Both the position numbers and the translations under genes were made by a program. The notes beneath the pieces are model-generated. The model saw nothing but the letters and a program-made list of their open reading frames with translations, had not been told where the DNA came from and searched no databases. Below, piece after piece: positions 1 through 64,000 of a stretch of 64,000 nt of DNA. The first letter of the stretch is position 1. Every line of letters begins with the position of its first letter. The DNA is from Thermodesulfobacteriota bacterium (lineage in GTDB: Bacteria; Desulfobacterota; Desulfobacteria; Desulfobacterales; SURF-7), in contig JBMORA010000009.1 in NCBI GenBank assembly GCA_049320885.1, positions 192,001-256,000 of the forward strand, read 5' to 3'.

Positions 1-310
1 CCGAGAAATTGAGCTTCAGGTCCGGGTGGATGTTCTGTTCCAGCTTGATGAACATTCTGCCGCGGTCCTTTCCCAATAAAACCCCGCCGTTGAACAGCTT
101 GTCGCCGCTTAGGGCGTCCAGGGTTCGCAGAAATTCCCGTGCGTGAAAATTGAGGCTGCCGTTTCCTTTTTTGAACTGGTCCAGTTCCTCCAGAACGGTT
201 ATGGGAATGACGACATCGTGCTCTTTGAATTGGGTGATGCAGGAGCTGTCGTGCAGAATGACATTGGTGTCCAGGACAAAGATTTTCCGGGGCTGACTGT
301 TGTGATCCAA
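1..310 (-). CDS. PIN-domain/PhoH-family protein (PhoH2/YlaK-like), N-terminal part; runs off the window edge
   Basis: Manual translation from TTG at 310 (AGGA upstream): MDHNSQPRKIFVLDTNVILHDSSCITQFKEHDVVIPITVLEELDQFKKG; VLDTNV and VLEELD are PIN motifs typical of PIN-PhoH fusions. Not in the ORF track. Confidence 0.85.
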   Translation of the reverse strand, partial: MDHNSQPRKIFVLDTNVILHDSSCITQFKEHDVVIPITVLEELDQFKKGNGSLNFHAREFLRTLDALSGDKLFNGGVLLGKDRGRMFIKLEQNIHPDLKLNFS

Positions 311-350
311 GATGGTTTCCTGAAGCCGAAAGGGGGCCCGATCGGTGGCT

Positions 351-683
351 TTAATCGGATTCGAATTGCTCGATGGCATCCTTTTTATTTATGATCTCGG
401 TAAGCTTGATGCCGAATTTTTCATTAACGACAACAGCGGTCCCCAAGGCCACCAGCTTTTTGTTGATATATACCCGCAAGGGCTCGCCGGCCAGGTTGTC
501 CAATTCCACCACGGAACCAGGCTGGATGTTGATCAGATCGCTGACATTCAGTTTGCAACCGCCCAATACGACGGATAAGTCCAATTGAATATCGAGAATC
601 ATGTCGAGCTTTGATTCGTCATGTCCTCCTGTAAATACGGTCGGGCGGTGGTCGCCTTCTGGTTTATCGTCGCGATCGGACAT
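351..683 (-). CDS. fliN: FliN/SpoA-family flagellar switch-like protein
   Basis: LDMILDIQLDLSVVLG...GSVVELDNLAGEPLRVYINKKLVALGTAVVVNEKFGIKLTEI is the FliN signature. Confidence 0.85.
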   Translation of the reverse strand: MSDRDDKPEGDHRPTVFTGGHDESKLDMILDIQLDLSVVLGGCKLNVSDLINIQPGSVVELDNLAGEPLRVYINKKLVALGTAVVVNEKFGIKLTEIINKKDAIEQFESD

Positions 684-1048
684 CAGAAACTTGCTGCTTT
701 TTCAAGTGCTTCCATTTTGGTTTTGCATTGAATGCATTGAGTTGCCACCGGCCGGGCCTTCAGGCGGCCGATGGATATCTCCTCATCGCAAATCTCACAG
801 ATGCCGAAGGTGCCTTCTTCTATCCGCTCCAGGGCGCTTCTGATTTTATTGATCAGGCGGCTTTCGCGATCCTTGATGCGCAGCAGGAAAGTCTGATCCG
901 TATAGGCCGAAGCCTGATCGATCAAATCGGAATAAGAGCTTTCCTGCTCCTTCAGTTGCGATACCGTATCATTGCTCCGACGAAGCAGATCCTCTAGTTG
1001 CTGCGTAAGAAGTTGCCTAAAAAATTCAAGATCTTTTTTCTTCATCAT
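683..1048 (-). CDS. dksA: RNA polymerase-binding factor DksA
   Basis: DLIDQA (DxxDxA coiled-coil tip), C4 zinc finger CEIC...CIQC; start moved to ATG 1048 with AGGTGG upstream. Confidence 0.92.
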   Translation of the reverse strand: MMKKKDLEFFRQLLTQQLEDLLRRSNDTVSQLKEQESSYSDLIDQASAYTDQTFLLRIKDRESRLINKIRSALERIEEGTFGICEICDEEISIGRLKARPVATQCIQCKTKMEALEKAASF

Positions 1049-1236
1049 TTCGACCACCTGTTCGTCGACCATGGTTCCAACCCCGGTTCGCACCGGAGCG
1101 ACAAAAAAAGAACCTTTTCCGTAGTTTCACCATGGATTATATTTACAGGAAGGTTTCAATCCAAGTCAAGCCATACTCGTAAAAATGAAGAATAAATCAT
1201 TGGGCTGGACATGGTTTCCATTCGGCCCGTCCGCAT

Positions 1237-1279
1237 ACAATTTCGTCTTTTGCGAGTTTTTTTTATTACATTTTTGTAT
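1237..1279. promoter_or_regulatory. Putative tandem enhancer sites upstream of the glnD sigma54 promoter
   Basis: ACAATTTCGT (1237) and ACATTTTTGTAT (1268); the same motif occurs twice upstream of the glnK promoter. Confidence 0.45.
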
Positions 1280-1342
1280 TTGATCTTCCCGAGCATGGAT
1301 GTTTCATTATATAAAAACATATAATTTCAGTATGATAAAAAT

Positions 1343-1359
1343 TTGGCACAAGAGTTGCT
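1343..1359 (+). promoter_or_regulatory. sigma54 (-24/-12) promoter of glnD-glnB-glnA
   Basis: TTGGCAC-AAGAG-TTGCT, GG-N10-GC consensus. Confidence 0.9.
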
Positions 1360-1393
1360 CACTGTTTTACAACAACAAAGGAACGGGAACCCC

Positions 1394-4042
1394 ATGCAGC
1401 CAGCGCACAACAATTCGGTTATTCAACTCCGGACAAAACGGGAAAAACTGATCTCCGCCTTTCTGAAAAGCGGGGATGCGGATTTTCAGTTGAAGCTGTC
1501 ATCCCTGCTGGATGAATATTTTATCCAAAGTTTTGAGCACAGCATGGTGGGGCCCCGCATGGATATTTATAAAAAGCCCTATGCCATGATCGCTCTGGGG
1601 GGGTATGGACGTCAGGAGCAATGCATCCGGTCCGACGTGGATCTGTTGTTCCTTTTCGAGAAAAATGTGCCGGCGGAGGCCGAAGAGCTGATCCGGGAGA
1701 TGATTTACCCGTTGTGGGATCTGGGAATGGAGGTCGGACACGCGACACGATCCTTGCGGGAATCCATCAAACTTGCCGGCAAGGAACTGGATGTTTTTAC
1801 CGCCATGTTGGATGCCCGCTTTCTCTGCGGGATGTCGCCGCTCTATACGGAAATGATGGAGCGCCTGTCGACGCGTCTGATCAGCGGCAATACCAACAAG
1901 CTGACCGCCGGGCTGATCGAACGCAACAGGGAGCGCCATCTCCGTTTCGGGGATTCCACCTATCGCCTGGAGCCCAATCTGAAGGAAGGACAAGGCGGTC
2001 TGAGGGATTATCATACCATGCTCTGGATCGCACGGATCAAGGGTAACCTGAAATCTCCCCGGGATTTGGAATATCATGGTTATCTGTCCCATGACGAATA
2101 TCAGTCCTTCCGGCAGGCCCTGGAATTCATCTGGCAGGTCCGAAACCGCCTGCACCAGCTGAGCGGCCGGAAAACCGACCAGCTGCATTTCGAGCATCAG
2201 CAGAAGATCGCGGAAATTTTGAAGTTCCGGGACGGAGACGGGCAACTGGCTGTGGAGCGTTTTCTCGGCTGTCTGCATGAAAAAATGGAGTATATCAAGC
2301 AGCATAACCTGGTTTTTCTGGCGGAAATGGGTTGCGGGCGAAAATCCACGATCTTTCGGCGGGCGCCGATGAAAAAAAGCAAGGTGCCGGGTCTGGAAGT
2401 GATCCGCAACATGATCAATTTTGTATCATTGGAACATATCCTGGCCGCGCCCGCGTTGCTGATCCGGATTTTCGAGGAAAGCGCCCGGCTGCAGATACCC
2501 TTGAGCTCCGAAGCGCGACGGGTAGTGCGGGAGTTTGCCTATCTCGTGAACAAACAGTTCCGCCGGGACAAGGGGAACATACGGATTTTTGAAACGATTC
2601 TGCTGACCCCGGCGGCACCCTTTAACGTGCTGAACGAAATGCTGAACACCGGCCTGCTGGTGCGCTTGATTCCGGAATTCCGAAAAATCGTCAACCGCAT
2701 TCAATTCGATGAATACCACCTGTTTCCGGTTGACCGCCATTCGCTTCATACCGTCAGGACCTTGAAGAGCTTCGGCTCCCAGGAGGAGTCTCCGGCCACG
2801 GATTTATGCCGTAGCCTGTACAAGGAACTGGGGCAGTATAAAAAGCTTTTGCTGTGGTCCGCTCTGCTCCACGATATCGGCAAGGGTGAAGAAGGGCATG
2901 GCCATTCGGCGCGAGGAGCGGAAATCGCCGGAAAGATCCTTGCCCGAACCGGGTATGACGAAGACCAGATCGCCACCGTGGTGTTTCTCGTCAAGGAGCA
3001 TCTGTTTCTGATTAAAACCGCGACCAGGCGGGACATCAACGATGAAGAGACCTCCATTTTCTGCGCCCGGCGGATCCGGGATATCCGGCTTTTAAAAATG
3101 CTGTATCTGCTGACCGTGGCCGACTCCATCGCAACCGGTCCAAAGGCGTGGAACGACTGGTCCGCGGCTCTTTTACGGGATCTCTTTTTCAAGGTGTTGA
3201 ACATTCTGGAGCAAGGTGAATTGGCTTCACGGGAAGCGGTGGAAGAGGTCCGGAAGAAAAAAATCGACATTGTGATGTCGGCTTCCACCAGGGAGGACCG
3301 GGCGGCGCTCACCAGGCATTTCGAGTTGCTGCCGCCGCGCTACCTGCTGTATACGCCTGCCGCCGTGATTCCGGTTCATATGGAGCTGTATCGCAGGCTG
3401 GGCGGCCGGGATTTCATCTGGCGCATCGATCGGGACCTGGATTTGAATACCCGTACCGTCACCATCTGCGCAAAGGATCGTCCGGGCCTTTTTTCCAGGA
3501 TATCCGGCGTATTCACTCTGAACGGCCTGGACATTCTGAATGCCGAAATTCATACCTGGAGGAAAGGCATCGCCCTGGATATTTTTACGGTCAGGCCGCC
3601 CGTGGATCTGTTTTTTGAAGAACAGCGCTGGGCCCGGGCGGAGAAACATCTGCAGGCGGCCCTGACGGGCGAACTGGATTTGGGTGCCGCCGTGCGGGAA
3701 AAAATCGAGGAGCAGAAAACCGTCGTGCGACCTATCCTGAAGCGTCCCACCAGGGTGGAGATCGACAATGAAGGATCCAGCTTTTTTACCATCGTGGAGG
3801 TGTTTACCCATGATGCCCCCGGGTTGCTTTTCCGCATCACGGATGTTCTGTTCAAGCAGGAGCTGGATGTATGGATAGCAAAAATCGCCACGAAAGTGGA
3901 CCAGGTGGTGGACGTTTTTTACGTGCGGGATTTGTTCGGGCAAAAAGTGGATGATCCCCACCGGGTGGAGCGGGTCAGGTTGGAAATTGAAAACGCGCTT
4001 GCCAGCATGGTCGGCTGGCCGGAAGAGCGCATGGCCGTTTGA
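1394..4042 (+). CDS. glnD: [protein-PII] uridylyltransferase / uridylyl-removing enzyme
   Basis: ALGGYGR...SDVDLL nucleotidyltransferase, NLKEGQGGLRD, HD domain (LLHDIGKG), two C-terminal ACT domains; ATG 1394 chosen because the track's TTG lies inside the sigma54 promoter. Confidence 0.97.
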   Translation: MQPAHNNSVIQLRTKREKLISAFLKSGDADFQLKLSSLLDEYFIQSFEHSMVGPRMDIYKKPYAMIALGGYGRQEQCIRSDVDLLFLFEKNVPAEAEELIREMIYPLWDLGMEVGHATRSLRESIKLAGKELDVFTAMLDARFLCGMSPLYTEMMERLSTRLISGNTNKLTAGLIERNRERHLRFGDSTYRLEPNLKEGQGGLRDYHTMLWIARIKGNLKSPRDLEYHGYLSHDEYQSFRQALEFIWQVRNRLHQLSGRKTDQLHFEHQQKIAEILKFRDGDGQLAVERFLGCLHEKMEYIKQHNLVFLAEMGCGRKSTIFRRAPMKKSKVPGLEVIRNMINFVSLEHILAAPALLIRIFEESARLQIPLSSEARRVVREFAYLVNKQFRRDKGNIRIFETILLTPAAPFNVLNEMLNTGLLVRLIPEFRKIVNRIQFDEYHLFPVDRHSLHTVRTLKSFGSQEESPATDLCRSLYKELGQYKKLLLWSALLHDIGKGEEGHGHSARGAEIAGKILARTGYDEDQIATVVFLVKEHLFLIKTATRRDINDEETSIFCARRIRDIRLLKMLYLLTVADSIATGPKAWNDWSAALLRDLFFKVLNILEQGELASREAVEEVRKKKIDIVMSASTREDRAALTRHFELLPPRYLLYTPAAVIPVHMELYRRLGGRDFIWRIDRDLDLNTRTVTICAKDRPGLFSRISGVFTLNGLDILNAEIHTWRKGIALDIFTVRPPVDLFFEEQRWARAEKHLQAALTGELDLGAAVREKIEEQKTVVRPILKRPTRVEIDNEGSSFFTIVEVFTHDAPGLLFRITDVLFKQELDVWIAKIATKVDQVVDVFYVRDLFGQKVDDPHRVERVRLEIENALASMVGWPEERMAV

Positions 4043-4162
4043 AATCGACAGGACTGTCGCCGCTGTCGGTGGTACAAGAGAATGATTGCGGCTGCACGCG
4101 GCTTTATGGTAAGAATCGCAATTATTCTCCCTACACCCATTCCATCAGGCCGGTTCCGGTGA

Positions 4163-4576
<414 letters not shown>

Positions 4577-4677
4577 CCCCGGCAACCGGCGTGTCAGGTG
4601 GCTTGCCGGAAGCAATTCCCTCGGGTGGCAATCGATATGGGCTGATTTATAACAAATGGATGAAGGAGGATAATTAA

Positions 4678-6090
4678 ATGACAGTAAAAGATGTTTTTCA
4701 AATGGCAAAAGAGAACGGCGCCAAGGTCGTCGACATTCGTTTCATGGATTTTCCCGGTATCTGGCAGCATTTTTCCGTGCCCATCTGTGAGCTGGAGGAA
4801 TCCAATTTCGAAGACGGCTATGGTTTCGATGGCTCCAGTATTCGCGGCTGGCAACCCATCAACATGAGCGATATGCTGGTCATCCCGGATCCGGCAACGG
4901 CGAAAATGGATCCCTTTTTTAAAGAGCCCACGCTCGTGTTGATCGGCGACATCGTCGATCCCATCACCCGCGCGCCCTATACCCGCGACCCGCGCAATAT
5001 CGCCAAGAAAGCCGAGGCTTTTCTGAAGAGCACCGGCATCGGTGATACAGCTTTCATCGGTCCGGAGGCCGAGTTTTTCATTTTCGACAGCGTGCGCTTC
5101 GAATCGTCCCGCAATCTGGCTTTTTATGAAGTGGATTCCGTGGAAGGCGTCTGGAACAGCGCCAGGGAGGAAGCACCCAATCTGGGCTACAAACCCAGGC
5201 TGAAGGAAGGATATTTTCCGGTTCCGCCCACGGATAAATTCCAGGATTTGCGCTCTGAGATGATGCTGACCTTGGAAAAACTGGGTATCGATGTGGAATG
5301 CCAGCATCATGAGGTGGCCACGGCCGGTCAGGCGGAAATCGACATGCGCTTCAAGCCCCTGCTGCAGATGGGCGACCAGCTGGTCTGGTTCAAATATGTG
5401 CTGAAAAATGTCGCTGTCCGCAACGGCCATACCGTGACCTTCATGCCCAAACCGCTTTTCGAAGACAACGGCAGCGGCATGCACACCCACCTGAGCATCT
5501 GGAAGGGCGGCAAGCCGCTCTTTGCCGGAGACAAATACGCCGGCGTTTCCCAGGAAGCCCTCTGGGCCATCGGCGGCATCCTGAAACACTGCAAAGCGCT
5601 TTGCGCCATCACCAATCCCACCACCAACTCTTATAAACGCCTGGTGCCGGGATTCGAGGCGCCGGTGAATCTGGCTTATTCCAGCCGTAACCGTAGCGCC
5701 GCCATCCGTATCCCCATGTACAGCTCCTCGCCCAAGGCCAAACGCATCGAATTCCGTACCCCGGATCCCTCCTGCAACGGATATATGGCTTTCTCCGCCA
5801 TCCTGATGGCGGCGATCGACGGCATTGAGAACAAGATCGATCCGGGACAGCCGCTGGACAAGAATATTTATGACCTTCCGCCGGAAGAGCTGGCCATGGT
5901 TCCCTCGGCCCCGGGCTCGCTGGATGAAGCCATGGCGGCCCTGAAGGAAGACTGCGGCTTTTTGCTGAAAGGCGATGTTTTCACCAAGGATGTCATCGAG
6001 ACCTGGATCGACTACAAGATCAAGCATGAAGCCGACGCCGTCAGGTTGCGGCCACATCCCCATGAGTTCTTCCTGTATTTCGATATTTGA
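4678..6090 (+). CDS. glnA: Glutamine synthetase type I
   Basis: FDGSSI, HHEVA, TFMPKP...NGSGMH, RIEFR, adenylylation-site motif NIYDLPPEE. Confidence 0.98.
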
Positions 6091-6112
6091 TTTTAATTCG
6101 AAATCACTCTCC

Positions 6113-6144
6113 AAAAGCCCGTCGCGTCAGCGATGGGCTTTTTT
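6113..6144 (+). terminator. Intrinsic terminator after glnA
   Basis: AAAAGCCCGTCGC-GTCA-GCGATGGGCTTTTTT hairpin with T-run. Confidence 0.85.
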
Positions 6145-6327
6145 GTTTTCAATCGCCTTTCTCGCTGCTTCTTCCATCCCATGAAAACAGAAAACAAGGT
6201 CGCGCCTGGAGACCAAAGGGATCCGTGCGGTTGTCGAAATGATCATCCATTACCGGACATGGCTATTTCAGGTTCGGGCGAAGCAGACAATGCCAAAATC
6301 ATTACGTTGGAAAATACAATCAAAATA

Positions 6328-6368
6328 ACATATTTGTATGCTTAAATCATTTTTAAACAAATATGTAT
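6328..6368. promoter_or_regulatory. Putative tandem enhancer sites upstream of the glnK sigma54 promoter
   Basis: ACATATTTGTAT (6328) and ACAAATATGTAT (6357), 100-130 bp upstream of the -24 element. Confidence 0.5.
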
Positions 6369-6426
6369 TTTTTTATTCGATTGGCTCTCGCTTTGGTAAA
6401 TTATTTTTATATTAAATATCGATTAG

Positions 6427-6864
<438 letters not shown>

Positions 6865-6897
6865 CCCACCATACCATTACGAAAAAGGAATAGACGG

Positions 6898-8193
6898 ATG
6901 AAACGAATATCATTTTTTACAGTATTGACAAGCTTGCTCTGGAATGTTCCGATGGCGTTTGCGGCCGAGGCGACGCTGAATTCGGGCGATACTGCCTGGG
7001 TGACGGTATCCACGGCCCTGGTGATGATGATGACCCCAGCCGGCCTGGCGCTGTTTTACGGCGGCATGTCCCGCTACAAGAACCTGCTGAACACTTTTGC
7101 CATGACCATCGCTTCCTATTGCGTGGGCAGCATCGTCTGGGTCGTGTGGGGATACACCCTGGCCTTTGGTCCGGACACATCCGGCGTCATCGGTAACCTC
7201 AAGCATCTTTTCATGGCAGGCATCGGTGTTTCCAGCCTGACCGGAACAATTCCGACCTTTGTGTTTGCCCTTTTTCAGATGACTTTTGCCTGCATCACCG
7301 TGGCCCTGGTGCTGGGATCCATCGTGGACCGGATGAAATTCTCGGCTTGGCTGGTGTTCAGTGTGTTGTGGATCACCGTGGTTTACTGCCCCATCGCCCA
7401 CTGGGTCTGGGGTGGCGGCTGGATGGCCACCATGGGGGCCCTGGATTTCGCGGGCGGCAACGTGGTTCACATCAACGCCGGTGTCGCCGGTCTTGTCCTG
7501 GCGCTGGTTCTGGGCAAGCGGATCGGTTACGGCAAGGAAGCCATGTTTCCCTCGAGCATCTCCCTCACGGCGCTCGGGGCGGGATTGCTCTGGTTCGGCT
7601 GGTTCGGATTCAATGCCGGCAGCCGCCTGGCGGCGGACGGTGTGGCCGCATCGGCCTTTCTGGCGACCAACACGTCGGCAGCCATGGCTGGAATCGCGTG
7701 GATGCTGGCGGAATGGATCCATAACAAAAAACCCACCGTGCTGGGAATCGCTTCCGGCATCGTGGCCGGCCTCGTCGCCATCACTCCAGCGTCCGGCTAT
7801 GTCAATCTGCTGGGAGCCTTGATCATCGGACTTCTCGCCGGCGTGCTGGGCTTTTTCAGCGTCGCGATCCTGAAGCACAAAATCGGCTATGACGATTCCC
7901 TGGATGCCTTCGGTGTTCACGGCATGTGCGGCATGCTGGGGGCGATAGCCACTGGGCTTTTCGCTGATCCGGCGGTTATGGAAAACACGGCGGGTTTGTT
8001 TTACGGCAACCCCAAACAGTTGTGGATACAGGTCGTTTCCATAGCCGCCACTGCTGCATACACGGCTGTCGGCACCTTCATCGTGATAACCGTTACCGGC
8101 AAGCTGACGGGCGGGCTGCGGGTGAGCCGCGACGAAGAAGTTCTGGGTCTGGACAATGCCATTCACGGAGAGCGTGCGTTTGAAATCGATTAA
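6898..8193 (+). CDS. amtB: Ammonium transporter
   Basis: FQMTFA, DFAGGNVVH, WFGWFGFNAGS, DDSLDAFGVHG. Confidence 0.97.
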   Translation: MKRISFFTVLTSLLWNVPMAFAAEATLNSGDTAWVTVSTALVMMMTPAGLALFYGGMSRYKNLLNTFAMTIASYCVGSIVWVVWGYTLAFGPDTSGVIGNLKHLFMAGIGVSSLTGTIPTFVFALFQMTFACITVALVLGSIVDRMKFSAWLVFSVLWITVVYCPIAHWVWGGGWMATMGALDFAGGNVVHINAGVAGLVLALVLGKRIGYGKEAMFPSSISLTALGAGLLWFGWFGFNAGSRLAADGVAASAFLATNTSAAMAGIAWMLAEWIHNKKPTVLGIASGIVAGLVAITPASGYVNLLGALIIGLLAGVLGFFSVAILKHKIGYDDSLDAFGVHGMCGMLGAIATGLFADPAVMENTAGLFYGNPKQLWIQVVSIAATAAYTAVGTFIVITVTGKLTGGLRVSRDEEVLGLDNAIHGERAFEID

Positions 8194-8273
8194 CGGCGTG
8201 ATCAACGCCGGGCGAGCCCATTTCCAGATTGAATTCTCCCATATCATCAGCATTAATATTCCCCGCCGTTGAT

Positions 8274-8312
8274 ATGATCCCCCGGATGTCCGCAGGGCAT
8301 CCGGGGGATCAT
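8274..8312. terminator. Long GC-rich hairpin between convergent amtB and SDR genes
   Basis: ATGATCCCCCGGATGTCC-GCA-GGGCATCCGGGGGATCAT, 18-bp stem with one G-U pair. Confidence 0.6.
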
Positions 8313-9055
8313 CCCGCCAGTTTGGCGATCAAGCCCGTGGGAAGGAGTTTCAGCAGCACGCCGATGAAATTCCAGGGAAAGACAGGGACGGTGGATCGCT
8401 TCACCTTCTTTTCAATCAGATCGGCGATAATGGATGCGCCCTTTTCCACGGAAATCAAAAACGGCCGGCTGGGCAGCATGTTGTTGAGCGGGGTGTCGAT
8501 ATAGCCCGGATACAGAACGGTGATGTCGATATTCTTCCCGTATAGCTCGGCGCGCAGGGCTTCCAGGTAGACGGCCAGTCCGGCTTTGGAGGCGCTGTAA
8601 GCCGCGCTGCGCGGCATCCCCCGGAAGGCCGCCACTGACGAAACACCGACGATATGGCCGGAACCGCGTTTGATAAAAAGGGCGGCGGCCGCGTCGATGG
8701 TGGCGGCGGCGCCCAGCAGGTTGGTCAGCAGGGTGGTTTTCGATTTTTCAAACTGGCCGTTGCCGACCTTTTCTCCCAACCCCACCCCCGCGTTTACGAA
8801 GACGATGTCCACGCCGCCCAGGTTTTCATCGATGGCCCGGATGGCGCCCGGAACAGCGTCGCAATCGGTGACATCCACGGGCTGAATGACGACCGTGAGT
8901 TTTGGATGGCGCTTCCGGATATCTTCACGAACCTGTTCCAGCACTTCCCTTCGTCTGGCGGCGAGTCCCAGCGCGTACCCTCTGCCGGCCATTTCGACGG
9001 CAAGGGCTTTGCCGATACCGGAAGTGGCTCCGGTGATCAGTATGGTACGGGGCAT
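8309..9055 (-). CDS. Short-chain dehydrogenase/reductase
   Basis: TGATSGIG, NAG, YSASK. Confidence 0.92.
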   Translation of the reverse strand: MPRTILITGATSGIGKALAVEMAGRGYALGLAARRREVLEQVREDIRKRHPKLTVVIQPVDVTDCDAVPGAIRAIDENLGGVDIVFVNAGVGLGEKVGNGQFEKSKTTLLTNLLGAAATIDAAAALFIKRGSGHIVGVSSVAAFRGMPRSAAYSASKAGLAVYLEALRAELYGKNIDITVLYPGYIDTPLNNMLPSRPFLISVEKGASIIADLIEKKVKRSTVPVFPWNFIGVLLKLLPTGLIAKLAG

Positions 9056-9279
9056 GGCGGTTTCCTTTCGTTATGGTGGAATTCTGAATTGCTTCTATGG
9101 CAAATCCGACCCGGCATCAAGATTTTTCTTGTTGAGTTTCACCCTTCAAACGCCGGTGGTGTGTTTTGTTACCTGCGATAACCCTGACGCGGAAAATCCT
9201 CCAGCCTTGACTTTGGGAAACCGCAAGCGTATGAACAAGGGAAACAGATGCCATGAAAGAGTATCGGAAAGGACAAGGT

Positions 9280-10773
9280 ATGACCGTCTATGATGCGGTA
9301 GTCATTGGAGCGGGAAACGGTGGATTGACGGCGGCCCTCACCCTCGCCAAGGCGGGGCGGAAAATTCTACTGCTGGAACGACATAACGTGCCCGGGGGAT
9401 GCGCCACCAGTTTTGTCCGGGGACGGTTCGAATTCGAAGTCGCCCTCCATCAGCTCAGCGGTCTGGGTTCGGAGACGCGGCCCGGGCCGTTGCGGGCGAT
9501 CCTGACGGAAATGGGGGTTGTCGACAAACTTTCGTTCGTGGAAATGCAGGACCTCTATCGGGTCACGTATCCGGGCCTTGTGGATCTCACCCTGAAAGCG
9601 GAGCGGGAAGCGGTTATCGAAACCCTGCAACAGCGATTTCCCAAGGAACGGGACGCCATCGTCAGGTTCTTCGATCTGGTCTATGGATTCAGCCTCCAGC
9701 TTGTTCAGGGCGTTTTTTTCCGTGACCCGCAGATTTCCAGGGAAAAATATCCGCTGTATTTTCAATATGCCTTCCGGAACACCCAGGAAGTCCTGGATGA
9801 GCATTTTGCCGATCCGTTGCTGAAAGCCATTCTGAGTATTTACTGGGGGTATGTCGGTGTTCCGCCCAGCCGGCTGCCCTTTGGTGATCTGGCGGTCATT
9901 CTGTGGGCCTATATCGAATTCAAACCCTACCATCTGAAAGGTGGCTCCCAGGCCCTTTCCAACGCCCTGCTGGATACGTTTCTGCAACTGGGCGGCGAAG
10001 TCCGTTTCAACTGCGCCGCAGGCAAAATTCTTGTCGAGGACGGCGCGGTGAAAGGGGTTGTAACGGAGCATGGCGACCGGATCGATACCCGCTACGTGGT
10101 TTCCAACGCCAGCATGCTTCAGACCTATATCGATCTCATGGACCCCGAGGAAGTCCCCGACAGCCAGTTCGAGTACTTCCGGAGCAAGACCATCGGTCCG
10201 TCGGCCTTCACCATCTACCTGGGACTGGATTGCGAACCTGCCGAGCTCGGCATAAAGGAGGCGACCAATTTCATCCTGACCACCACGGACATGAACCGGG
10301 CCTTTGAATTATGGAAAACCCTGGAACCGCAAAAATGGGCGCTGTTCACCTGCTACGATGTTCCCGACCCGGACTTTTCGCCTCCGGGCGCCTGTCAGGC
10401 CGCCCTGGTATCCCTGCAGTACGCCGATCCCTGGTATCGCGTTCCACCCGCGCAATATACGGAAACGAAATATCGTTACGCGGAGGAACTGCTGAAACTG
10501 GCGGAAAAGTTGTTTCCGAATCTGAGGAGCCACATCGAGGAAGCGGAAGTCGCCTCGCCGCTCACCCACCTCCGCTATTTGGGGCACCCGGGCGGCGCCA
10601 TCTACGGCTTCGATCAGTATGCCAAGGATTCGCCGTATTTCCGGTCGGATAAATCCTCCATCCAAGGACTGTATCATGCAGGCGCTTGGGCGGCGGGCGG
10701 CGGATTTCAGCCCACCCTGACGTCGGGCCGTTCGACGGCCCGGGCGATCCTGAAGTCGATGAACAACAAATGA
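9280..10773 (+). CDS. Phytoene desaturase / retinol saturase family FAD oxidoreductase (COG1233)
   Basis: GAGNGG Rossmann motif, ERHNVPGG, KGGSQALSNAL, GGAIYG; alternative start 9253. Confidence 0.85.
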   Translation: MTVYDAVVIGAGNGGLTAALTLAKAGRKILLLERHNVPGGCATSFVRGRFEFEVALHQLSGLGSETRPGPLRAILTEMGVVDKLSFVEMQDLYRVTYPGLVDLTLKAEREAVIETLQQRFPKERDAIVRFFDLVYGFSLQLVQGVFFRDPQISREKYPLYFQYAFRNTQEVLDEHFADPLLKAILSIYWGYVGVPPSRLPFGDLAVILWAYIEFKPYHLKGGSQALSNALLDTFLQLGGEVRFNCAAGKILVEDGAVKGVVTEHGDRIDTRYVVSNASMLQTYIDLMDPEEVPDSQFEYFRSKTIGPSAFTIYLGLDCEPAELGIKEATNFILTTTDMNRAFELWKTLEPQKWALFTCYDVPDPDFSPPGACQAALVSLQYADPWYRVPPAQYTETKYRYAEELLKLAEKLFPNLRSHIEEAEVASPLTHLRYLGHPGGAIYGFDQYAKDSPYFRSDKSSIQGLYHAGAWAAGGGFQPTLTSGRSTARAILKSMNNK

Positions 10774-10786
10774 GGACGATACGATC

Positions 10787-11950
10787 ATGGCGCTAAAGGA
10801 TGTGGTTCAAGAAATAGAAGGATACCGGGAGATCGAGGGCGAAATCCGGGTGCTGAAAAAATACGGCTCCGATTATAAATCCTCGAAAGGGGTGGTGGAT
10901 CAGATCATCGCGCAGTTGCATCCCCCCAAGATCGTCCTGAAGCTTACCGAAATCATCCCGGAAACGGATTCGACCCGCACCTTGCGCTTCACGGGAAAAA
11001 ATCACAACCTGCCGCCCTTCCAGGCCGGCCAATACCTGAATCTGTTCGTGGATGTCCATGGAATCCGAACGAGCAGACCGTACAGCATTTCTTCTCCGCC
11101 CACCCGCACCGGATACTATGATGTCACCATCCGCCGCGTCGCCGAAGGATTTGTATCGAGCTACCTTCTGGACGAATTGAAGGTCGGCGACGAACTGGAA
11201 AGCACCTCCCCGTCCGGGAATTTCACCTACAATCCCCTGTTTCACGGCCAGGATCTCGTATTTCTTGCGGGGGGAAGCGGCATCACTCCCTTTATGAGCA
11301 TGATCCGGGAAGCGGCGGAAAGGGGGCTGACATCCAGGCGGATTCAACTCCTTTACGGCAGCCGGAGCGAGATGGACGTGATATTTCAGGACGAGTTGAC
11401 GGCCATCGCCGGCCGTCACGCCAATATTTCCTGGAAACCGGTGATCTCGGATCCTGCCAGGGACTACCGGGGCGCCAGGGGTCTTTTGACCGCGGAGACG
11501 ATCCGGGAGACCGTGGGGCCGCCCGCCGCTAAAACTTTCTATATCTGCGGCCCGGAAATCATGTATGATTTTTGCCGCCGGGAGCTGGTCCAACTAGGGG
11601 TTCCAAGGGCGAAGATCCGTGTGGAAGCCTATGGTCCTCCAAGTGATGTGACCCGGCAGCCCGGCTGGCCGCCGGAAATCGGACCGGGGGACATGTTCAC
11701 GGTGACCTTGCGGGGCGGAAAAAGCATCCCGGCCAAGGCGGCAGAGCCCCTGATGAACGCTCTTGAGAGACAGGGTATCGTGGTTCCCGCTTCCTGCCGA
11801 TCCGGGGAATGCAGCCTGTGCCGCACCAAAATGCTGTCCGGAAAGGTTTTTCATCCCCAGGGCGTGCGTCTCCGGAAATCGGACCGGCAGTTCGGCTACA
11901 TTCATCCCTGCATGGCCTATCCGCTGAGCGATCTGGAAATCCTGTTGTGA
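10787..11950 (+). CDS. FNR-type FAD/NAD(P) reductase with C-terminal [2Fe-2S] ferredoxin
   Basis: RPYSISS, AGGSGITP, YICGP, CRSGECSLC...C. Confidence 0.9.
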   Translation: MALKDVVQEIEGYREIEGEIRVLKKYGSDYKSSKGVVDQIIAQLHPPKIVLKLTEIIPETDSTRTLRFTGKNHNLPPFQAGQYLNLFVDVHGIRTSRPYSISSPPTRTGYYDVTIRRVAEGFVSSYLLDELKVGDELESTSPSGNFTYNPLFHGQDLVFLAGGSGITPFMSMIREAAERGLTSRRIQLLYGSRSEMDVIFQDELTAIAGRHANISWKPVISDPARDYRGARGLLTAETIRETVGPPAAKTFYICGPEIMYDFCRRELVQLGVPRAKIRVEAYGPPSDVTRQPGWPPEIGPGDMFTVTLRGGKSIPAKAAEPLMNALERQGIVVPASCRSGECSLCRTKMLSGKVFHPQGVRLRKSDRQFGYIHPCMAYPLSDLEILL

Positions 11951-11957
11951 TCCGGCA

Positions 11958-13145
11958 TCACCACACCCGGCAGATCAGCCCCTTGAGGTAATTGGCCTCG
12001 GGGAAATTGAGGGCCGTGGGATGATCGGAGGCCTGCTGTAGCCATTCCAGGATTTGCACGTTGCGACCGGCGTCCAGGGCCGCGAAGGCGACGGCTTTCT
12101 GAAGCAGTTCCGGAGAAATGTGCTGGGAACAGGAAAAGGTGACCAAGACGCCACCGGGCGCAAGAATCTTGCAGGCCAGCAGGTTGATGTCCTTATAACC
12201 GCGCAGGGCCCGTTCCACATCCCGTCGGGAGGCGGCGAACTTGGGGGGATCCAAAACGACAGCGTCGAATCGGCGGTTTGAATCCCGGTAGCCACGCAGG
12301 GCCGCGAAGACATCGTTTTTCAACAGTTCGACCTTGGAGAGATCGACCTGGTTCAAGGCCAGGTTCCGGCTGGTGAGTTCCAGGGCTGCTTCCGAGCTGT
12401 CGATAGCGGTGACATGATCAGCACCCCCTTTCAGGGCGGCGATGCAGAAACCGCCGCTGTAAGTGAAGCAGTCCAGCACCCGGGCCGCCTGCATGTAATG
12501 TCGGGCACGCAGGCGGTTGTCCCGCTGGTCCAGATAAAACCCGGTTTTATGCCCCTGTTTGACATTCACCAGGAAATGATCTCCGCCACTTTTGATCCGG
12601 ATGAAATCCGGAGGCGGAGGCCCCGACAGAACGCCGCAGCGCAGGGGCAGTCCCTCCTTGGCGCGGGACTTGGCGTCGGAGCGCTCGTAGATGCCCGCGC
12701 CGGGAACCATTCGGGTCAGGAATTGAACAAGGTTATCTTTCCAGGATTCGGCACCGGCTGACAGGAACTGACAGACCAGGAATTCTCCATACCGGTCCAA
12801 GATGAAGCCCGGAAATCCGTCGGACTCGGCGAAGACCAGCCTGCCGGCGTCGTCACCGGCGTTCTGCAGGCAGGAAATTCGATGACGGATGACGCATTCC
12901 AGCCGCCGGTACATCCATTTTTCGGTGACTTCCTCCCCGGCGTCAAAGGACCAGAGTCGCACCATGATCTGGGAATGCGGGGAGTAGGCCCCGTATCCGA
13001 GAATTCGGCCATCCGCTGCCTGCACGGCGACCGTCTGACCGCTCCGCGGATTTCCGTCGACCCGGGCGACCGCGCCGGAAAAAATCCAGGGATGCCTGCG
13101 GAACAGCGAATCTTCGCGTCCCTTTTTGAGTGTGACCGCTGCCAT
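11958..13145 (-). CDS. rlmI: 23S rRNA m5C1962 methyltransferase (RlmI-like)
   Basis: PUA domain RRHPWIFSGA, GHKTGFYLDQR, LDPPKF, TFSCS, YLKG; start at ATG 13145. Confidence 0.88.
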   Translation of the reverse strand: MAAVTLKKGREDSLFRRHPWIFSGAVARVDGNPRSGQTVAVQAADGRILGYGAYSPHSQIMVRLWSFDAGEEVTEKWMYRRLECVIRHRISCLQNAGDDAGRLVFAESDGFPGFILDRYGEFLVCQFLSAGAESWKDNLVQFLTRMVPGAGIYERSDAKSRAKEGLPLRCGVLSGPPPPDFIRIKSGGDHFLVNVKQGHKTGFYLDQRDNRLRARHYMQAARVLDCFTYSGGFCIAALKGGADHVTAIDSSEAALELTSRNLALNQVDLSKVELLKNDVFAALRGYRDSNRRFDAVVLDPPKFAASRRDVERALRGYKDINLLACKILAPGGVLVTFSCSQHISPELLQKAVAFAALDAGRNVQILEWLQQASDHPTALNFPEANYLKGLICRVW

Positions 13146-13396
13146 GGGTTTTACGTCATCTTCCTTAAGGTCAACCCGATGCTGATCAAGATGGTCGGGC
13201 AGGCTTTCACCCTGGGACAGAAGACTTCCGCAGGAGTGCAGGTGTATGTCAAACAATCGGAACCCATCCATGTGGATATCATCCTCAATCAATGCCCTTC
13301 TCGAACGGGGCAGGATCACAACACAGGTGTATAGTCAAGAACCGCGCGCATGTCAAACGATTGAATCCGTAAGGGGCAGCGGGAAGGGGCAGCGGA

Positions 13397-13424
13397 TTGA
13401 CAGGCAGTATGGGTCATGTATAAT
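13397..13424 (+). promoter_or_regulatory. sigma70-type promoter of the photolyase gene
   Basis: TTGACA-N16-TATAAT, perfect hexamers. Confidence 0.75.
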
Positions 13425-13514
13425 CCGTTATAACTGGATATCTCGAGTCAATTCCTTGCCGGCGATACCACGGAAAGAAACAACGGATTCAGCGCCTTCG
13501 GAAAGGGATATACG

Positions 13515-14903
13515 ATGATCCGCTCCCAGGTCGAAAGCACCCGGATTCAAATCCTGAACCAGCGGCCGATCCTGCCGAATAACTATGTCCTTTACTGGAT
13601 GCAGCAATCCCAGCGGGCGGTGGGCAACCATGCCCTGGAATACGCCGTTGAACTGGCCAACGCCCGGAATAAGCCGCTTCTGGTTGTATTCGGTCTTACC
13701 GGCGGATATCCGGAGGCCAATGCGCGGCATTATACTTTCCTGATAGAAGGCCTGCGGGAAGTGCGGGAAAGTCTCCGGGCCAGGGGAATCGCCATGGTCA
13801 TACGCCTGGGCGAGCCGGACCGGGTGGCCATGGAATTCGGGAAAAAAGCCGACCTGATGGTGTGCGACCGGGGCTACCTTCGGCACCAGAACCGGTGGCG
13901 TCAAGAAGTGGCCTGTCGCGCCCTTTGCCGGGTCGTCCAAGTGGAGAGCGACGCCGTGGTTCCGGTGGAGACCGCCTCCGGAAAGAAGGTATATGCCGCC
14001 CGGTTTCTGCGGCCCCACATCCACCGCAACCTGTCGCAGTATCTGAAGCGGCCCATACCCCAACAGAGCCGGCATTCGTCCCTGGAGCTGAACCTGCCGG
14101 GTGAAGATCTGGCGGATATCGACGGTCTTCTTTCGACCCTGGGCGTCGACCGGCGCGTCCCTCCGGTCAGCCGGCTGTTCCAGGGGGGGACCAGCCGGGC
14201 CACTGAGCGGATGCAACGATTTGTCCGGGAAGAACTGACCGCGTATGCCGTCAACGGCAATCAGCCCCAGACCGATTCCATTTCCTATTTGAGCCCGCAT
14301 CTGCATTTCGGCCAGATCTCGACCATTGATCTGGCCCTGGCGGTTCAGCAGGCCCAGGATTCTCCAGCTGAATCCAGGGCCGCGTTTTTGGAGCAATTGA
14401 TTGTCCGACGGGAGCTGGCTTTCAATTTTACCCACTATACGCCGGATTACGATCAATTTGCCAGTCTGCCCGGCTGGGCCCGGGAAACTCTCCATTTTCA
14501 TCGGCAGGACAAGCGGGAGTTCCTCTACACGGAAGAGCGGCTGGAGCAGGGCGAAACCCATGATCCTTATTGGAATGCCGCCATGCTGGAAATGAAGCAC
14601 ACCGGTTTCATGCACAATTACATGCGTATGTATTGGGGCAAGAAAATACTGGAATGGTCGGAGAGCCCCGAAGCGGCCTTTACAACCATCCAGAGATTCA
14701 ACAATAAGTATTTTCTGGACGGTCGCGATCCCAATTCCTATGCCGGTTGCGGTTGGATCTTCGGCCTACACGACCGGCCCTGGAAGGAGCGCCCGGTTTT
14801 CGGAAAAATTCGCTGCATGACCGCCGCGGGTCTTGAAAGGAAATGCGATATGGCAGGATACGTGGACAAGGTAAAGCGCCTGGTTCAAATCGTTACTGCG
14901 TGA
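13515..14903 (+). CDS. phr: Class II CPD photolyase
   Basis: YWM..SQRAVGNHAL, LSPHLHFGQIS, EQLIVRREL, GFMHNYMRMYWGKKILEW, LDGRDPN. Confidence 0.93.
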   Translation: MIRSQVESTRIQILNQRPILPNNYVLYWMQQSQRAVGNHALEYAVELANARNKPLLVVFGLTGGYPEANARHYTFLIEGLREVRESLRARGIAMVIRLGEPDRVAMEFGKKADLMVCDRGYLRHQNRWRQEVACRALCRVVQVESDAVVPVETASGKKVYAARFLRPHIHRNLSQYLKRPIPQQSRHSSLELNLPGEDLADIDGLLSTLGVDRRVPPVSRLFQGGTSRATERMQRFVREELTAYAVNGNQPQTDSISYLSPHLHFGQISTIDLALAVQQAQDSPAESRAAFLEQLIVRRELAFNFTHYTPDYDQFASLPGWARETLHFHRQDKREFLYTEERLEQGETHDPYWNAAMLEMKHTGFMHNYMRMYWGKKILEWSESPEAAFTTIQRFNNKYFLDGRDPNSYAGCGWIFGLHDRPWKERPVFGKIRCMTAAGLERKCDMAGYVDKVKRLVQIVTA

Positions 14904-14931
14904 TCCCTATTCCGGTTGTTAGGAGGTGGAT

Positions 14932-15168
14932 ATGTCGATATCGGAAATCATTGCATTGGGCACCGAATACTTTTCGATTCATCCATGGATCGCCATCCTG
15001 GCTGTCGCCGCCGTCCTGGGGCTCCTTTATTGGAACAGCAAGGCGATGGTTCGTATCTTGGGCATACTGCTTCTGTTCGCGGTCCTTTATTATCTTTTTT
15101 CGTTTATCGGCGAATCTACCTCCGTTGGCGTGGATGTAAAGAGAAAGATGCTTGAAAACAGACCATAA
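14932..15168 (+). CDS. Small two-TM membrane protein of unknown function
   Basis: AGGAGG RBS at 14921; two hydrophobic stretches. Confidence 0.7.
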   Translation: MSISEIIALGTEYFSIHPWIAILAVAAVLGLLYWNSKAMVRILGILLLFAVLYYLFSFIGESTSVGVDVKRKMLENRP

Positions 15169-15196
15169 TATATACCGTCATGGATTTCGCGGAGGA

Positions 15197-16264
15197 TTAT
15201 GATTCGGCTTCTTCCTTGTATTGCGTCAGCCGTTCCCTGTTCCAGTCGGCTTTCGAAGTCTGGCGGTGCTCCCGGGAATCGCAGTCCGGGCGGTTGCAGA
15301 TCGGGCAATCCTCGGCCTCGCAGGGATCCATGTGAACCAACACGCTGGCGTTGCCCTGGAATCGATGGACCAGGATTCTTTCCAGATTCTTGGCTTCGTG
15401 GTGGGCTTCATGCAGGGAGATGTCGATGGGAAGCACCAGGTGGAGATCGATATGGATGAAGCTGCCGGAACGCCAGGCGCGCAGTTGATGAATATCGATC
15501 CAGGACGGTCGCCGTTGCTCCTGTAAGAGGCGGGTGATCCCATCCAGCAGGTCCGGGTCCGAGGCGTCCATCAGCCGGGAATAGGATTGGTATACCAGCC
15601 GTCCGCCCGTGAAGAGGATATTCAGACCCACCAGGCAGGCCACGGCGCCGTCCAGCCAGACTTGGCCGCTGATCTGAACCAGCCCCAGACCCGCCACGAC
15701 ACCCACCGATGTATAGACATCGGTGAGGATGTGTCTGCCGTCGGCCGAAAGAGCTATGGAATCGGTGCGCCGGCCAATGGTGACGAGCAACAATCCCAGC
15801 AGCAGGTTGGCCATGGTGACCATCAGAAGCAGGATGACGCCTTTGTGAAGATGCGGCAATGGCCGGGGATGCAACAGTTGCTGGACACCAGTGTAGAATA
15901 TGCCGCATGCTGCGGCGATAATCAAGGCGCCTTCGAAACCGGCCGAGAAATATTCGATTTTCCCATGCCCATAGGGATGATCCATATCCGGCGGTTTTGC
16001 CGCCATCCAGATACTCATGGCGGCAAATGCGCTGGCCACGACATTGATGATGGATTCCAACGCGTCGGATAATACGGCGGATGAACGGGTTATGTCATAG
16101 GCCAGGAATTTCAGGCCCATGATCAGGGAGCCCACCAGAAACGAAAAAACTGCCGTCTGCATGCGCAACGATTGTTGGATAGCCTTATGATCGCCGGCGG
16201 ATGCCGGGGCGGATCGGCCGGTAGGTTCCGTAAGCCTCGCTGGAGTTTTTTTTTTGTTCTTCAT
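15197..16264 (-). CDS. Cation diffusion facilitator (FieF-like) transporter
   Basis: SDALES, HPYGHGKIE, HILTD, C-terminal dimerisation domain followed by a Cys-rich tail (CEAEDCPICNRPDC); start uncertain. Confidence 0.9.
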   Translation of the reverse strand: MKNKKKTPARLTEPTGRSAPASAGDHKAIQQSLRMQTAVFSFLVGSLIMGLKFLAYDITRSSAVLSDALESIINVVASAFAAMSIWMAAKPPDMDHPYGHGKIEYFSAGFEGALIIAAACGIFYTGVQQLLHPRPLPHLHKGVILLLMVTMANLLLGLLLVTIGRRTDSIALSADGRHILTDVYTSVGVVAGLGLVQISGQVWLDGAVACLVGLNILFTGGRLVYQSYSRLMDASDPDLLDGITRLLQEQRRPSWIDIHQLRAWRSGSFIHIDLHLVLPIDISLHEAHHEAKNLERILVHRFQGNASVLVHMDPCEAEDCPICNRPDCDSREHRQTSKADWNRERLTQYKEEAES

Positions 16265-16328
16265 GGCTGCTTGAATACAAGACATTTGCCCGGATTGCCA
16301 ATGAAATTTGGTTTGCATTTCCGGCGCG

Positions 16329-17879
16329 TCACGGCCTGGCCGCCAGGATCAGTTTCGCATCGGAAACCCGTATGGGCCCCTCCTGATAGCCGGTGCTGGG
16401 CAGATCCAGTAAAATGTGCAGGTAGATTCCATCCTGATCCGTTTCAAGGCCGAATCCCACCAACCGGGATGGGATGGTTTTTCCCCCTGCGGTTACGGAT
16501 TTAATTTCTATTTGCCGGACTACTTGATTGTTTTTGGGCAATGGACAAGACACCAGTGCCCGGTCGTTGAATTGACCGGTCCGGGATAAATCACTGTAAT
16601 AGGCTTCCGTAAATGTACTTTTCAAATCAGGATTCCGCAAAACAGCCTCGATGATGATTTCTCCTCCGGCCCGTGGCGTGGCGGAAATCGTGAAGGGAGG
16701 CAGCGCAAAGGCCGCCATGGCCCGAAGAGCGGGATCTCCAAACAAAATTCGGGAAGCCGTGCCGTTGAGCATTACTTCGGCCGCCGTCATTTCCGGAGCG
16801 GGTTGGCCGTCCGCCAGCGGATTCAATTCCGGCAGTTTGCCACCCGCGGCCAGAACCACTCCATCATGGGTGTATTTCATGGACTCTCCCAGGCTGGCGC
16901 CCGAATATGCCAGATATTCCATTTCCTGATAAACCGGGATGCCGTGGTCCGGATGCACGGCCGCCAGATATGCCACTGCTTCGCCCCCCAGGACCCCCAA
17001 GGCAAAGGATGTGGCCGGCGACACCTGTTTTTCACGTATCCGACCGCCGTCCGTTTCGAACCAGGTATGGGTGACACCGGTGTAGCAGGCGCCGCTGAAA
17101 AAAATATGGGGCGCAAATCGGATCCGCCGGACGAAAACCCCATTGAGTGAATCCACGATCCGGTCGGGGTAGCCGTGTCCACCGTAGTGCACCAGCCCGG
17201 CGTTCTGCATCAAGGTAAGTCTGTCCCGGGTGAACCCCTGGGTACCATGACTGATGCTGGTAAGCGCCATTCGTTTTCCCAGCGCCGGAATCATGAAATT
17301 GGAAGGATAGGTGGCGCAGTCCGTTCGATCCATGTCGGAATTGGGCCCAAGGTTATCCACGAAACGGGCCGGAAGGCGAATGGCCCCATTGGCCGCCCGT
17401 TCAATCCGCTGGACAAAGCGCAGAACCGATTCCGGCGTCTCGCCGGTGATGAAGCCTGTCCGGACATCCACAAAGGGATCCGCATCGATCTCCGTAACCA
17501 TTCTGAGCCAGGCCCAGGCCAGGTTTACATCCAGTTCCTCCGGCCGGATGAAGACCATTGCATAGCGAGCCGAAATCCGCGCGAGTCGTTCCTTTACCTC
17601 CTGCAACCGGAGGGGATCGAAAACCATCCATTCCGCCCCTGGATGCAGGTTGCGGGCTGCGAGAATCGCCTGTTCCCAGGCTGCGACCGCCTTTTCGGTC
17701 CCCAGGATCAGATAGGGCCCCCTGCTGTCCATGGAGACTTCCAGAGGAGTTGAAACCAGTGACGGGGGGGCCGCATTTCGCTCTTGTTGCCATTGGATGT
17801 ATATCGTGGAACCCAGGCCGATCAGGGCGCCCAGGGTGCCGCAGATGATCCCGAATGTCGCTTTCTTGGTAAGGTTCAT
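16329..17879 (-). CDS. Membrane-anchored C25 (gingipain)/caspase-fold peptidase-like protein
   Basis: N-terminal TM helix; HYGGHG and FFSGAC match His-Gly/Cys dyad spacing; LFGDP near the domain end. Confidence 0.55.
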   Translation of the reverse strand: MNLTKKATFGIICGTLGALIGLGSTIYIQWQQERNAAPPSLVSTPLEVSMDSRGPYLILGTEKAVAAWEQAILAARNLHPGAEWMVFDPLRLQEVKERLARISARYAMVFIRPEELDVNLAWAWLRMVTEIDADPFVDVRTGFITGETPESVLRFVQRIERAANGAIRLPARFVDNLGPNSDMDRTDCATYPSNFMIPALGKRMALTSISHGTQGFTRDRLTLMQNAGLVHYGGHGYPDRIVDSLNGVFVRRIRFAPHIFFSGACYTGVTHTWFETDGGRIREKQVSPATSFALGVLGGEAVAYLAAVHPDHGIPVYQEMEYLAYSGASLGESMKYTHDGVVLAAGGKLPELNPLADGQPAPEMTAAEVMLNGTASRILFGDPALRAMAAFALPPFTISATPRAGGEIIIEAVLRNPDLKSTFTEAYYSDLSRTGQFNDRALVSCPLPKNNQVVRQIEIKSVTAGGKTIPSRLVGFGLETDQDGIYLHILLDLPSTGYQEGPIRVSDAKLILAARP

Positions 17880-17957
17880 ATCCGAGCTCCGCACCGAAAG
17901 GGGGTGAACGGTGACAAGGAACAGGAGAGGCGGAAAAGCCCTTGTTACGCCGCTCTT

Positions 17958-18296
17958 TTATGGACTTGTGACACAAAAATGCAAATTGAACGGATCGCCT
18001 GGAATCGCTTCGACGGAGACATTCGCAAACCCGGCCGCTTGCAGCATTTTTGTCGCTTGCTGGCGACCCCACATCATCCCCAGGCCGGCGCCGCCGTCGG
18101 CAAGACCGACGGGTATGCAATGCATGAGGCTGACGGTATATAAGAAAGCGCCCATCGGATGGTTCCGGTTTTCCGCCAGGATACTGCTGGCAGCGATGCC
18201 CACCATGGAGAAGCAGCCTTCGGTTTTCAGTAAGGCATGCACGCCTTTGAGAGCCTCCATGGGATGGGTTTGGTCATGGATGGCATCGATAGTCAT
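17958..18296 (-). pseudogene. C-terminal fragment of a class I SAM-dependent methyltransferase
   Basis: DAIHDQ..P...L, FLYTVSLMHC, GGAGLGMMWG, MLQAAGF; N-terminal part including the SAM-binding GxG motif is absent. Confidence 0.7.
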
Positions 18297-18445
18297 CAGT
18301 CATCGCCTAAGAATCACCTGCATTGTATGCTGATTCTTTTGCCAACGTCAATCGCCGGAATGACATTTGTCTTGAAAATCAGAGGAACGCTTGGTGAGGA
18401 GAGGAACCCCGGTTGTGTCCCGAATTGAGCAGGTGTACATGGATA

Positions 18446-18483
18446 ACATATTGAAAAAAATAAATTAATTTTTTTCAATATGT
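18446..18483. repeat. Perfect AT-rich inverted repeat (possible operon terminator or operator)
   Basis: ACATATTGAAAAAAAT-AAATTA-ATTTTTTTCAATATGT, 16-bp arms. Confidence 0.75.
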
Positions 18484-18541
18484 CGAGGATCTGCCGGGCA
18501 TCCAAAACGATGCCCAAAAGCTTGGTGATTCTTGTTTTCAT
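18464..18541 (-). pseudogene. Internally deleted nitronate monooxygenase/FabK-family gene remnant
   Basis: MKTRITKLLGI is the typical family N-terminus, fused directly to IVLDARQILDIL resembling its C-terminal helix; ATG overlaps the ligase stop (ATGA). Confidence 0.55.
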
Positions 18542-20211
18542 CGGCCGCTGTTTTCCGCCGTTTCTCGGATGCGTAAGTCCTTCCGCAGGATTTTACCCAC
18601 GGCCGATTTCGGCAGTGACTCCATGAATTCATAAATTTTGGGCACCTTATACGCTGTCAGCCGTTCCCGGCAGAAGGCGTCCAACTCTTTCTCCGTCACG
18701 GTCGCGCCCGGCCTTAGAACGATGAAAGCCTTGACGGTTTCCCCGCGATAGTGGTCGAAAACCCCGACGACACAGGCTTCGAGGATGTTGGGATGCTCGA
18801 AGAGCACTTCCTCGATATCCCGGGGATAAATATTGAAACCGCCGGCGATGATCATATCCTTTTTTCGATCGACGATATACAGATAGCCGTCTTCATCGAA
18901 CCTGCCGATATCGCCTGTGTGGAACCAGCCGTCCCGGAGGGCGGCTGCGGTTTCTTCGGGTTTGTTGTAGTAGCCTTTAAGCAGCTGTGGGCCTTTGAAG
19001 ATGATTTCGCCTTCGGTGCCGGTGGGCATTTCCTCTTTTCCCTCGTCGAGGTCCACGATCTTGACATCCGTATCCGGAATCGGAACGCCGACGCTGCCGA
19101 CTTTCAGTTTCCCGCGCCAGGGAGTCAGGGTGATAATGGTGGTGGATTCCGTCATGCCGTAGGCTTCGATGATGTCGGCGCCGGCCGCTTTTTTGAGCTG
19201 CTCGATGGTATCGAGGGGCAGCGGAGCGGCGCCGGAAAAAAACCCTTTCACAAAGGACAGGTCCTTCTTACCGAATTCGGGAAGCCCCAGGAGGCCGGTG
19301 TAGATGGTCGGCACCGCCGGCACAAAGGTGGCCCTGTATTTCAGGATGGCGTCCAGCACCGCCTTGGGCTCCGGTTTGGGGATGAGAATATCCGTCCAGC
19401 CCATGAGGATGCAGGAATTCATGACTCCCGTAAACCCTGCCAGGTGAAAAAACGGGAAAATCCCCATATTGCGTTCGCAGGTGTGGTGCAGATCATGGAA
19501 CCAGGCCTTGAAGTTCTGGGTGATATACGAAACGTTGCGGTGGGTCAATGCCACCCCTTTGGCCTGGCCGGTGGTGCCTCCCGTATAGGGAATGAGAGCG
19601 AGCTCGTCCATGGCCGTTTCACCGCCGAAAAATGCAGAAGAAGCGGAAGCCATCAGCTCTCGAAAATCATAGTAGTCGCGGGTGGGCTCGAACTTCCGAT
19701 ACATCTCTTTTTTTAATTTCGGAAACAGCTGCTTCAGAGGGAACGGAAGATAATCATTGATATGGCAGCAGATCACCGACTTTATCCTGGTTTTGGCCCG
19801 CAGTTTGAGCATGCGCGGCGCCAGGATATCGAGGGTGATCAGGACGGAAGAACCCGAGTCATTGAACTGGTGCTCGAGTTCCCGGTCCGTATATAAGGGA
19901 TTATTCGGCACCGGGACGGCGCCCGCCCGCCAGATCCCATAGTAGGCGATTACGATCTGGGGGATGTTGGGCAGGAGCAGGCTGACGCGTTCCTTGGGCT
20001 TGACCCCGATTTGACGGAGGACGGCACCGAACTGATGCGCCAGGCGGTCCAATTCCCGGTAGGTGATTTTTTTGCCCATGAAAATCAGGGCGATCCGCTC
20101 CGGATGGATGCGCGCCGTTCGCGCCAGCACTTCGGGCATGGTGACATCTTCATAGGCGATGGACCGGGGAACCTCGGGTGGATACGATTGGTGCCAGATA
20201 CGCTTTTCCAC
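18538..20211 (-). CDS. Long-chain acyl-CoA ligase (AMP-forming)
   Basis: YTGGTTGQAKG, EAYGMTE, HTGD, DRKKDMI, LPKSAVGK; GTG 20211 with GGAGGA RBS. Confidence 0.93.
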   Translation of the reverse strand: MEKRIWHQSYPPEVPRSIAYEDVTMPEVLARTARIHPERIALIFMGKKITYRELDRLAHQFGAVLRQIGVKPKERVSLLLPNIPQIVIAYYGIWRAGAVPVPNNPLYTDRELEHQFNDSGSSVLITLDILAPRMLKLRAKTRIKSVICCHINDYLPFPLKQLFPKLKKEMYRKFEPTRDYYDFRELMASASSAFFGGETAMDELALIPYTGGTTGQAKGVALTHRNVSYITQNFKAWFHDLHHTCERNMGIFPFFHLAGFTGVMNSCILMGWTDILIPKPEPKAVLDAILKYRATFVPAVPTIYTGLLGLPEFGKKDLSFVKGFFSGAAPLPLDTIEQLKKAAGADIIEAYGMTESTTIITLTPWRGKLKVGSVGVPIPDTDVKIVDLDEGKEEMPTGTEGEIIFKGPQLLKGYYNKPEETAAALRDGWFHTGDIGRFDEDGYLYIVDRKKDMIIAGGFNIYPRDIEEVLFEHPNILEACVVGVFDHYRGETVKAFIVLRPGATVTEKELDAFCRERLTAYKVPKIYEFMESLPKSAVGKILRKDLRIRETAENSGR

Positions 20212-20252
20212 ACTTCCTCCTCTGGTGACGCGGGGGGTTGGTAAGCTTTCAA

Positions 20253-21854
20253 TCAATCGGTGATGATGCCGTTGGCCCTGGCTTGTTTCACCAGGTCGAT
20301 CTCATCCCACCATTTTGCAACGCCGAAATCCGCGGCGATGGTATTGGCGCCGATGTATCCCGGCCCGCCGATGATCATGCCGCCGGGGTAGACACTGGCG
20401 CCGCAGACATAAAGCCCTTCCACCGGAGTGTGGCATCGGGAACAGGCGTCGTTGGGCCGGAAATATCCCATCTGGAGCGGCACATACGCTCCCTGTTTGA
20501 TGGAGCCGCGGACCATGTTGATGATCTTTTTTTCGATATAGGTGGGAGGATACACCAGGGTGTGAATCGGATCCAGATTGGGCGCGTACTGCTTCCACTG
20601 CTTCACGCATGATTCGGCGTAGGTCCATTTTTCTTTTTCCCAGTCATTTTCATAGGGCACCAGGCATTCCCAGCGGCCGGTGTGATATCCTTCCGGCGCC
20701 TGTATGGGGTCGAAGATCGAGGCGCAGGTGGTATGGCCGAAGAAGTTATTCCGGGGGACCTGCCCGCTTTCCAGGGCGGCGTGGTGGTCGAGCAGAACGT
20801 TCGTGTCGTCGATGCCCAGGAAGGTGATCATGGCCCGGTTGGCGTCGGCGCAGGATTCGGTCCCAATGTATTGCGGGGCCCGACGCAGGGCCAGGTGCGC
20901 CCCGAACAGGGTGATCTTCTCCCATTCCCATTTTCCTGCGGCGTTTCTTAATTCTTCCGGCAGTTCATCCGGTTCGAAAAATCGCAGGAAGGTCTGATGT
21001 GGGTCCACCGTGGAAGCCACGGCGGTGGCATGGATTTCCGTGCCGTCATCCAGTAGAACTCCCTTGATTTTTCCAGCATGACTAAGAATTTTGACTACCA
21101 TGGAGTCATCGGATATCGCGCCGCCGGCAGCCACGATGGATTTATGAATGGCCGAGGAAAGTCGATGGGAGCCGCCGCTGCAGAGGGCCGCCTGGGTCAT
21201 CCGGTAGACATACAGGGGAAAGATATAGCCCAGGGCTTCATGGGGTGAGAGCCCCCACATGGTAAACAGGTTCAAAACCGCGGCCTTGACCGGGTCGGAA
21301 AAATCGTACTGATTCAGAATCTCGATGGGTGGAAGCTCGGCGATTTCGTTGAACCGCCGTCCCACGTCGTCCCGGGCGTTGTTCAGGACCTGCACTTGTT
21401 CGACGGGCGGAATCGCCGGAACATAGGTCAGCGGAATCAGAATTTTTTCCGAATATTCCCGGAAATCACGGTACATGCGTCCATAAGCCTCGCCGTCCCT
21501 GGCGGAAAACGCAGCTCCGATGTACTCCGCCGTTTTCTTCGGGTCCCGATACAGGACCAGTGGGGCATGTTTTGTGGAAATATAGGCGGCCTGCACTTCG
21601 GGATAAATGAACCGGACACCCCGCTGCCGCAGGTTGAAATCCCGGTACACCGGCATCAGCTCCGCCATCATATGGTAGATGGCATGGGGGTTGTATTTGA
21701 ATCCGGCGAATTCCAGCGTATCCAGACCGCCGCCGGTTTCATGGCGGGCCTCCAGGAGAATGACCTTCAAACCGGCTCTGGCCAGATAGGCGCCGCAGAT
21801 CAGTCCGTTGGGACCGGCGCCGATGATGGCGACATCATATGTTTTGTCTTTCAT
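20253..21854 (-). CDS. Phytoene dehydrogenase-family FAD oxidoreductase (subunit-B-like)
   Basis: GAGPNG, EARHETGGG, GGSHRLS, GLYVCGASVYPGG. Confidence 0.88.
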   Translation of the reverse strand: MKDKTYDVAIIGAGPNGLICGAYLARAGLKVILLEARHETGGGLDTLEFAGFKYNPHAIYHMMAELMPVYRDFNLRQRGVRFIYPEVQAAYISTKHAPLVLYRDPKKTAEYIGAAFSARDGEAYGRMYRDFREYSEKILIPLTYVPAIPPVEQVQVLNNARDDVGRRFNEIAELPPIEILNQYDFSDPVKAAVLNLFTMWGLSPHEALGYIFPLYVYRMTQAALCSGGSHRLSSAIHKSIVAAGGAISDDSMVVKILSHAGKIKGVLLDDGTEIHATAVASTVDPHQTFLRFFEPDELPEELRNAAGKWEWEKITLFGAHLALRRAPQYIGTESCADANRAMITFLGIDDTNVLLDHHAALESGQVPRNNFFGHTTCASIFDPIQAPEGYHTGRWECLVPYENDWEKEKWTYAESCVKQWKQYAPNLDPIHTLVYPPTYIEKKIINMVRGSIKQGAYVPLQMGYFRPNDACSRCHTPVEGLYVCGASVYPGGMIIGGPGYIGANTIAADFGVAKWWDEIDLVKQARANGIITD

Positions 21855-21859
21855 CGCAT

Positions 21860-23572
21860 TCACCTCACTCCCAAGTTTTGCGGAATTTCGTTGATATGGT
21901 CGATGTACCATTCCAGGGCCTTATGGGTCCACCAGCTTTGGGACCGGACCCCGAAATCCTCGGCCACCTCGCTGGCGGCGATATAGCCGGAGCTGAGGCC
22001 GCTGTAACTGAACAAATGGATGGAATTGGACAGATAAAGGTTTTTCATGAAGGTCCGCGATCCGCCGCCTTTGAGGACTCCCTTGACCGGCCGGTTCATG
22101 TACCACTGGGAGGGTATCACGCTCCCTCCCAGCCAGTTTCCCAGGACCGCCGAAGGATTGTTCCGCTGCATGTCGAATGGCGTGTAAATGATCTGGTCCC
22201 TGATCAATTTCTTGAATCCCGGCGCATATTGCTCAAAGGTGTCCACCACCTGCTCCGCCATTCTTTCCTTGATGTCATCCCAGGCCGGCAGTCCGCTGAG
22301 AGCGCCGTGCTTCCAGGATTTCGGTTGCGGGGGCGCATCCAGCCACACAAAGGCGGTGTGGCAGCCTTTGGGGGCCTGGGTCGGGTCGGTGAGGGACGGA
22401 ACAAACCAGTTGGCCCGGATGTCCGGATGGATGATCCGGTTAACCAGATCCGCGTTGAAACTTCTCAGCGCCTCGGTGTCTTTCCCGCCGAAATATCCCG
22501 TGAAACATCGTTGAATGCCGTCGTCGTATTCCGCCGAAGCGAATTGGGGCGCCCCGTCCAAGGCCCAATATGTGGCAAAGAGATTTTGTTCGTTGTAATC
22601 GAATTGGTCGATCCGGGCGGCCATTGTTGCCCCGATATGGTCTTCCCTGATCAAATGGCGGAAGGTCGGAATCAGGGTCAGATTGCTGATAATCTTTTTG
22701 GCGGAAATGGTTTCCCCGGGAAAAACGGCATGGTCGCTCAGACGCACGCCTCCGGCCGCGCCGTTTTTGATCAGGATTTCCTTCACCGGGCAGCAGGGCA
22801 GGATTTTGGCGCCGAAAAACGTCGCCGCTTTCACCAGCGCATGGGTCAGGGCGTGGGAGCCGCCCTTGGTCTGATGCACCGGGAAAAACGGACCGCACAA
22901 CATGGTCAATAATGCCCCGGTGGAGCCCACATTCGGATGAATCGGCGGCATGCCCGCTATCCAGGTGAAGGATTGAATCAGCGTTCGAACGTATTCGGAT
23001 TCGAACAGAATGCCTGTCAAATCGAACCCGTTCATGTTCCAGATCTGCTTAAAGGTCAGGTCCACGTCACAAGCAGTCATGAGTTTTTCAATGACCTGTC
23101 CCGTGGATTTGAAATTTTCCTCGCTCGGCGCTGAATACAGGAAATCATGAAAGACTTTTTTTGTGTCCTCCATATTGTTCAGCATGTAATCTGCGGCCTT
23201 CATGAAGAATAGGGCGTCTTTTTCCGAATGCTTCTCCCAGCTGTTGAAAGTCAGCAGGGGATCCACTCCCATCAAAATATTTTTTCCGTTAAGAAATGTC
23301 TTGGCATAGCAATATTCCGTGGTGACATGCTCCAGGCCGAACCGGGATACCAGCTCCAGATCCTCGATGCAGGGACTCATGGCCTGAATCAGCCAGGTAG
23401 CGTGCAGGTTATGAACGAATCCCGGAATGCCTGGCTCTGTCGAATCGCAGTGGGCGCCGCATTCCCCTCTGGCTTCCAGAACCAGGGTTTTGAGGCCGGA
23501 TCGGGCCAGATAAGCAGCGGCGGTCAAGCCGTTGACGCCCCCACCGATGATGATGACATCGTAGTCCTCCAT
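21860..23572 (-). CDS. Phytoene dehydrogenase-family FAD oxidoreductase (subunit-A-like)
   Basis: GGGVNG, EARGECG, GGSHALTHAL, DPTQAP, NLYLS; paralogue of the adjacent gene. Confidence 0.88.
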   Translation of the reverse strand: MEDYDVIIIGGGVNGLTAAAYLARSGLKTLVLEARGECGAHCDSTEPGIPGFVHNLHATWLIQAMSPCIEDLELVSRFGLEHVTTEYCYAKTFLNGKNILMGVDPLLTFNSWEKHSEKDALFFMKAADYMLNNMEDTKKVFHDFLYSAPSEENFKSTGQVIEKLMTACDVDLTFKQIWNMNGFDLTGILFESEYVRTLIQSFTWIAGMPPIHPNVGSTGALLTMLCGPFFPVHQTKGGSHALTHALVKAATFFGAKILPCCPVKEILIKNGAAGGVRLSDHAVFPGETISAKKIISNLTLIPTFRHLIREDHIGATMAARIDQFDYNEQNLFATYWALDGAPQFASAEYDDGIQRCFTGYFGGKDTEALRSFNADLVNRIIHPDIRANWFVPSLTDPTQAPKGCHTAFVWLDAPPQPKSWKHGALSGLPAWDDIKERMAEQVVDTFEQYAPGFKKLIRDQIIYTPFDMQRNNPSAVLGNWLGGSVIPSQWYMNRPVKGVLKGGGSRTFMKNLYLSNSIHLFSYSGLSSGYIAASEVAEDFGVRSQSWWTHKALEWYIDHINEIPQNLGVR

Positions 23573-23602
23573 GGTGACTCCTTCCTGTTCCGTGTTATAT
23601 CG

Positions 23603-24004
23603 TTATTGCAGTGTGGTCGCCTGCATCGGCGGTTTGTACGAATCACCCGGCGTTCTCGCCAGAGTGGGGCGCTGGCGGCCTTTCATCATGCTGGCATAGG
23701 CGTCGTTCACTTTCGTTTCGATGTCATGCTCAATGGCGTCTTCATAGTTGTGGCGATGGACAAGGTAGAGGAGATATTTGTACAGATGCTTGCAGACCAG
23801 TTTGATGACGCCCCAGCTGAAGAAGATCTTCGTCAGTCCGGCGATATCCTCGGGACCGATGGTGATCTTGAATTCCCAGTTAACGGGGTCGGTAATTTTC
23901 CCGACGATATAGACGTCATCTTTTTCCGGGTCCCTTGCGACTTTATAGTATTTGAAATCCATGTTCAGTTCTGTTTTTCCCAACCCTCGTGACCATAATT
24001 TCAT
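23603..24004 (-). CDS. Hypothetical protein
   Basis: MKLWSRGLGKTE..., AGGAGG RBS before ATG 24004; tightly packed in the operon. Confidence 0.75.
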   Translation of the reverse strand: MKLWSRGLGKTELNMDFKYYKVARDPEKDDVYIVGKITDPVNWEFKITIGPEDIAGLTKIFFSWGVIKLVCKHLYKYLLYLVHRHNYEDAIEHDIETKVNDAYASMMKGRQRPTLARTPGDSYKPPMQATTLQ

Positions 24005-24051
24005 GGTTTCCTCCTGCAGCATGTTCACGGTTGATGATCCCGCTCGCCGGT

Positions 24052-24468
24052 TTACGCCAGAATGATTGACGCTTTACCCATTTCAGTCAGTTTTGCATTG
24101 TAATTCATCGCAAAGGTGCGCAGCAGGGGGGTCAATTTTAAGATGCGGGTCGCATTGCCTTCCAGCTTGATTTTTCGTTTGGCGATGGACACCATGACGT
24201 TCAATTTGTTCGACCATACCCGGTGGGCGTCGTCAGCGCTCAGGGTGAATTTGACATCCGGTTTTCCGGGCGGTTCACCGGCCCCGTAAGTCACTTTTCC
24301 TTCCCGGCTGTCGAACCAGATGGTGATGTCGGGATCTGAATAGCAGTAAGCCAGAAGGACATTGAGACCGGCCACTTTTGATTTGACGGCCTCATCGGCG
24401 AAGGTCTTGTCGAACATTCCCAGTATCGCCGTTGAAACTTCTTCCGTATTTTTCCAGAATTCGGACAT
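24052..24468 (-). CDS. SCP2 sterol/lipid-binding domain protein
   Basis: PDVKFTLSADDAHRVWSNKLNVMVSIAKRKIKLEG matches the SCP2 C-terminal pattern; GGAGG RBS. Confidence 0.8.
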   Translation of the reverse strand: MSEFWKNTEEVSTAILGMFDKTFADEAVKSKVAGLNVLLAYCYSDPDITIWFDSREGKVTYGAGEPPGKPDVKFTLSADDAHRVWSNKLNVMVSIAKRKIKLEGNATRILKLTPLLRTFAMNYNAKLTEMGKASIILA

Positions 24469-24505
24469 GATAAGCCTCCTTTACGGGGTTATGCCTAGGA
24501 CGATG

Positions 24506-26020
24506 TCAATTGTCGGCATTGCCGAGAAGGAACTGAAACCAGAAGCTCTCTTCCCGGGTTCGTTTGATATTGATGTGCACTGTCTTGATTTCAGTGAATT
24601 CATACAGACCTTCGAGTCCGCTTTCCCTGCCGATGCCGCTCTGTTTATAGCCGCCGAAAGGGAAATGCGGGTTCAGAATATGCCAGTCGTTGACGAAGAT
24701 GGTTCCGGCGCGGAGTTTCCGGGCCAGCCGGTTGGCCCGTTCGATATCGGAACTCCAGACGCCCGCCGTCAGTCCGTAGACCGAATCATTGGCCATGGCC
24801 ACGGCCGCATCCTCATCGTCGTAAGGAATGAGAGCGATCACCGGCCCGAAAATCTCTTCCCGGCAGATCGTCATTTCATGGCCGGCATCCGCAAACAGCG
24901 TTGGGGATACCCAGAAACCTTTTTCAAATTGCCGGCCTGCCGGTCCGCTGCCGCCGCACAACAGGCGGGCGCCTTCTTTCCTGCCTTGTTCGATATAGCC
25001 GAACACTTTCTGTTGTTGACTCCTGGAAATCAACGGTCCCACGTCCGTGACGGGATTGAGGGGGTCGCCGACCACGAGGGTGGCGGCCCGGCGGGCGATT
25101 AGATCGAGAAAATCCGGATACAGCCTTCGGGGGACATAGACCCGGCTGCCGGACATGCATACCTGGCCCTGATGAACCAGGCCGCCGAAAAGGACGCCGT
25201 CCGCCGTCATTTCCAGGTCGGCGTCATCGAGAACAAGGGCCGGATTTTTACCGCCCAGTTCCAGGGTCACCCGCTTCAAGTACCGGCCGGCCCGGCACAT
25301 GACTTCCCGGCCGACTTCCGTTGAACCGGTCATGCTGATTTTGTCCACCAGCGGATGCTCCACCAGGGCGTTGCCGGTCTCCGCCCCCGGCCCGGTCACC
25401 AGGTTGAAAACGCCGTCCGGCAGACCCAAGGATTCCAGCAGTTTCGTGAATTCCAGGAGGCTGAAGGAAGCCAGGGAGGACGGTTTGAGCACCACCGTGT
25501 TGCCGGCGATGAGGGCCGGAATCAGTTTCCAGGCTGCCAGAAACAGCGGGAAATTCCAGGGCACGATGCAACCGACCACGCCGATGGGTTCGCGGACCGT
25601 GTAATCCCAGTATAGAGCCGGAAAATCGGCCTGGGCCAGAGATCGCGGTTCTGCCAGGTATTCCGCCATTTCGGCGAATTTCTGGCTGTACAGGCCCACC
25701 AGGGGGACCACCATGCCTTCCGTGATGCGGATGGTCATGCCGGCGTTCATGGTTTCGCAGGTTGCCAGATGACTGGTGTGGGCGGCAACGAGTTCTTCCA
25801 GTTTGAAAAAATATTTCGCCCGTTCCCGTGGGTGCATCCCGCTCCATTCGCCTTTATCAAAAGCCCGCCGGGCCGCCTGCACGGCTGCATCCACATCGTC
25901 GCGGTCGCCGTGGGCCGCCCGGGCGATAATTTCTTCCGTGGCGGGATTCACCATGTGAAACGATTGTCCGCTTCTTGACCGTTCCCATTTGCCGTTGATG
26001 TAAAGTCCGTAGTCGTTCAT
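24506..26020 (-). CDS. NAD(P)-dependent aldehyde dehydrogenase
   Basis: PWNFP, TGSTEVG, LELGGKN, GQVC, EEIFGP, PFGGYKQSG; start ATG 26020 overlaps the ADH stop. Confidence 0.95.
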   Translation of the reverse strand: MNDYGLYINGKWERSRSGQSFHMVNPATEEIIARAAHGDRDDVDAAVQAARRAFDKGEWSGMHPRERAKYFFKLEELVAAHTSHLATCETMNAGMTIRITEGMVVPLVGLYSQKFAEMAEYLAEPRSLAQADFPALYWDYTVREPIGVVGCIVPWNFPLFLAAWKLIPALIAGNTVVLKPSSLASFSLLEFTKLLESLGLPDGVFNLVTGPGAETGNALVEHPLVDKISMTGSTEVGREVMCRAGRYLKRVTLELGGKNPALVLDDADLEMTADGVLFGGLVHQGQVCMSGSRVYVPRRLYPDFLDLIARRAATLVVGDPLNPVTDVGPLISRSQQQKVFGYIEQGRKEGARLLCGGSGPAGRQFEKGFWVSPTLFADAGHEMTICREEIFGPVIALIPYDDEDAAVAMANDSVYGLTAGVWSSDIERANRLARKLRAGTIFVNDWHILNPHFPFGGYKQSGIGRESGLEGLYEFTEIKTVHINIKRTREESFWFQFLLGNADN

Positions 26021-27087
26021 TCCGGTAGCACTCCGATTTTGATGACGCCGGCGGCGCGATCTTTCACCATGGCATAGGCGTCGATGATGTTTTTCAGGGC
26101 GACACTGTGAGTCCAGATCGACGCGAGGTCTATGCCGCCGTATTGGATCATGTCCAGGAGGCGCTGGAGCCGGTACCGGCCGCTGGGACACAGGGTGGTG
26201 ACGAAGCGCCGGTGATAGAAGGCATCCGGCACCATGGAATCGTGGGCCACCGGGATGGCCAGATCCCCGAATTCAAAACCGTACACCCCCAGGCTGGAGA
26301 TGGCCCCGCCGATTCGGGTGGCGGCAAAGGCCCCCCGAAGGGTTTTTTCCATTCCCACCGCCTCCACGGCGATGTTGACACCGAAGCCGTCGGTGAGATC
26401 GAGGATACGGTGGGCGGCATCGCAGTCACCGGGATCGACGACCACATTGGCGCCCATCTTCCGGGCCGTCTCGCGTTTGAAAGGGTCCGGGTCGACGGCG
26501 ATCACCAGCCCGGCGCCCATGGCCCTGGCCGCCGCAGTGACGCATAGTCCCAGGGAGCCCTGGGCGAAAATCGCCACGGAATCACCGACCTGGAAGGACG
26601 CCCGCTCCAGGACGCCGACGGCGGTGGAAAAAATATCCCCCGCCACGATGGCCTGCTGATCGCTTACCGAATCGGGTATCTTGCACATACTGAAAGGCGC
26701 AAAGGGAATCCGCACATACTCCGCCTGGCACCCGTCCAGAACGATGCCGTGCTGCACGCGCCCTTCGGGATTCAGGCAGGCGCTGGGATCACCCTGCTGG
26801 CAGCTCGCACAGCGGCCGCAGGACAACATGCAGGAAGGGACGACGCGATCACCGATTTGGAAATCCTCCACGCCGGAACCCATGTCCACAATTTCACCCA
26901 CCACCTCATGACCCATCACTACGTCCGGAATGGCCAGTTCGGCGGCATGCATATCCGTGCCGCAGATGGCGCATAGGCGAACTTTCAGAATCACATCCTC
27001 CGGTTCCCGAATAACCGGCACGTCGCGCTCTTCCAGAACAAGTACGTCCGGCTCCTTGCGTACACAGGCCAGCATCTTATCCGCCAT
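26017..27087 (-). CDS. Zn-dependent (MDR) alcohol dehydrogenase
   Basis: CGTD, GHE, CGRCASC...C structural Zn site. Confidence 0.93.
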   Translation of the reverse strand: MADKMLACVRKEPDVLVLEERDVPVIREPEDVILKVRLCAICGTDMHAAELAIPDVVMGHEVVGEIVDMGSGVEDFQIGDRVVPSCMLSCGRCASCQQGDPSACLNPEGRVQHGIVLDGCQAEYVRIPFAPFSMCKIPDSVSDQQAIVAGDIFSTAVGVLERASFQVGDSVAIFAQGSLGLCVTAAARAMGAGLVIAVDPDPFKRETARKMGANVVVDPGDCDAAHRILDLTDGFGVNIAVEAVGMEKTLRGAFAATRIGGAISSLGVYGFEFGDLAIPVAHDSMVPDAFYHRRFVTTLCPSGRYRLQRLLDMIQYGGIDLASIWTHSVALKNIIDAYAMVKDRAAGVIKIGVLPE

Positions 27088-27242
27088 GTTGTTACCTGCC
27101 TTTCTCCATTGCCGGTCTTCTCCCGCTATCTTTCCGACGGCAGCGTCGCCGCTGTTTCGCTAAGCAGGATCAACCGGCTTGACATTCCTGATGAATCCGT
27201 TTTAAGGAAGAAACACTGTTTTGAATGAGTTACGAGTGTATT

Positions 27243-27259
27243 ATCAAGTTTTGTGCCAA
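27243..27259 (-). promoter_or_regulatory. sigma54 promoter of the ADH...ligase operon
   Basis: Minus strand TTGGCAC-AAAAC-TTGAT (GA variant at -12); divergent sigma54 activator adjacent. Confidence 0.7.
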
Positions 27260-27454
27260 CCAGTTCCGGGAGACGTTTCAAGGTATCCGAACGCTTGTTG
27301 GCTGCGGAAAGGCGATCCATTCCGGGCAGGTGGAGCTTCCAACGACCGCGCGGGAATACCCACGATATTTCGCGGAACCGTTATATGTCGCCGTGGTCTG
27401 GGGGCGTTTTTGGATCAACCGAAGGAATTTGGGTTCGCCTGAAGGAGTTTTTGA

Positions 27455-29098
27455 TTGGAAAACCGGGATATCCGAATGCCACTGGAGACTCATGATGGGC
27501 GCCGGCCGGAACCGGTCGGCGATTTTTCATGGTCGGAACGCTTTCGTTTTGAGGAACTGCTTACCACCATTTTTGCCGCCTTTATCCATGTTCCCACCAA
27601 CGAGATCGATCAAAAAATCAATCATGCCCTGCATTCCATCGGCCGCTTTCTGAACACGGACCGCTGCAACCTGTTTCAGTTTGATGAGCAAACCAACCGG
27701 TATGTAAGCACCCACAGTTGGGCCAGGCAGGGTGTTCCGCCGCTGCCGCAGGGAATCAAGGATACAGAAGCGCCTTGGATGAGCAGCCAGTTGCTGAATC
27801 TGCAGATCGTGCATTTTCGTTGTCCGGAGGAACTGCCGGAAGAGGCGGATATCGATAGAGCCTTGGCCTGGAAATACGGGGTCAAATCCATGTTGATGTT
27901 TCCTCTGGCGGACAGCCAGATGGTATTCGGGGGTCTCATGCTGGACCAGGTTTCAGCGGAGCGTTCCTGGGGCGAGGAGCTGATTCTGCGGTTGAAGATC
28001 GTTGCGGACGTGCTTTCCAGCCTGTTGATCAAGCGGCGTTCGGACGAAAAACTCCAGCAGGCTTTTTTAGAGATCAACCAGTTGAAGGACCGGATTGAAA
28101 GTGAACGCAATTACCTGAGGGAGGAGATCCAGCAGGAGCACAACTTTAAAAACATCATCGGCCGCAGCCCTGCCCTGATGCAGGCCATTCACCAGGTGGA
28201 ACAGGTCGGGCCCACCGACACGACAGTCCTCATCCTGGGAGAAACGGGGGTGGGCAAGGAACTCTTCGCCCGGGCCATTCATCAGAAGAGTCCGCGCAGC
28301 CATGCGCCGCTGATCAAGGTCAATTGCGCAAGTCTGCCGGCGAATCTGATCGAGAGCGAACTGCTGGGGCATGAAAAAGGAGCCTTTACTGGCGCCCACA
28401 GCCGGCGGAAGGGACGTTTCGAGCTGGCCGACGGCGCCACCCTTTTTCTGGATGAAATCGGCGAGCTGCCGCTGGAAACCCAGGGGAAATTGCTGACAGT
28501 GCTGGAATACGGCGAATTCGAGCGGGTGGGGGGGGCCAGCACCATTACGGTGGATGTGCGGATCATTGCGGCGACCAACCGGGATCTGGAAAAGGCCATC
28601 CGGGAGGGACGCTTCCGTTCGGACCTGTGGTACCGGTTGAACGTTTTTTCCATTACGGTGCCGCCCCTGCGGCAGAGAGCGGCGGACATCCCCTTGCTGG
28701 CGAACTGGATGCTCAATAAATTTTGCAAGCGCCTGGGGAAGCAGGTGGACAAAATTCCCCTGAAAACAATCCGGGAGCTGGAGGCCTATTCCTGGCCGGG
28801 GAACGTGCGGGAACTGCAGAATGTCATCGAGCGCTCGGTCATCAATGCAAACGGCGACAGGTTATATCTTGCCGAGAAACTGAACCTGTCTCTTCCCGAT
28901 CCGGTTTCCTCGCAGCCCCATCTGCCCATGGCCTCCACTAAAACCCTGTCGGAAATCGAAAAAGACTACATCGTTTCCATTCTGAAGAAAACCCGCTGGA
29001 AAATTGAGGGAAGCCGCGGCGCAGCGGTCCTGCTCGGATTGCCTCCGAGCACGATCCGTTCGCGGATCAAGAAGCATGGAATCCTGCGTCCCTGGTAG
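27455..29098 (+). CDS. GAF-domain sigma54-dependent transcriptional activator (FhlA-like)
   Basis: N-terminal GAF, GETGVGKE, GAFTGA, LDEIG, WPGNVREL, C-terminal HTH. Confidence 0.95.
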   Translation: MENRDIRMPLETHDGRRPEPVGDFSWSERFRFEELLTTIFAAFIHVPTNEIDQKINHALHSIGRFLNTDRCNLFQFDEQTNRYVSTHSWARQGVPPLPQGIKDTEAPWMSSQLLNLQIVHFRCPEELPEEADIDRALAWKYGVKSMLMFPLADSQMVFGGLMLDQVSAERSWGEELILRLKIVADVLSSLLIKRRSDEKLQQAFLEINQLKDRIESERNYLREEIQQEHNFKNIIGRSPALMQAIHQVEQVGPTDTTVLILGETGVGKELFARAIHQKSPRSHAPLIKVNCASLPANLIESELLGHEKGAFTGAHSRRKGRFELADGATLFLDEIGELPLETQGKLLTVLEYGEFERVGGASTITVDVRIIAATNRDLEKAIREGRFRSDLWYRLNVFSITVPPLRQRAADIPLLANWMLNKFCKRLGKQVDKIPLKTIRELEAYSWPGNVRELQNVIERSVINANGDRLYLAEKLNLSLPDPVSSQPHLPMASTKTLSEIEKDYIVSILKKTRWKIEGSRGAAVLLGLPPSTIRSRIKKHGILRPW

Positions 29099-29149
29099 GA
29101 TGGCCGGTCGTGCATCCCGGTGGGCAAACAAGCGACAAAATCCGCGCCT

Positions 29150-29419
29150 TCACCCCCACATGGTTCGAAACCCTTTTCCGCCGGCCGGCCATTCAAATAC
29201 GATTGCTCCCGGCTCGCAAACATACCAGCAGGCACCGCACTCCATGCATTTTTCCAGGCTTTTGATGAAAGCCTTTTTGTCCCGCAGCGCAAAGCAACCG
29301 CCTAGACAGACCTTCAGGCAATTGCCGCAGCCGATGCAGCTATCGCTGGCGATCCGGATAAACTCGCCGGTGTCTGCCACCCATTCGACGCCCGGTATCT
29401 CGGCAAACTGTTGTACCAT
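29150..29419 (-). CDS. FixX-like 2x[4Fe-4S] ferredoxin
   Basis: CIGCGNC...C and CMECGAC...CE, WPAGGKG tail; start ATG 29419. Confidence 0.85.
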   Translation of the reverse strand: MVQQFAEIPGVEWVADTGEFIRIASDSCIGCGNCLKVCLGGCFALRDKKAFIKSLEKCMECGACWYVCEPGAIVFEWPAGGKGFRTMWG

Positions 29420-29421
29420 GA

Positions 29422-31110
29422 TCACTCGCTCCCTGATGACTGCGCTTCGAAAACGGAAGGATCGGACTGGACAATCCGTTGAACCAGCGCCCGGCTCAGC
29501 GGCTCTAAACGCGGCTCGAAGCGTCGCTTCCATCGCAAATATACCGGTTCCACCACCGGCAGCAATAGCCGCATGATGGGGTTGGCCGCCGGGGAAAGGG
29601 GCAGAAGCAACGCAGCCGAAAGACGCAGCAGCGGGCCGCTGACCACAAGAATGGCGTCCAGGCCTTTGAAAAAACGTCCCAATTCCCTCGCGGCGCCAGT
29701 TTTTCTGGATCGGTTTGTATTGTCGGATTCGAAATGCCCATGATGCCAGTTGTAGTAGTACCGACAATACATGCGAAGCCATTTGCCGATCACGGCGGGA
29801 TCGCGCTTGACGAATTCCAGAACGATGCGCATCAGCGCTGAACTTCCGTACCTGCAGAAACCCAGGCCCCAGCCGTCATGGATATGCCGCCGGAGTCGTT
29901 TTTCGTCGCGGGTCGCCTGGGCATGGCGGAGATTGTACCGGTTCGTCGAGGTGATGCCCCATTGAATGATCGGATGCGCCAGGATGCGATCGTTGTACCG
30001 TCTGAGAAACTCCGCCGATGTGTCGTTCCGCCGGACCGCCTCGATGGCCACATCGGCGGCGATTTCGGCGGAAAACCAGGCCGCCGGTACGCCGTCGCAC
30101 AGTTCGGTATTTTCCAACCCGGCCGCATCGCCGATCAACAGGATTCCCGCGGCATAATTCGGCATCCGGCGCAGGCGCTCGTTCAGACCCACGAAAATTT
30201 CGAATCCGTCCCACATGCGGGCCCTCAGGCGGGTCAGGGGGGCTACCTGGTCCCGCCACCACGGCAGCTTGGCCGTGATGTTCTGGTGATAGGTTTTGAG
30301 GCTGGCGGCCACATTGTAAACCGGGCCGTCGTCGTTTCGCAGACACTGATCCTGCATCAGGTGCAGGCTGTCCCGGTAGGGCCAGACCATCAAGCCGTTT
30401 CCGTGGCCCAGTGGCGGCGCGATCTTTTGTTCGTCCCATCCCCAGCAAAAACGCAGGGAAAACCCGAATATCCGGTCGATATCCTGCTTGTCCATATCGT
30501 ACACATAGACATCCGCCAGGGAAATGGTGTCCGGAGGATATTTTTCCCGGATACCGGCTTTGATGGCCAGGAGCCCATGGGAACCTTCGGCGTCGATCAC
30601 GATTTTGGCACCGATGCGTTCGCCGAACTCGGTTTCGATGCCGCTTACCCGGCCGTTCTGGCGCGTCAAGGCGGTGATGGTGGTGGATGTCCGCAGTTCC
30701 GCGCCCGCCGCCACGGCCTGCTGCATTTCCCAGCGGCAGAAGTCCTTGCAGTAGGCATTGTAGCCCACGGCAAAGACCGGTGAAAACGGTTTCGGTACCA
30801 TCAGGGTGTCGTCAATGTGGATTTCGCCTCTGTCGATATCCGTGATGATATAGTTGACGATTCCGTCCACCGGTCGTTCAATGGGCGGATTCCCGTCCCG
30901 GATGAAATCCGGTCCGAACAAAAAACCGTGAAACGGGATGGTCAGGCCGGAAATGATTTTATCGCCGACCTCCCGGGACCGTTCGACGATCAGGGTTTTC
31001 AGGCCTGCGCGTGCGCATTTCCAGGCCGCTACGGCGCCGCCGAATCCGCCGCCGACAACGATTACGTCATAAGGGGTTGCCTGCTCTGGTTGCATTTCAA
31101 ATCCCGCCAA
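29422..31110 (-). CDS. FixC/geranylgeranyl-reductase family FAD oxidoreductase
   Basis: GGGFGG, ERS..GDK, DAEG, IGDAAG; followed by FixX-like gene; long C-terminal extension; start 31110 or 31095. Confidence 0.8.
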   Translation of the reverse strand: MAGFEMQPEQATPYDVIVVGGGFGGAVAAWKCARAGLKTLIVERSREVGDKIISGLTIPFHGFLFGPDFIRDGNPPIERPVDGIVNYIITDIDRGEIHIDDTLMVPKPFSPVFAVGYNAYCKDFCRWEMQQAVAAGAELRTSTTITALTRQNGRVSGIETEFGERIGAKIVIDAEGSHGLLAIKAGIREKYPPDTISLADVYVYDMDKQDIDRIFGFSLRFCWGWDEQKIAPPLGHGNGLMVWPYRDSLHLMQDQCLRNDDGPVYNVAASLKTYHQNITAKLPWWRDQVAPLTRLRARMWDGFEIFVGLNERLRRMPNYAAGILLIGDAAGLENTELCDGVPAAWFSAEIAADVAIEAVRRNDTSAEFLRRYNDRILAHPIIQWGITSTNRYNLRHAQATRDEKRLRRHIHDGWGLGFCRYGSSALMRIVLEFVKRDPAVIGKWLRMYCRYYYNWHHGHFESDNTNRSRKTGAARELGRFFKGLDAILVVSGPLLRLSAALLLPLSPAANPIMRLLLPVVEPVYLRWKRRFEPRLEPLSRALVQRIVQSDPSVFEAQSSGSE

Positions 31111-31356
31111 TTATGTTACCAATTGTTTATAAAATATTACCAAACAGTAAAGTTTGCTATAATACCATCGATGAAATGTCAAACCAAAAAAACCGCCATT
31201 GCCTGGATCACTTGGAAGCATTTTGAAACGGCGGGCTGCAGGAAAGGCGGCAAAACAGGAAAAGAATCTTTACCGCCGGGCCAAAGTGAGTGTATGAATG
31301 GTAGGCCGCGATTGCGGCCATTGATGTAACCGAAAAACACGGGATAACCATCCGGG

Positions 31357-32070
31357 ATGGACAAGATCGAATTACGCAAACAGGCGCTGCAACATCGGAA
31401 GCGCAATGAAAAACAGCTCCGGGTCGCGGGGATTCTCGGCGCAGCGCAAGCCGTATTCCTGAAGAAGGGTTACCACAATGCCACGATGGACGACATCGCG
31501 CTGGCCGCCGGGCTTTCCAAGCCGACGCTGTACCGGTATTTCAACGGCAAGGGGCATTTGTTTTTTTCCTTCATAGAAGCGATCATCGATGTCATCCACG
31601 AAGAGATTTCCGCCATCGACCGGCAATTGAAAAGCCGGGATTTCAAATCCGGAAAAGCATTCATTCGGGCCCATTTCGATGCGCTTTTCCGCATCTACCG
31701 AAAGTCGCCGGAGGCTTTCCGTCTGGTGAATCTCATCAGCGAATCCGGGGATTACAAAGCCCTGAATGACCGGTACCGTTCGATCATTACGGAAAAAATG
31801 CAAGTCAACGTCAACGAAGGGCGGGCGGTTTTTTCAACCGCCATGCGGCAGGGCTTGATTCAGCGCCATGACGTCGAGGCGATTGTCGATCTGATCTACG
31901 GATTTTTCATCGGTCCGATCCAGGCATTCCATATGTCCACCCAGATCCAGAATGGTTTTTCCGAACCGGATGCCGTGGATGCGGCCCTGGCCCATCGCAT
32001 CGAGCTCGTGGTGGATATTCTCGGTAAAGGCTTGTCGAACACGACAATATTAGAAGAGGAGGGGGTATGA
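31357..32070 (+). CDS. TetR-family regulator
   Basis: VFLKKGYHNATMDDIALAAGLSKPTLYRYFNGK. Confidence 0.93.
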   Translation: MDKIELRKQALQHRKRNEKQLRVAGILGAAQAVFLKKGYHNATMDDIALAAGLSKPTLYRYFNGKGHLFFSFIEAIIDVIHEEISAIDRQLKSRDFKSGKAFIRAHFDALFRIYRKSPEAFRLVNLISESGDYKALNDRYRSIITEKMQVNVNEGRAVFSTAMRQGLIQRHDVEAIVDLIYGFFIGPIQAFHMSTQIQNGFSEPDAVDAALAHRIELVVDILGKGLSNTTILEEEGV

Positions 32071-32663
32071 AAGCGATCGGCATCAACGCCAGTCCGCGGA
32101 AAAACGGCAATACCCAGACCCTGGTGGCGGCGGTTCTCCAGGGTGCTGCGGAAAACCGGGCGGAAACGCGTCTGGTCAATTTGCGGGAACTCGCGATCAA
32201 CGGGTGTCTGGGATGTGAGGGCTGTAAGAAGCAGATCGGCAAGTGCGCGCAGAAAGACGATCTCACCCCGTTGCTGCAGGAGCTGGCGGACTATGACGCC
32301 ATCGTTCTGGGAACGCCGGTTTACTGGTTTCATGTCAGCGCCCAATTTAAAATGCTGGTGGATCGGCTCTACTGTTTTTTGGATTTTGGCAGAGATCCGC
32401 AGACGGGTGAAGACTATTACCGCTTCGTGTTTCCCGCGGGCAAGAAATTCGTTATCATCGTTTCCCGCGGCGATGCAGAGCCGCCGGGAATGTTTCCCCA
32501 GTTTTACCGGCAGCTCGACGAATGGCTCAACGTGATTCCGCTTTCCTTGAACGCCGGACAAGTTGAATTGCTTCATCAGTATGGCGCGAACGTTGACCGA
32601 AACGCGGCGAGAAGCGATTCCGCTCTTATGGAAAAGGCCCTGTCGCTCGGGCGCAGGCTGTAA
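32067..32663 (+). CDS. Iron-sulfur flavoprotein / flavodoxin-family protein
   Basis: ASPRKNGNT, CLGCEGC...C, GTPVYW, KMLVDRL. Confidence 0.88.
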   Translation: MKAIGINASPRKNGNTQTLVAAVLQGAAENRAETRLVNLRELAINGCLGCEGCKKQIGKCAQKDDLTPLLQELADYDAIVLGTPVYWFHVSAQFKMLVDRLYCFLDFGRDPQTGEDYYRFVFPAGKKFVIIVSRGDAEPPGMFPQFYRQLDEWLNVIPLSLNAGQVELLHQYGANVDRNAARSDSALMEKALSLGRRL

Positions 32664-32826
32664 ATGGCCATGGCGTTGGGCAAAATGCGGGTAGGTGGCG
32701 GATTAAGCACCCTGGCACGAAAACTCAACACTCGTCAAATACTGCTGTGACATGGTATAAGATCCATGGGCAACCAATGAAAGCCCTGTCGATGTCCGCT
32801 TTTCTCAATCATTGAGGTGCAGCGCC

Positions 32827-33963
32827 ATGACCTATTGTCTGATGGATGGAAACGAGGCCGTGGCCCGGGCCGCCATGGCGTCGGGTTGCCGGTTTTTTGC
32901 AGGGTATCCCATCACGCCGGCCACGGGAATTCTGAACAGCATGCTGGCCCTGCTGCCGCCGGCAGGCGGCGTTTGCCTGCAGGGAGAGGATGAAATCGCC
33001 TCCATCGGCTACTGCCTGGGAGCCTCCATGGCCGGGATGAAGGTCATGACCGCCACCTCGGGACCCGGCATCAGTTTGTACAGCGAACAGATTTCATTCG
33101 CCATCGGCAGCGAGATTCCCATTGTCATCGTCGATGTGCAGCGCCTGGGGCCTTCCACCGGCTCCGCCACCCGCGGAGCCGACGGCGATATTCAGTTTCT
33201 GCGCTGGGGCAACAGCGGCGGTATGCCGGTGATCGTGCTGGCTCCGGTGGATGTCCAGGATTGCTATGAACTGACGGTTCAGGCCTTCAATCTGGCGGAA
33301 ATCCATCGCTGCCCGGTGTTCATCGCCTCCAACAAGGAAGTGGCCATGACCCGGGAAAGCCTCGATACGGATATTCTAAAAATCCCGGAGATTGTCCGGC
33401 GTCGGGCGCCCAAGGGGGAGAAACCTTATCTGCCCTTTACCGTGGAAACAGGCCGGTATGTCCCGGACTTCCGGCCCATGGGCGGCAATGTCATTGTCCG
33501 GCAGACTTCGTCCACTCACGGACCGGACGGGCACATCACAGCGGATCCGGCCGAAATCGCCGCCAACCGGAAGCGCCTGATGGAAAAACTGGCAGATGCA
33601 CCCGATTTCTTCTCGTTCGAGCAACAGCCGGACCGTCCGGAAACCGATCCGGTGGTGATCACCTACGGCGTCACGGCCAGGGCTGCCCGGGCGGCTGCGA
33701 AGGAATTGCGGGAAGAAGGCATCCATGTGGCGTTGTTGATTCTGAAAAGCCTTTGGCCGGTGCCTGGAACAACGATTGTGCGATATACCAGGAATGCGGC
33801 CGCAATTGCCGTTATCGAGATGAACCTCGGCCAGTATGTCCACGAGATCAAACGTCTGGTCCCCGACAGGCCGGTGCGGTTCTTCGGAAGAATGGACGGG
33901 GCACTGATCACCCCGCAGCAAATCAAGGAGGTCATCCGCCATGCCGGACAGTCTGCTGAATAA
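32827..33963 (+). CDS. 2-oxoacid:ferredoxin oxidoreductase alpha subunit
   Basis: GNEA, AGYPITP, EDEIA, TATSGPG, QRLGPSTG, EMNLGQ. Confidence 0.92.
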   Translation: MTYCLMDGNEAVARAAMASGCRFFAGYPITPATGILNSMLALLPPAGGVCLQGEDEIASIGYCLGASMAGMKVMTATSGPGISLYSEQISFAIGSEIPIVIVDVQRLGPSTGSATRGADGDIQFLRWGNSGGMPVIVLAPVDVQDCYELTVQAFNLAEIHRCPVFIASNKEVAMTRESLDTDILKIPEIVRRRAPKGEKPYLPFTVETGRYVPDFRPMGGNVIVRQTSSTHGPDGHITADPAEIAANRKRLMEKLADAPDFFSFEQQPDRPETDPVVITYGVTARAARAAAKELREEGIHVALLILKSLWPVPGTTIVRYTRNAAAIAVIEMNLGQYVHEIKRLVPDRPVRFFGRMDGALITPQQIKEVIRHAGQSAE

Positions 33964-35239
33964 AAGTCGGCCGCCGGTTTTCTGCCCTGGATGCAGCCAT
34001 GAGAAGGTCGTCTACGCCTTGAATACGGCTTTCATGAACATGGGGCTGTCCGGCGAACGAATCGCCATCGTCAGCGATATCGGCTGTTCCGGCCTGTTCG
34101 ACACGTTTTTCAACACCCATGCCTTTCACGGGCTCCACGGTCGGGCCCTGACCTATGCCGCGGGCCTGAAGCTGGCCTGCCCGGAACTGACGGTGGTGGT
34201 GACCATGGGCGACGGAGGCCTGGGTATCGGCGGGGCCCATCTGCTGGCCGCCTGCCGCCGCAACCTGGATATCACCCTGCTGGTGCTGAACAACCTGAAT
34301 TACGGCATGACCGGCGGGCAATGCTCGCCGACGACGCCCCAGGACGCCCAGGTGGACTCCGGCTTTTTGAACCGATTGGAAACGCCCCTGGCGGTGACGG
34401 AACTGGCCTTCTGCGCCGGCGCCGGCTATGTCGCCGACTGTTCGAGTTATCAGAAAAATCTTCCGGAAGAGCTGGAACGGGCCATCCGCTTTGAAGGCTT
34501 TGCGGTGATGGATATCCGCGGGATCTGCCCGGGACGCTATACCCGCAACAACAAACGTTCCCCCCGCTCCATCGACCAGGAAATTGCCTGCCTGCCCAAA
34601 CAGCCCCCAATCCGCGCCAGGGCGGGAAGAAAAGAATACGGACGTCATTACCGGGAGCTCAGCGCAGCGCAGAAACCGGCCGCCCCGCCCATCGGGGTGG
34701 CGATCCGGCATCGCCCGCCTTCGACCATCCGGCAGGAAATCATCATCCTCGGCGATGCCGGCCAGCGGGTGCTAACGGCGGGTGAGATTCTCTGCCTGGC
34801 CGGCATGAGCGCCGGCCTCCGTGTAACCCAGAAAAACGATTACCACATTACGGTGCTGCGGGGGCCGTCCATCAGTGAGATCGTTCTGTCACCCGATGAT
34901 ATCGACTATACAGGGATTGTCCGGCCCGGGGTCGTTATCGCCATCGGCCAGGAAGGGGTGAATGCGCGCCGCAACCTGTTCGCCGGTCTGGATGCCGAGA
35001 GCCTTGTCGTGAAAGCACCGGGCATCCAGCTGCCGCCGCATCCGGGAACGGACATTCCAGCGGATTTTTCCAAACACGGCGTCAAACGCGAGGACTGGGC
35101 GCTCGCTTCACTGTGGGTCATGGCCCGGCTTGAAAAGGCAATTCATGCGGAAATGCTGCGCTCGGCGCTTTCGACACGTTTCCACGGCGAGGCTTTGGAA
35201 TCGGCGCTCGCATTGGGTGGACCGGATTTTTGGGCATAG
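33941..35239 (+). CDS. 2-oxoacid:ferredoxin oxidoreductase beta subunit fused to a gamma-like domain
   Basis: FCPGC, SDIGC, HGRA, GDGG, NNLNYGMTGGQ; C-terminal ILGDAGQRV...TQKNDY...LRGP gamma pattern. Confidence 0.85.
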   Translation: MPDSLLNKSRPPVFCPGCSHEKVVYALNTAFMNMGLSGERIAIVSDIGCSGLFDTFFNTHAFHGLHGRALTYAAGLKLACPELTVVVTMGDGGLGIGGAHLLAACRRNLDITLLVLNNLNYGMTGGQCSPTTPQDAQVDSGFLNRLETPLAVTELAFCAGAGYVADCSSYQKNLPEELERAIRFEGFAVMDIRGICPGRYTRNNKRSPRSIDQEIACLPKQPPIRARAGRKEYGRHYRELSAAQKPAAPPIGVAIRHRPPSTIRQEIIILGDAGQRVLTAGEILCLAGMSAGLRVTQKNDYHITVLRGPSISEIVLSPDDIDYTGIVRPGVVIAIGQEGVNARRNLFAGLDAESLVVKAPGIQLPPHPGTDIPADFSKHGVKREDWALASLWVMARLEKAIHAEMLRSALSTRFHGEALESALALGGPDFWA

Positions 35240-35254
35240 ACCCGCAATTCCCGC

Positions 35255-36034
35255 TCAGGTGGTCAATGCCTGGATCCGCATCATGAAGTCGCCGATATCC
35301 CGGCCGTATTCCGGCGATCCCTCCACCGATAGATAGCCTTTGCGCACGGCCTCCACCATATTGACATCGTTCAGAATAATGGGCAGGGCGCCCTTGATCC
35401 CGTTGAATTTCATGTGCACGAACGGATGGCGCCGGGAATAGAAACCCCGTCCGGATTTTGATTTCCCTGCCTTTACGCGCAAATAGGCGGCGATATCCGG
35501 CTCGCCGTCCACGGACATCTGGTAAATCCGTTCGGGTTGCTTGGCGGTCCATTTGGCCATTTCCGGGTCGCCGCCCTTGTTATACTGGCTGAGGGCCGTG
35601 GTGATCATGTAAACGGTCAGCTTGACTTTCATGCGCTGCTTGAAGGGATCCTTGGGCCGCGCGTTGGGCATGAGGACCTTCAGGTAGAGGAGCAGGGCGA
35701 AGACCTTGATCAACAGACCGATTTTCCAAAGCCCCTTGATGACCGGGATCACCGGTTTGCCGGCCAACATGGCGTTCAGTTTGGCGACGCTGCCGAAGGC
35801 GAAGGTGATGTCCGGTTTGGGGCTTACTCCCTGGACGATTTCCAGTTCGCCGTTCTGAAACCGCAGAAAAGCGCCGACATCGCCGGCCGGGTCTTTGGCA
35901 ATGAACTGGACGTCGGCCGTAACCCCTTCAAATTTCCGTTTCATGGCCGGATCGTCGGACAGGACCACCTTCATCACCGGAAACAGGGCCCGCAGAAAGA
36001 TCCGGGCGCTCATCAACTCAGTCGGAGTAGCCAT
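35255..36034 (-). CDS. Tandem SCP2-like lipid-binding protein B
   Basis: Start ATG 36034 next to the transketolase stop; SCP2-like patterns (PDITFAF; VNMVEAVRKGYLSVEG); shares LNxMxAGK...KG with 39325-40086. Confidence 0.6.
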   Translation of the reverse strand: MATPTELMSARIFLRALFPVMKVVLSDDPAMKRKFEGVTADVQFIAKDPAGDVGAFLRFQNGELEIVQGVSPKPDITFAFGSVAKLNAMLAGKPVIPVIKGLWKIGLLIKVFALLLYLKVLMPNARPKDPFKQRMKVKLTVYMITTALSQYNKGGDPEMAKWTAKQPERIYQMSVDGEPDIAAYLRVKAGKSKSGRGFYSRRHPFVHMKFNGIKGALPIILNDVNMVEAVRKGYLSVEGSPEYGRDIGDFMMRIQALTT

Positions 36035-36035
36035 A

Positions 36036-37046
36036 TCACACCTCATCTTCCCAGTCGTCGTCTTCTTCAAAGTCCTTGCCCATGACTTCCCGCACCTTCT
36101 TGATGATGCCGTCGGTATCGAATTGATAATGGCTGTACAGATCCTCGGGATAGCCGACGATGCAGAAGCAATCGGGGATGCCCACCTTTTCGAAGGCGCA
36201 GCCTTTTCCAGAGGCGGCGATGATGTCGGCCACGGCGCTGCCGAGTCCGCCCTGGATGTTGTGATCCTCGAAGGTGATGATCCGCCGGGTTTCCCGGATG
36301 GCTTCCTGAATCGCCTGCTCGTCAATGGGTTTGATGGTGTGCATGTTGAGCACCCGGACGCTCAGGCCGTCATTCTGTTTCAGAAATTTGGCGGCTTCGA
36401 GCGCCTGCAGGACGGTGACCCCGCAGCAGATCAGGGTGATATCCGTGCCCGGATGCATCAGCACGGCCTTGCCGATCTGGAAACCATAGTCATCGGTTTC
36501 ATAGCAGCGCGGTTCGAATCCCCGTCCGATGCGGATATATACCGGGCCCGGGTAATCGACGCAGGCCTTGACCGCATTGGCGGTTTCCACCCCGTCGGCC
36601 GGCGCGATCACGGTCATGTTGGCCAAAGCCCGCATGACAGCCAGATCCTCGGTGCAGTGGTGGGTGGTTCCGGCGGCGCCGAAGGAAGTGCCGGCATGGG
36701 TGGCGATGATTTTTACATTCAGGTTTTGATAGCAGATGTCGGTACGCACCTGCTCGGCGGCTCGCAGGGTGGTGAACACCGCCATGGTGGAAACGAAGGG
36801 CAACAGGCCGGATTTGGCCAGCCCGGCGGCCATGCCGAAGAGATTCTGTTCGGCGATGCCGACATTGAAAAAGCGTTCCGGAAATTTGTCCGCAAATTTT
36901 CCGATTTTGGTGGATTTGGCCAGATCCGCGGACAGCCCCACGATTTTGGGATACTTCTCTCCCAGCACACAAAGAACCTCGCCATAGATGTCCGCCTGGG
37001 TCATGGTGTTGGCGTCATATACATTCCAGGTTAAACCTTCGGTCAT
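36036..37046 (-). CDS. Transketolase, C-terminal (pyrimidine-binding) subunit
   Basis: ADLAKST, NVGIAEQN, GTTHH, PVYIR, HTIKPID, EDH..GGLGS. Confidence 0.93.
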   Translation of the reverse strand: MTEGLTWNVYDANTMTQADIYGEVLCVLGEKYPKIVGLSADLAKSTKIGKFADKFPERFFNVGIAEQNLFGMAAGLAKSGLLPFVSTMAVFTTLRAAEQVRTDICYQNLNVKIIATHAGTSFGAAGTTHHCTEDLAVMRALANMTVIAPADGVETANAVKACVDYPGPVYIRIGRGFEPRCYETDDYGFQIGKAVLMHPGTDITLICCGVTVLQALEAAKFLKQNDGLSVRVLNMHTIKPIDEQAIQEAIRETRRIITFEDHNIQGGLGSAVADIIAASGKGCAFEKVGIPDCFCIVGYPEDLYSHYQFDTDGIIKKVREVMGKDFEEDDDWEDEV

Positions 37047-37061
37047 ATACCCCCCTTTGTG

Positions 37062-37096
37062 GAATTACGAATTACGAATCGGGAATTACGAATGAT
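37062..37096. repeat. Heptanucleotide tandem repeat (GAATTAC)x~5
   Basis: GAATTAC GAATTAC GAATCGG GAATTAC GAATGAT between the two transketolase genes. Confidence 0.7.
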
Positions 37097-37110
37097 GGAT
37101 GGAAGTCGTT

Positions 37111-37947
37111 TCAGCCGTACATGCGGTCCACGGACTGCTTGGCTTTCTCCCGGGTTTCCGTATCCAGGCCGCCGTAATGCCACTTGACTTCGTTTTCCAT
37201 GAACTCGACGCCTTTGCCTTTGACCGTGTGGGCGATGATCACCACCGGCGCGGAAGTTTCCGAAAGGGCGTAGTCGATGGCGCCGCAAAGTTCCCGGTAA
37301 TCGTGACCGTTGACTTCCTGGACGATGAAGCCGAAGGCTTTCCATTTATCGGCGAAGGGTTCCAGGCCCATGATCTGCTCGGTGGTACCGTCGATCATCA
37401 GTTTGTTGCGGTCCACGAAGGTCAGGAGATTGGTCAGTTTATAGTGACGGATGGCCATGGCCGCCTCCCAGTTGGTGCCCTCGTTGCACTCCCCGTCGCC
37501 GAGAATGCAATAGGTCCGCCAGTTTTTTTTCTGCACCCGGGCGCCCAGGGCCAGCCCGGCGGCGATGGGCAGACCGTGGCCCAGGGAGCCGGTGGAAACG
37601 TCGACTCCCTTGACCTTCAGACAATCCAGATGCATGCCGAAGGGGGATTTGAACTTGTTGAATTCCTGCAGCTGGTCGAAGTCGAAATAGCCCTTGCGGG
37701 CCAGAAGCGGTGCGTACCCGACCCCGCCGTGCCCCTTGCTGAGTACCATGCGGTCGCGGTCTTCCCAGGCCGGATTGTCGGGTTTGACGTTCAGATACTT
37801 GTAATAGAGTGTCACCAATATCTCCACCATGCTCATGGCGCCGCCGATATGGGCGCCGCCGGCCCAGTAAGTGATATCGATGATGTCTTTCCGCATCTGG
37901 CGTGCGACGGCCGATAGCCGGGTGATGTCCTGATCGGTGATGGGCAT
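37111..37947 (-). CDS. Transketolase, N-terminal (ThDP-binding) subunit
   Basis: AHIGG, DRMVLSKGH, STGSLGHG, GDGECNEG...N, TVKGKG, WH; start ATG 37947 with GGAGG RBS. Confidence 0.94.
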   Translation of the reverse strand: MPITDQDITRLSAVARQMRKDIIDITYWAGGAHIGGAMSMVEILVTLYYKYLNVKPDNPAWEDRDRMVLSKGHGGVGYAPLLARKGYFDFDQLQEFNKFKSPFGMHLDCLKVKGVDVSTGSLGHGLPIAAGLALGARVQKKNWRTYCILGDGECNEGTNWEAAMAIRHYKLTNLLTFVDRNKLMIDGTTEQIMGLEPFADKWKAFGFIVQEVNGHDYRELCGAIDYALSETSAPVVIIAHTVKGKGVEFMENEVKWHYGGLDTETREKAKQSVDRMYG

Positions 37948-38014
37948 ATGTTCCTCCTGTTGAACCGGTTGTTCGTGGGTTCGCGGCGCCGATCCGGAGC
38001 GCCGTGTTTTTCGG

Positions 38015-39289
38015 TTAATGGCCGTATTTTTTTTCAATCGCCTGAAAGGCTTCAGCCGCGATGGACAAGGTTTGCTCGATATCCGCGTCCGTATGGGCCG
38101 TGGACACGAACCAGTTGTGATGCGGGGTGAAATAGGCCCCGCGCTTGGTGCATTCCGCGCACCATTCCTGATGCAACATCAGGCTTTCGTCATCGGTGAT
38201 CCGCAGATACGGCATGGCCGGCGCGCCTGTTATTTTCAGGTTGTAGCCGTGCGCGGCGGCGGCGGCCACCAGACCGCTGCACAGCTTTTTGCCGATGTCG
38301 CGCATTTTTTCCGGGCCGTTGACGGACTGGAGTTCCTTCAGTGTCGCCAGGGCCGCGGCCATGGGCTGGGACTGGAACCAGTAACTGCCGGTGTAAAAAA
38401 CCCGGGCGGCGATACCCTTCAGCGACTCCCTGCCCATGAGGGCCGACAGGGGATAGCCGTTGGCGATGGCCTTGCAGAAACAGACCAGGTCGGGCTGAAA
38501 GCCGAAATAATGGTGGGAGCCTTGCATGTCCATCCGGAAACCGTGGCGGATGTCGTCGCTGATGAGAAGGATGCCGTTTTGACGGCATACGGTTTCCATC
38601 CGCGGCCAATACCCATCCACCGGCAGGGCGTTGTCCGCAAAGGCGGGCACGTGGTAGGGTGTGGCGATGAAGGCGGCGATTTCCCCGGGATGCTCCTGGA
38701 TGGCGCGTTCAAATGCCGCGGTGTCGTTCCAGGGAATCCGGATGATATTGGTCCAGTCTTCGTCAATCAGGCCGTGGTGGCCGGGGGCCTGCATCCAGGG
38801 GGCTACCCCGTGATAGCCGCCGTCGATCATGACGATTTTTTTTCGGGCGGTTGCGTCCCTGGCCACCATGATGGCGTAATTGGTCACGTCGCCGCCGTTT
38901 TTGGCGAAAAAAGCCCAGTCCATGCCACTCACCAGGTTGACCAGATGCTCGGCCAGCTCCACCATGACCGGAGAGGCGCCGGTGGTGCAGTTGCCCGCCG
39001 CTACCTGCCCGGCGGCGGCGGCGTCCACCACCGGATGGTTATATCCCAGCACCATGGGGCCGTAAGCGCACATGTAATCGATGAATTCGTTGCCGTCCAC
39101 GTCCCAGAAGCGGGCCCCGGAGGCTTTGGCGGTATAGAAAGGGTAATCCGTGGCCGGAATCAAGGGTGCCGGGCTGAAATGACCGTAAATGCCGCCGGGG
39201 ATCACCCTGGCGGCGCGTTTGAACCATTCCTGTGATTTGGGGTATTGATAGGTTTGCATATCCAGGGTCCTTCCGGGAAAAATTTCCAT
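38015..39289 (-). CDS. Class III PLP aminotransferase, GSA-aminomutase-like, FumI-type
   Basis: VIPGGIYGH, IDYMCAYGP, KNGGD, YHG, DDIRHGFR, PLP Lys in FCKAIANG, TGSYWF; start 39289 or 39259. Confidence 0.88.
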   Translation of the reverse strand: MEIFPGRTLDMQTYQYPKSQEWFKRAARVIPGGIYGHFSPAPLIPATDYPFYTAKASGARFWDVDGNEFIDYMCAYGPMVLGYNHPVVDAAAAGQVAAGNCTTGASPVMVELAEHLVNLVSGMDWAFFAKNGGDVTNYAIMVARDATARKKIVMIDGGYHGVAPWMQAPGHHGLIDEDWTNIIRIPWNDTAAFERAIQEHPGEIAAFIATPYHVPAFADNALPVDGYWPRMETVCRQNGILLISDDIRHGFRMDMQGSHHYFGFQPDLVCFCKAIANGYPLSALMGRESLKGIAARVFYTGSYWFQSQPMAAALATLKELQSVNGPEKMRDIGKKLCSGLVAAAAAHGYNLKITGAPAMPYLRITDDESLMLHQEWCAECTKRGAYFTPHHNWFVSTAHTDADIEQTLSIAAEAFQAIEKKYGH

Positions 39290-39324
39290 GTCACTCGCTT
39301 GAAAGCCGAAATGGGCCTCCGATG

Positions 39325-40086
39325 TCAGGACAAATACAGGGGGATCCGGTCCAGCACCAGACTCATGGCGTCCAGCATGGGGGTCTGGCCTTTGATTACC
39401 ACATCGCCCGCGGCAATGGCGCTGAACGCATCCATCTTTCCGTTCAAAAAGGCGTTGGCCACCTGTACGTTCCGCATGAACATGCAGGCCATGGGCTTGT
39501 CGACATCCCCGCGTCCCGCCTCGATGGCACCGTTGTTAAAAAACACATGAACCGCCGGCCCTTCCGGCAGGATTTTCATCAAAATTGGGCCGTTGCGCAT
39601 GTGACCCACCGCCAGCCGGGCGATGGGATCCAGCTTCGCCAGCTCTGGCACGGCAAAGACGGCCGTGTTCATGGTCAGGCGGGTATTCATGGTCAGATAG
39701 AATTCATCCGCCAGCAATTTTTCCGTGGGCTTGAGAAAATGTTCCAGCCGGGCCGTGAGCGTGGCGAAATCTTTAGCGAGAAACGGCAGCTTGGTGAAGC
39801 CCTTCAGCGGAATGGGGTTCCCCTTGCCCGCCATCATGCGGTTCAGATGGGCCGGGGAGAGGAAGAACAGTTTTACCGTTGGAGCGGGAATGATTCCACG
39901 ACCCACGCGGCAGCCGCCGTTTTCAAAGACAATGTGCGCCTGCGGTCCGTTCCAGACGCTGAACTGGATGGATATGCGCCAACTGGCCGTAAAGGCTTTC
40001 ATTTCCGGATCCCAGGCAACCACATCCTCGAGGTTCTGCAGGACCGCGTATAAATTCAGGTTGGATTTGATCAATTCGGCCGTCAT
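39325..40086 (-). CDS. Tandem SCP2-like lipid-binding protein A
   Basis: AFLNGKMDAFSAIAAGDVVIKG is a classic SCP2 C-terminus; an N-terminal repeat shows a similar pattern; start ATG 40086. Confidence 0.7.
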   Translation of the reverse strand: MTAELIKSNLNLYAVLQNLEDVVAWDPEMKAFTASWRISIQFSVWNGPQAHIVFENGGCRVGRGIIPAPTVKLFFLSPAHLNRMMAGKGNPIPLKGFTKLPFLAKDFATLTARLEHFLKPTEKLLADEFYLTMNTRLTMNTAVFAVPELAKLDPIARLAVGHMRNGPILMKILPEGPAVHVFFNNGAIEAGRGDVDKPMACMFMRNVQVANAFLNGKMDAFSAIAAGDVVIKGQTPMLDAMSLVLDRIPLYLS

Positions 40087-40100
40087 GTGAAAATGCCCCC

Positions 40101-40129
40101 TTGCAAAGCGGTTTCGCCCGGAGTATAGT
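40101..40129 (+). promoter_or_regulatory. sigma70-type promoter of tetR-ald
   Basis: TTGCAA-N17-TATAGT. Confidence 0.6.
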
Positions 40130-40138
40130 AGGCATGTG

Positions 40139-40156
40139 AGTGAGTGCTTGCTCACT
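40139..40156. promoter_or_regulatory. Putative TetR operator
   Basis: Palindrome AGTGAG-N6-CTCACT between the divergent promoters. Confidence 0.65.
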
Positions 40157-40242
40157 ATTACCCAGGCCGGGGTGAAAAAGTCAAGGGAAAAGATCCCCAA
40201 CCCGTTTCACCCCTGTATTTCGGTTACGTTGCGGATCTCAGG

Positions 40243-40947
40243 ATGAAAGATATGACCCGGGAAAAAACCCAGTTCCAGAACGGCGGCTACACCGTTAAAA
40301 AGCATTACACGGAAACATTTGAAAAGATCGCTGAGGATAAGCGCGCCACCATTTTGCGGGTCGCGGCCGCCGAATTCGCCGCCAACGGCTTCAGGACCGC
40401 CAATATCAATGTGATTGCCCGCAAGGCGGGCATCAGTATCGGCTCCATGTATAAATATTTTACGTCGAAGGAAAATCTGTTTCTGACGATCATCGATCAC
40501 GGCTACCAGGTGCTGGCCGACGTACTGGCGGAGGTGGATTTGAATGCCGGCGACATCTTCGATAAAATCGAGCGGCTGCTGCGGGCGGCCCAGCAATATT
40601 CCCGAAAATACCCGGAGCTGAACCAGATCTACGTGGATATCGCCTCCGAAGGGTTGTCGCATCTGTCGGTGATGCTTTCGCGAAAGATGGAGTCCATTTC
40701 CGCCGCGTTTTACCGGAGCATGCTTTCCCTGTCCAAGCAGAAGGGGCTGGTGGATGCGGCAGCGGATGATTTCGTCACCGCCTTTTGTCTGGATAACCTG
40801 ATCCTGATGCTGCAATACTCGTATACAACGGATTATTATCGGGAGCGGATGAAAATATTCGCCGGTGAGGATGCCCTGGAAGACGATGAACGGATCATCC
40901 GGGGCATGATGCGGTTCATCCGCGGTGCGCTGGCGCCCCGTTCCTGA
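40243..40947 (+). CDS. TetR-family regulator
   Basis: EFAANGFRTANINVIARKAGISIGSMYKYFTSKE; start 40243 or 40252. Confidence 0.92.
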   Translation: MKDMTREKTQFQNGGYTVKKHYTETFEKIAEDKRATILRVAAAEFAANGFRTANINVIARKAGISIGSMYKYFTSKENLFLTIIDHGYQVLADVLAEVDLNAGDIFDKIERLLRAAQQYSRKYPELNQIYVDIASEGLSHLSVMLSRKMESISAAFYRSMLSLSKQKGLVDAAADDFVTAFCLDNLILMLQYSYTTDYYRERMKIFAGEDALEDDERIIRGMMRFIRGALAPRS

Positions 40948-40996
40948 CTGGGCAGCGTCGTTCCCCATCGTAACGTCAATATAAGGAGGACTTGTC

Positions 40997-42103
40997 ATGA
41001 AAATCGGAGTGCCGAATGAGATCAAGATCAGGGAAAGACGTGTGGCGCTGACGCCTGCCGGTGCGTTTGCCCTCGCGGAAAAAGGCCATGAGGTGTTTGT
41101 GGAACGGAGTGCCGGCATCGGCTCCGGAATCATGGATGACGACTACAAACGCATGGGTGCGAGCATCCTGAATACCGCGGACGAAGTCTGGGGGGCGGCG
41201 GACATGATCATCAAGGTGAAGGAACCCATCGATCCGGAGTTCGACCGCATGAAACCCGGCCAGATATTGTTCACCTATCTCCATCTGGCGGCGGACGAGG
41301 CCCTGACCAGAAAACTGCTGGAACGCGACATCATCGGGATTGCCTATGAAACCATTCAGCTGAGTGACGGCAGTCTGCCCCTGTTGACCCCCATGAGCGA
41401 GGTCGCCGGCCGCCTGGCGGTGCAGGTGGGCTGTAATTGTCTGGAAACACGCAACGGCGGCAAGGGGCTGCTGTTGTCCGGCGTTCCGGGCGTGGGGCCT
41501 GCCAAGGTAACCATCCTGGGAGGCGGCATCGCCGGAGTCAACGCGGCTCAGCTGGCCATGGGCATGGGCGCCTATGTGACCATTCTGGATATCAACCTGA
41601 ACCGGCTGCGCCAGCTGGACCATTTGTTTCATTCCCATGTGGTCACCCTCATGTCCAATCCCACCAACATCGAGGATTGCATCGCTCAATCCGATTTGGT
41701 GATCGGCACGGTGTTGATTCCAGGCGCCCGGGCTCCCAAGCTGATAAAAAGGAGCTATCTGCAGAAGATGGAACCGGGTTCGGCCCTGGTGGATGTGGCC
41801 ATCGATCAGGGCGGCTGCGCCGAAACCAGCCGGCCCACCACCCACGATGACCCGATGTTCATTGTCGACAGCATCGTGCATTACTGCGTAACCAACATGC
41901 CCGGCCAGGTGCCCCGCACCTCCACCTTCGCCCTGACCAACGCCACCCTGCCCTATGCGTTGGCACTGGCCAATAAGGGGCTCAAAAAAGCCCTGCATTC
42001 CGACCCGGCCCTGGCCAAGGGACTGAACGTCTACAGGGGCAAGCTCACCCGGAAGGAAGTGTCGGAGGCGGTGAATATCCCGTTTGAGGAAGTAAAATTG
42101 TAA
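40997..42103 (+). CDS. ald: Alanine dehydrogenase
   Basis: [57 protein letters not shown]. Confidence 0.96.
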
Positions 42104-42966
42104 TGGTGCGAAGCGAAAAGCCTAAAGCGGAAAGCAGCCCGGATGAAGAGATTGCTCGAATGGAACAGGCCGGTTTCAATCCGGGAAAGCATGGCTTCGA
42201 TCAGATACCGATTCTTGCCGTCGGCCGCGGATGGATGGTGGCGGATAAACCCGCGGGTATGAGCATTCATAACGCGCCGGGAGAAGACCTTTGTTCGCTG
42301 GTTTCGGAAAAGGTTCGACAGCGGCCGGATATCGGCGAGCTGTTTGGCATCGACCCGCCGAACACAGGCTTCGGAGCGGATATCCATCCGGTTCACCGCC
42401 TGGACAGGGAAACCAGCGGTGTGGTGCTGCTTGCCGCTGATCGGGAGATTTTTCGTTTTTTTTCAAAACAGTTTACTAGTCGAACCGTGATAAAAACATA
42501 CGTTGCACTGGTGCACGGCCGTCTGGAGATGCCCGGAGGGGCGGATTCATGGGGAATTTGGGAATGGCCCCTTTCAAAAACAGCCGCGGGTCGCAGCAGG
42601 CCCCAGGGGGTCGGCCGCCGCCACCCCAGCAGTACCAGATATCGCGTTCTTGGCCACAGCGAGCATTATACCATGGTGTCACTGGAACTGCTCACCGGGC
42701 GCACCCACCAGATCCGGCGGCATGCAAAACTAGCAGGCCACCCGGTTGTCGGGGATGTGCGCTACGGCTCGGACCGGGCGGTGAATTTTCTCCGAAAGCA
42801 GCGAGGATTCGACCGGCTGGCCCTGCATGCCCGGGCGCTTTCCATACAGCTTCCGGGCAAAGATGATCAAACCACCATAGAGACAAGGACAATTCCGAAT
42901 CAGATGCGGATATTATTTGAAGAAGATTGGATTGGAAGGGAAGAGGCAACGAAGGAACAGCAGTAG
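42103..42966 (+). CDS. RluA-family pseudouridine synthase
   Basis: [31 protein letters not shown] overlap with ald. Confidence 0.9.
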
Positions 42967-43256
42967 TCCGTGATTTTCTTCACTTTCAGCCCGAATGCTG
43001 ATTTCGCCGGGACTTCAAAGGACTCGCCGCCTTGAATCGTTTTCCATTCCACCTGTCCCGGCAGCAGCACATCCAGTTCTCCGGACATGATTTCCATGAT
43101 TTCCCTGGCGTCGGTAGTAAATTCATATTCTCCCGGAAGCATGATCCCAAGGGTCTTTCGGGAACCGTCCGGGAAAATAACGGAACGGCTGGCGACATTC
43201 CCATTAAAGTAGATATTGGCTTTCTTGACAACCGTGACGCCTTTAAATTCAGTCAT
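42900..43256 (-). CDS. ppnP: Pyrimidine/purine nucleoside phosphorylase (DUF1255)
   Basis: [30 protein letters not shown]; start ATG 43256. Confidence 0.88.
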
Positions 43257-44041
43257 GAGCTTCCTTCTAACCCGTCCTCCGATGACAACTGGTTGATTTT
43301 CTCCAAACAATTCCACAGTTCCAGTATTTCCGGCAGCAATTGCCATTCTTTCGGCATCGTCGCGTGGCGTTCGCCATTGTTGATGAAGCGGTAGAAATGG
43401 ACCGTACAGGCCCGATATTCCAGCCGGCCTTCCGCCCAGCGAGTATAATTCCCCGGGAAGATACCGGCCACTTTCCATCCCATTTGCTTAAACCAGATAT
43501 ATTGGGTGATGTTGTGCCAGGTTTCGCAGAAAACCGTGACATATTCGGCGCCGCTTTCCTTCAGCCAGTTATACATCAGGGCCATTTCGGACCAGATGCG
43601 AACCGACATCCTGCCTTTCCGGAAATCCGGATGGATAGCGACGAAACTCATTTCAATATGGAGATTTTTGTCCCACTTCGTCAGGATGGTGGCAAAGACG
43701 AGGCAATGTAGTCCCAAATCCTCCCCGACGATCATGATATGATCCTTTTCTGTAGCGTCTTTTTCCCAATTTTCCGGCAGCGCGAATCTGGATGGATATT
43801 CTTCTGGAAACAGGATCCATTCGTGGACCGATCCATACACTTCCGGATACGAAGCCCGCCATAATTCAGCCGCTGCGTCAATGTCGCCGCGGGTCAATAA
43901 CCGAAACCGGAAAGACTTGTCGGCAATGTCCACGTGACCGATATTCGGCCAAATAACTTTTTTGTCGGTGATTTCCCGCAACTCGCAAGACTTCCCCATT
44001 TCACGATAGGCGCTGTATTTTCCCATATCCAGTCTGTTCAC
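43253..44041 (-). CDS. GNAT-fold acetyltransferase-like protein
   Basis: [11 protein letters not shown] motif A. Confidence 0.6.
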
Positions 44042-44084
44042 TTGCGGTTTCCTTTTCCAAGGTTTTTAAAACCGTAAAAAGTCT

Positions 44085-45143
44085 TCAGTAGTAGCGCGGC
44101 GGATAGTAGGCCCCCCATTTGCTGCCGATGATTTTTTTATCGCAGGAGAGCTGCCGGTCCAGGCTTTCCAGATCCGTATAGGGGCCGCTCATGGAGTTGA
44201 TTCCAGTGTAGCTGGAAACAAGCAGGTAGCTGCCGTCATCCTGGATGACCCCAGCTCCGGTGTGAAGCCCGTCCCAGGGATCCTCATCCCATTTAACGCT
44301 GCGCATAAAGGTTTTGTAACCGGCTCGTCCCAGCATGTACTGCGTGAAATAGGCCGCATCCGTGCATTGGGCGGTTTTGGCAAAAAAGGTGAAATAGACG
44401 CCGCTGGAAGGCGTTTTACGGAAAAGAAAATATTTATTGATGTAATAACTGACGAGTTCTGGAGAATTCAGCCGGTCGGCGACCGTATGGAATTGCTTCC
44501 AGCGGGATTGCCGGATCGCTTTTTCTATGATATTCCAGTCATGGGTGTCAAACAACTCCTTGTTTTTCAGAAAATCATCCATGATATGACTTTGCAACTG
44601 TCGATCCGTGCTTCGTTTTATGCGTGACGCATACTCGGTTTTTCCCGCATCGGGGGGCATCCGTTGGATTATGTCATGGATGACGGAACTGATGATCAAT
44701 CCGGGTTCCCCATTCCAGGCGGCGTCCAGGATTTTTGTCAAGGAATAGGCCGGATCGTTTTTTGAAAAGCCGGTGTCAGACGATCCGGCAGAGGGTACGG
44801 GGAGGTTCCGGGGAAGGCAGCGACCGTTCGGTTCAACGGTTTTACTTACATTCAGACCGAGCAGCTTGCCGGAGGCCTCCAGTTTTTCATCCTGAAGCAG
44901 CCAAAAAAAGGCCTGCAGTGGCGAACAATACTCCCGAAAGGCAGGCAGGCCGACTGTCTGCATTTGATCGAGCATATGATCGAACCGGTCAGGGGATAGC
45001 TGATACATACGGAACAGATTGTCGAGCGCCTGACGCGTGGCATCCGATTCGAGATTCCGGAGCTCTGGGAGTTTGGCCAGTTCCTCCGCCAGGAGATGGT
45101 TCGATCGGTCTATCTGCATCAGGTTGTCGGCAATGGAATGCAT
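44085..45143 (-). CDS. Hypothetical protein with C-terminal transglutaminase-like Cys/His segment
   Basis: AQCTDAAYF...LGRAGY...LHTG; start uncertain (45143 or 45230). Confidence 0.55.
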   Translation of the reverse strand: MHSIADNLMQIDRSNHLLAEELAKLPELRNLESDATRQALDNLFRMYQLSPDRFDHMLDQMQTVGLPAFREYCSPLQAFFWLLQDEKLEASGKLLGLNVSKTVEPNGRCLPRNLPVPSAGSSDTGFSKNDPAYSLTKILDAAWNGEPGLIISSVIHDIIQRMPPDAGKTEYASRIKRSTDRQLQSHIMDDFLKNKELFDTHDWNIIEKAIRQSRWKQFHTVADRLNSPELVSYYINKYFLFRKTPSSGVYFTFFAKTAQCTDAAYFTQYMLGRAGYKTFMRSVKWDEDPWDGLHTGAGVIQDDGSYLLVSSYTGINSMSGPYTDLESLDRQLSCDKKIIGSKWGAYYPPRYY

Positions 45144-45263
45144 GCGGTTCCGTTTTTGAATTTTTGAAATTGATGCGAAAATTGACGGGAAAAAGTCTCC
45201 GCTGACTTCGTTGCCTTGATATAGACGCATATCGTCAAAAATACAATATGTGAAATGGTTCCG

Positions 45264-45992
45264 TCAATGCGGAGCACGGGTTAAGCGCAGAAAGACTTCC
45301 TCAAGATCGCCCGTTTCGTTTCCGGCGGTTTGCCTCAGCTCGTCCACCGTGCCGCCGGCGATGAGCCGGCCGCGGTGGATGATACCGATGCGGTGGCAGA
45401 TGTCTTCGGCGATTTTCAGGGTGTGGGTGGACATGAAAATGGTCTTTCCCGCCGCAGCCAGTTCGCGGAACAACTCCCGCACCATTTTGATGCCCTCGGG
45501 ATCGAGCCCCACCAGGGGCTCGTCCACCACAATGAGATCGGGATCGTGCAGCAGGGCCGCGGCCATGATCAGGCGCTGTTTCATGCCGTGGGAATAGGAT
45601 TCAATCAGTTCGTCGGCCCAGTCCAGGAGGGCGAACATTTGCAGATGAGTCTCGGCCCGGACGTGAAATTCGTCCTCCGGAACTCCGTAGAGGTCGGCGA
45701 TGAAGCGCAGGAATTCCATGCCGGTCAGTTTTTCATACAGAAACGGACGATCCGGGATGAAACCGATGCGCTGTTTGGCGGCCACCGGGTCACGGGCCAT
45801 GTTGAATCCGGCGATGACGACGTCGCCCTGGGTGGGCGCGATGAGACCGCCGATCATTTTGATGGTGGTGGTCTTGCCGGCGCCGTTGGGTCCGATGAAA
45901 CCAAATATTTCACCCCGGGGAACCATCAGATTCAGCCGGTCCACGGCGGTAAAGCCGCCGAATTTGCGTGTTAGATTTTTCAATTCGATCAT
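45264..45992 (-). CDS. ABC transporter ATP-binding protein (ABC-2 type)
   Basis: GPNGAGKTT, YSHGMKQR, VDEP, STH. Confidence 0.95.
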   Translation of the reverse strand: MIELKNLTRKFGGFTAVDRLNLMVPRGEIFGFIGPNGAGKTTTIKMIGGLIAPTQGDVVIAGFNMARDPVAAKQRIGFIPDRPFLYEKLTGMEFLRFIADLYGVPEDEFHVRAETHLQMFALLDWADELIESYSHGMKQRLIMAAALLHDPDLIVVDEPLVGLDPEGIKMVRELFRELAAAGKTIFMSTHTLKIAEDICHRIGIIHRGRLIAGGTVDELRQTAGNETGDLEEVFLRLTRAPH

Positions 45993-46041
45993 GCCGGGGC
46001 ACCTCCTTCCCTAACGGCAGCAGGCTATCGCGCCGAGGGTT

Positions 46042-47517
46042 CTAATCCATGGCCTCCACGCGGATCGTCACCCGGCCGAGCAGGGAAATCAGCACGGCCT
46101 GGAGATTCTGCTCACCCGTGGCGAAACGCAGATGAGTTACATCCGCCGGGAATTGCCCGAACAGCGGATCCACCGTAATCCAGCGTCCGACATACACCCC
46201 ATTCCAGGCATGGTAATAAAATCGGTCGTTCAAATACACCAGGCCGGCTTCCACCCGCGCCGGGATACCGGCGGCCCTGGCCAGGGCCGCGAACAACACG
46301 GCGTGCTCGTTGCAATCCCCCACGCGGTTTTCAAGTGTTGCCAGGGCGTCCGGTATAGACAAGGCCGGTCTTTTCTCCACATGTTGCCTGATCCAGGAAA
46401 CGATCTTGCTGATGCGGATCAAAACCGCGTCCTCCGGAGACACGATTTCCCCGATCAATTTCCGGAAACGCGGATGATCCGACTGAATGAACAGCGAAGG
46501 GGAAAGAAGGGCACGTGCTTCTTCCGGCAGTGCTTCCTCCGGCAGCCGGTCGGGAATATCCCCGAGAAATTCCTTGCGGATCTGGAGCAGACCGTTTGAA
46601 TAGCTTTGCCGCCCATCCCCCAGGGTCTGGCCTTCCAGGTGAACGCCGCCGATACGGACGGAGAGGGTTTCAAGTCCCGCCGGGGCCTCGATATGGACAT
46701 TGGAGGGTACCGCGGCCGCCAGGGTCAGATCCCGGCCGCCTTCCCGGGGTATGTCGGACAAGGCGTCCTCCCGGCTGGTGTTTTCGAGGCGCAACCCCAA
46801 AAGGCCTTCTTCCCTCAGCACGTTTCCTTGGGCGTCGATCCAGGCGGTCTGGTTCGTTTCCCGGTATTGGAGGATCAGTTTCCGGGCGGTCACGATTTGA
46901 CCGCGGTGGGAAATGGTTTCTTCCGCCGCCACCTGAACCACCACCGGCTGCATAGCCATGGCGGTGGGGTCGAAAATGGAAAACCGGAGATGTTCACCTT
47001 CCCGGAGATTCCTGGCGGCAAGCCCGGGAATCAAGACTGCCGAGAGAGACGGTCGTTCCTGGATGGGGATGTCGACGGTGCGGCCGGGGTTGCCCGAATC
47101 CGTTGTGATGCGGATGGCCTGATCAACGATCCTGCCGGTCGCACTGAAACGGAAAGCGCCGGAGGCGATTCGAAAATCAAAGGCATCCAGGGTCATATCC
47201 GGCAACAGGCGGGCCGAGGTGCCCATTTCCAGATCCTGGGTCAGGCCCATGGTGTTGAGGCGCAGGAAGACGTTCTCCCGAAGGGAATAGCCGGTCTCCG
47301 TACGCTGAAACACCGAATGGGAATAGCCGATCCGGCGGTCGTTCTGGTACACGTTCATCCAGGTTTCTTTTTGGGCGGCATCGCCGGCAAGCGGGGCGTG
47401 GAGTGTCGAATCCGGCCGGTTTTCAAAAACACCCAGCCGCCACGCCAGCATCGCCAGAAAAACAAGCCCGAAAAAGACCCCGGCAATCAGGATATGTCTG
47501 AAGGACCGATCGGCCAT
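46042..47517 (-). CDS. Membrane-anchored transglutaminase-like domain protein
   Basis: N-terminal TM; GDCNEHA, YHAW, VDP (Cys-His-Asp triad). Confidence 0.85.
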   Translation of the reverse strand: MADRSFRHILIAGVFFGLVFLAMLAWRLGVFENRPDSTLHAPLAGDAAQKETWMNVYQNDRRIGYSHSVFQRTETGYSLRENVFLRLNTMGLTQDLEMGTSARLLPDMTLDAFDFRIASGAFRFSATGRIVDQAIRITTDSGNPGRTVDIPIQERPSLSAVLIPGLAARNLREGEHLRFSIFDPTAMAMQPVVVQVAAEETISHRGQIVTARKLILQYRETNQTAWIDAQGNVLREEGLLGLRLENTSREDALSDIPREGGRDLTLAAAVPSNVHIEAPAGLETLSVRIGGVHLEGQTLGDGRQSYSNGLLQIRKEFLGDIPDRLPEEALPEEARALLSPSLFIQSDHPRFRKLIGEIVSPEDAVLIRISKIVSWIRQHVEKRPALSIPDALATLENRVGDCNEHAVLFAALARAAGIPARVEAGLVYLNDRFYYHAWNGVYVGRWITVDPLFGQFPADVTHLRFATGEQNLQAVLISLLGRVTIRVEAMD

Positions 47518-47551
47518 GGTTCCCCTGTCGCATACACGGTGTTGGAGGCTC

Positions 47552-49438
47552 CTATACGATCCGTTTGAACAGTTTTTCAAGAGACGGAAGCGACCATCGA
47601 ATCCAGATGGGACGGCCGTGGGGGCAGTGGGATGGATTTCCGCATTGTTCCAACTGCCGGATCAAGTGATCCATCTCCTTTTCACTCAGCCGCTGATGGG
47701 CCCGCAGCGCGCCGTGGCAGGCCATCAGGATGCGGCATTCATCCATGACAGCCTCCATTCCCCGGGAAAAACCCACATCCGCCACCCGGTCGATCATGGC
47801 AAGAATGAGGGGGCGCATTTCCCGGTCCGCGATCAGGGCCGGGGCGGACTTGACGGCGAAGGACCGGCCGCCGAACGGATCGATGGCCAGACCGTTTTGC
47901 TGCAAATCCGGCAGGAGCTGCTCCAGAATGGCCGCCTCCTTGTATCCCAGGTCGATGATTTCCGGCATGAGCAGCCGCTGAACAGCCGGCCGGGCGCTTT
48001 CGGCTCCGGCCTTCAACTGTTCGAAGAGGATCCGTTCATGGGCCGCATGCTGGTCCACCAGAATCACTCCCTCATCGGATTCGCAGATAATGTAGGTGTT
48101 GTGGGCCTGGCCGATCACGCGAAAGGAAACGGATTCCGGTTTTTCCCACAGGGTTTGCTGCGGTTTGACTGGAGCGGGTTCCCGCCGGGATGGATTTAAT
48201 GCCGGTGAAGGTTCGGGAAATTCGATACCGTTCCGGCCACCCCCATAGGATGGCAAGCGTTCGGAAACGGCTGGAGGACTGGAATCCGCGGCAGTACAAT
48301 GCGGAAAACCTTCGGGTTTCCCCGCCGGCAACGGGAATGCATTTTCGGCCCCGGTCCGGCAATCATGAACCGAAGCGGGTGAGGGGAAGCGCTTTCCGGA
48401 TTCAACCGACCCGGGGACCGGAGAGGGCTGCCGCTGCCAAGGCGGCCTGGCGGCCCTGGCCCAGACATCCGTCACCGCCTGTTTCAGCAGATCATAGACG
48501 GTCTGGTATCCAGAGAACCGCACTTCGTGTTTGGTGGGATGCACATTGACATCGAGCTGGTCGAAGGGTACCTCGATGAAGATCACGGCCACGGGGAAAC
48601 GGCCTTTCATCAGTCGGCCGCGATACCCTTCAAACAGGGCATGCTGGAGCCCGCGGTCGCGGATATAGCGGCCGTTGACATATACATATGTTTTTTGGGA
48701 GGAACTGCGGGTGAGTTCCGGAGAGGAAATCCAGCCCCTGACGGCGGCCGACGGCGTCTCGGCCCGGATGGCGTGGAGGTCATGACGGAGGTCATGCCCC
48801 AATACCGAAAGGACCCGTTCCAGGGGATCGGCGCTCAAGGGCCAGCTTTTCAACGGTCTTTCGTTGTGGATCAGACGAAAATGGATCCCGGGACATCCCA
48901 GGGCAATGGCGGCCACGGTTTCCGCCAGATGACCCATCTCCGTCTGGCCGGACTTGAGAAATTTCCGTCGGGCGGGTGTATTGTAAAACAGGTGACGAAC
49001 GGAAATCATGGTTCCCACCGGAGCGCCCACGGCGGTGACCTGTTTGATCCGGCCGCCTTCCACTTGAACGGCGGTGCCGGTTTCGGAGGCGGCGTCCCGG
49101 GTGATCATCTCAAGCCGCGAAACCGCCGCAATGCTGGGGAGGGCTTCGCCGCGGAATCCCAGCGTGCTGATGCGGAACAGATCCTGGTCGGTGCGGATTT
49201 TACTGGTGGCGTAGCGTTCCAGGGAAAGCAGGGCTTCGTCCCGGGACATGCCGACGCCGTTGTCCGCCACCCGGATCAGGGAGCGACCGCCGTTTTCGAT
49301 CTCGACGATGATTTTGGCGCTCTCCGCATCGATGGCGTTTTCGATCAGCTCCTTGGCTACCGAAGCCGGACGTTCCACGACTTCGCCCGCGGCGATCTTG
49401 TTGGTCAGGATTTCAGGGAGTATCTGTATTTTCGGCAC
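47552..49438 (-). CDS. mutL: DNA mismatch repair endonuclease MutL
   Basis: IAAGEVVERP, GFRGEAL, DVNVHPTK, DQHAAHER, ACH, CPHGRP. Confidence 0.98.
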   Translation of the reverse strand: MPKIQILPEILTNKIAAGEVVERPASVAKELIENAIDAESAKIIVEIENGGRSLIRVADNGVGMSRDEALLSLERYATSKIRTDQDLFRISTLGFRGEALPSIAAVSRLEMITRDAASETGTAVQVEGGRIKQVTAVGAPVGTMISVRHLFYNTPARRKFLKSGQTEMGHLAETVAAIALGCPGIHFRLIHNERPLKSWPLSADPLERVLSVLGHDLRHDLHAIRAETPSAAVRGWISSPELTRSSSQKTYVYVNGRYIRDRGLQHALFEGYRGRLMKGRFPVAVIFIEVPFDQLDVNVHPTKHEVRFSGYQTVYDLLKQAVTDVWARAARPPWQRQPSPVPGSVESGKRFPSPASVHDCRTGAENAFPLPAGKPEGFPHCTAADSSPPAVSERLPSYGGGRNGIEFPEPSPALNPSRREPAPVKPQQTLWEKPESVSFRVIGQAHNTYIICESDEGVILVDQHAAHERILFEQLKAGAESARPAVQRLLMPEIIDLGYKEAAILEQLLPDLQQNGLAIDPFGGRSFAVKSAPALIADREMRPLILAMIDRVADVGFSRGMEAVMDECRILMACHGALRAHQRLSEKEMDHLIRQLEQCGNPSHCPHGRPIWIRWSLPSLEKLFKRIV

Positions 49439-49488
49439 GGCGTCCGATCATCCCATGAAGTTGGCAACCCCGGGGTCAGCAGTCCCGG

Positions 49489-49668
49489 TTACTGGTTTTT
49501 TTCCTGTAGCAGGCGCATCAAGGTCTCGGCTTCGGCCGGGGACAGGTCGAATTTCAGGCAGGCCTCTCCCACCAGTTCGCTGATTTTTCTGCCCGGCGCG
49601 TCCTGACGCATTTCGGAAATCCATTTCACCGCTTTGCGGATATCTTCTCCCTCGGGTATGATATTCAT
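49489..49668 (-). CDS. Small 59-aa protein (missed by the ORF track)
   Basis: AAAGGAG RBS; MNIIPEGEDIRKAVKWISEMRQDAPGRKISELVGEACLKFDLSPAEAETLMRLLQEKNQ; fills the gatA-mutL gap. Confidence 0.8.
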   Translation of the reverse strand: MNIIPEGEDIRKAVKWISEMRQDAPGRKISELVGEACLKFDLSPAEAETLMRLLQEKNQ

Positions 49669-49719
49669 GACAACTCCTTTTCAGCCCCTGGTTCAAGCCG
49701 TCCCCGGTTCATGGGGCGG

Positions 49720-51180
49720 TTACAACTTCGGCCGTTTTTTGTGGAAATCCGTCGCTTGTTCAAAATGATAAGCAGCCTTCAGCAAGGTCCCTTCATCAAA
49801 ATGCCGGCCCATGAACTGCAAACCGATGGGCAGGCCCTCCTGGGAAAAACCGCAGGGCACGGACAGGCCGGGGATGCCGGCCAGGTTGGCGGATATGGTA
49901 AATATGTCGGAAAGATACATTGTGAGTGGATCGTCGGTCTTTTCGCCGATGGCGAATGCCGGTGTCGGCGCCACCGGCGACAACAGCAGGTCACAGCTTT
50001 CAAAGGCCTTGCGGAAATCCTCCATGATAAGGGTCCGGACTTGGGAGGCCTTGCCGTAATAAGCATCGTAATATCCGGCGGAGAGGGCATAGGTGCCGAT
50101 AATAATCCGCCGTTGGACTTCCGGCCCGAAACCCGTTGACTTGGTGCGGCGGTACATGCGGATCAGGTCGTCGGCTTCCCGGCTGCGGAATCCGTACCGC
50201 ACGCCGTCGTAACGGGCGAGATTGGAACTGGCCTCGCAGGGTGCGATGACATAATACACCGCCACGGCATAACGGGTATGGGGCAGGGAAACCTCGACAC
50301 ATTCGGCGCCCAACTCCGTCATGGTTGCGACGGCCCGGTCGATGGCGGCCGCCACATCCGCATCCAGTCCCCGGGAGGGTCGATATTCCGCGGGGATGCC
50401 GATTTTCAGACCTTTCAGGCTTCCGCCCAGAAAAGCGGCATAGTCCGGAACGCTTTCCGGCACGGACGTGGAGTCCTGGGGATCGTATCCGCTGATGACA
50501 TTCATCAGCAGGGCGCAGTCCCGTGTATCCTTGGTCAGGGGACCGATCTGGTCCAGGGAGGAGGCAAAAGCCACCAGACCGAAACGGGAGACCCGGCCGT
50601 AGGTCGGTTTCATGCCCACGACGCCGCAGTGGGAGGCGGGCTGCCGGATGGAGCCCCCGGTGTCCGAGCCCAGTGATCCGAGACACATGTCCGCCGCCAC
50701 GGCAGCGGCTGAACCGCCGGAGGAGCCACCGGGAATCCGCTTTGGATTCCATGGATTTCGCGTCAGCTTGAAGCCGGAGTTCTCCGTGGAGGAACCCATG
50801 GCGAATTCATCCATATTGTTTTTCCCCACAAGGACGGCGCCGGCGGATTTCAGCTTCCGGATGACCGTGGCGTCATACGGCGGAACGAAATTTTCCAGGA
50901 TGCGGGAGGCGCAGGTGGTGCGCAACCCCTTGGTGCAGATCAGATCCTTGACGGACAAGGGGATGCCGGTAAGCGGTCCGCCCTGTCCGGCGGCCAGATC
51001 CTTGTCGGCCTGCTGCGCCTGTTGCAGGGCCTCCTCGGCGCAAACGGTCAGGAAGGCGCCGATTCCGGCTTCCACCGCCTCAATCCTTTCCAGCACGGCC
51101 CGGGTCAATTCCACGGCGGAAATATCGCGTTTCCGCAGCATTTCATGGGCCTGGTGGATGGTCAATGCATGCAGTTTCAT
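49720..51180 (-). CDS. gatA: Glu/Asp-tRNA amidotransferase subunit A
   Basis: [37 protein letters not shown]. Confidence 0.97.
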
Positions 51181-51188
51181 AACTCTCC

Positions 51189-51476
51189 TTATCCGACGAC
51201 TTTGGGCACCACAAAAGCACCTTCTTCCTGTTCCGGTGCATTGGCAAGGGCCGTTTCCCGGTCCAGATGGTCCCGAACCACGTCATCCCGGAAAGCGTTG
51301 GTAAAGGGGATCGCGTGGGATGTACCCGCGATTCCGCCGGTATCGACCTCATTCAGTGTCGCTACATATTCCAGAATGTTTCCGATCTGATCGGCGAATT
51401 TTTCCAGCATTTCATCGGCGATGTCCAGTCTTGCCAGGTCCGCGACATGCCGGACTTCCTCCATTTTGATTTTCAT
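51189..51476 (-). CDS. gatC: Glu/Asp-tRNA amidotransferase subunit C
   Basis: [21 protein letters not shown]...FVVPKV. Confidence 0.95.
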
Positions 51477-51515
51477 ATGTTCCTCCGGGAGCAACACCAT
51501 GGGCCGCCCATGCGG

Positions 51516-52277
51516 CTATCGGTTTATCAGCAACGCGCCGGGAAATTCCCTGCGGATGGCCGCCAGCTTGCCGACAGCTTCCTCGCGGTTGCTGAAGCCT
51601 CTGATCCGCACGCGATACCAGTTTTCCTTTTTGGCATTCTGACCGGCGACGATGAAAGCCGGGTACCCGCTTTTTTTCAACCGCAATACCAACTGGTCGG
51701 CAGAGGCCGAATCCCGCGTGGCGGCCACCTGAATAACCTGATTGAAGGTTTCCGGATTGTCAAGGACAGATTTTTTCAGTGAATCGGCAACCGGCTTTTT
51801 CTCAACCGGCAGGGTTTTCGGTTTCGGCTTTATGTCTTTAGCCGCTGTTTTCACTGGTTTTTCTTCTTTTGTCGGCACGACGGGAGCGGCCGCCGTCTCC
51901 GGAGGTTTCGGCGGAGATTTGGGTTGGGAGGGAGCCGGGGGAGGAGGCAGGCTTACCGATGGGTCGATTTTTTCCTCTTTCAGTACATCGTAGAAATCGA
52001 CAGCCGGCCTTTCGGCAAGGGCCTCCGCATCTTCCCGGATGCTTTCCCGTTCCTTTTCCAATACCTGGGATTTCAGGGCGAGCAATTCTTTTTGCAGCCG
52101 GTCCATGTCGAAATGCACCGGAGCCGTTCCACGACCCACCAGGACACCCAGGACAAAGGTCCAGGCGGAAATGAACAGCACGGCCGCCGCCCATCCCGCC
52201 GCCCGTTTCCGGCTGAGCTGCAGAAACGGCTCGTCCTCATCCGGTTGATTTGTTGCTTTGCCGCACGATTGCTTCAT
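51516..52277 (-). CDS. SPOR-domain cell-division protein (FtsN/DedD-like)
   Basis: TM helix, Pro-rich linker, IQVAA...WYRVRI SPOR domain; downstream of argS. Confidence 0.85.
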   Translation of the reverse strand: MKQSCGKATNQPDEDEPFLQLSRKRAAGWAAAVLFISAWTFVLGVLVGRGTAPVHFDMDRLQKELLALKSQVLEKERESIREDAEALAERPAVDFYDVLKEEKIDPSVSLPPPPAPSQPKSPPKPPETAAAPVVPTKEEKPVKTAAKDIKPKPKTLPVEKKPVADSLKKSVLDNPETFNQVIQVAATRDSASADQLVLRLKKSGYPAFIVAGQNAKKENWYRVRIRGFSNREEAVGKLAAIRREFPGALLINR

Positions 52278-52285
52278 GTCCAGCG

Positions 52286-53962
52286 TTACATTTTTTCCGG
52301 TGCGGAAACACCCAACAGCGTCAAACCGTTCCGGATCATTTTTTGAACCGCCAGAACCAGACTGAGCCTGCCGTTTGTCAGCTCCGCATCCTCGGTCAGC
52401 ACCTTGTGTTTGTTGTAATAGGCATGAAATGCCGCAGCGAGCTCCATCAGATAATAGGTGATCCGGTGGGGCTCCAGCAATTCGGCCGCCGTTCGGACGA
52501 CCTCGGGATAATAGCCCAGCTGTTTGATCAAATCAATCTCTTCGGCCGCTTCCAGTCTGGCCAGCGCCGACGGATTCCATTCCACCGGCTGGATATGGTT
52601 TTCCTCGCGGGCCTTGCGGATGATGCTGGCGATCCTGGCGTGGACATACTGCACATAATAGACCGGATTTTCGTTGGTTTTTTTCTTCGCCAACGCCAGA
52701 TCGAAATCCAGCGGACTTTCATAATGCCGGGTCAGAAAAATGAAGCGGGCCGCATCGCGCCCCACTTCCTGGACGACTTCCTGCAGGGTGACGAATTCTC
52801 CCGAACGGGTGGACATGGCCACCGGCATCCCGTCGCGCTGCAGATTGACCAGGTGGACCAGAATAACATGAAACTGGTCTTTCCGTCTGCCGGAAGCCTC
52901 CACGGCGGCGGTGACGCGCTTGATATATCCGTGATGGTCGGCTCCCCAGACATCAATGACCCGTTCGAATCCGCGCTCATACTTGTTTTGATGATAAGCG
53001 ATATCCGAAGCGAAATAGGTCGTCAAACCGTTTTCCCGGACAACCACGCGGTCCTTCTCATCGCCGTATGCGGTGGTCCGGAACCATTTGGCGCCGTCTT
53101 TTCCATAGACCACGCCGCGGGATTCCATATCCTGAAGCACGGCCTGCACCGTCCCGTTATCGTACAAGGACTGCTCGCTGAACCACTGGTCAAAGGTGAC
53201 GCCGAAATCGGTCAGATCCGTCCGGATCCCTTTCAGGATGCTGTCCGCCGCGAACCGGGCGCAATAATCCACCGCGGCTCCGGTTTCCATCCGGAGCAAT
53301 TCCGCCCCTTTTTCCTCCCGGACCTGAGCCGCCAGTTCCCGGATATAGGCCCCCTGATAGCAATCCGCCGGAAAATCCACCTTTTCCCCCAGAAGCTCCC
53401 GGCAGCGCAGGAAAACCGACAGGCCCAGGGTCCGGATCTGGCGTCCGGAATCGTTGATGTAATACTCCCGCTGGACATTGTAGCCGCAAAAGGAAAGAAT
53501 ATTGGCCACCGAATCGCCCACGGCCGCGCCGCGACCATGCCCCACATGGAGGGGGCCGGTGGGATTGGCGCTAACGAATTCCACTTGAATGTTTCTGCCC
53601 GCCCCGATATTCGCGCGTCCGAACTGAATGTCGGCCCGCAGCATTTCCAGCAGCAGGGCATGCCAGGCCGCCGGGCGGATGAAAAAATTGATGAACCCCG
53701 GGCCGGCGATTTCCGTTTTGGCGATGATCCCGGTTTCATCCGGAAGATGGGCCAGCAGGATTTCGGCGATTTTGCGGGGAGGCATTTTCTGGGATGCGGC
53801 CATCTGCATTGCCAGATTGGTGGCGTAATCTCCATGGGCCGCGGATTTCGGCAACTCCACGGTGACTTCCGGGACAGCGGCGGACGGCAGCTGACCGCTT
53901 TTATGGGCGGCCCCGGCCGCCGCATGGATCATCTTTCGTAGTTTCTCTTTCATCTTCGCCAT
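52286..53962 (-). CDS. argS: Arginine-tRNA ligase
   Basis: [33 protein letters not shown]. Confidence 0.98.
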
Positions 53963-54159
53963 AATTCCAGGATAATGAATTCAACCTCCAGCCCTCACCG
54001 CACCCCAAAGGCATCCGTCGCGTATGGACCGGAATTCCAGCCGGGCTTTATCGAAGGCGCTTGTTGAAAAGCGCCTTCCGCTACACGGATGGTGTCATGT
54101 CGGTATGGCAGGGCTTTCCGGATTGGTATGGATCGTGATGGACGAAACGCGGCGTTGGT

Positions 54160-54648
54160 TTATTTCTCCTCATCCTCTGCCAGCAATGCATCGTCGTCGT
54201 CCGCCACGCGCAGGGCCGAGGGAGGAGAGGCGATGGATTTGATGTCGCTTTCCTCCAGGAAATTTTCATCCTCGATTTCGTCTTCCAGCAGGTCATCGAT
54301 TTCAACGGATGTATCCAGTTCATCCAGGAGGGGTTCCCTTTCGATCCGGATTTTGGAAAGGAACTCACTGTCATCAAAGGACATTTCCACCGGTTCCTTG
54401 CCCCCGGACTGCAGAAATGTCCGGACGGCTTCCGCCAGCCGGACGGCGCAATTGCGGGCGGGATAAAAACTGGGTGTTCTGATGGCGGCCAGAAGGGCGA
54501 TATCGTCGTTCTGGGCGGCTTCGATCTTGGACCGGTCAAACACTTCCTCAAAAACCAGTGTCATCATGCCCTTGTCGAGTTCCGCCGATTCCTTGATGCG
54601 GAGCTCGTTTTCATTTTCGCCGTTTAAAATTAAATAATTATGTCTCAT
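54160..54648 (-). CDS. Hypothetical protein with very acidic C-terminus
   Basis: GGAG RBS; D/E-rich tail. Confidence 0.75.
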   Translation of the reverse strand: MRHNYLILNGENENELRIKESAELDKGMMTLVFEEVFDRSKIEAAQNDDIALLAAIRTPSFYPARNCAVRLAEAVRTFLQSGGKEPVEMSFDDSEFLSKIRIEREPLLDELDTSVEIDDLLEDEIEDENFLEESDIKSIASPPSALRVADDDDALLAEDEEK

Positions 54649-54859
54649 TTGGTATCTCCTCGGGCAATCATGCCGAAATATAATGCGCGCCTATTATAGG
54701 AGCTTTTCCTGTTTTTGCAATAATAAAGCAACAAAGCCGCCGATGATGCAACTTGCCGCTGATAAATCCCAAAAAAATCTTGCCTATGGCGTGTTCAAAA
54801 AACTGAAAGGCCCTATTTCAATTGCAGGCAATTCCCCCTGGGGCCGGCTCAAGAAACTA

Positions 54860-54888
54860 TTGACCTTGAGCAATCGGAATGCTATCAA
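54860..54888 (+). promoter_or_regulatory. Putative sigma70 promoter of the tRNA pair
   Basis: TTGACC-N17-TATCAA with extended TG. Confidence 0.5.
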
Positions 54889-54903
54889 CAAAAGTCCATG
54901 TGA

Positions 54904-54991
54904 GGAGGGATGGCCGAGTGGTTGAAGGCGGCGGTCTTGAAAACCGTTGAGTGTCAAAGCTCCGTGGGTTCGAATCCTACTCCCTCCGCCA
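54904..54991 (+). tRNA. tRNA-Ser(TGA)
   Basis: GGAGGGA/TCCCTCC acceptor stem, anticodon loop CT-TGA-AA, long variable arm, GTTCGAATC, GCCA end. Confidence 0.96.
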
Positions 54992-54999
54992 GACTTTGC

Positions 55000-55093
55000 G
55001 GAGAGATGGCCGAGTCGGCTGAAGGCGCTCGCCTGCTAAGCGAGTGTGTGGTGTAAAGCTGCACCGAGGGTTCGAATCCCTCTCTCTCCGCCA
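55000..55093 (+). tRNA. tRNA-Ser(GCT)
   Basis: GGAGAGA/TCTCTCC stem, CTCGC-CT-GCT-AA-GCGAG, long variable arm, GCCA end. Confidence 0.96.
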
Positions 55094-55106
55094 TATCGAT
55101 ACATCC

Positions 55107-55138
55107 GGCCCGGCTCGTTGAGTCGGGCCTTTGTTTTT
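55107..55138 (+). terminator. Intrinsic terminator after the tRNAs
   Basis: GGCCCGGCTC-GTT-GAGTCGGGCC then TTTGTTTTT. Confidence 0.8.
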
Positions 55139-55151
55139 GGGCGGTAGGCGC

Positions 55152-55445
55152 TCAGATGGAAGCGATCTCTTCCATGACGGTGATCTCCGGGTTGCCGTCC
55201 AGGATCCCCAGTATCCGGGTCATGAAGGACTGGAAGTGCGGCGCTGTTGAATGAGCGTCCAGGGCGGCCTTGTCCTTGTAACGCTCCATGACCACCAGGG
55301 TGTTGGGCGTTTTCCTGGCCCGATTCAAGGTATAGCCGAGGGTGCCTTCCTCCCGGGCCACGTTTTGGATCAGTTCCCTGAAAAGTCCGATGGCCTCCTC
55401 CACCTTGCCTTCCTGTATCGGTAACTTCGCAATCAGTCCGAGCAT
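55152..55445 (-). CDS. ABM-family (putative quinol) monooxygenase
   Basis: EEGTLGY, ERYKDKAALDAH...HF. Confidence 0.85.
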   Translation of the reverse strand: MLGLIAKLPIQEGKVEEAIGLFRELIQNVAREEGTLGYTLNRARKTPNTLVVMERYKDKAALDAHSTAPHFQSFMTRILGILDGNPEITVMEEIASI

Positions 55446-55651
55446 AACTATTTCTCCTTATGATAGTGTCCGAATGTGGCGACCCTTGCCCTGTGCCGGG
55501 GCACTGTATCAAGATCCATGGGGCTTGTAAACACGATAGCAGGGCTTTACCGCGGTAAAGATTCCTGATATCCATACATTCTGATTGCTTGGCGCCGGGC
55601 CTTGCGGGATCTGTCAAATAACAAGGGCAACCAAGAATGGGGGAGAACGCC

Positions 55652-56575
55652 ATGAAAGTCGACCGAACCGTCACCACCCGAATCGATCCGGAGCGTTGCA
55701 CCGGATGCGGTCTGTGCATCGAGGTTTGTCCGGAAGAGACCATCAGCCTGCGGAACAAGAAGGCCGTCATTACCGGTGCTTCATCCCTGAATTGCGGACA
55801 CTGCGCTGCGGTTTGTCCCACCGGCGCCATATCGGTCGCCGGCATCGATCCGTCACTGACAAGTTTTAGCTCTTTTTCGTTGCAGGAGAAGTGGCTGCCC
55901 CACGGCCGGCCGGATACAGCCGACCTGGTCCACCTGATGCTCTCCCGGCGTTCCTGCCGGAATTTCAGATCCGATGCGGTCGCTCGTGATTTGTTGGAAG
56001 ACCTCGTGAAAATAGGAGTTACCGCTCCTTCCGGCTCCAACTGTCAGCCGTGGACCTTCACGATTCTGCCGGACCGGGATTCCGTGGATGCCCTGGGAAG
56101 GAGAACCGCGCAGTTTTTTCGCAAGCTGAACCGGATGGCGGAAAAGAGCTGGCTGCGTGCCGCCCTGAGGGTTATGGGCAAACCGGAACTGGAAGAGTAT
56201 TATCAGGCCTATTTCGAGAGCGTTCAGGAAGGTCTGGTGAAATACGACACTGGAAAAAAGGATTTGTTGTTTCACGGCGCCCCGGCCGCCATCATCGTGG
56301 GCGCCAGCCAGGATGCCAGCTGTCCCGCGGAAGACGCCCTGCTGGCCACCCAAAATATTTTGCTGGGTGCCCATAGCCTGGGGCTTGGAACCTGTTTGAT
56401 CGGCTTTGTGGTCGCGGCCATGAAGGCGGACAAGGGGATCGGCCGCTTTCTGGGGCTGCCCCGGGATGAAAAGGCCTACGCGGTGATCGCCGTGGGGTAT
56501 CCTGCCGAAACATACCAACGTGTCGCCGGCCGGAAAAAGGCGCGCATCCGTTTTGTCCGTTTACCGGCCGCCTGA
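55652..56575 (+). CDS. Nitroreductase-family protein with N-terminal 2x[4Fe-4S] domain
   Basis: CTGCGLC..VCP, CGHCAAVCP, RRSCR.F, APSGSNCQPW, GLGTCLIG. Confidence 0.9.
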   Translation: MKVDRTVTTRIDPERCTGCGLCIEVCPEETISLRNKKAVITGASSLNCGHCAAVCPTGAISVAGIDPSLTSFSSFSLQEKWLPHGRPDTADLVHLMLSRRSCRNFRSDAVARDLLEDLVKIGVTAPSGSNCQPWTFTILPDRDSVDALGRRTAQFFRKLNRMAEKSWLRAALRVMGKPELEEYYQAYFESVQEGLVKYDTGKKDLLFHGAPAAIIVGASQDASCPAEDALLATQNILLGAHSLGLGTCLIGFVVAAMKADKGIGRFLGLPRDEKAYAVIAVGYPAETYQRVAGRKKARIRFVRLPAA

Positions 56576-56604
56576 ATATCCGGCCATCCATCGAAAGGCG
56601 GAGG

Positions 56605-57435
56605 TCAATACAATCTTTCGTCGGCCTGGACATCTCCGAACCAGCGCTCAAAGGTCGTATTGTAAAGGGTCCAGGTTAAAAAATTGGAGATTCCCCACTG
56701 GACCGAAAAGGCCTGCTCCGGGCAGCCATTCAAACACCGGTAACACCGGATGCAGGTAGCGGCGATTTCCGGTTTGGGATTGAGGCGGATGCTTTTCGTC
56801 GGACACTCGTTGACGCACCATGCACAGCTGTTGCAGCGATCTCCGGCTTTGGGCATGGGCATGAGGAACCGCATCAGCGGCTCCTTCAGAATTGCGCCCA
56901 TGAAATGGTACAGACCCAACCCATGCCGGAATGCTTCCGGGCGGCTATCCTTCATGGGCCCCGATGAATCCGATGCCAGATGGTTCAACAGGGCCGTGGC
57001 AAATCGCCGGGCCTGTTCCAGATCGGATCGATCGGGGCGGCCCGGAAAACGGCCCACGAGACAAGGAATGGGATAATAACAGGTCCCCCGACATAAAAAC
57101 CCCCCTGCAACTCTGGCGCCTTTGGTTTTCAAGGGGCCGGCCAGATCCCACAACACCCGGCCGGGAGCGCCGCCGGAAGTCGAGAAAACAAAGGCCTTCT
57201 TGCCTTCCAGGGAAGGCAGGCCGCGGAGAAATTCCCGCACCGGCGTCGGCGCCTGGCTTTCAAAACAGGGGGCGCCCACGCCGACAAGATCAGCCGCGGC
57301 AACATCGGCATGGGTGGCCTTCTTGAACGCGATGGTTTTCACGGCATGCCCGGCCTCCTGGCAGACACCGGCGATGGCCTTTGCCACCTTGCGGGTGTTT
57401 CCTGTCTGGGAGAAGCAGACGATATGGATTTTCAC
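56605..57435 (-). CDS. Flavodoxin-fold + [4Fe-4S] protein (EFR1-like)
   Basis: FSQTGNT, CNSCAWC..ECP, CIRCYRC..GCP. Confidence 0.85.
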   Translation of the reverse strand: MKIHIVCFSQTGNTRKVAKAIAGVCQEAGHAVKTIAFKKATHADVAAADLVGVGAPCFESQAPTPVREFLRGLPSLEGKKAFVFSTSGGAPGRVLWDLAGPLKTKGARVAGGFLCRGTCYYPIPCLVGRFPGRPDRSDLEQARRFATALLNHLASDSSGPMKDSRPEAFRHGLGLYHFMGAILKEPLMRFLMPMPKAGDRCNSCAWCVNECPTKSIRLNPKPEIAATCIRCYRCLNGCPEQAFSVQWGISNFLTWTLYNTTFERWFGDVQADERLY

Positions 57436-57464
57436 GGCATCGCTCCTTTCCGTTTTTCAGCCGG

Positions 57465-58004
57465 CTATCCGAGGTGGTTGGCGATGGCCAAAGGCGAGGG
57501 GACATCGCCGATGGTTTTCCCATAGTGAGCCCAGGCGATGGTCTTTTCCCGGGAAACCACAAAAACCGCCGGAAGCTGGGTCTCCCGGCCTTCAAATTTT
57601 CCATGGCGAAACCCGCGCGCGGTTGCCTTGACGGCAGCCACAAGACCGGCCGGATGAAGGTATTTGAAGATTCCGCCGGTTTCGACCCCATACAGCCGGA
57701 AGAGTTCTCCCGTCGGGTCGCAGACGATGGTGAAGGGCCAGTCTTCCGGGTTGGCGTGGATGGCGAGGGTGGCCGGCGGACTCTGCAGGAATACCAAAAC
57801 CTCGGCCTGCTTGCGGTTGAACAGGCCGATCTCCCGCTTCAAATCGGCCATCTCCATCCGGCAGACCGGGCAGCCGAAATATCGCAGAAAAACCAGCACC
57901 GCGGTTTTCCCGGCTGTGGCGGAATAGAAGTTCCGGCTGATGTCCCACGGGGTCTCGAAACGGAAGTCCTCGGCTTTGTCGCCCGGTTTGAGCATCGGTG
58001 CCAT
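57465..58004 (-). CDS. Peroxiredoxin-like (AhpC/TSA) redoxin
   Basis: FLRYFGCPVC, QLPAVFVV. Confidence 0.82.
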   Translation of the reverse strand: MAPMLKPGDKAEDFRFETPWDISRNFYSATAGKTAVLVFLRYFGCPVCRMEMADLKREIGLFNRKQAEVLVFLQSPPATLAIHANPEDWPFTIVCDPTGELFRLYGVETGGIFKYLHPAGLVAAVKATARGFRHGKFEGRETQLPAVFVVSREKTIAWAHYGKTIGDVPSPLAIANHLG

Positions 58005-58077
58005 CTGGGTAACGCCTCCTCTTAATATTTCTTTTTTATCCGATTGGTTATCTCTCTATGACAAAAAATGGACGCTG

Positions 58078-59961
58078 TCAAGGCCGCGGCGCTTCCTCCT
58101 GTTCCAGGAACACCAGCGACCGGATTTGGGTATTCCACAGAAACAGTTTCCGTCCATCCGGCAACCGGCCGCTGAACCCGCAGGGTTTGCATCCCAGGAG
58201 TTTCACCACTTCGCCGTTCCTCATGACCAGGGTTTGCACCATGGGTCGGCCCATTTCCGAGACCGGGTCCCTGGCTTCAAAGCCGTGATCGAGCCGTCGG
58301 ATTTCCTCGAAGGGCAGCAACTTGTATTCCTCCCTGGTGAAAACCCTTCCTAAGATATTCGTCCGGGGGGTTACCCGGTAGGAGCCGGAATAGAAATAGA
58401 TCTGGTGAAGGTCGAACTCCCGGCCCCGGGTATCGGTCAGACGTCCGCGAAACCCCTGCTCTTCGGCGGCTGCGCCAAAAGCCGCAGCGACAACCGGATA
58501 ATCGTCCTTTCCGGATTTGGAGGCCCGGGGGCTGATGCGGGTCTCACCGATTTCCAGCCAGAGAGGGAAGTCCCGGATTTGAAGCCATTCTTCCACATCG
58601 GCGATTTGAAGGGTCGGATGAGGGAAGTAGGTGTCCAGGGACAGCTCATAGGTTCCGGGTTCCAGCTTTCTCATCAGGTCCGGATTGAATTCCTCCCAGC
58701 AGCCTTTCATTCCGCCGCCGATCAGGCCCGGTACATCATCCGGCGGATCGAGAAATCGTTCGTCATCCACAACGTGCAGGGTGATGATGCCGTACAGCAT
58801 TTCCGGCAACAACAGATTCGGAAACCAGGCGCCAACGCCCGCTTTGGTGTTGAAGCCCCATTGGAAGCGGGACAGGTCGATGTTGTTTGTAAAATAGTCG
58901 GGAGAATGATTCCCGGTGAAGCGGAATCCGTCGCGGTTCCGGTCGGTATAGGCCATGCCGCCCTTCAGGCCGGGAAAGTCGCCGTATATTTTCCAGGTCC
59001 AGTCATTGATACCGAAGGTGTTGAACACCCATTTGAGCCGGAACGGAATGGTCAGTTGGACCGGCGTATAGGTGAGGCGCTCATAGTATTCATTGATGGA
59101 AAAAATCGAGGGCGAGGAAAGGTTGAACAGAATGCGGAAATGGTTTTCCACGCGGCGCAGCACGCGTACCGGTCCGTCCTTCCAGCCGATGACCAGGGAT
59201 TTGAAATCCTCCTCGGTTTTATGGATGTGAATGAGATGGAAGAACGCATCCACCGACAGGCGGACCTTGATCCGGTCGAAAAAATCCCGGCCGTTGCCGC
59301 CCGCGGATTCCGGATAGACAATGTCCATGTAGAAAGGAGCGCCCTTCCGGTATTTGAGGCGGTAATAAGCGCTCCGGACGATTTCTTTTTCCGGAAGGTA
59401 TTCCACATAATCGGTCGGGGACATCGGCGGGGCGTTTTCCGGAAAATGAATGAGGTAGATCCAGCCTTTCCGGGAGGCATCCCTGGGATCGCTGACGATG
59501 ATTTCCATCCCCCTGTCGCCCAGTGTTTCCCAGGCAGTCGGAAGCACTTGCCCGCCCGCATCCTTGGCCATCAATACCATCTCGTCGTTGTAATCAAAGC
59601 GGCCCTTGTCAACATCCCGCCCGGACGCTTTGCCGTTTGTCAAAATGAACTCTCCCTCCGGGTCCCGCTCATCAATTTGAAAGGGGATGACCTTGAACCG
59701 ATTTCCGTCGTGGGCGAACAGCCGCAGGTTTTCAATCCGGGTGCCATGGAATTGGGGCAGCAGATCGCCGGGCACCACCAGCGGATCATATCGGCGGGCC
59801 AGGGTTGTGGGGACGAGAAGGATTTCCGGATGACCGCCCGGTCCCGGATCAGAGAGACTTTCCAGAACCATCCCGGGCTCTCCCGCCCCAACCGGCGTGA
59901 TGATGAGTGTCATCATCCAGATCACGGCAGGAAACAAAAGTCTTGTCCGGAAAGCTCCCAT
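58078..59961 (-). CDS. Exported protein of unknown function
   Basis: Signal-peptide-like N-terminus from ATG 59961; long ORF; PFQIDE, DGPVR blocks; C-terminal CKPC. Confidence 0.7.
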   Translation of the reverse strand: MGAFRTRLLFPAVIWMMTLIITPVGAGEPGMVLESLSDPGPGGHPEILLVPTTLARRYDPLVVPGDLLPQFHGTRIENLRLFAHDGNRFKVIPFQIDERDPEGEFILTNGKASGRDVDKGRFDYNDEMVLMAKDAGGQVLPTAWETLGDRGMEIIVSDPRDASRKGWIYLIHFPENAPPMSPTDYVEYLPEKEIVRSAYYRLKYRKGAPFYMDIVYPESAGGNGRDFFDRIKVRLSVDAFFHLIHIHKTEEDFKSLVIGWKDGPVRVLRRVENHFRILFNLSSPSIFSINEYYERLTYTPVQLTIPFRLKWVFNTFGINDWTWKIYGDFPGLKGGMAYTDRNRDGFRFTGNHSPDYFTNNIDLSRFQWGFNTKAGVGAWFPNLLLPEMLYGIITLHVVDDERFLDPPDDVPGLIGGGMKGCWEEFNPDLMRKLEPGTYELSLDTYFPHPTLQIADVEEWLQIRDFPLWLEIGETRISPRASKSGKDDYPVVAAAFGAAAEEQGFRGRLTDTRGREFDLHQIYFYSGSYRVTPRTNILGRVFTREEYKLLPFEEIRRLDHGFEARDPVSEMGRPMVQTLVMRNGEVVKLLGCKPCGFSGRLPDGRKLFLWNTQIRSLVFLEQEEAPRP

Positions 59962-60147
59962 GACTTTGTGATAACACAAAAAACGGAAGATACAAGAATA
60001 AAGATTCAAGCGACATCGGGATGGAGTAATCAGTAAAAACCGCTTCCCCAATCGCACGGTATACGACGGGAGGGTGGGGTCCGGTTGGAAAAAAGCGGTC
60101 GCAAAAGCAACGGCCAAGGCGATGGGGGATATCCGCCTTCCTGTGAA

Positions 60148-61431
60148 TTATGAATCCGGAAACACCATGCGCAGCAATTGTTCGCGGCTGATCATGCCCT
60201 TGAAGCATCCATTCTGATCCAGCACCGGCAGGCGCTTGATTCCCTTGGCCGTCATGAGGTGAATCGCCTCGTCGAGAACGGTTTCTTCCAAAACTGTCAG
60301 GAGATTCCTCTGCATCACCTCGCCGGCTGACTTTTTAAGCAGATTTCCGCCCGGGCCCCTGTCCGGACGGGACTGACCCCTGCGGTGCGTCAAGGCGGCG
60401 ATATACTCCCAAACGCCCCTGGGGTGACGGTCGAAAACGGCCAGCAGATCCCGGTCCGAGATCATTCCCAGAAACCGTCCGGCTTTGTCCACCACCGCCA
60501 CCCGCTGAATCCGGTCGGCATCGATGAGTCGGATCACCTCCAGCACGGGCGTTTCTGGTAATACGCTGCGGGTTTCCCGGTGCATGATGTCGGACACGAA
60601 CCGCGGATCGTCGGTGGCGACATTTCTCTGCCGCAAGGCCTGGCGGTTGGGAAAATCCCTGGAGATGGCCTGAAAAATATCGATCCGCGACAGCATCCCG
60701 GCCAACCGTCCTTCTCCATCCGTCACCGGCATGCGTTTCACCTGGTGCCGGATCATGGCGCGGACGGCGTCCGTTGCCAGGGAATCGGCACTGATGGTGA
60801 CCACCGGGTGGGACATGATTTCCTCGGCGCATTTTCCGGCAAGTTCCGCCAGCAATCTATCCATTGCCGATCGATCCGCTGTCGGCATCAGGCCGACCCG
60901 CAGGGGCAGGTTCGCCCGGTAGATCAAATCCGTCTGGGTGATGATGCCCGCCGGCCGGTTCTGCTCATCCACCACCGGAACACCACGAAAGTCGGCATTG
61001 CACAGCAGTCGCGCCGTGTCGCTAACCGGGGTTTTTCTCGATACGGCTTTTGGGGCGGGTGTCATGATATCCCGGACACGCAGGTGGCTGGGAATCAGGG
61101 ACGGACGGATCCGGTAGCGATGGATGGTGATTTCCCGGCTGGTGACGATTCCCTCGCCGACCATGGCTTCCATTTCCGGCAAGACCCGCGCCAGTTCAGA
61201 GGACGGCAGCAGGATTTCGACTTTTATGGGCATATTATAAGACAATTCCAGGATATTGCGCGTGGCCCGGTCCCCGTTTTCATAACAGGCGTCGGTCCCT
61301 TTCAAAACCATGCAGCGGGCTCCGATTTTCAGATCCCGGGTATAATCCACCAGGGCCTCGGCCAGGGATTTGCGGCCGGAACGCGCACTTTCGCTGATAA
61401 AGATTTCAATCATGCTGTATGGAAAAGTCAT
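60148..61431 (-). CDS. DUF190 (PII-like) + four-CBS-domain protein
   Basis: IEIFISES...ILELSYNMPIKVEI DUF190 pattern; four M-[ST/H/Q]-started CBS repeats; follows crcB. Confidence 0.82.
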   Translation of the reverse strand: MTFPYSMIEIFISESARSGRKSLAEALVDYTRDLKIGARCMVLKGTDACYENGDRATRNILELSYNMPIKVEILLPSSELARVLPEMEAMVGEGIVTSREITIHRYRIRPSLIPSHLRVRDIMTPAPKAVSRKTPVSDTARLLCNADFRGVPVVDEQNRPAGIITQTDLIYRANLPLRVGLMPTADRSAMDRLLAELAGKCAEEIMSHPVVTISADSLATDAVRAMIRHQVKRMPVTDGEGRLAGMLSRIDIFQAISRDFPNRQALRQRNVATDDPRFVSDIMHRETRSVLPETPVLEVIRLIDADRIQRVAVVDKAGRFLGMISDRDLLAVFDRHPRGVWEYIAALTHRRGQSRPDRGPGGNLLKKSAGEVMQRNLLTVLEETVLDEAIHLMTAKGIKRLPVLDQNGCFKGMISREQLLRMVFPDS

Positions 61432-61436
61432 GGAAT

Positions 61437-61826
61437 CTATCCGTTCGCAAGGAGTCGTTTCACCACCCACATGCCTGCCAGAACAGAAGCAAAGCCGAAA
61501 ACATTGCTTGCCAGGATGTTCATGCCCGCTGTCAGCGGGTCGCCGCCGCGAAAGGCTTGAATGGATTCCAGGGCGTAGGTTGAAAATGTCGTCAGCGCCC
61601 CCACAAACCCGGTCATGAAGAACAGGCGCGCCGATGGACCGAAAAACGGGGTGCGATCGGCCATGGCGAATGCCGCACCGATGAAAAAACAGCCGATCAG
61701 GTTGGCGGCCAGGGTCCCCAGCGGGAAGCGGCCGTTATAAACAGCCGCGGCGGCCCATGAAAGTCCGAACCGGCAGACGGCGCCGAGGCATCCTCCCGCC
61801 ATGACCAGCAGAATTGATTTCATCAC
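61437..61826 (-). CDS. crcB: Fluoride channel Fluc/CrcB
   Basis: GGCLGAVCR, GTLAANLIG, GFVGALTTFST. Confidence 0.94.
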   Translation of the reverse strand: MMKSILLVMAGGCLGAVCRFGLSWAAAAVYNGRFPLGTLAANLIGCFFIGAAFAMADRTPFFGPSARLFFMTGFVGALTTFSTYALESIQAFRGGDPLTAGMNILASNVFGFASVLAGMWVVKRLLANG

Positions 61827-61832
61827 TCTTTC

Positions 61833-63128
61833 TCAGGACCGCCTGTTCATCAGTTCTTCAATTTCATCCGGCTCGATGGGAATATTCCGGGTAAGGTCCA
61901 CCGGACCTGTTGCGGTCAACAGGATATCGTTTTCAAGCCGGATTCCAAATCCTTCTTCACGGATGTAGATGCCCGGTTCGCAAGTCAGCACCATGCCGGC
62001 CGAAAGCGGCTGATTCCGGTCCCCGTTGTCGTGGACATCAAGCCCCAGATGATGGGAAACCCCATGCATGAAGTATTTCCGGTACAGGGGGTCATCCTTG
62101 GATTGCCGCTTTACCTCACCGCGCTGCAACAAGCCCAGGCGGACAAGTTCTCCCTCCATATATTCCCCCACCTGTCGCTGATACTGGTCCAGGGTGATTC
62201 CGGGATGAAGTTCCTGAATCGCCGCCCGCTGGATGCGCAAGACGGATTCATACACATCGCGCTGCCGGGGAGTGAAACGACCGTCCACCGGGATTGTCCG
62301 GGTGACATCGGCGGCGTAATTGGCGTATTCCGCACCCGTGTCGATCAGCACCAGATCGCCTTCCCGGCACTGATGATGATTTTTGACGTAATGCAATACG
62401 CAGGAATTGGCTCCGGATGCGACAATCGGCTCGAAGGCCGGCCCCCGCGAGCGATTGCGGATATATTCATGGACGATTTCCGCCTCGATTTCAAATTCCC
62501 ATACACCCGGACGGATAAAGCCGAACAACCGCCGAAAACCCTTTTCCGTAATCCCGCAGGCCCGGGAGATCAGGGATATTTCCATCTCGGATTTGATGAT
62601 CCGAAGATCGCGCATCAACGGCGCCAGACGCTGGTAATGGTGCAGGGGGAAGGACCGTTGGCACCAGTCGATGAAGCGTCTGTCACGACTTTCCACAGCG
62701 GTGTCGGCCCGCAGATGTTCGTTGGTGTTGAGATAGATATGATCGGAGGCGATCAGCAGCGGCCGCAGGATTTTTTCAAACATGCCCGTCCAGTAAACCG
62801 TCCGGACCCCGGATACCGTCCGGGCCTCTTCCTGGGAGTATTTTTCGCCCTCCCAAAGCGCAATTTCCGCGTTGGTTTCCGGAATGAACAACATCTCCCG
62901 GTGCTTTTCCTCCACCGCGTCCGGGCAGATCACCAGGATACAGTCGGCCTGGTCGATGCCGCACAAATAGAAGAAATCCGTCTGCTGAATGAACGGGCGG
63001 GTACCGTCCCCGCTGGTGGGGGATACATCACTGGCATGCAGAATGGCGATGGCTTTCGATTTGAGACCACGAGCCAGGCGGCTGCGGTTGGTGATGAAAA
63101 GCGTCGGATCGACAGGTGCGTATCGCAT
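61833..63128 (-). CDS. pepP: Xaa-Pro aminopeptidase (M24B)
   Basis: QTDFFYLCG N-domain, LHY, DTG...YAADVTRT, HHLGLDVHD, EPGIY, IRLEND; start ATG 63128. Confidence 0.9.
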   Translation of the reverse strand: MRYAPVDPTLFITNRSRLARGLKSKAIAILHASDVSPTSGDGTRPFIQQTDFFYLCGIDQADCILVICPDAVEEKHREMLFIPETNAEIALWEGEKYSQEEARTVSGVRTVYWTGMFEKILRPLLIASDHIYLNTNEHLRADTAVESRDRRFIDWCQRSFPLHHYQRLAPLMRDLRIIKSEMEISLISRACGITEKGFRRLFGFIRPGVWEFEIEAEIVHEYIRNRSRGPAFEPIVASGANSCVLHYVKNHHQCREGDLVLIDTGAEYANYAADVTRTIPVDGRFTPRQRDVYESVLRIQRAAIQELHPGITLDQYQRQVGEYMEGELVRLGLLQRGEVKRQSKDDPLYRKYFMHGVSHHLGLDVHDNGDRNQPLSAGMVLTCEPGIYIREEGFGIRLENDILLTATGPVDLTRNIPIEPDEIEELMNRRS

Positions 63129-63133
63129 GATGG

Positions 63134-63499
63134 TTATGGCAGCAGTTCCTGGACGGCGGCAATCAAATCCTTTTGGGCGATGGGTTTGGCGAATGTACGG
63201 ACTGCGCCCAGTTTTTGGGCCAGGCTCAGATAATCCGTCGGTTTGTTTCGTCCCCCCCCGGACATGGCGATGATTTTGATGCCAGGACACGCCCGTTTCA
63301 TTTCAATGATGGTTTCCAGGCCTTCTTTTTCCGGCATGATGATATCGGTGATGATCAGGTCGGCCGGGTCGTTCCGCTGAAGCGCCAGGGCTGCTTTTCC
63401 GTCCGGGGCGTCCGATACCCTGAGACCGATGCGTTCAAGCATCTGGCGGAGCATGGAGCGGATCTGGGGTTCGTCGTCAATGATCAGGACATGCGGCAT
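63134..63499 (-). CDS. Single-domain response regulator (CheY-like)
   Basis: IIDDE, ITDIIMP, SGG, KP; start ATG 63499. Confidence 0.92.
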   Translation of the reverse strand: MPHVLIIDDEPQIRSMLRQMLERIGLRVSDAPDGKAALALQRNDPADLIITDIIMPEKEGLETIIEMKRACPGIKIIAMSGGGRNKPTDYLSLAQKLGAVRTFAKPIAQKDLIAAVQELLP

Positions 63500-63551
63500 A
63501 GGGAGCCTGCCTTTCGGATATGGAGTCGGATACGACTGGGACACTGGAAAA

Positions 63552-63581
63552 AGTATACCAGAGCCGAATGAAAAAGGTCAA
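63552..63581 (-). promoter_or_regulatory. sigma70-type promoter of the RR-pepP-crcB unit
   Basis: Minus strand TTGACC-N18-TATACT with extended TG. Confidence 0.6.
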
Positions 63582-63598
63582 ACTGAATCCTCCCGCTG

Positions 63599-64000
63599 TT
63601 AACGGCCGGATTGCTTCTGAAGCATGCGTTCCAGGGCCGACCGGTGATCCTCACTGGAATGGCACAGGGCCTGGAAGGCGGCGGACTGTTCCAGAAGATG
63701 CGGCAGTGCCATGTACTGCCCCATGTATAAAAGCCGTTTCGACAGACGAAGCGCCGCCGCCGGTTTGTCGGTGATTTTTGCCGCCAATGCCTGGGCGCTC
63801 TGGAGCAGGACATGGTGATCGACCACCTGGTTTACCAGACCGATGGCAAGGGCTTTTTCGGCCTCGATCACCTCGCCGGTGAACGTCAGCTCGCAGGCAT
63901 TGGCCATCCCGACGACCCGGGGCAGGAAATACGCGCCGCCATCGCCAGGTATCAGGCCCACCTGCAGAAAAGTCTCCCCGAATTTTGCCCGGACCGAGGC
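63599..64000 (-). CDS. Enoyl-CoA hydratase/isomerase family, C-terminal part
   Basis: FGETF..VGLIPGDGG, FTGEVIEAEKALAIGLVN; 5' end outside the window. Confidence 0.9.
   Translation of the reverse strand, partial: ASVRAKFGETFLQVGLIPGDGGAYFLPRVVGMANACELTFTGEVIEAEKALAIGLVNQVVDHHVLLQSAQALAAKITDKPAAALRLSKRLLYMGQYMALPHLLEQSAAFQALCHSSEDHRSALERMLQKQSGR

Follow-up and report, generated by a model that had tools for sequence, protein, structure and literature searches.

A conserved aminotransferase, split-transketolase and tandem-SCP2 operon predicted to break down sphingoid bases in a Thermodesulfobacteriota bacterium

Gene content and conservation of the operon

The window analyzed here is a 64,000-nt stretch from a Thermodesulfobacteriota bacterium (GCA_049320885.1, contig JBMORA010000009.1, positions 192,001–256,000 of the forward strand), whose genome is 5.6 Mb in size and 98% complete; the feature of interest lies at 35255..42103 of the window. 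Five co-directional open reading frames occupy the minus strand and encode the 253-residue tandem-SCP2 protein A (SCP2-A, 39325..40086), a class III PLP-dependent aminotransferase (38015..39259, Pfam Aminotran_3), the N-terminal (TK-N, 37111..37947, Transketolase_N) and C-terminal (TK-C, 36036..37046, Transket_pyr and Transketolase_C) subunits of a split transketolase and the 259-residue tandem-SCP2 protein B (SCP2-B, 35255..36034), which follows 1 nt past the TK-C stop; the successive intergenic spacings are 65, 67, 64 and 1 nt. Running divergently on the plus strand are genes for a TetR-family regulator (40243..40947, Pfam TetR_N, with its start at either 40243 or 40252) and an alanine dehydrogenase (ald, 40997..42103), and a palindromic, strandless 18-bp sequence between SCP2-A and tetR (40139..40156) is the predicted TetR operator. 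The tight minus-strand operon divergent from tetR–ald that the original prediction described is borne out by the reading-frame coordinates and the Pfam assignments.

All five genes recur in identical order at 49 of the 60 genome loci with sufficient downstream DNA and at 19 of 27 metagenome loci, an arrangement that goes beyond chance. Cultured carriers of the operon include Desulfatibacillum alkenivorans, Desulfosarcina widdelii and two Desulfoluna species.

The ald product scores 533 bits against TIGR00518 (cut-off 392), and the enzyme had been proposed as part of the pathway. Although present and divergent here, it is accessory, since a true Ald (at least 53% identity) adjoins the operon in only 13/80 genome loci (behind tetR in eight, immediately upstream of SCP2-A in five); three further matches are weak (28–30%), one of them at a locus that also carries a transhydrogenase beta gene. 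Across loci, no conserved acceptor-recycling or aldehyde-oxidising gene was found inside the operon; aldehyde-oxidising genes lie close to the module in L077, L224 and L227. The reported lack of a sugar kinase is the rule, including in the host operon, but it is not absolute: an FGGY kinase adjoins the operon in 4/80 loci (xylulokinase-like in L031, L038 and L041, another FGGY member in L069).

The aminotransferase is a relative of FumI

Among solved structures, the closest relative of the aminotransferase is FumI of Sphingopyxis sp. MTA144 (6hbs, 335 bits), which shares its class III PLP fold, while the best HemL reaches only 167 bits; all six sequence blocks that the original prediction attributed to FumI are visible in the alignment to 6hbs. 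The presumed catalytic Lys263 (codon 38471–38473) is kept in 80 of 81 aligned members. In the phylogenetic tree, where proxies scoring 588–598 bits represent FumI itself, the operon enzymes form a clade with 100/100 support that is sister (96/90) to the FumI-like enzymes, with 39–43% identity to the proxies. The relationship to FumI holds at the subfamily level only, the operon enzyme being in a separate sister clade and not an orthologue, with other FumI relatives closer; tested HFB1 transaminases share about 60–75% identity (PMC9858248). FumI converts HFB1 and pyruvate to 2-keto-HFB1 and alanine, and removal of a long-chain 2-amino group adjoining a 3-hydroxyl, with pyruvate as the acceptor, is likewise predicted for the operon enzyme (PMC3136697). 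The substrates would differ at C1, where HFB1 bears a methyl group.

Assignment as HemL, the glutamate-1-semialdehyde aminomutase, was considered and rejected, because the enzyme scores 211 bits against the hemL profile TIGR00713 (cut-off 527), and a branch with 100/100 support parts it from the distinct HemL that the host genome encodes. HemL is a common misannotation of this aminotransferase family.

The nearest FumI relatives found (588 and 598 bits) sit in non-lipid contexts, beside dimethylformamidase-like, ABC, kinase or class II aldolase genes. None of eight annotated plasmid neighbourhoods of FumI-like genes contains a ceramidase, transketolase or SCP2 gene, in which respect they differ from the operon.

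The split transketolase lacks the D469/R91 pair of canonical enzymes

Pfam domains and retained catalytic residues uphold the assignment of the two transketolase subunits. Both are most closely related in structure to the split transketolase of Carboxydothermus hydrogenoformans (6yak/6yaj, 259 and 277 bits on the two subunits), 6yak being the best PDB match of TK-N. On a residue map to E. coli TktA, TK-N retains the equivalents of H26, H66, H100, H261, D155 and N185, and TK-C those of S385, E411, H461, H473 and R520; the ThDP-binding GDG...N motif is also present, and His33, His73, Asn97, His106 and His257 of TK-N are invariant in 61/61 sequences. The canonical sugar-phosphate pair of D469 and R91 is, by contrast, absent throughout: the R91 position is Asn97 (Asn in 61/61) and the D469 position is Ala125 of TK-C (codon 36672–36674), with 51 Ala, 4 Gly and never Asp across 55 sequences. 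In the phosphate site, the S385, H461 and R520 equivalents are kept in 55/55, whereas R358 is Ala18 in the host (codon 36993–36995) and Ala in 43, Arg in 9 and Ser in 2 of the 55. The C. hydrogenoformans enzyme, according to the alignment, keeps both R358 and D469; the operon transketolase differs from it further in its conserved acidic tail and in having a partner gene for an SCP2 protein. A separate full-length transketolase and a DXS are also encoded in the host genome.

The H100 and H473 equivalents are invariant, which fits a donor with a C1 hydroxyl. Natural sphinganine gives a 3R ketol. In the published work, H100 and H473 are listed as hydroxyl contacts (PMC11387542), and the D469A substitution raises the activity of E. 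coli transketolase on propanal (PMC3657141) and is reported to favour plain aliphatic aldehydes. The E. coli D469T and D469S variants remain S-selective, and only D469Y gave R among the tabulated single mutants (PMC3657141). Ten wild-type split transketolases are described as having kept (S)-selectivity (PMC13663882). The stereochemical caveat (3R ketol against 3S preference) is softened but still stands. Judged from its residues, the operon transketolase would be a natural equivalent of the D469 variants made by engineering. It may prefer the R configuration with long aldehydes, a property that would be relevant to aminodiol synthesis.

These residues also bear on whether the operon is an ordinary amino-sugar or amino-polyol pathway, its SCP2 genes and ceramidase link (see below) being incidental. 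Split transketolases are commonly sugar-active, FGGY kinases adjoin the four loci named above and FumI-like relatives neighbour four-carbon sugar-acid kinases; however, D469, the selector of 2-hydroxy aldehydes, is missing from all 55 sequences, SCP2-A is a near-constant companion and the operator in the host genome marks a ceramidase and a FadL-like gene rather than sugar genes, so we consider this explanation highly improbable.

Two tandem-SCP2 proteins accompany the two enzymes

SCP2-A scores 31.6 bits against Pfam SCP2, above the cut-off, and SCP2-B 20.8 bits, slightly below it. Structure models of both (pLDDT 94.9 and 93.7, respectively) contain the SCP2 secondary-structure pattern repeated twice; the top fold matches of the SCP2-A model are SCP2 proteins (Z 10.7–9.4), and a Foldseek search with SCP2-B retrieved SCP2 domains and the SCP2-like domains of alkylsulfatases. 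The two are full-length paralogues (hhalign 99.35%). The proposed SCP2 alpha/beta fold of the flanking proteins is confirmed by these results, and a role as lipid-binding helpers is predicted. The tandem-SCP2 family, which is unannotated, comprises 464 clusters at E values up to 1e-10, with members in Clostridia.

SCP2-A travels with the aminotransferase and SCP2-B with the transketolase: SCP2-A is present in 79/80 loci located via the aminotransferase, the aminotransferase comes next after SCP2-A in 71/80 loci located via SCP2-A, and in L226 and L227, which have a split operon, TK-N, TK-C and SCP2-B stand as a separate unit. SCP2-B is basic (38 Lys and Arg against 23 Asp and Glu), and in the acidic C-terminal tail of TK-C (36039..36071, minus strand) Phe326, Glu327, Trp332, Asp334 and Glu335 are invariant in 48/48 sequences; the tail is a possible docking peptide for SCP2-B.

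An alternative reading is that the aminotransferase and SCP2-A serve only to neutralise antimicrobial sphingoid bases, with the transketolase and SCP2-B acting on a different lipid ketol. The pair does occur without the transketolase at 11/60 genome and 8/27 metagenome informative loci, and a distant SCP2–aminotransferase pair lies in G188, a genome with a ceramidase in which no SCP2-B was found. Against this, G202, which lacks the transketolase beside the pair, has TK-N, TK-C and SCP2-B elsewhere in two copies, eight of the transketolase-less loci have an SCP2–E1alpha/beta ThDP fusion, or the E1beta end of one, next to the pair, and the complete five-gene order is the majority form; detoxification alone thus appears quite unlikely.

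A shared predicted operator and genomic linkage point to ceramide

An operator matrix built from 19 sites in the operon leaders of other loci, with no ceramidase-gene sites, found three sites above 18 bits in the 5.6-Mb host genome: one of 27.6 bits (C9:73410) about 180 bp ahead of a neutral ceramidase gene, the operon operator itself (25.5 bits) and one of 21.4 bits (C65:3531) ahead of a FadL-like gene and a metallophosphoesterase gene. A reduced five-site matrix gave the identical top three, and three simulated genomes (order-3 Markov) yielded no site above 18 bits. In held-out leaders the operator was present in 22/22 loci with a TetR orthologue, 27/100 without one and 0/440 shuffles. It also lies ahead of the ceramidase gene in 9 of 27 ceramidase loci fetched from operon-bearing genomes (16.7–27.2 bits), the other 18 having no such site, and in 2 of 13 from operon-less genomes (15.2 and 15.4 bits). 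TetR matches occur in 29/80 genome loci, and a TetR orthologue adjoins the ceramidase gene in G034, G181, G174, G137, L095 and L130. From this site pattern, the ceramidase, operon and FadL-like genes are predicted to be co-regulated.

The host ceramidase gene (G000:C9:71150-73231) lies outside the window, 155 kb from the operon; its product is a full-length family match (PF04734, 556 bits, and PF17048, 158 bits, both over cut-off) with a signal-peptide-like N-terminus. At other loci the linkage is direct. In L130 the ceramidase gene follows tetR, in the slot occupied by ald in the host, and its product scores 508 bits on the P. aeruginosa neutral ceramidase, aligning end to end with PDB 2zws; in L095 the ceramidase gene leads the strand that continues to SCP2-A and the aminotransferase. 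A FadL-family gene follows SCP2-B in L029, L067 and L130 (L029, L130 and G137 seem near-identical and were counted once). Among 201 genomes of the class, PF04734 occurs in 15/26 SCP2-B-positive and 6/175 SCP2-B-negative genomes, and among FadL-positive genomes in 14/20 and 5/90, respectively, counts that are not independent and overstate significance, as the genomes are partly kin. No PF04734 match was found in 11 of the 26 operon-bearing genomes, and in a spirochaete order, which includes a block of ceramidase-positive genomes without the operon, the link is weaker (18/35 versus 17/60). Taken together, the shared operator, the ceramidase linkage and co-occurrence and the change of D469 to Ala or Gly point to ceramide, independently of the original prediction.

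The same chemistry could instead serve another lipid amine, released when an N-acyl amino alcohol is opened by a ceramidase-family enzyme or an amidohydrolase; candidates include capnine (the sulfonolipid base), 1-deoxy or methylated bases, and N-acyl-serinol, with serinol passing via dihydroxyacetone and the transketolase to formaldehyde. Many of the linked PF04734 genes are divergent (24–28% identity to the host copy), G297 has an operator-bearing amidohydrolase gene, and an amidohydrolase gene with 39% identity to it comes after SCP2-B in L010. An MFS gene of the FLVCR-like (choline/ethanolamine transporter) family runs divergently from the operon in L146 and L149, and L069 has one in the unit next to the operon; the C1 methyl of HFB1 is also in keeping with such a substrate. 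However, the invariant H100 and H473 equivalents fit a donor with a C1 hydroxyl, the host ceramidase matches its family fully, and two tandem-SCP2 proteins with FadL imply a longer chain than serinol offers. We regard another lipid amine as improbable, though it deserves more weight than the other alternatives.

Proposed pathway

We propose, with a probability of roughly 0.7, that the operon is a catabolic module, controlled by a repressor, that degrades sphingoid bases released from scavenged ceramides. In this module, the neutral ceramidase would cut ceramide into a fatty acid and a sphingoid base, the FadL-like channel (by predicted co-regulation) aiding uptake. By analogy with FumI, the aminotransferase, assisted by SCP2-A, would then transfer the 2-amino group to pyruvate to give a 1,3-dihydroxy-2-ketoalkane and alanine. 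The split transketolase, assisted by SCP2-B, would cleave C2–C3 to release a fatty aldehyde shortened by two carbons, which for sphinganine would be hexadecanal, while a glycolaldehyde unit stays bound to ThDP; this step is suggested by the retained catalytic residues together with the loss of D469 and R91 and, in most sequences, of R358. The retained S385, H461 and R520 equivalents hint that an aldose phosphate, for example G3P, is the most likely acceptor of the C2 unit, which would then feed into the pentose phosphate pathway; alternatively, it might leave as glycolaldehyde. The fatty aldehyde would probably be oxidised and beta-oxidised, with Ald regenerating pyruvate and releasing ammonium. 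Weighing against this reading are the (S)-selectivity described for split transketolases, the non-lipid settings of the nearest FumI relatives, the operon-bearing genomes without PF04734, the weaker link in the spirochaete order, the ceramidase loci that have no operator site, the sequences that keep R358 and the lack of a conserved acceptor-recycling or aldehyde-oxidising gene.

The transaminase and transketolase steps are both reversible in principle, and the operon might conversely serve biosynthesis or remodelling, the transketolase extending a fatty aldehyde by a C2 unit, the aminotransferase forming the 2-amino-1,3-diol using alanine from Ald and the ceramidase running in reverse to yield SPT-independent ceramide. 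No AOS-family gene in the host genome attains an SPT cut-off, AziC5/C6 with AziC1 or AziC7 build the aminodiol DADH as a natural precedent (PMC9570651), and the organisms named as making sphingolipids in the euxinic Black Sea include Desulfobacterota (PMC12619533). Nevertheless, the predicted regulon includes a FadL-like channel of the outer membrane and a ceramidase whose N-terminus resembles a signal peptide, the patchy distribution in lipid scavengers and the TetR-type repressor suit catabolism, and the enzymes found encoded near the module were aldehyde-oxidising ones, not acyl-CoA reductases; we give synthesis little credence.

Overall, the interpretation in the original prediction is supported: the aminotransferase falls outside HemL in the tree, sugar kinases are not universal at homologous loci and the flanking proteins do fold as SCP2. 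Its description of the route as kinase- and S1P-lyase-independent and undescribed stands in part. S1P lyase was not found by a PF00282 search of the 98%-complete host genome, the single match being PanP, which exceeds the PanP cut-off and scores 40 bits against structures of S1P lyase, and the combination of transamination with ThDP-dependent cleavage of a sphingoid base appears to be new; independence from the kinase and S1P lyase, however, has a precedent in Pseudomonas SphBC, reported to metabolise sphingosine (PMC11398299).

Relation to known systems

The sphingosine kinase/S1P lyase route makes the C2–C3 cut predicted here and gives the same fatty aldehyde (PMC7237492), but requires ATP and yields phosphoethanolamine. 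The Pseudomonas SphR regulon (ceramidase and sphBCD) resembles the present one in co-regulating a ceramidase with base-metabolising genes and in having, as described, no S1P lyase (PMC11398299, PMC5150637). It differs in its enzymes, SphB being described as a cytochrome c, SphC as an oxidoreductase and SphD as a PLP aldolase-like protein, whereas the present system combines transaminase and ThDP enzymes with SCP2 proteins and TetR regulation and occurs mostly in anaerobic lineages; by Pfam, none of the five operon genes belongs to the SphB, SphC or SphD families.

In Black Sea sediments, about a fifth of the lipids are reported to be sphingolipids (PMC12619533), and no anaerobic breakdown route for the sphingoid backbone is described in the literature searched. 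If the proposal is correct, the genes, regulator site and cultured carriers named here make such breakdown directly testable, a ThDP-based, ATP-free C2–C3 cut is added beside S1P lyase and SphBCD, the tandem-SCP2 family gains a function and the HemL misannotation is corrected. More speculatively, and with considerably less confidence, the operon may belong to a widespread anaerobic sphingolipid-degradation regulon in which the ketol is formed by transamination and then cut by interchangeable modules, each enzyme with its SCP2 carrier. In that scheme 1-hydroxy bases would be handled by the transketolase that lacks D469, 1-deoxy bases by the SCP2-fused E1alpha/beta ThDP enzyme, and 4-hydroxy (phyto) bases by a second aminotransferase together with an FGGY kinase, a class II aldolase and a glutamate dehydrogenase, all controlled by the same operator. 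Such a regulon might be a main sink of the abundant sphingolipids in anoxic sediments and might hold a natural R-selective long-chain transketolase.

Natural pairs of a transketolase-type enzyme and an aminotransferase are found in azinomycin biosynthesis (AziC5/C6 with AziC1/AziC7, forming DADH, also for vazabitide A) and anisomycin biosynthesis (AniP/AniQ) (PMC9570651, PMC11387542). Compared by description, these systems differ in being biosynthetic, in acting on small polar substrates and in having no lipid-binding helpers or ceramidase link in the published accounts; the azinomycin pair, as reported, starts from an aldehyde that bears no hydroxyl group and arrives at a 2-amino-1,3-diol, which is the reverse of the chemistry proposed for the operon.

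Organization and conservation of the operon

Open reading frames read in the window matched the layout of the original prediction: five minus-strand genes encoding SCP2-A (true start 40086), the class III aminotransferase (39259), the N- and C-terminal transketolase (TK) proteins (37947 and 37046) and SCP2-B (36034), divergent from the plus-strand genes tetR (approximately 40243–40947) and ald (40997–42103). As separate copies of HemL, full-length transketolase and DXS are encoded elsewhere in this 5.6-Mb genome (G000), the operon is not a housekeeping one.

Genome contigs were scanned for relatives of the aminotransferase, and the best 80 of 219 were studied; these 80 loci span the Desulfobacterales and kin, Spirochaetota, Hydrogenedentota and Myxococcota, the closest named relative (89%) being in a Desulfobacterales genome. 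SCP2-A is present in 79 of them. The five-gene set is conserved, complete and in order, in 49 of the 60 informative loci (those with at least 3.2 kb downstream; 20 were too short), as well as in 19 of 27 informative loci from a metagenome scan seeded with SCP2-A, in which the best 80 of 166 relatives were kept and 71 of those 80 carry the aminotransferase. Ald (at least 53%) lies beside the operon in 13 of the best 80 of 219 genome loci, in two arrangements. The absence of a sugar kinase, noted in the original prediction, holds for most loci, but 4 of 80 have an FGGY kinase next to the operon; that the operon serves an amino sugar pathway is highly improbable.

Three local features were also observed. 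In one locus (L060:11245-11658) the TK genes have apparently been deleted, leaving one short ORF that begins as TK-N and ends as SCP2-B. A glycyl-radical enzyme and its activase lie beside ald in seven of 80 loci (L004:4443-6842 and six more); as the enzyme reached no NCBIfam cut-off and is found here only in close Desulfobacterales, it is attributed to inherited synteny. At 29150–35239 in the window, genes for a FixC/geranylgeranyl-reductase-like flavoprotein and a ferredoxin are divergent from those for a TetR, a flavodoxin-like protein and a 2-oxoacid:ferredoxin oxidoreductase pair; none showed conservation beside the operon in related loci.

The flanking proteins are paralogous SCP2 folds

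The SCP2 assignment of the flanking proteins was supported by confident models, with two SCP2-like repeats in each, and by matches to SCP2 structures. The two proteins are paralogues, and where the operon is split SCP2-A travels with the aminotransferase and SCP2-B with the TK, a pattern in the gene order that suggests one carrier for each enzyme. The tandem-SCP2 family is large and mostly unnamed, and extends to Clostridia and Saccharospirillum (clusters P0139, P0161 and P0166).

The aminotransferase is a subfamily-level relative of FumI

Aligned against FumI and HemL, as the original prediction had proposed, the aminotransferase has FumI as its best solved relative (335 bits; best HemL, 167 bits). 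In a 35-row tree (21 of 81 family members, seven plasmid homologues and seven others, with FumI itself absent and long branches flagged among the outgroups), the family forms a clade (100/100); its sister group is made up of FumI-like proteins (96/90), and HemL lies outside. HemL identity is rejected on this placement, on a TIGR00713 score below the hemL cut-off (211 versus 527 bits) and on the presence of a HemL proper in G000; the enzyme is neither a FumI orthologue nor HemL.

FumI converts hydrolysed fumonisin B1 and pyruvate to a 2-keto compound and alanine (excerpts of PMC3136697). Two plasmid proteins are far nearer to FumI (588 and 598 bits), and their neighbours are dimethylformamidase-like, ABC, kinase and class II aldolase genes; no ceramidase, TK or SCP2 gene was seen in the eight FumI-like plasmid neighbourhoods read (of 15 records). 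Because the proteins nearest to FumI occur in such non-lipid contexts, likeness to FumI tells which subfamily the aminotransferase falls in and is no proof that its substrate is a sphingoid base; another lipid amine is a rather unlikely substrate. The Sphingopyxis fum cluster may hold a ThDP enzyme, FumK, to which no weight was given. A distant SCP2–aminotransferase pair (47%; L224:1413-8546), TK-less nearby, has an aldehyde:ferredoxin oxidoreductase and an iron alcohol dehydrogenase close by, and its source genome (G188) is ceramidase-positive.

The transketolase active site

Mapped on E. coli TktA, the operon TK retains H26, H66, H100, H261, H473, E411, D155, N185, S385, H461 and R520. D469 is replaced by Ala in 51 of 55 members and by Gly in the other four, its salt-bridge partner R91 (excerpts of PMC5073344) by Asn in 61 of 61, and R358 by Ala in 43 of 55. 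D469 is kept in the ordinary TK of G000 and in a solved split TK, and is also lost from two split TK-like controls (L179 and L180), so its loss marks specialised TKs generally, beyond the operon family. Excerpts of PMC11387542 describe D469 as a stereoisomer selector and R358, S385, H461 and R520 as phosphate binders, and D469A and D469T raise TK activity on propanal (excerpts of PMC3657141). With D469 replaced, the site therefore looks built for an aldehyde lacking a 2-hydroxyl; the operon TK is not a canonical sugar TK.

Natural sphinganine gives a 3R ketol, which the operon TK would have to accept. On propanal, wild-type TK is S-selective at only 58% ee, and D469Y is R-selective at 68% (excerpts of PMC3657141), so stereoselectivity at this site is changeable; (S)-selectivity was retained by ten wild-type split TKs, which could include a relative (excerpts of PMC13663882). 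A more distant split TK (52%; L228:7446-14198, genome G203), with Gly at the D469 position, lies in an operon that adds two Zn-type alcohol dehydrogenase-like genes, an SDR and an acyl-CoA ligase, and represents another specialised TK pathway.

A predicted operator links the operon to a ceramidase

A palindrome at 40139–40156, between SCP2-A and tetR, is the predicted operator. A matrix trained on 19 sites from the leaders of other loci found just three sites above 18 bits in the whole of G000: upstream of a neutral ceramidase (27.6 bits), at the operon (25.5 bits) and upstream of a FadL-family gene that precedes one for a metallophosphoesterase (21.4 bits). Three simulated genomes contained none above this threshold, and a five-site matrix left the top three sites unchanged. 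Among leaders that gave no training site, the operator occurs in 22 of 22 with a TetR orthologue and 27 of 100 without (shuffled leaders, 0 of 440), a co-occurrence from which we infer that TetR binds the palindrome. An exact-pattern search was noisy, with no match in five of the ten genomes tried and four matches (L243–L246) in or by unrelated genes; a promoter scan performed at chance level (two found, 3.0 expected). The third site marks a locus (L221; G000:C65:29-3457) in which the gene for a FadL-like channel precedes that for a lipoprotein-like metallophosphoesterase of 685 aa, an enzyme that might remove the phosphate head groups of sphingolipids.

The ceramidase lies 155 kb from the operon. 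Of 40 ceramidase loci from other genomes, 27 come from genomes that carry the operon, and 9 of these have the operator; it is weakly present in 2 of the 13 others. Four of the 40 have an adjoining TetR orthologue. Two of the 80 metagenome loci, and none of the 80 genome loci, have a ceramidase in the operon locus itself; in L130 it comes after tetR, and in L095 it shares the strand that runs into SCP2-A. Across 201 genomes of the class, PF04734 occurs in 15 of 26 with SCP2-B versus 6 of 175 without. FadL, taken as a lifestyle control, is weakly tied to the operon (20/26 versus 90/175), and among FadL-positive genomes PF04734 is in 14 of 20 with SCP2-B versus 5 of 90 without; in 95 spirochaete genomes the ceramidase is in 18 of 35 versus 17 of 60. 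These counts include kin, which are not independent; L029, L130 and G137 appear nearly identical to one another. In several genomes the gene after the ceramidase encodes an Lgt-like membrane protein (G000:C9:70364-71146, L095:5938-6759, L130:5129-5923 and L185:4826-5641).

Proposed pathway

The genomic case that the operon and ceramidase constitute a breakdown pathway for sphingoid bases is strong; we infer every reaction, and put the probability of this reading at roughly 0.72. The ceramidase would release the base, which the aminotransferase would convert to a 2-ketol with formation of alanine; the TK would cut C2–C3, releasing a fatty aldehyde and keeping the C2 unit on ThDP, with an aldose phosphate as the most likely acceptor of that unit. 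Oxidation of the aldehyde, then beta-oxidation, would pull the reversible steps, and Ald would regenerate pyruvate. A PF00282 search of G000 found no S1P lyase.

Run in reverse, the same enzymes would synthesize such bases. G000 also encodes an AOS-family protein whose N-terminus is extended by 200 residues (G000:C27:78014-79756; L084:895-2637); its best structure match is SPT (216 bits versus 202 for AONS/KBL), and it scores far below SPT cut-offs. The uptake channel, the signal-peptide-like start of the ceramidase and the aldehyde-oxidising genes that neighbour the module in three loci favour breakdown, making synthesis unlikely; a role in detoxification only is about as unlikely. The proposed breakdown pathway resembles the first step of FumI followed by the azinomycin AziC5/C6 reaction reversed (excerpts of PMC9570651), and its gene organization is like that of the Pseudomonas ceramidase–sphBCD regulon, although the chemistry differs (excerpts of PMC11398299). 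Full-text searches, mostly of non-subscription papers, listed none that describes a transaminase–transketolase route for sphingoid bases.

Variant modules

In eight TK-less loci, in two arrangements, an E1alpha/beta ThDP protein adjoins SCP2-A and the aminotransferase; where complete, its N-terminal part is SCP2-like by sequence likeness. Such E1alpha–E1beta fusions lie at L107:8565-11237, L102:2754-5300 and G000:C28:28047-30575, the last with no E2/E3 gene seen beside it. Of the 201 class genomes, 9 carry the full-length fusion, and because five of the nine lack both SCP2-B and the aminotransferase, it is rejected as a strict stand-in for the TK and is supporting evidence at best. Cleavage of the ketol in the manner of acetoin dehydrogenase would be consistent with the gene arrangement, although the five genomes without aminotransferase speak against it. 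The fusion would be a ThDP enzyme acting on a lipid substrate.

A second operator-marked unit (G297:C1:3267800-3278300, equivalent to L241:5849-16225; and L069:779-8735) encodes a class III aminotransferase, an FGGY kinase, one or more class II aldolases and an FLVCR-like MFS transporter. In G297 it also includes a TetR paralogue and glutamate dehydrogenase; in L069 the additional genes are for a HAD hydrolase and a FadL-like protein. Seen in two lineages only, this unit would suit a candidate route for a 2-amino-1,3,4-triol such as phytosphingosine, or for another amino-polyol.
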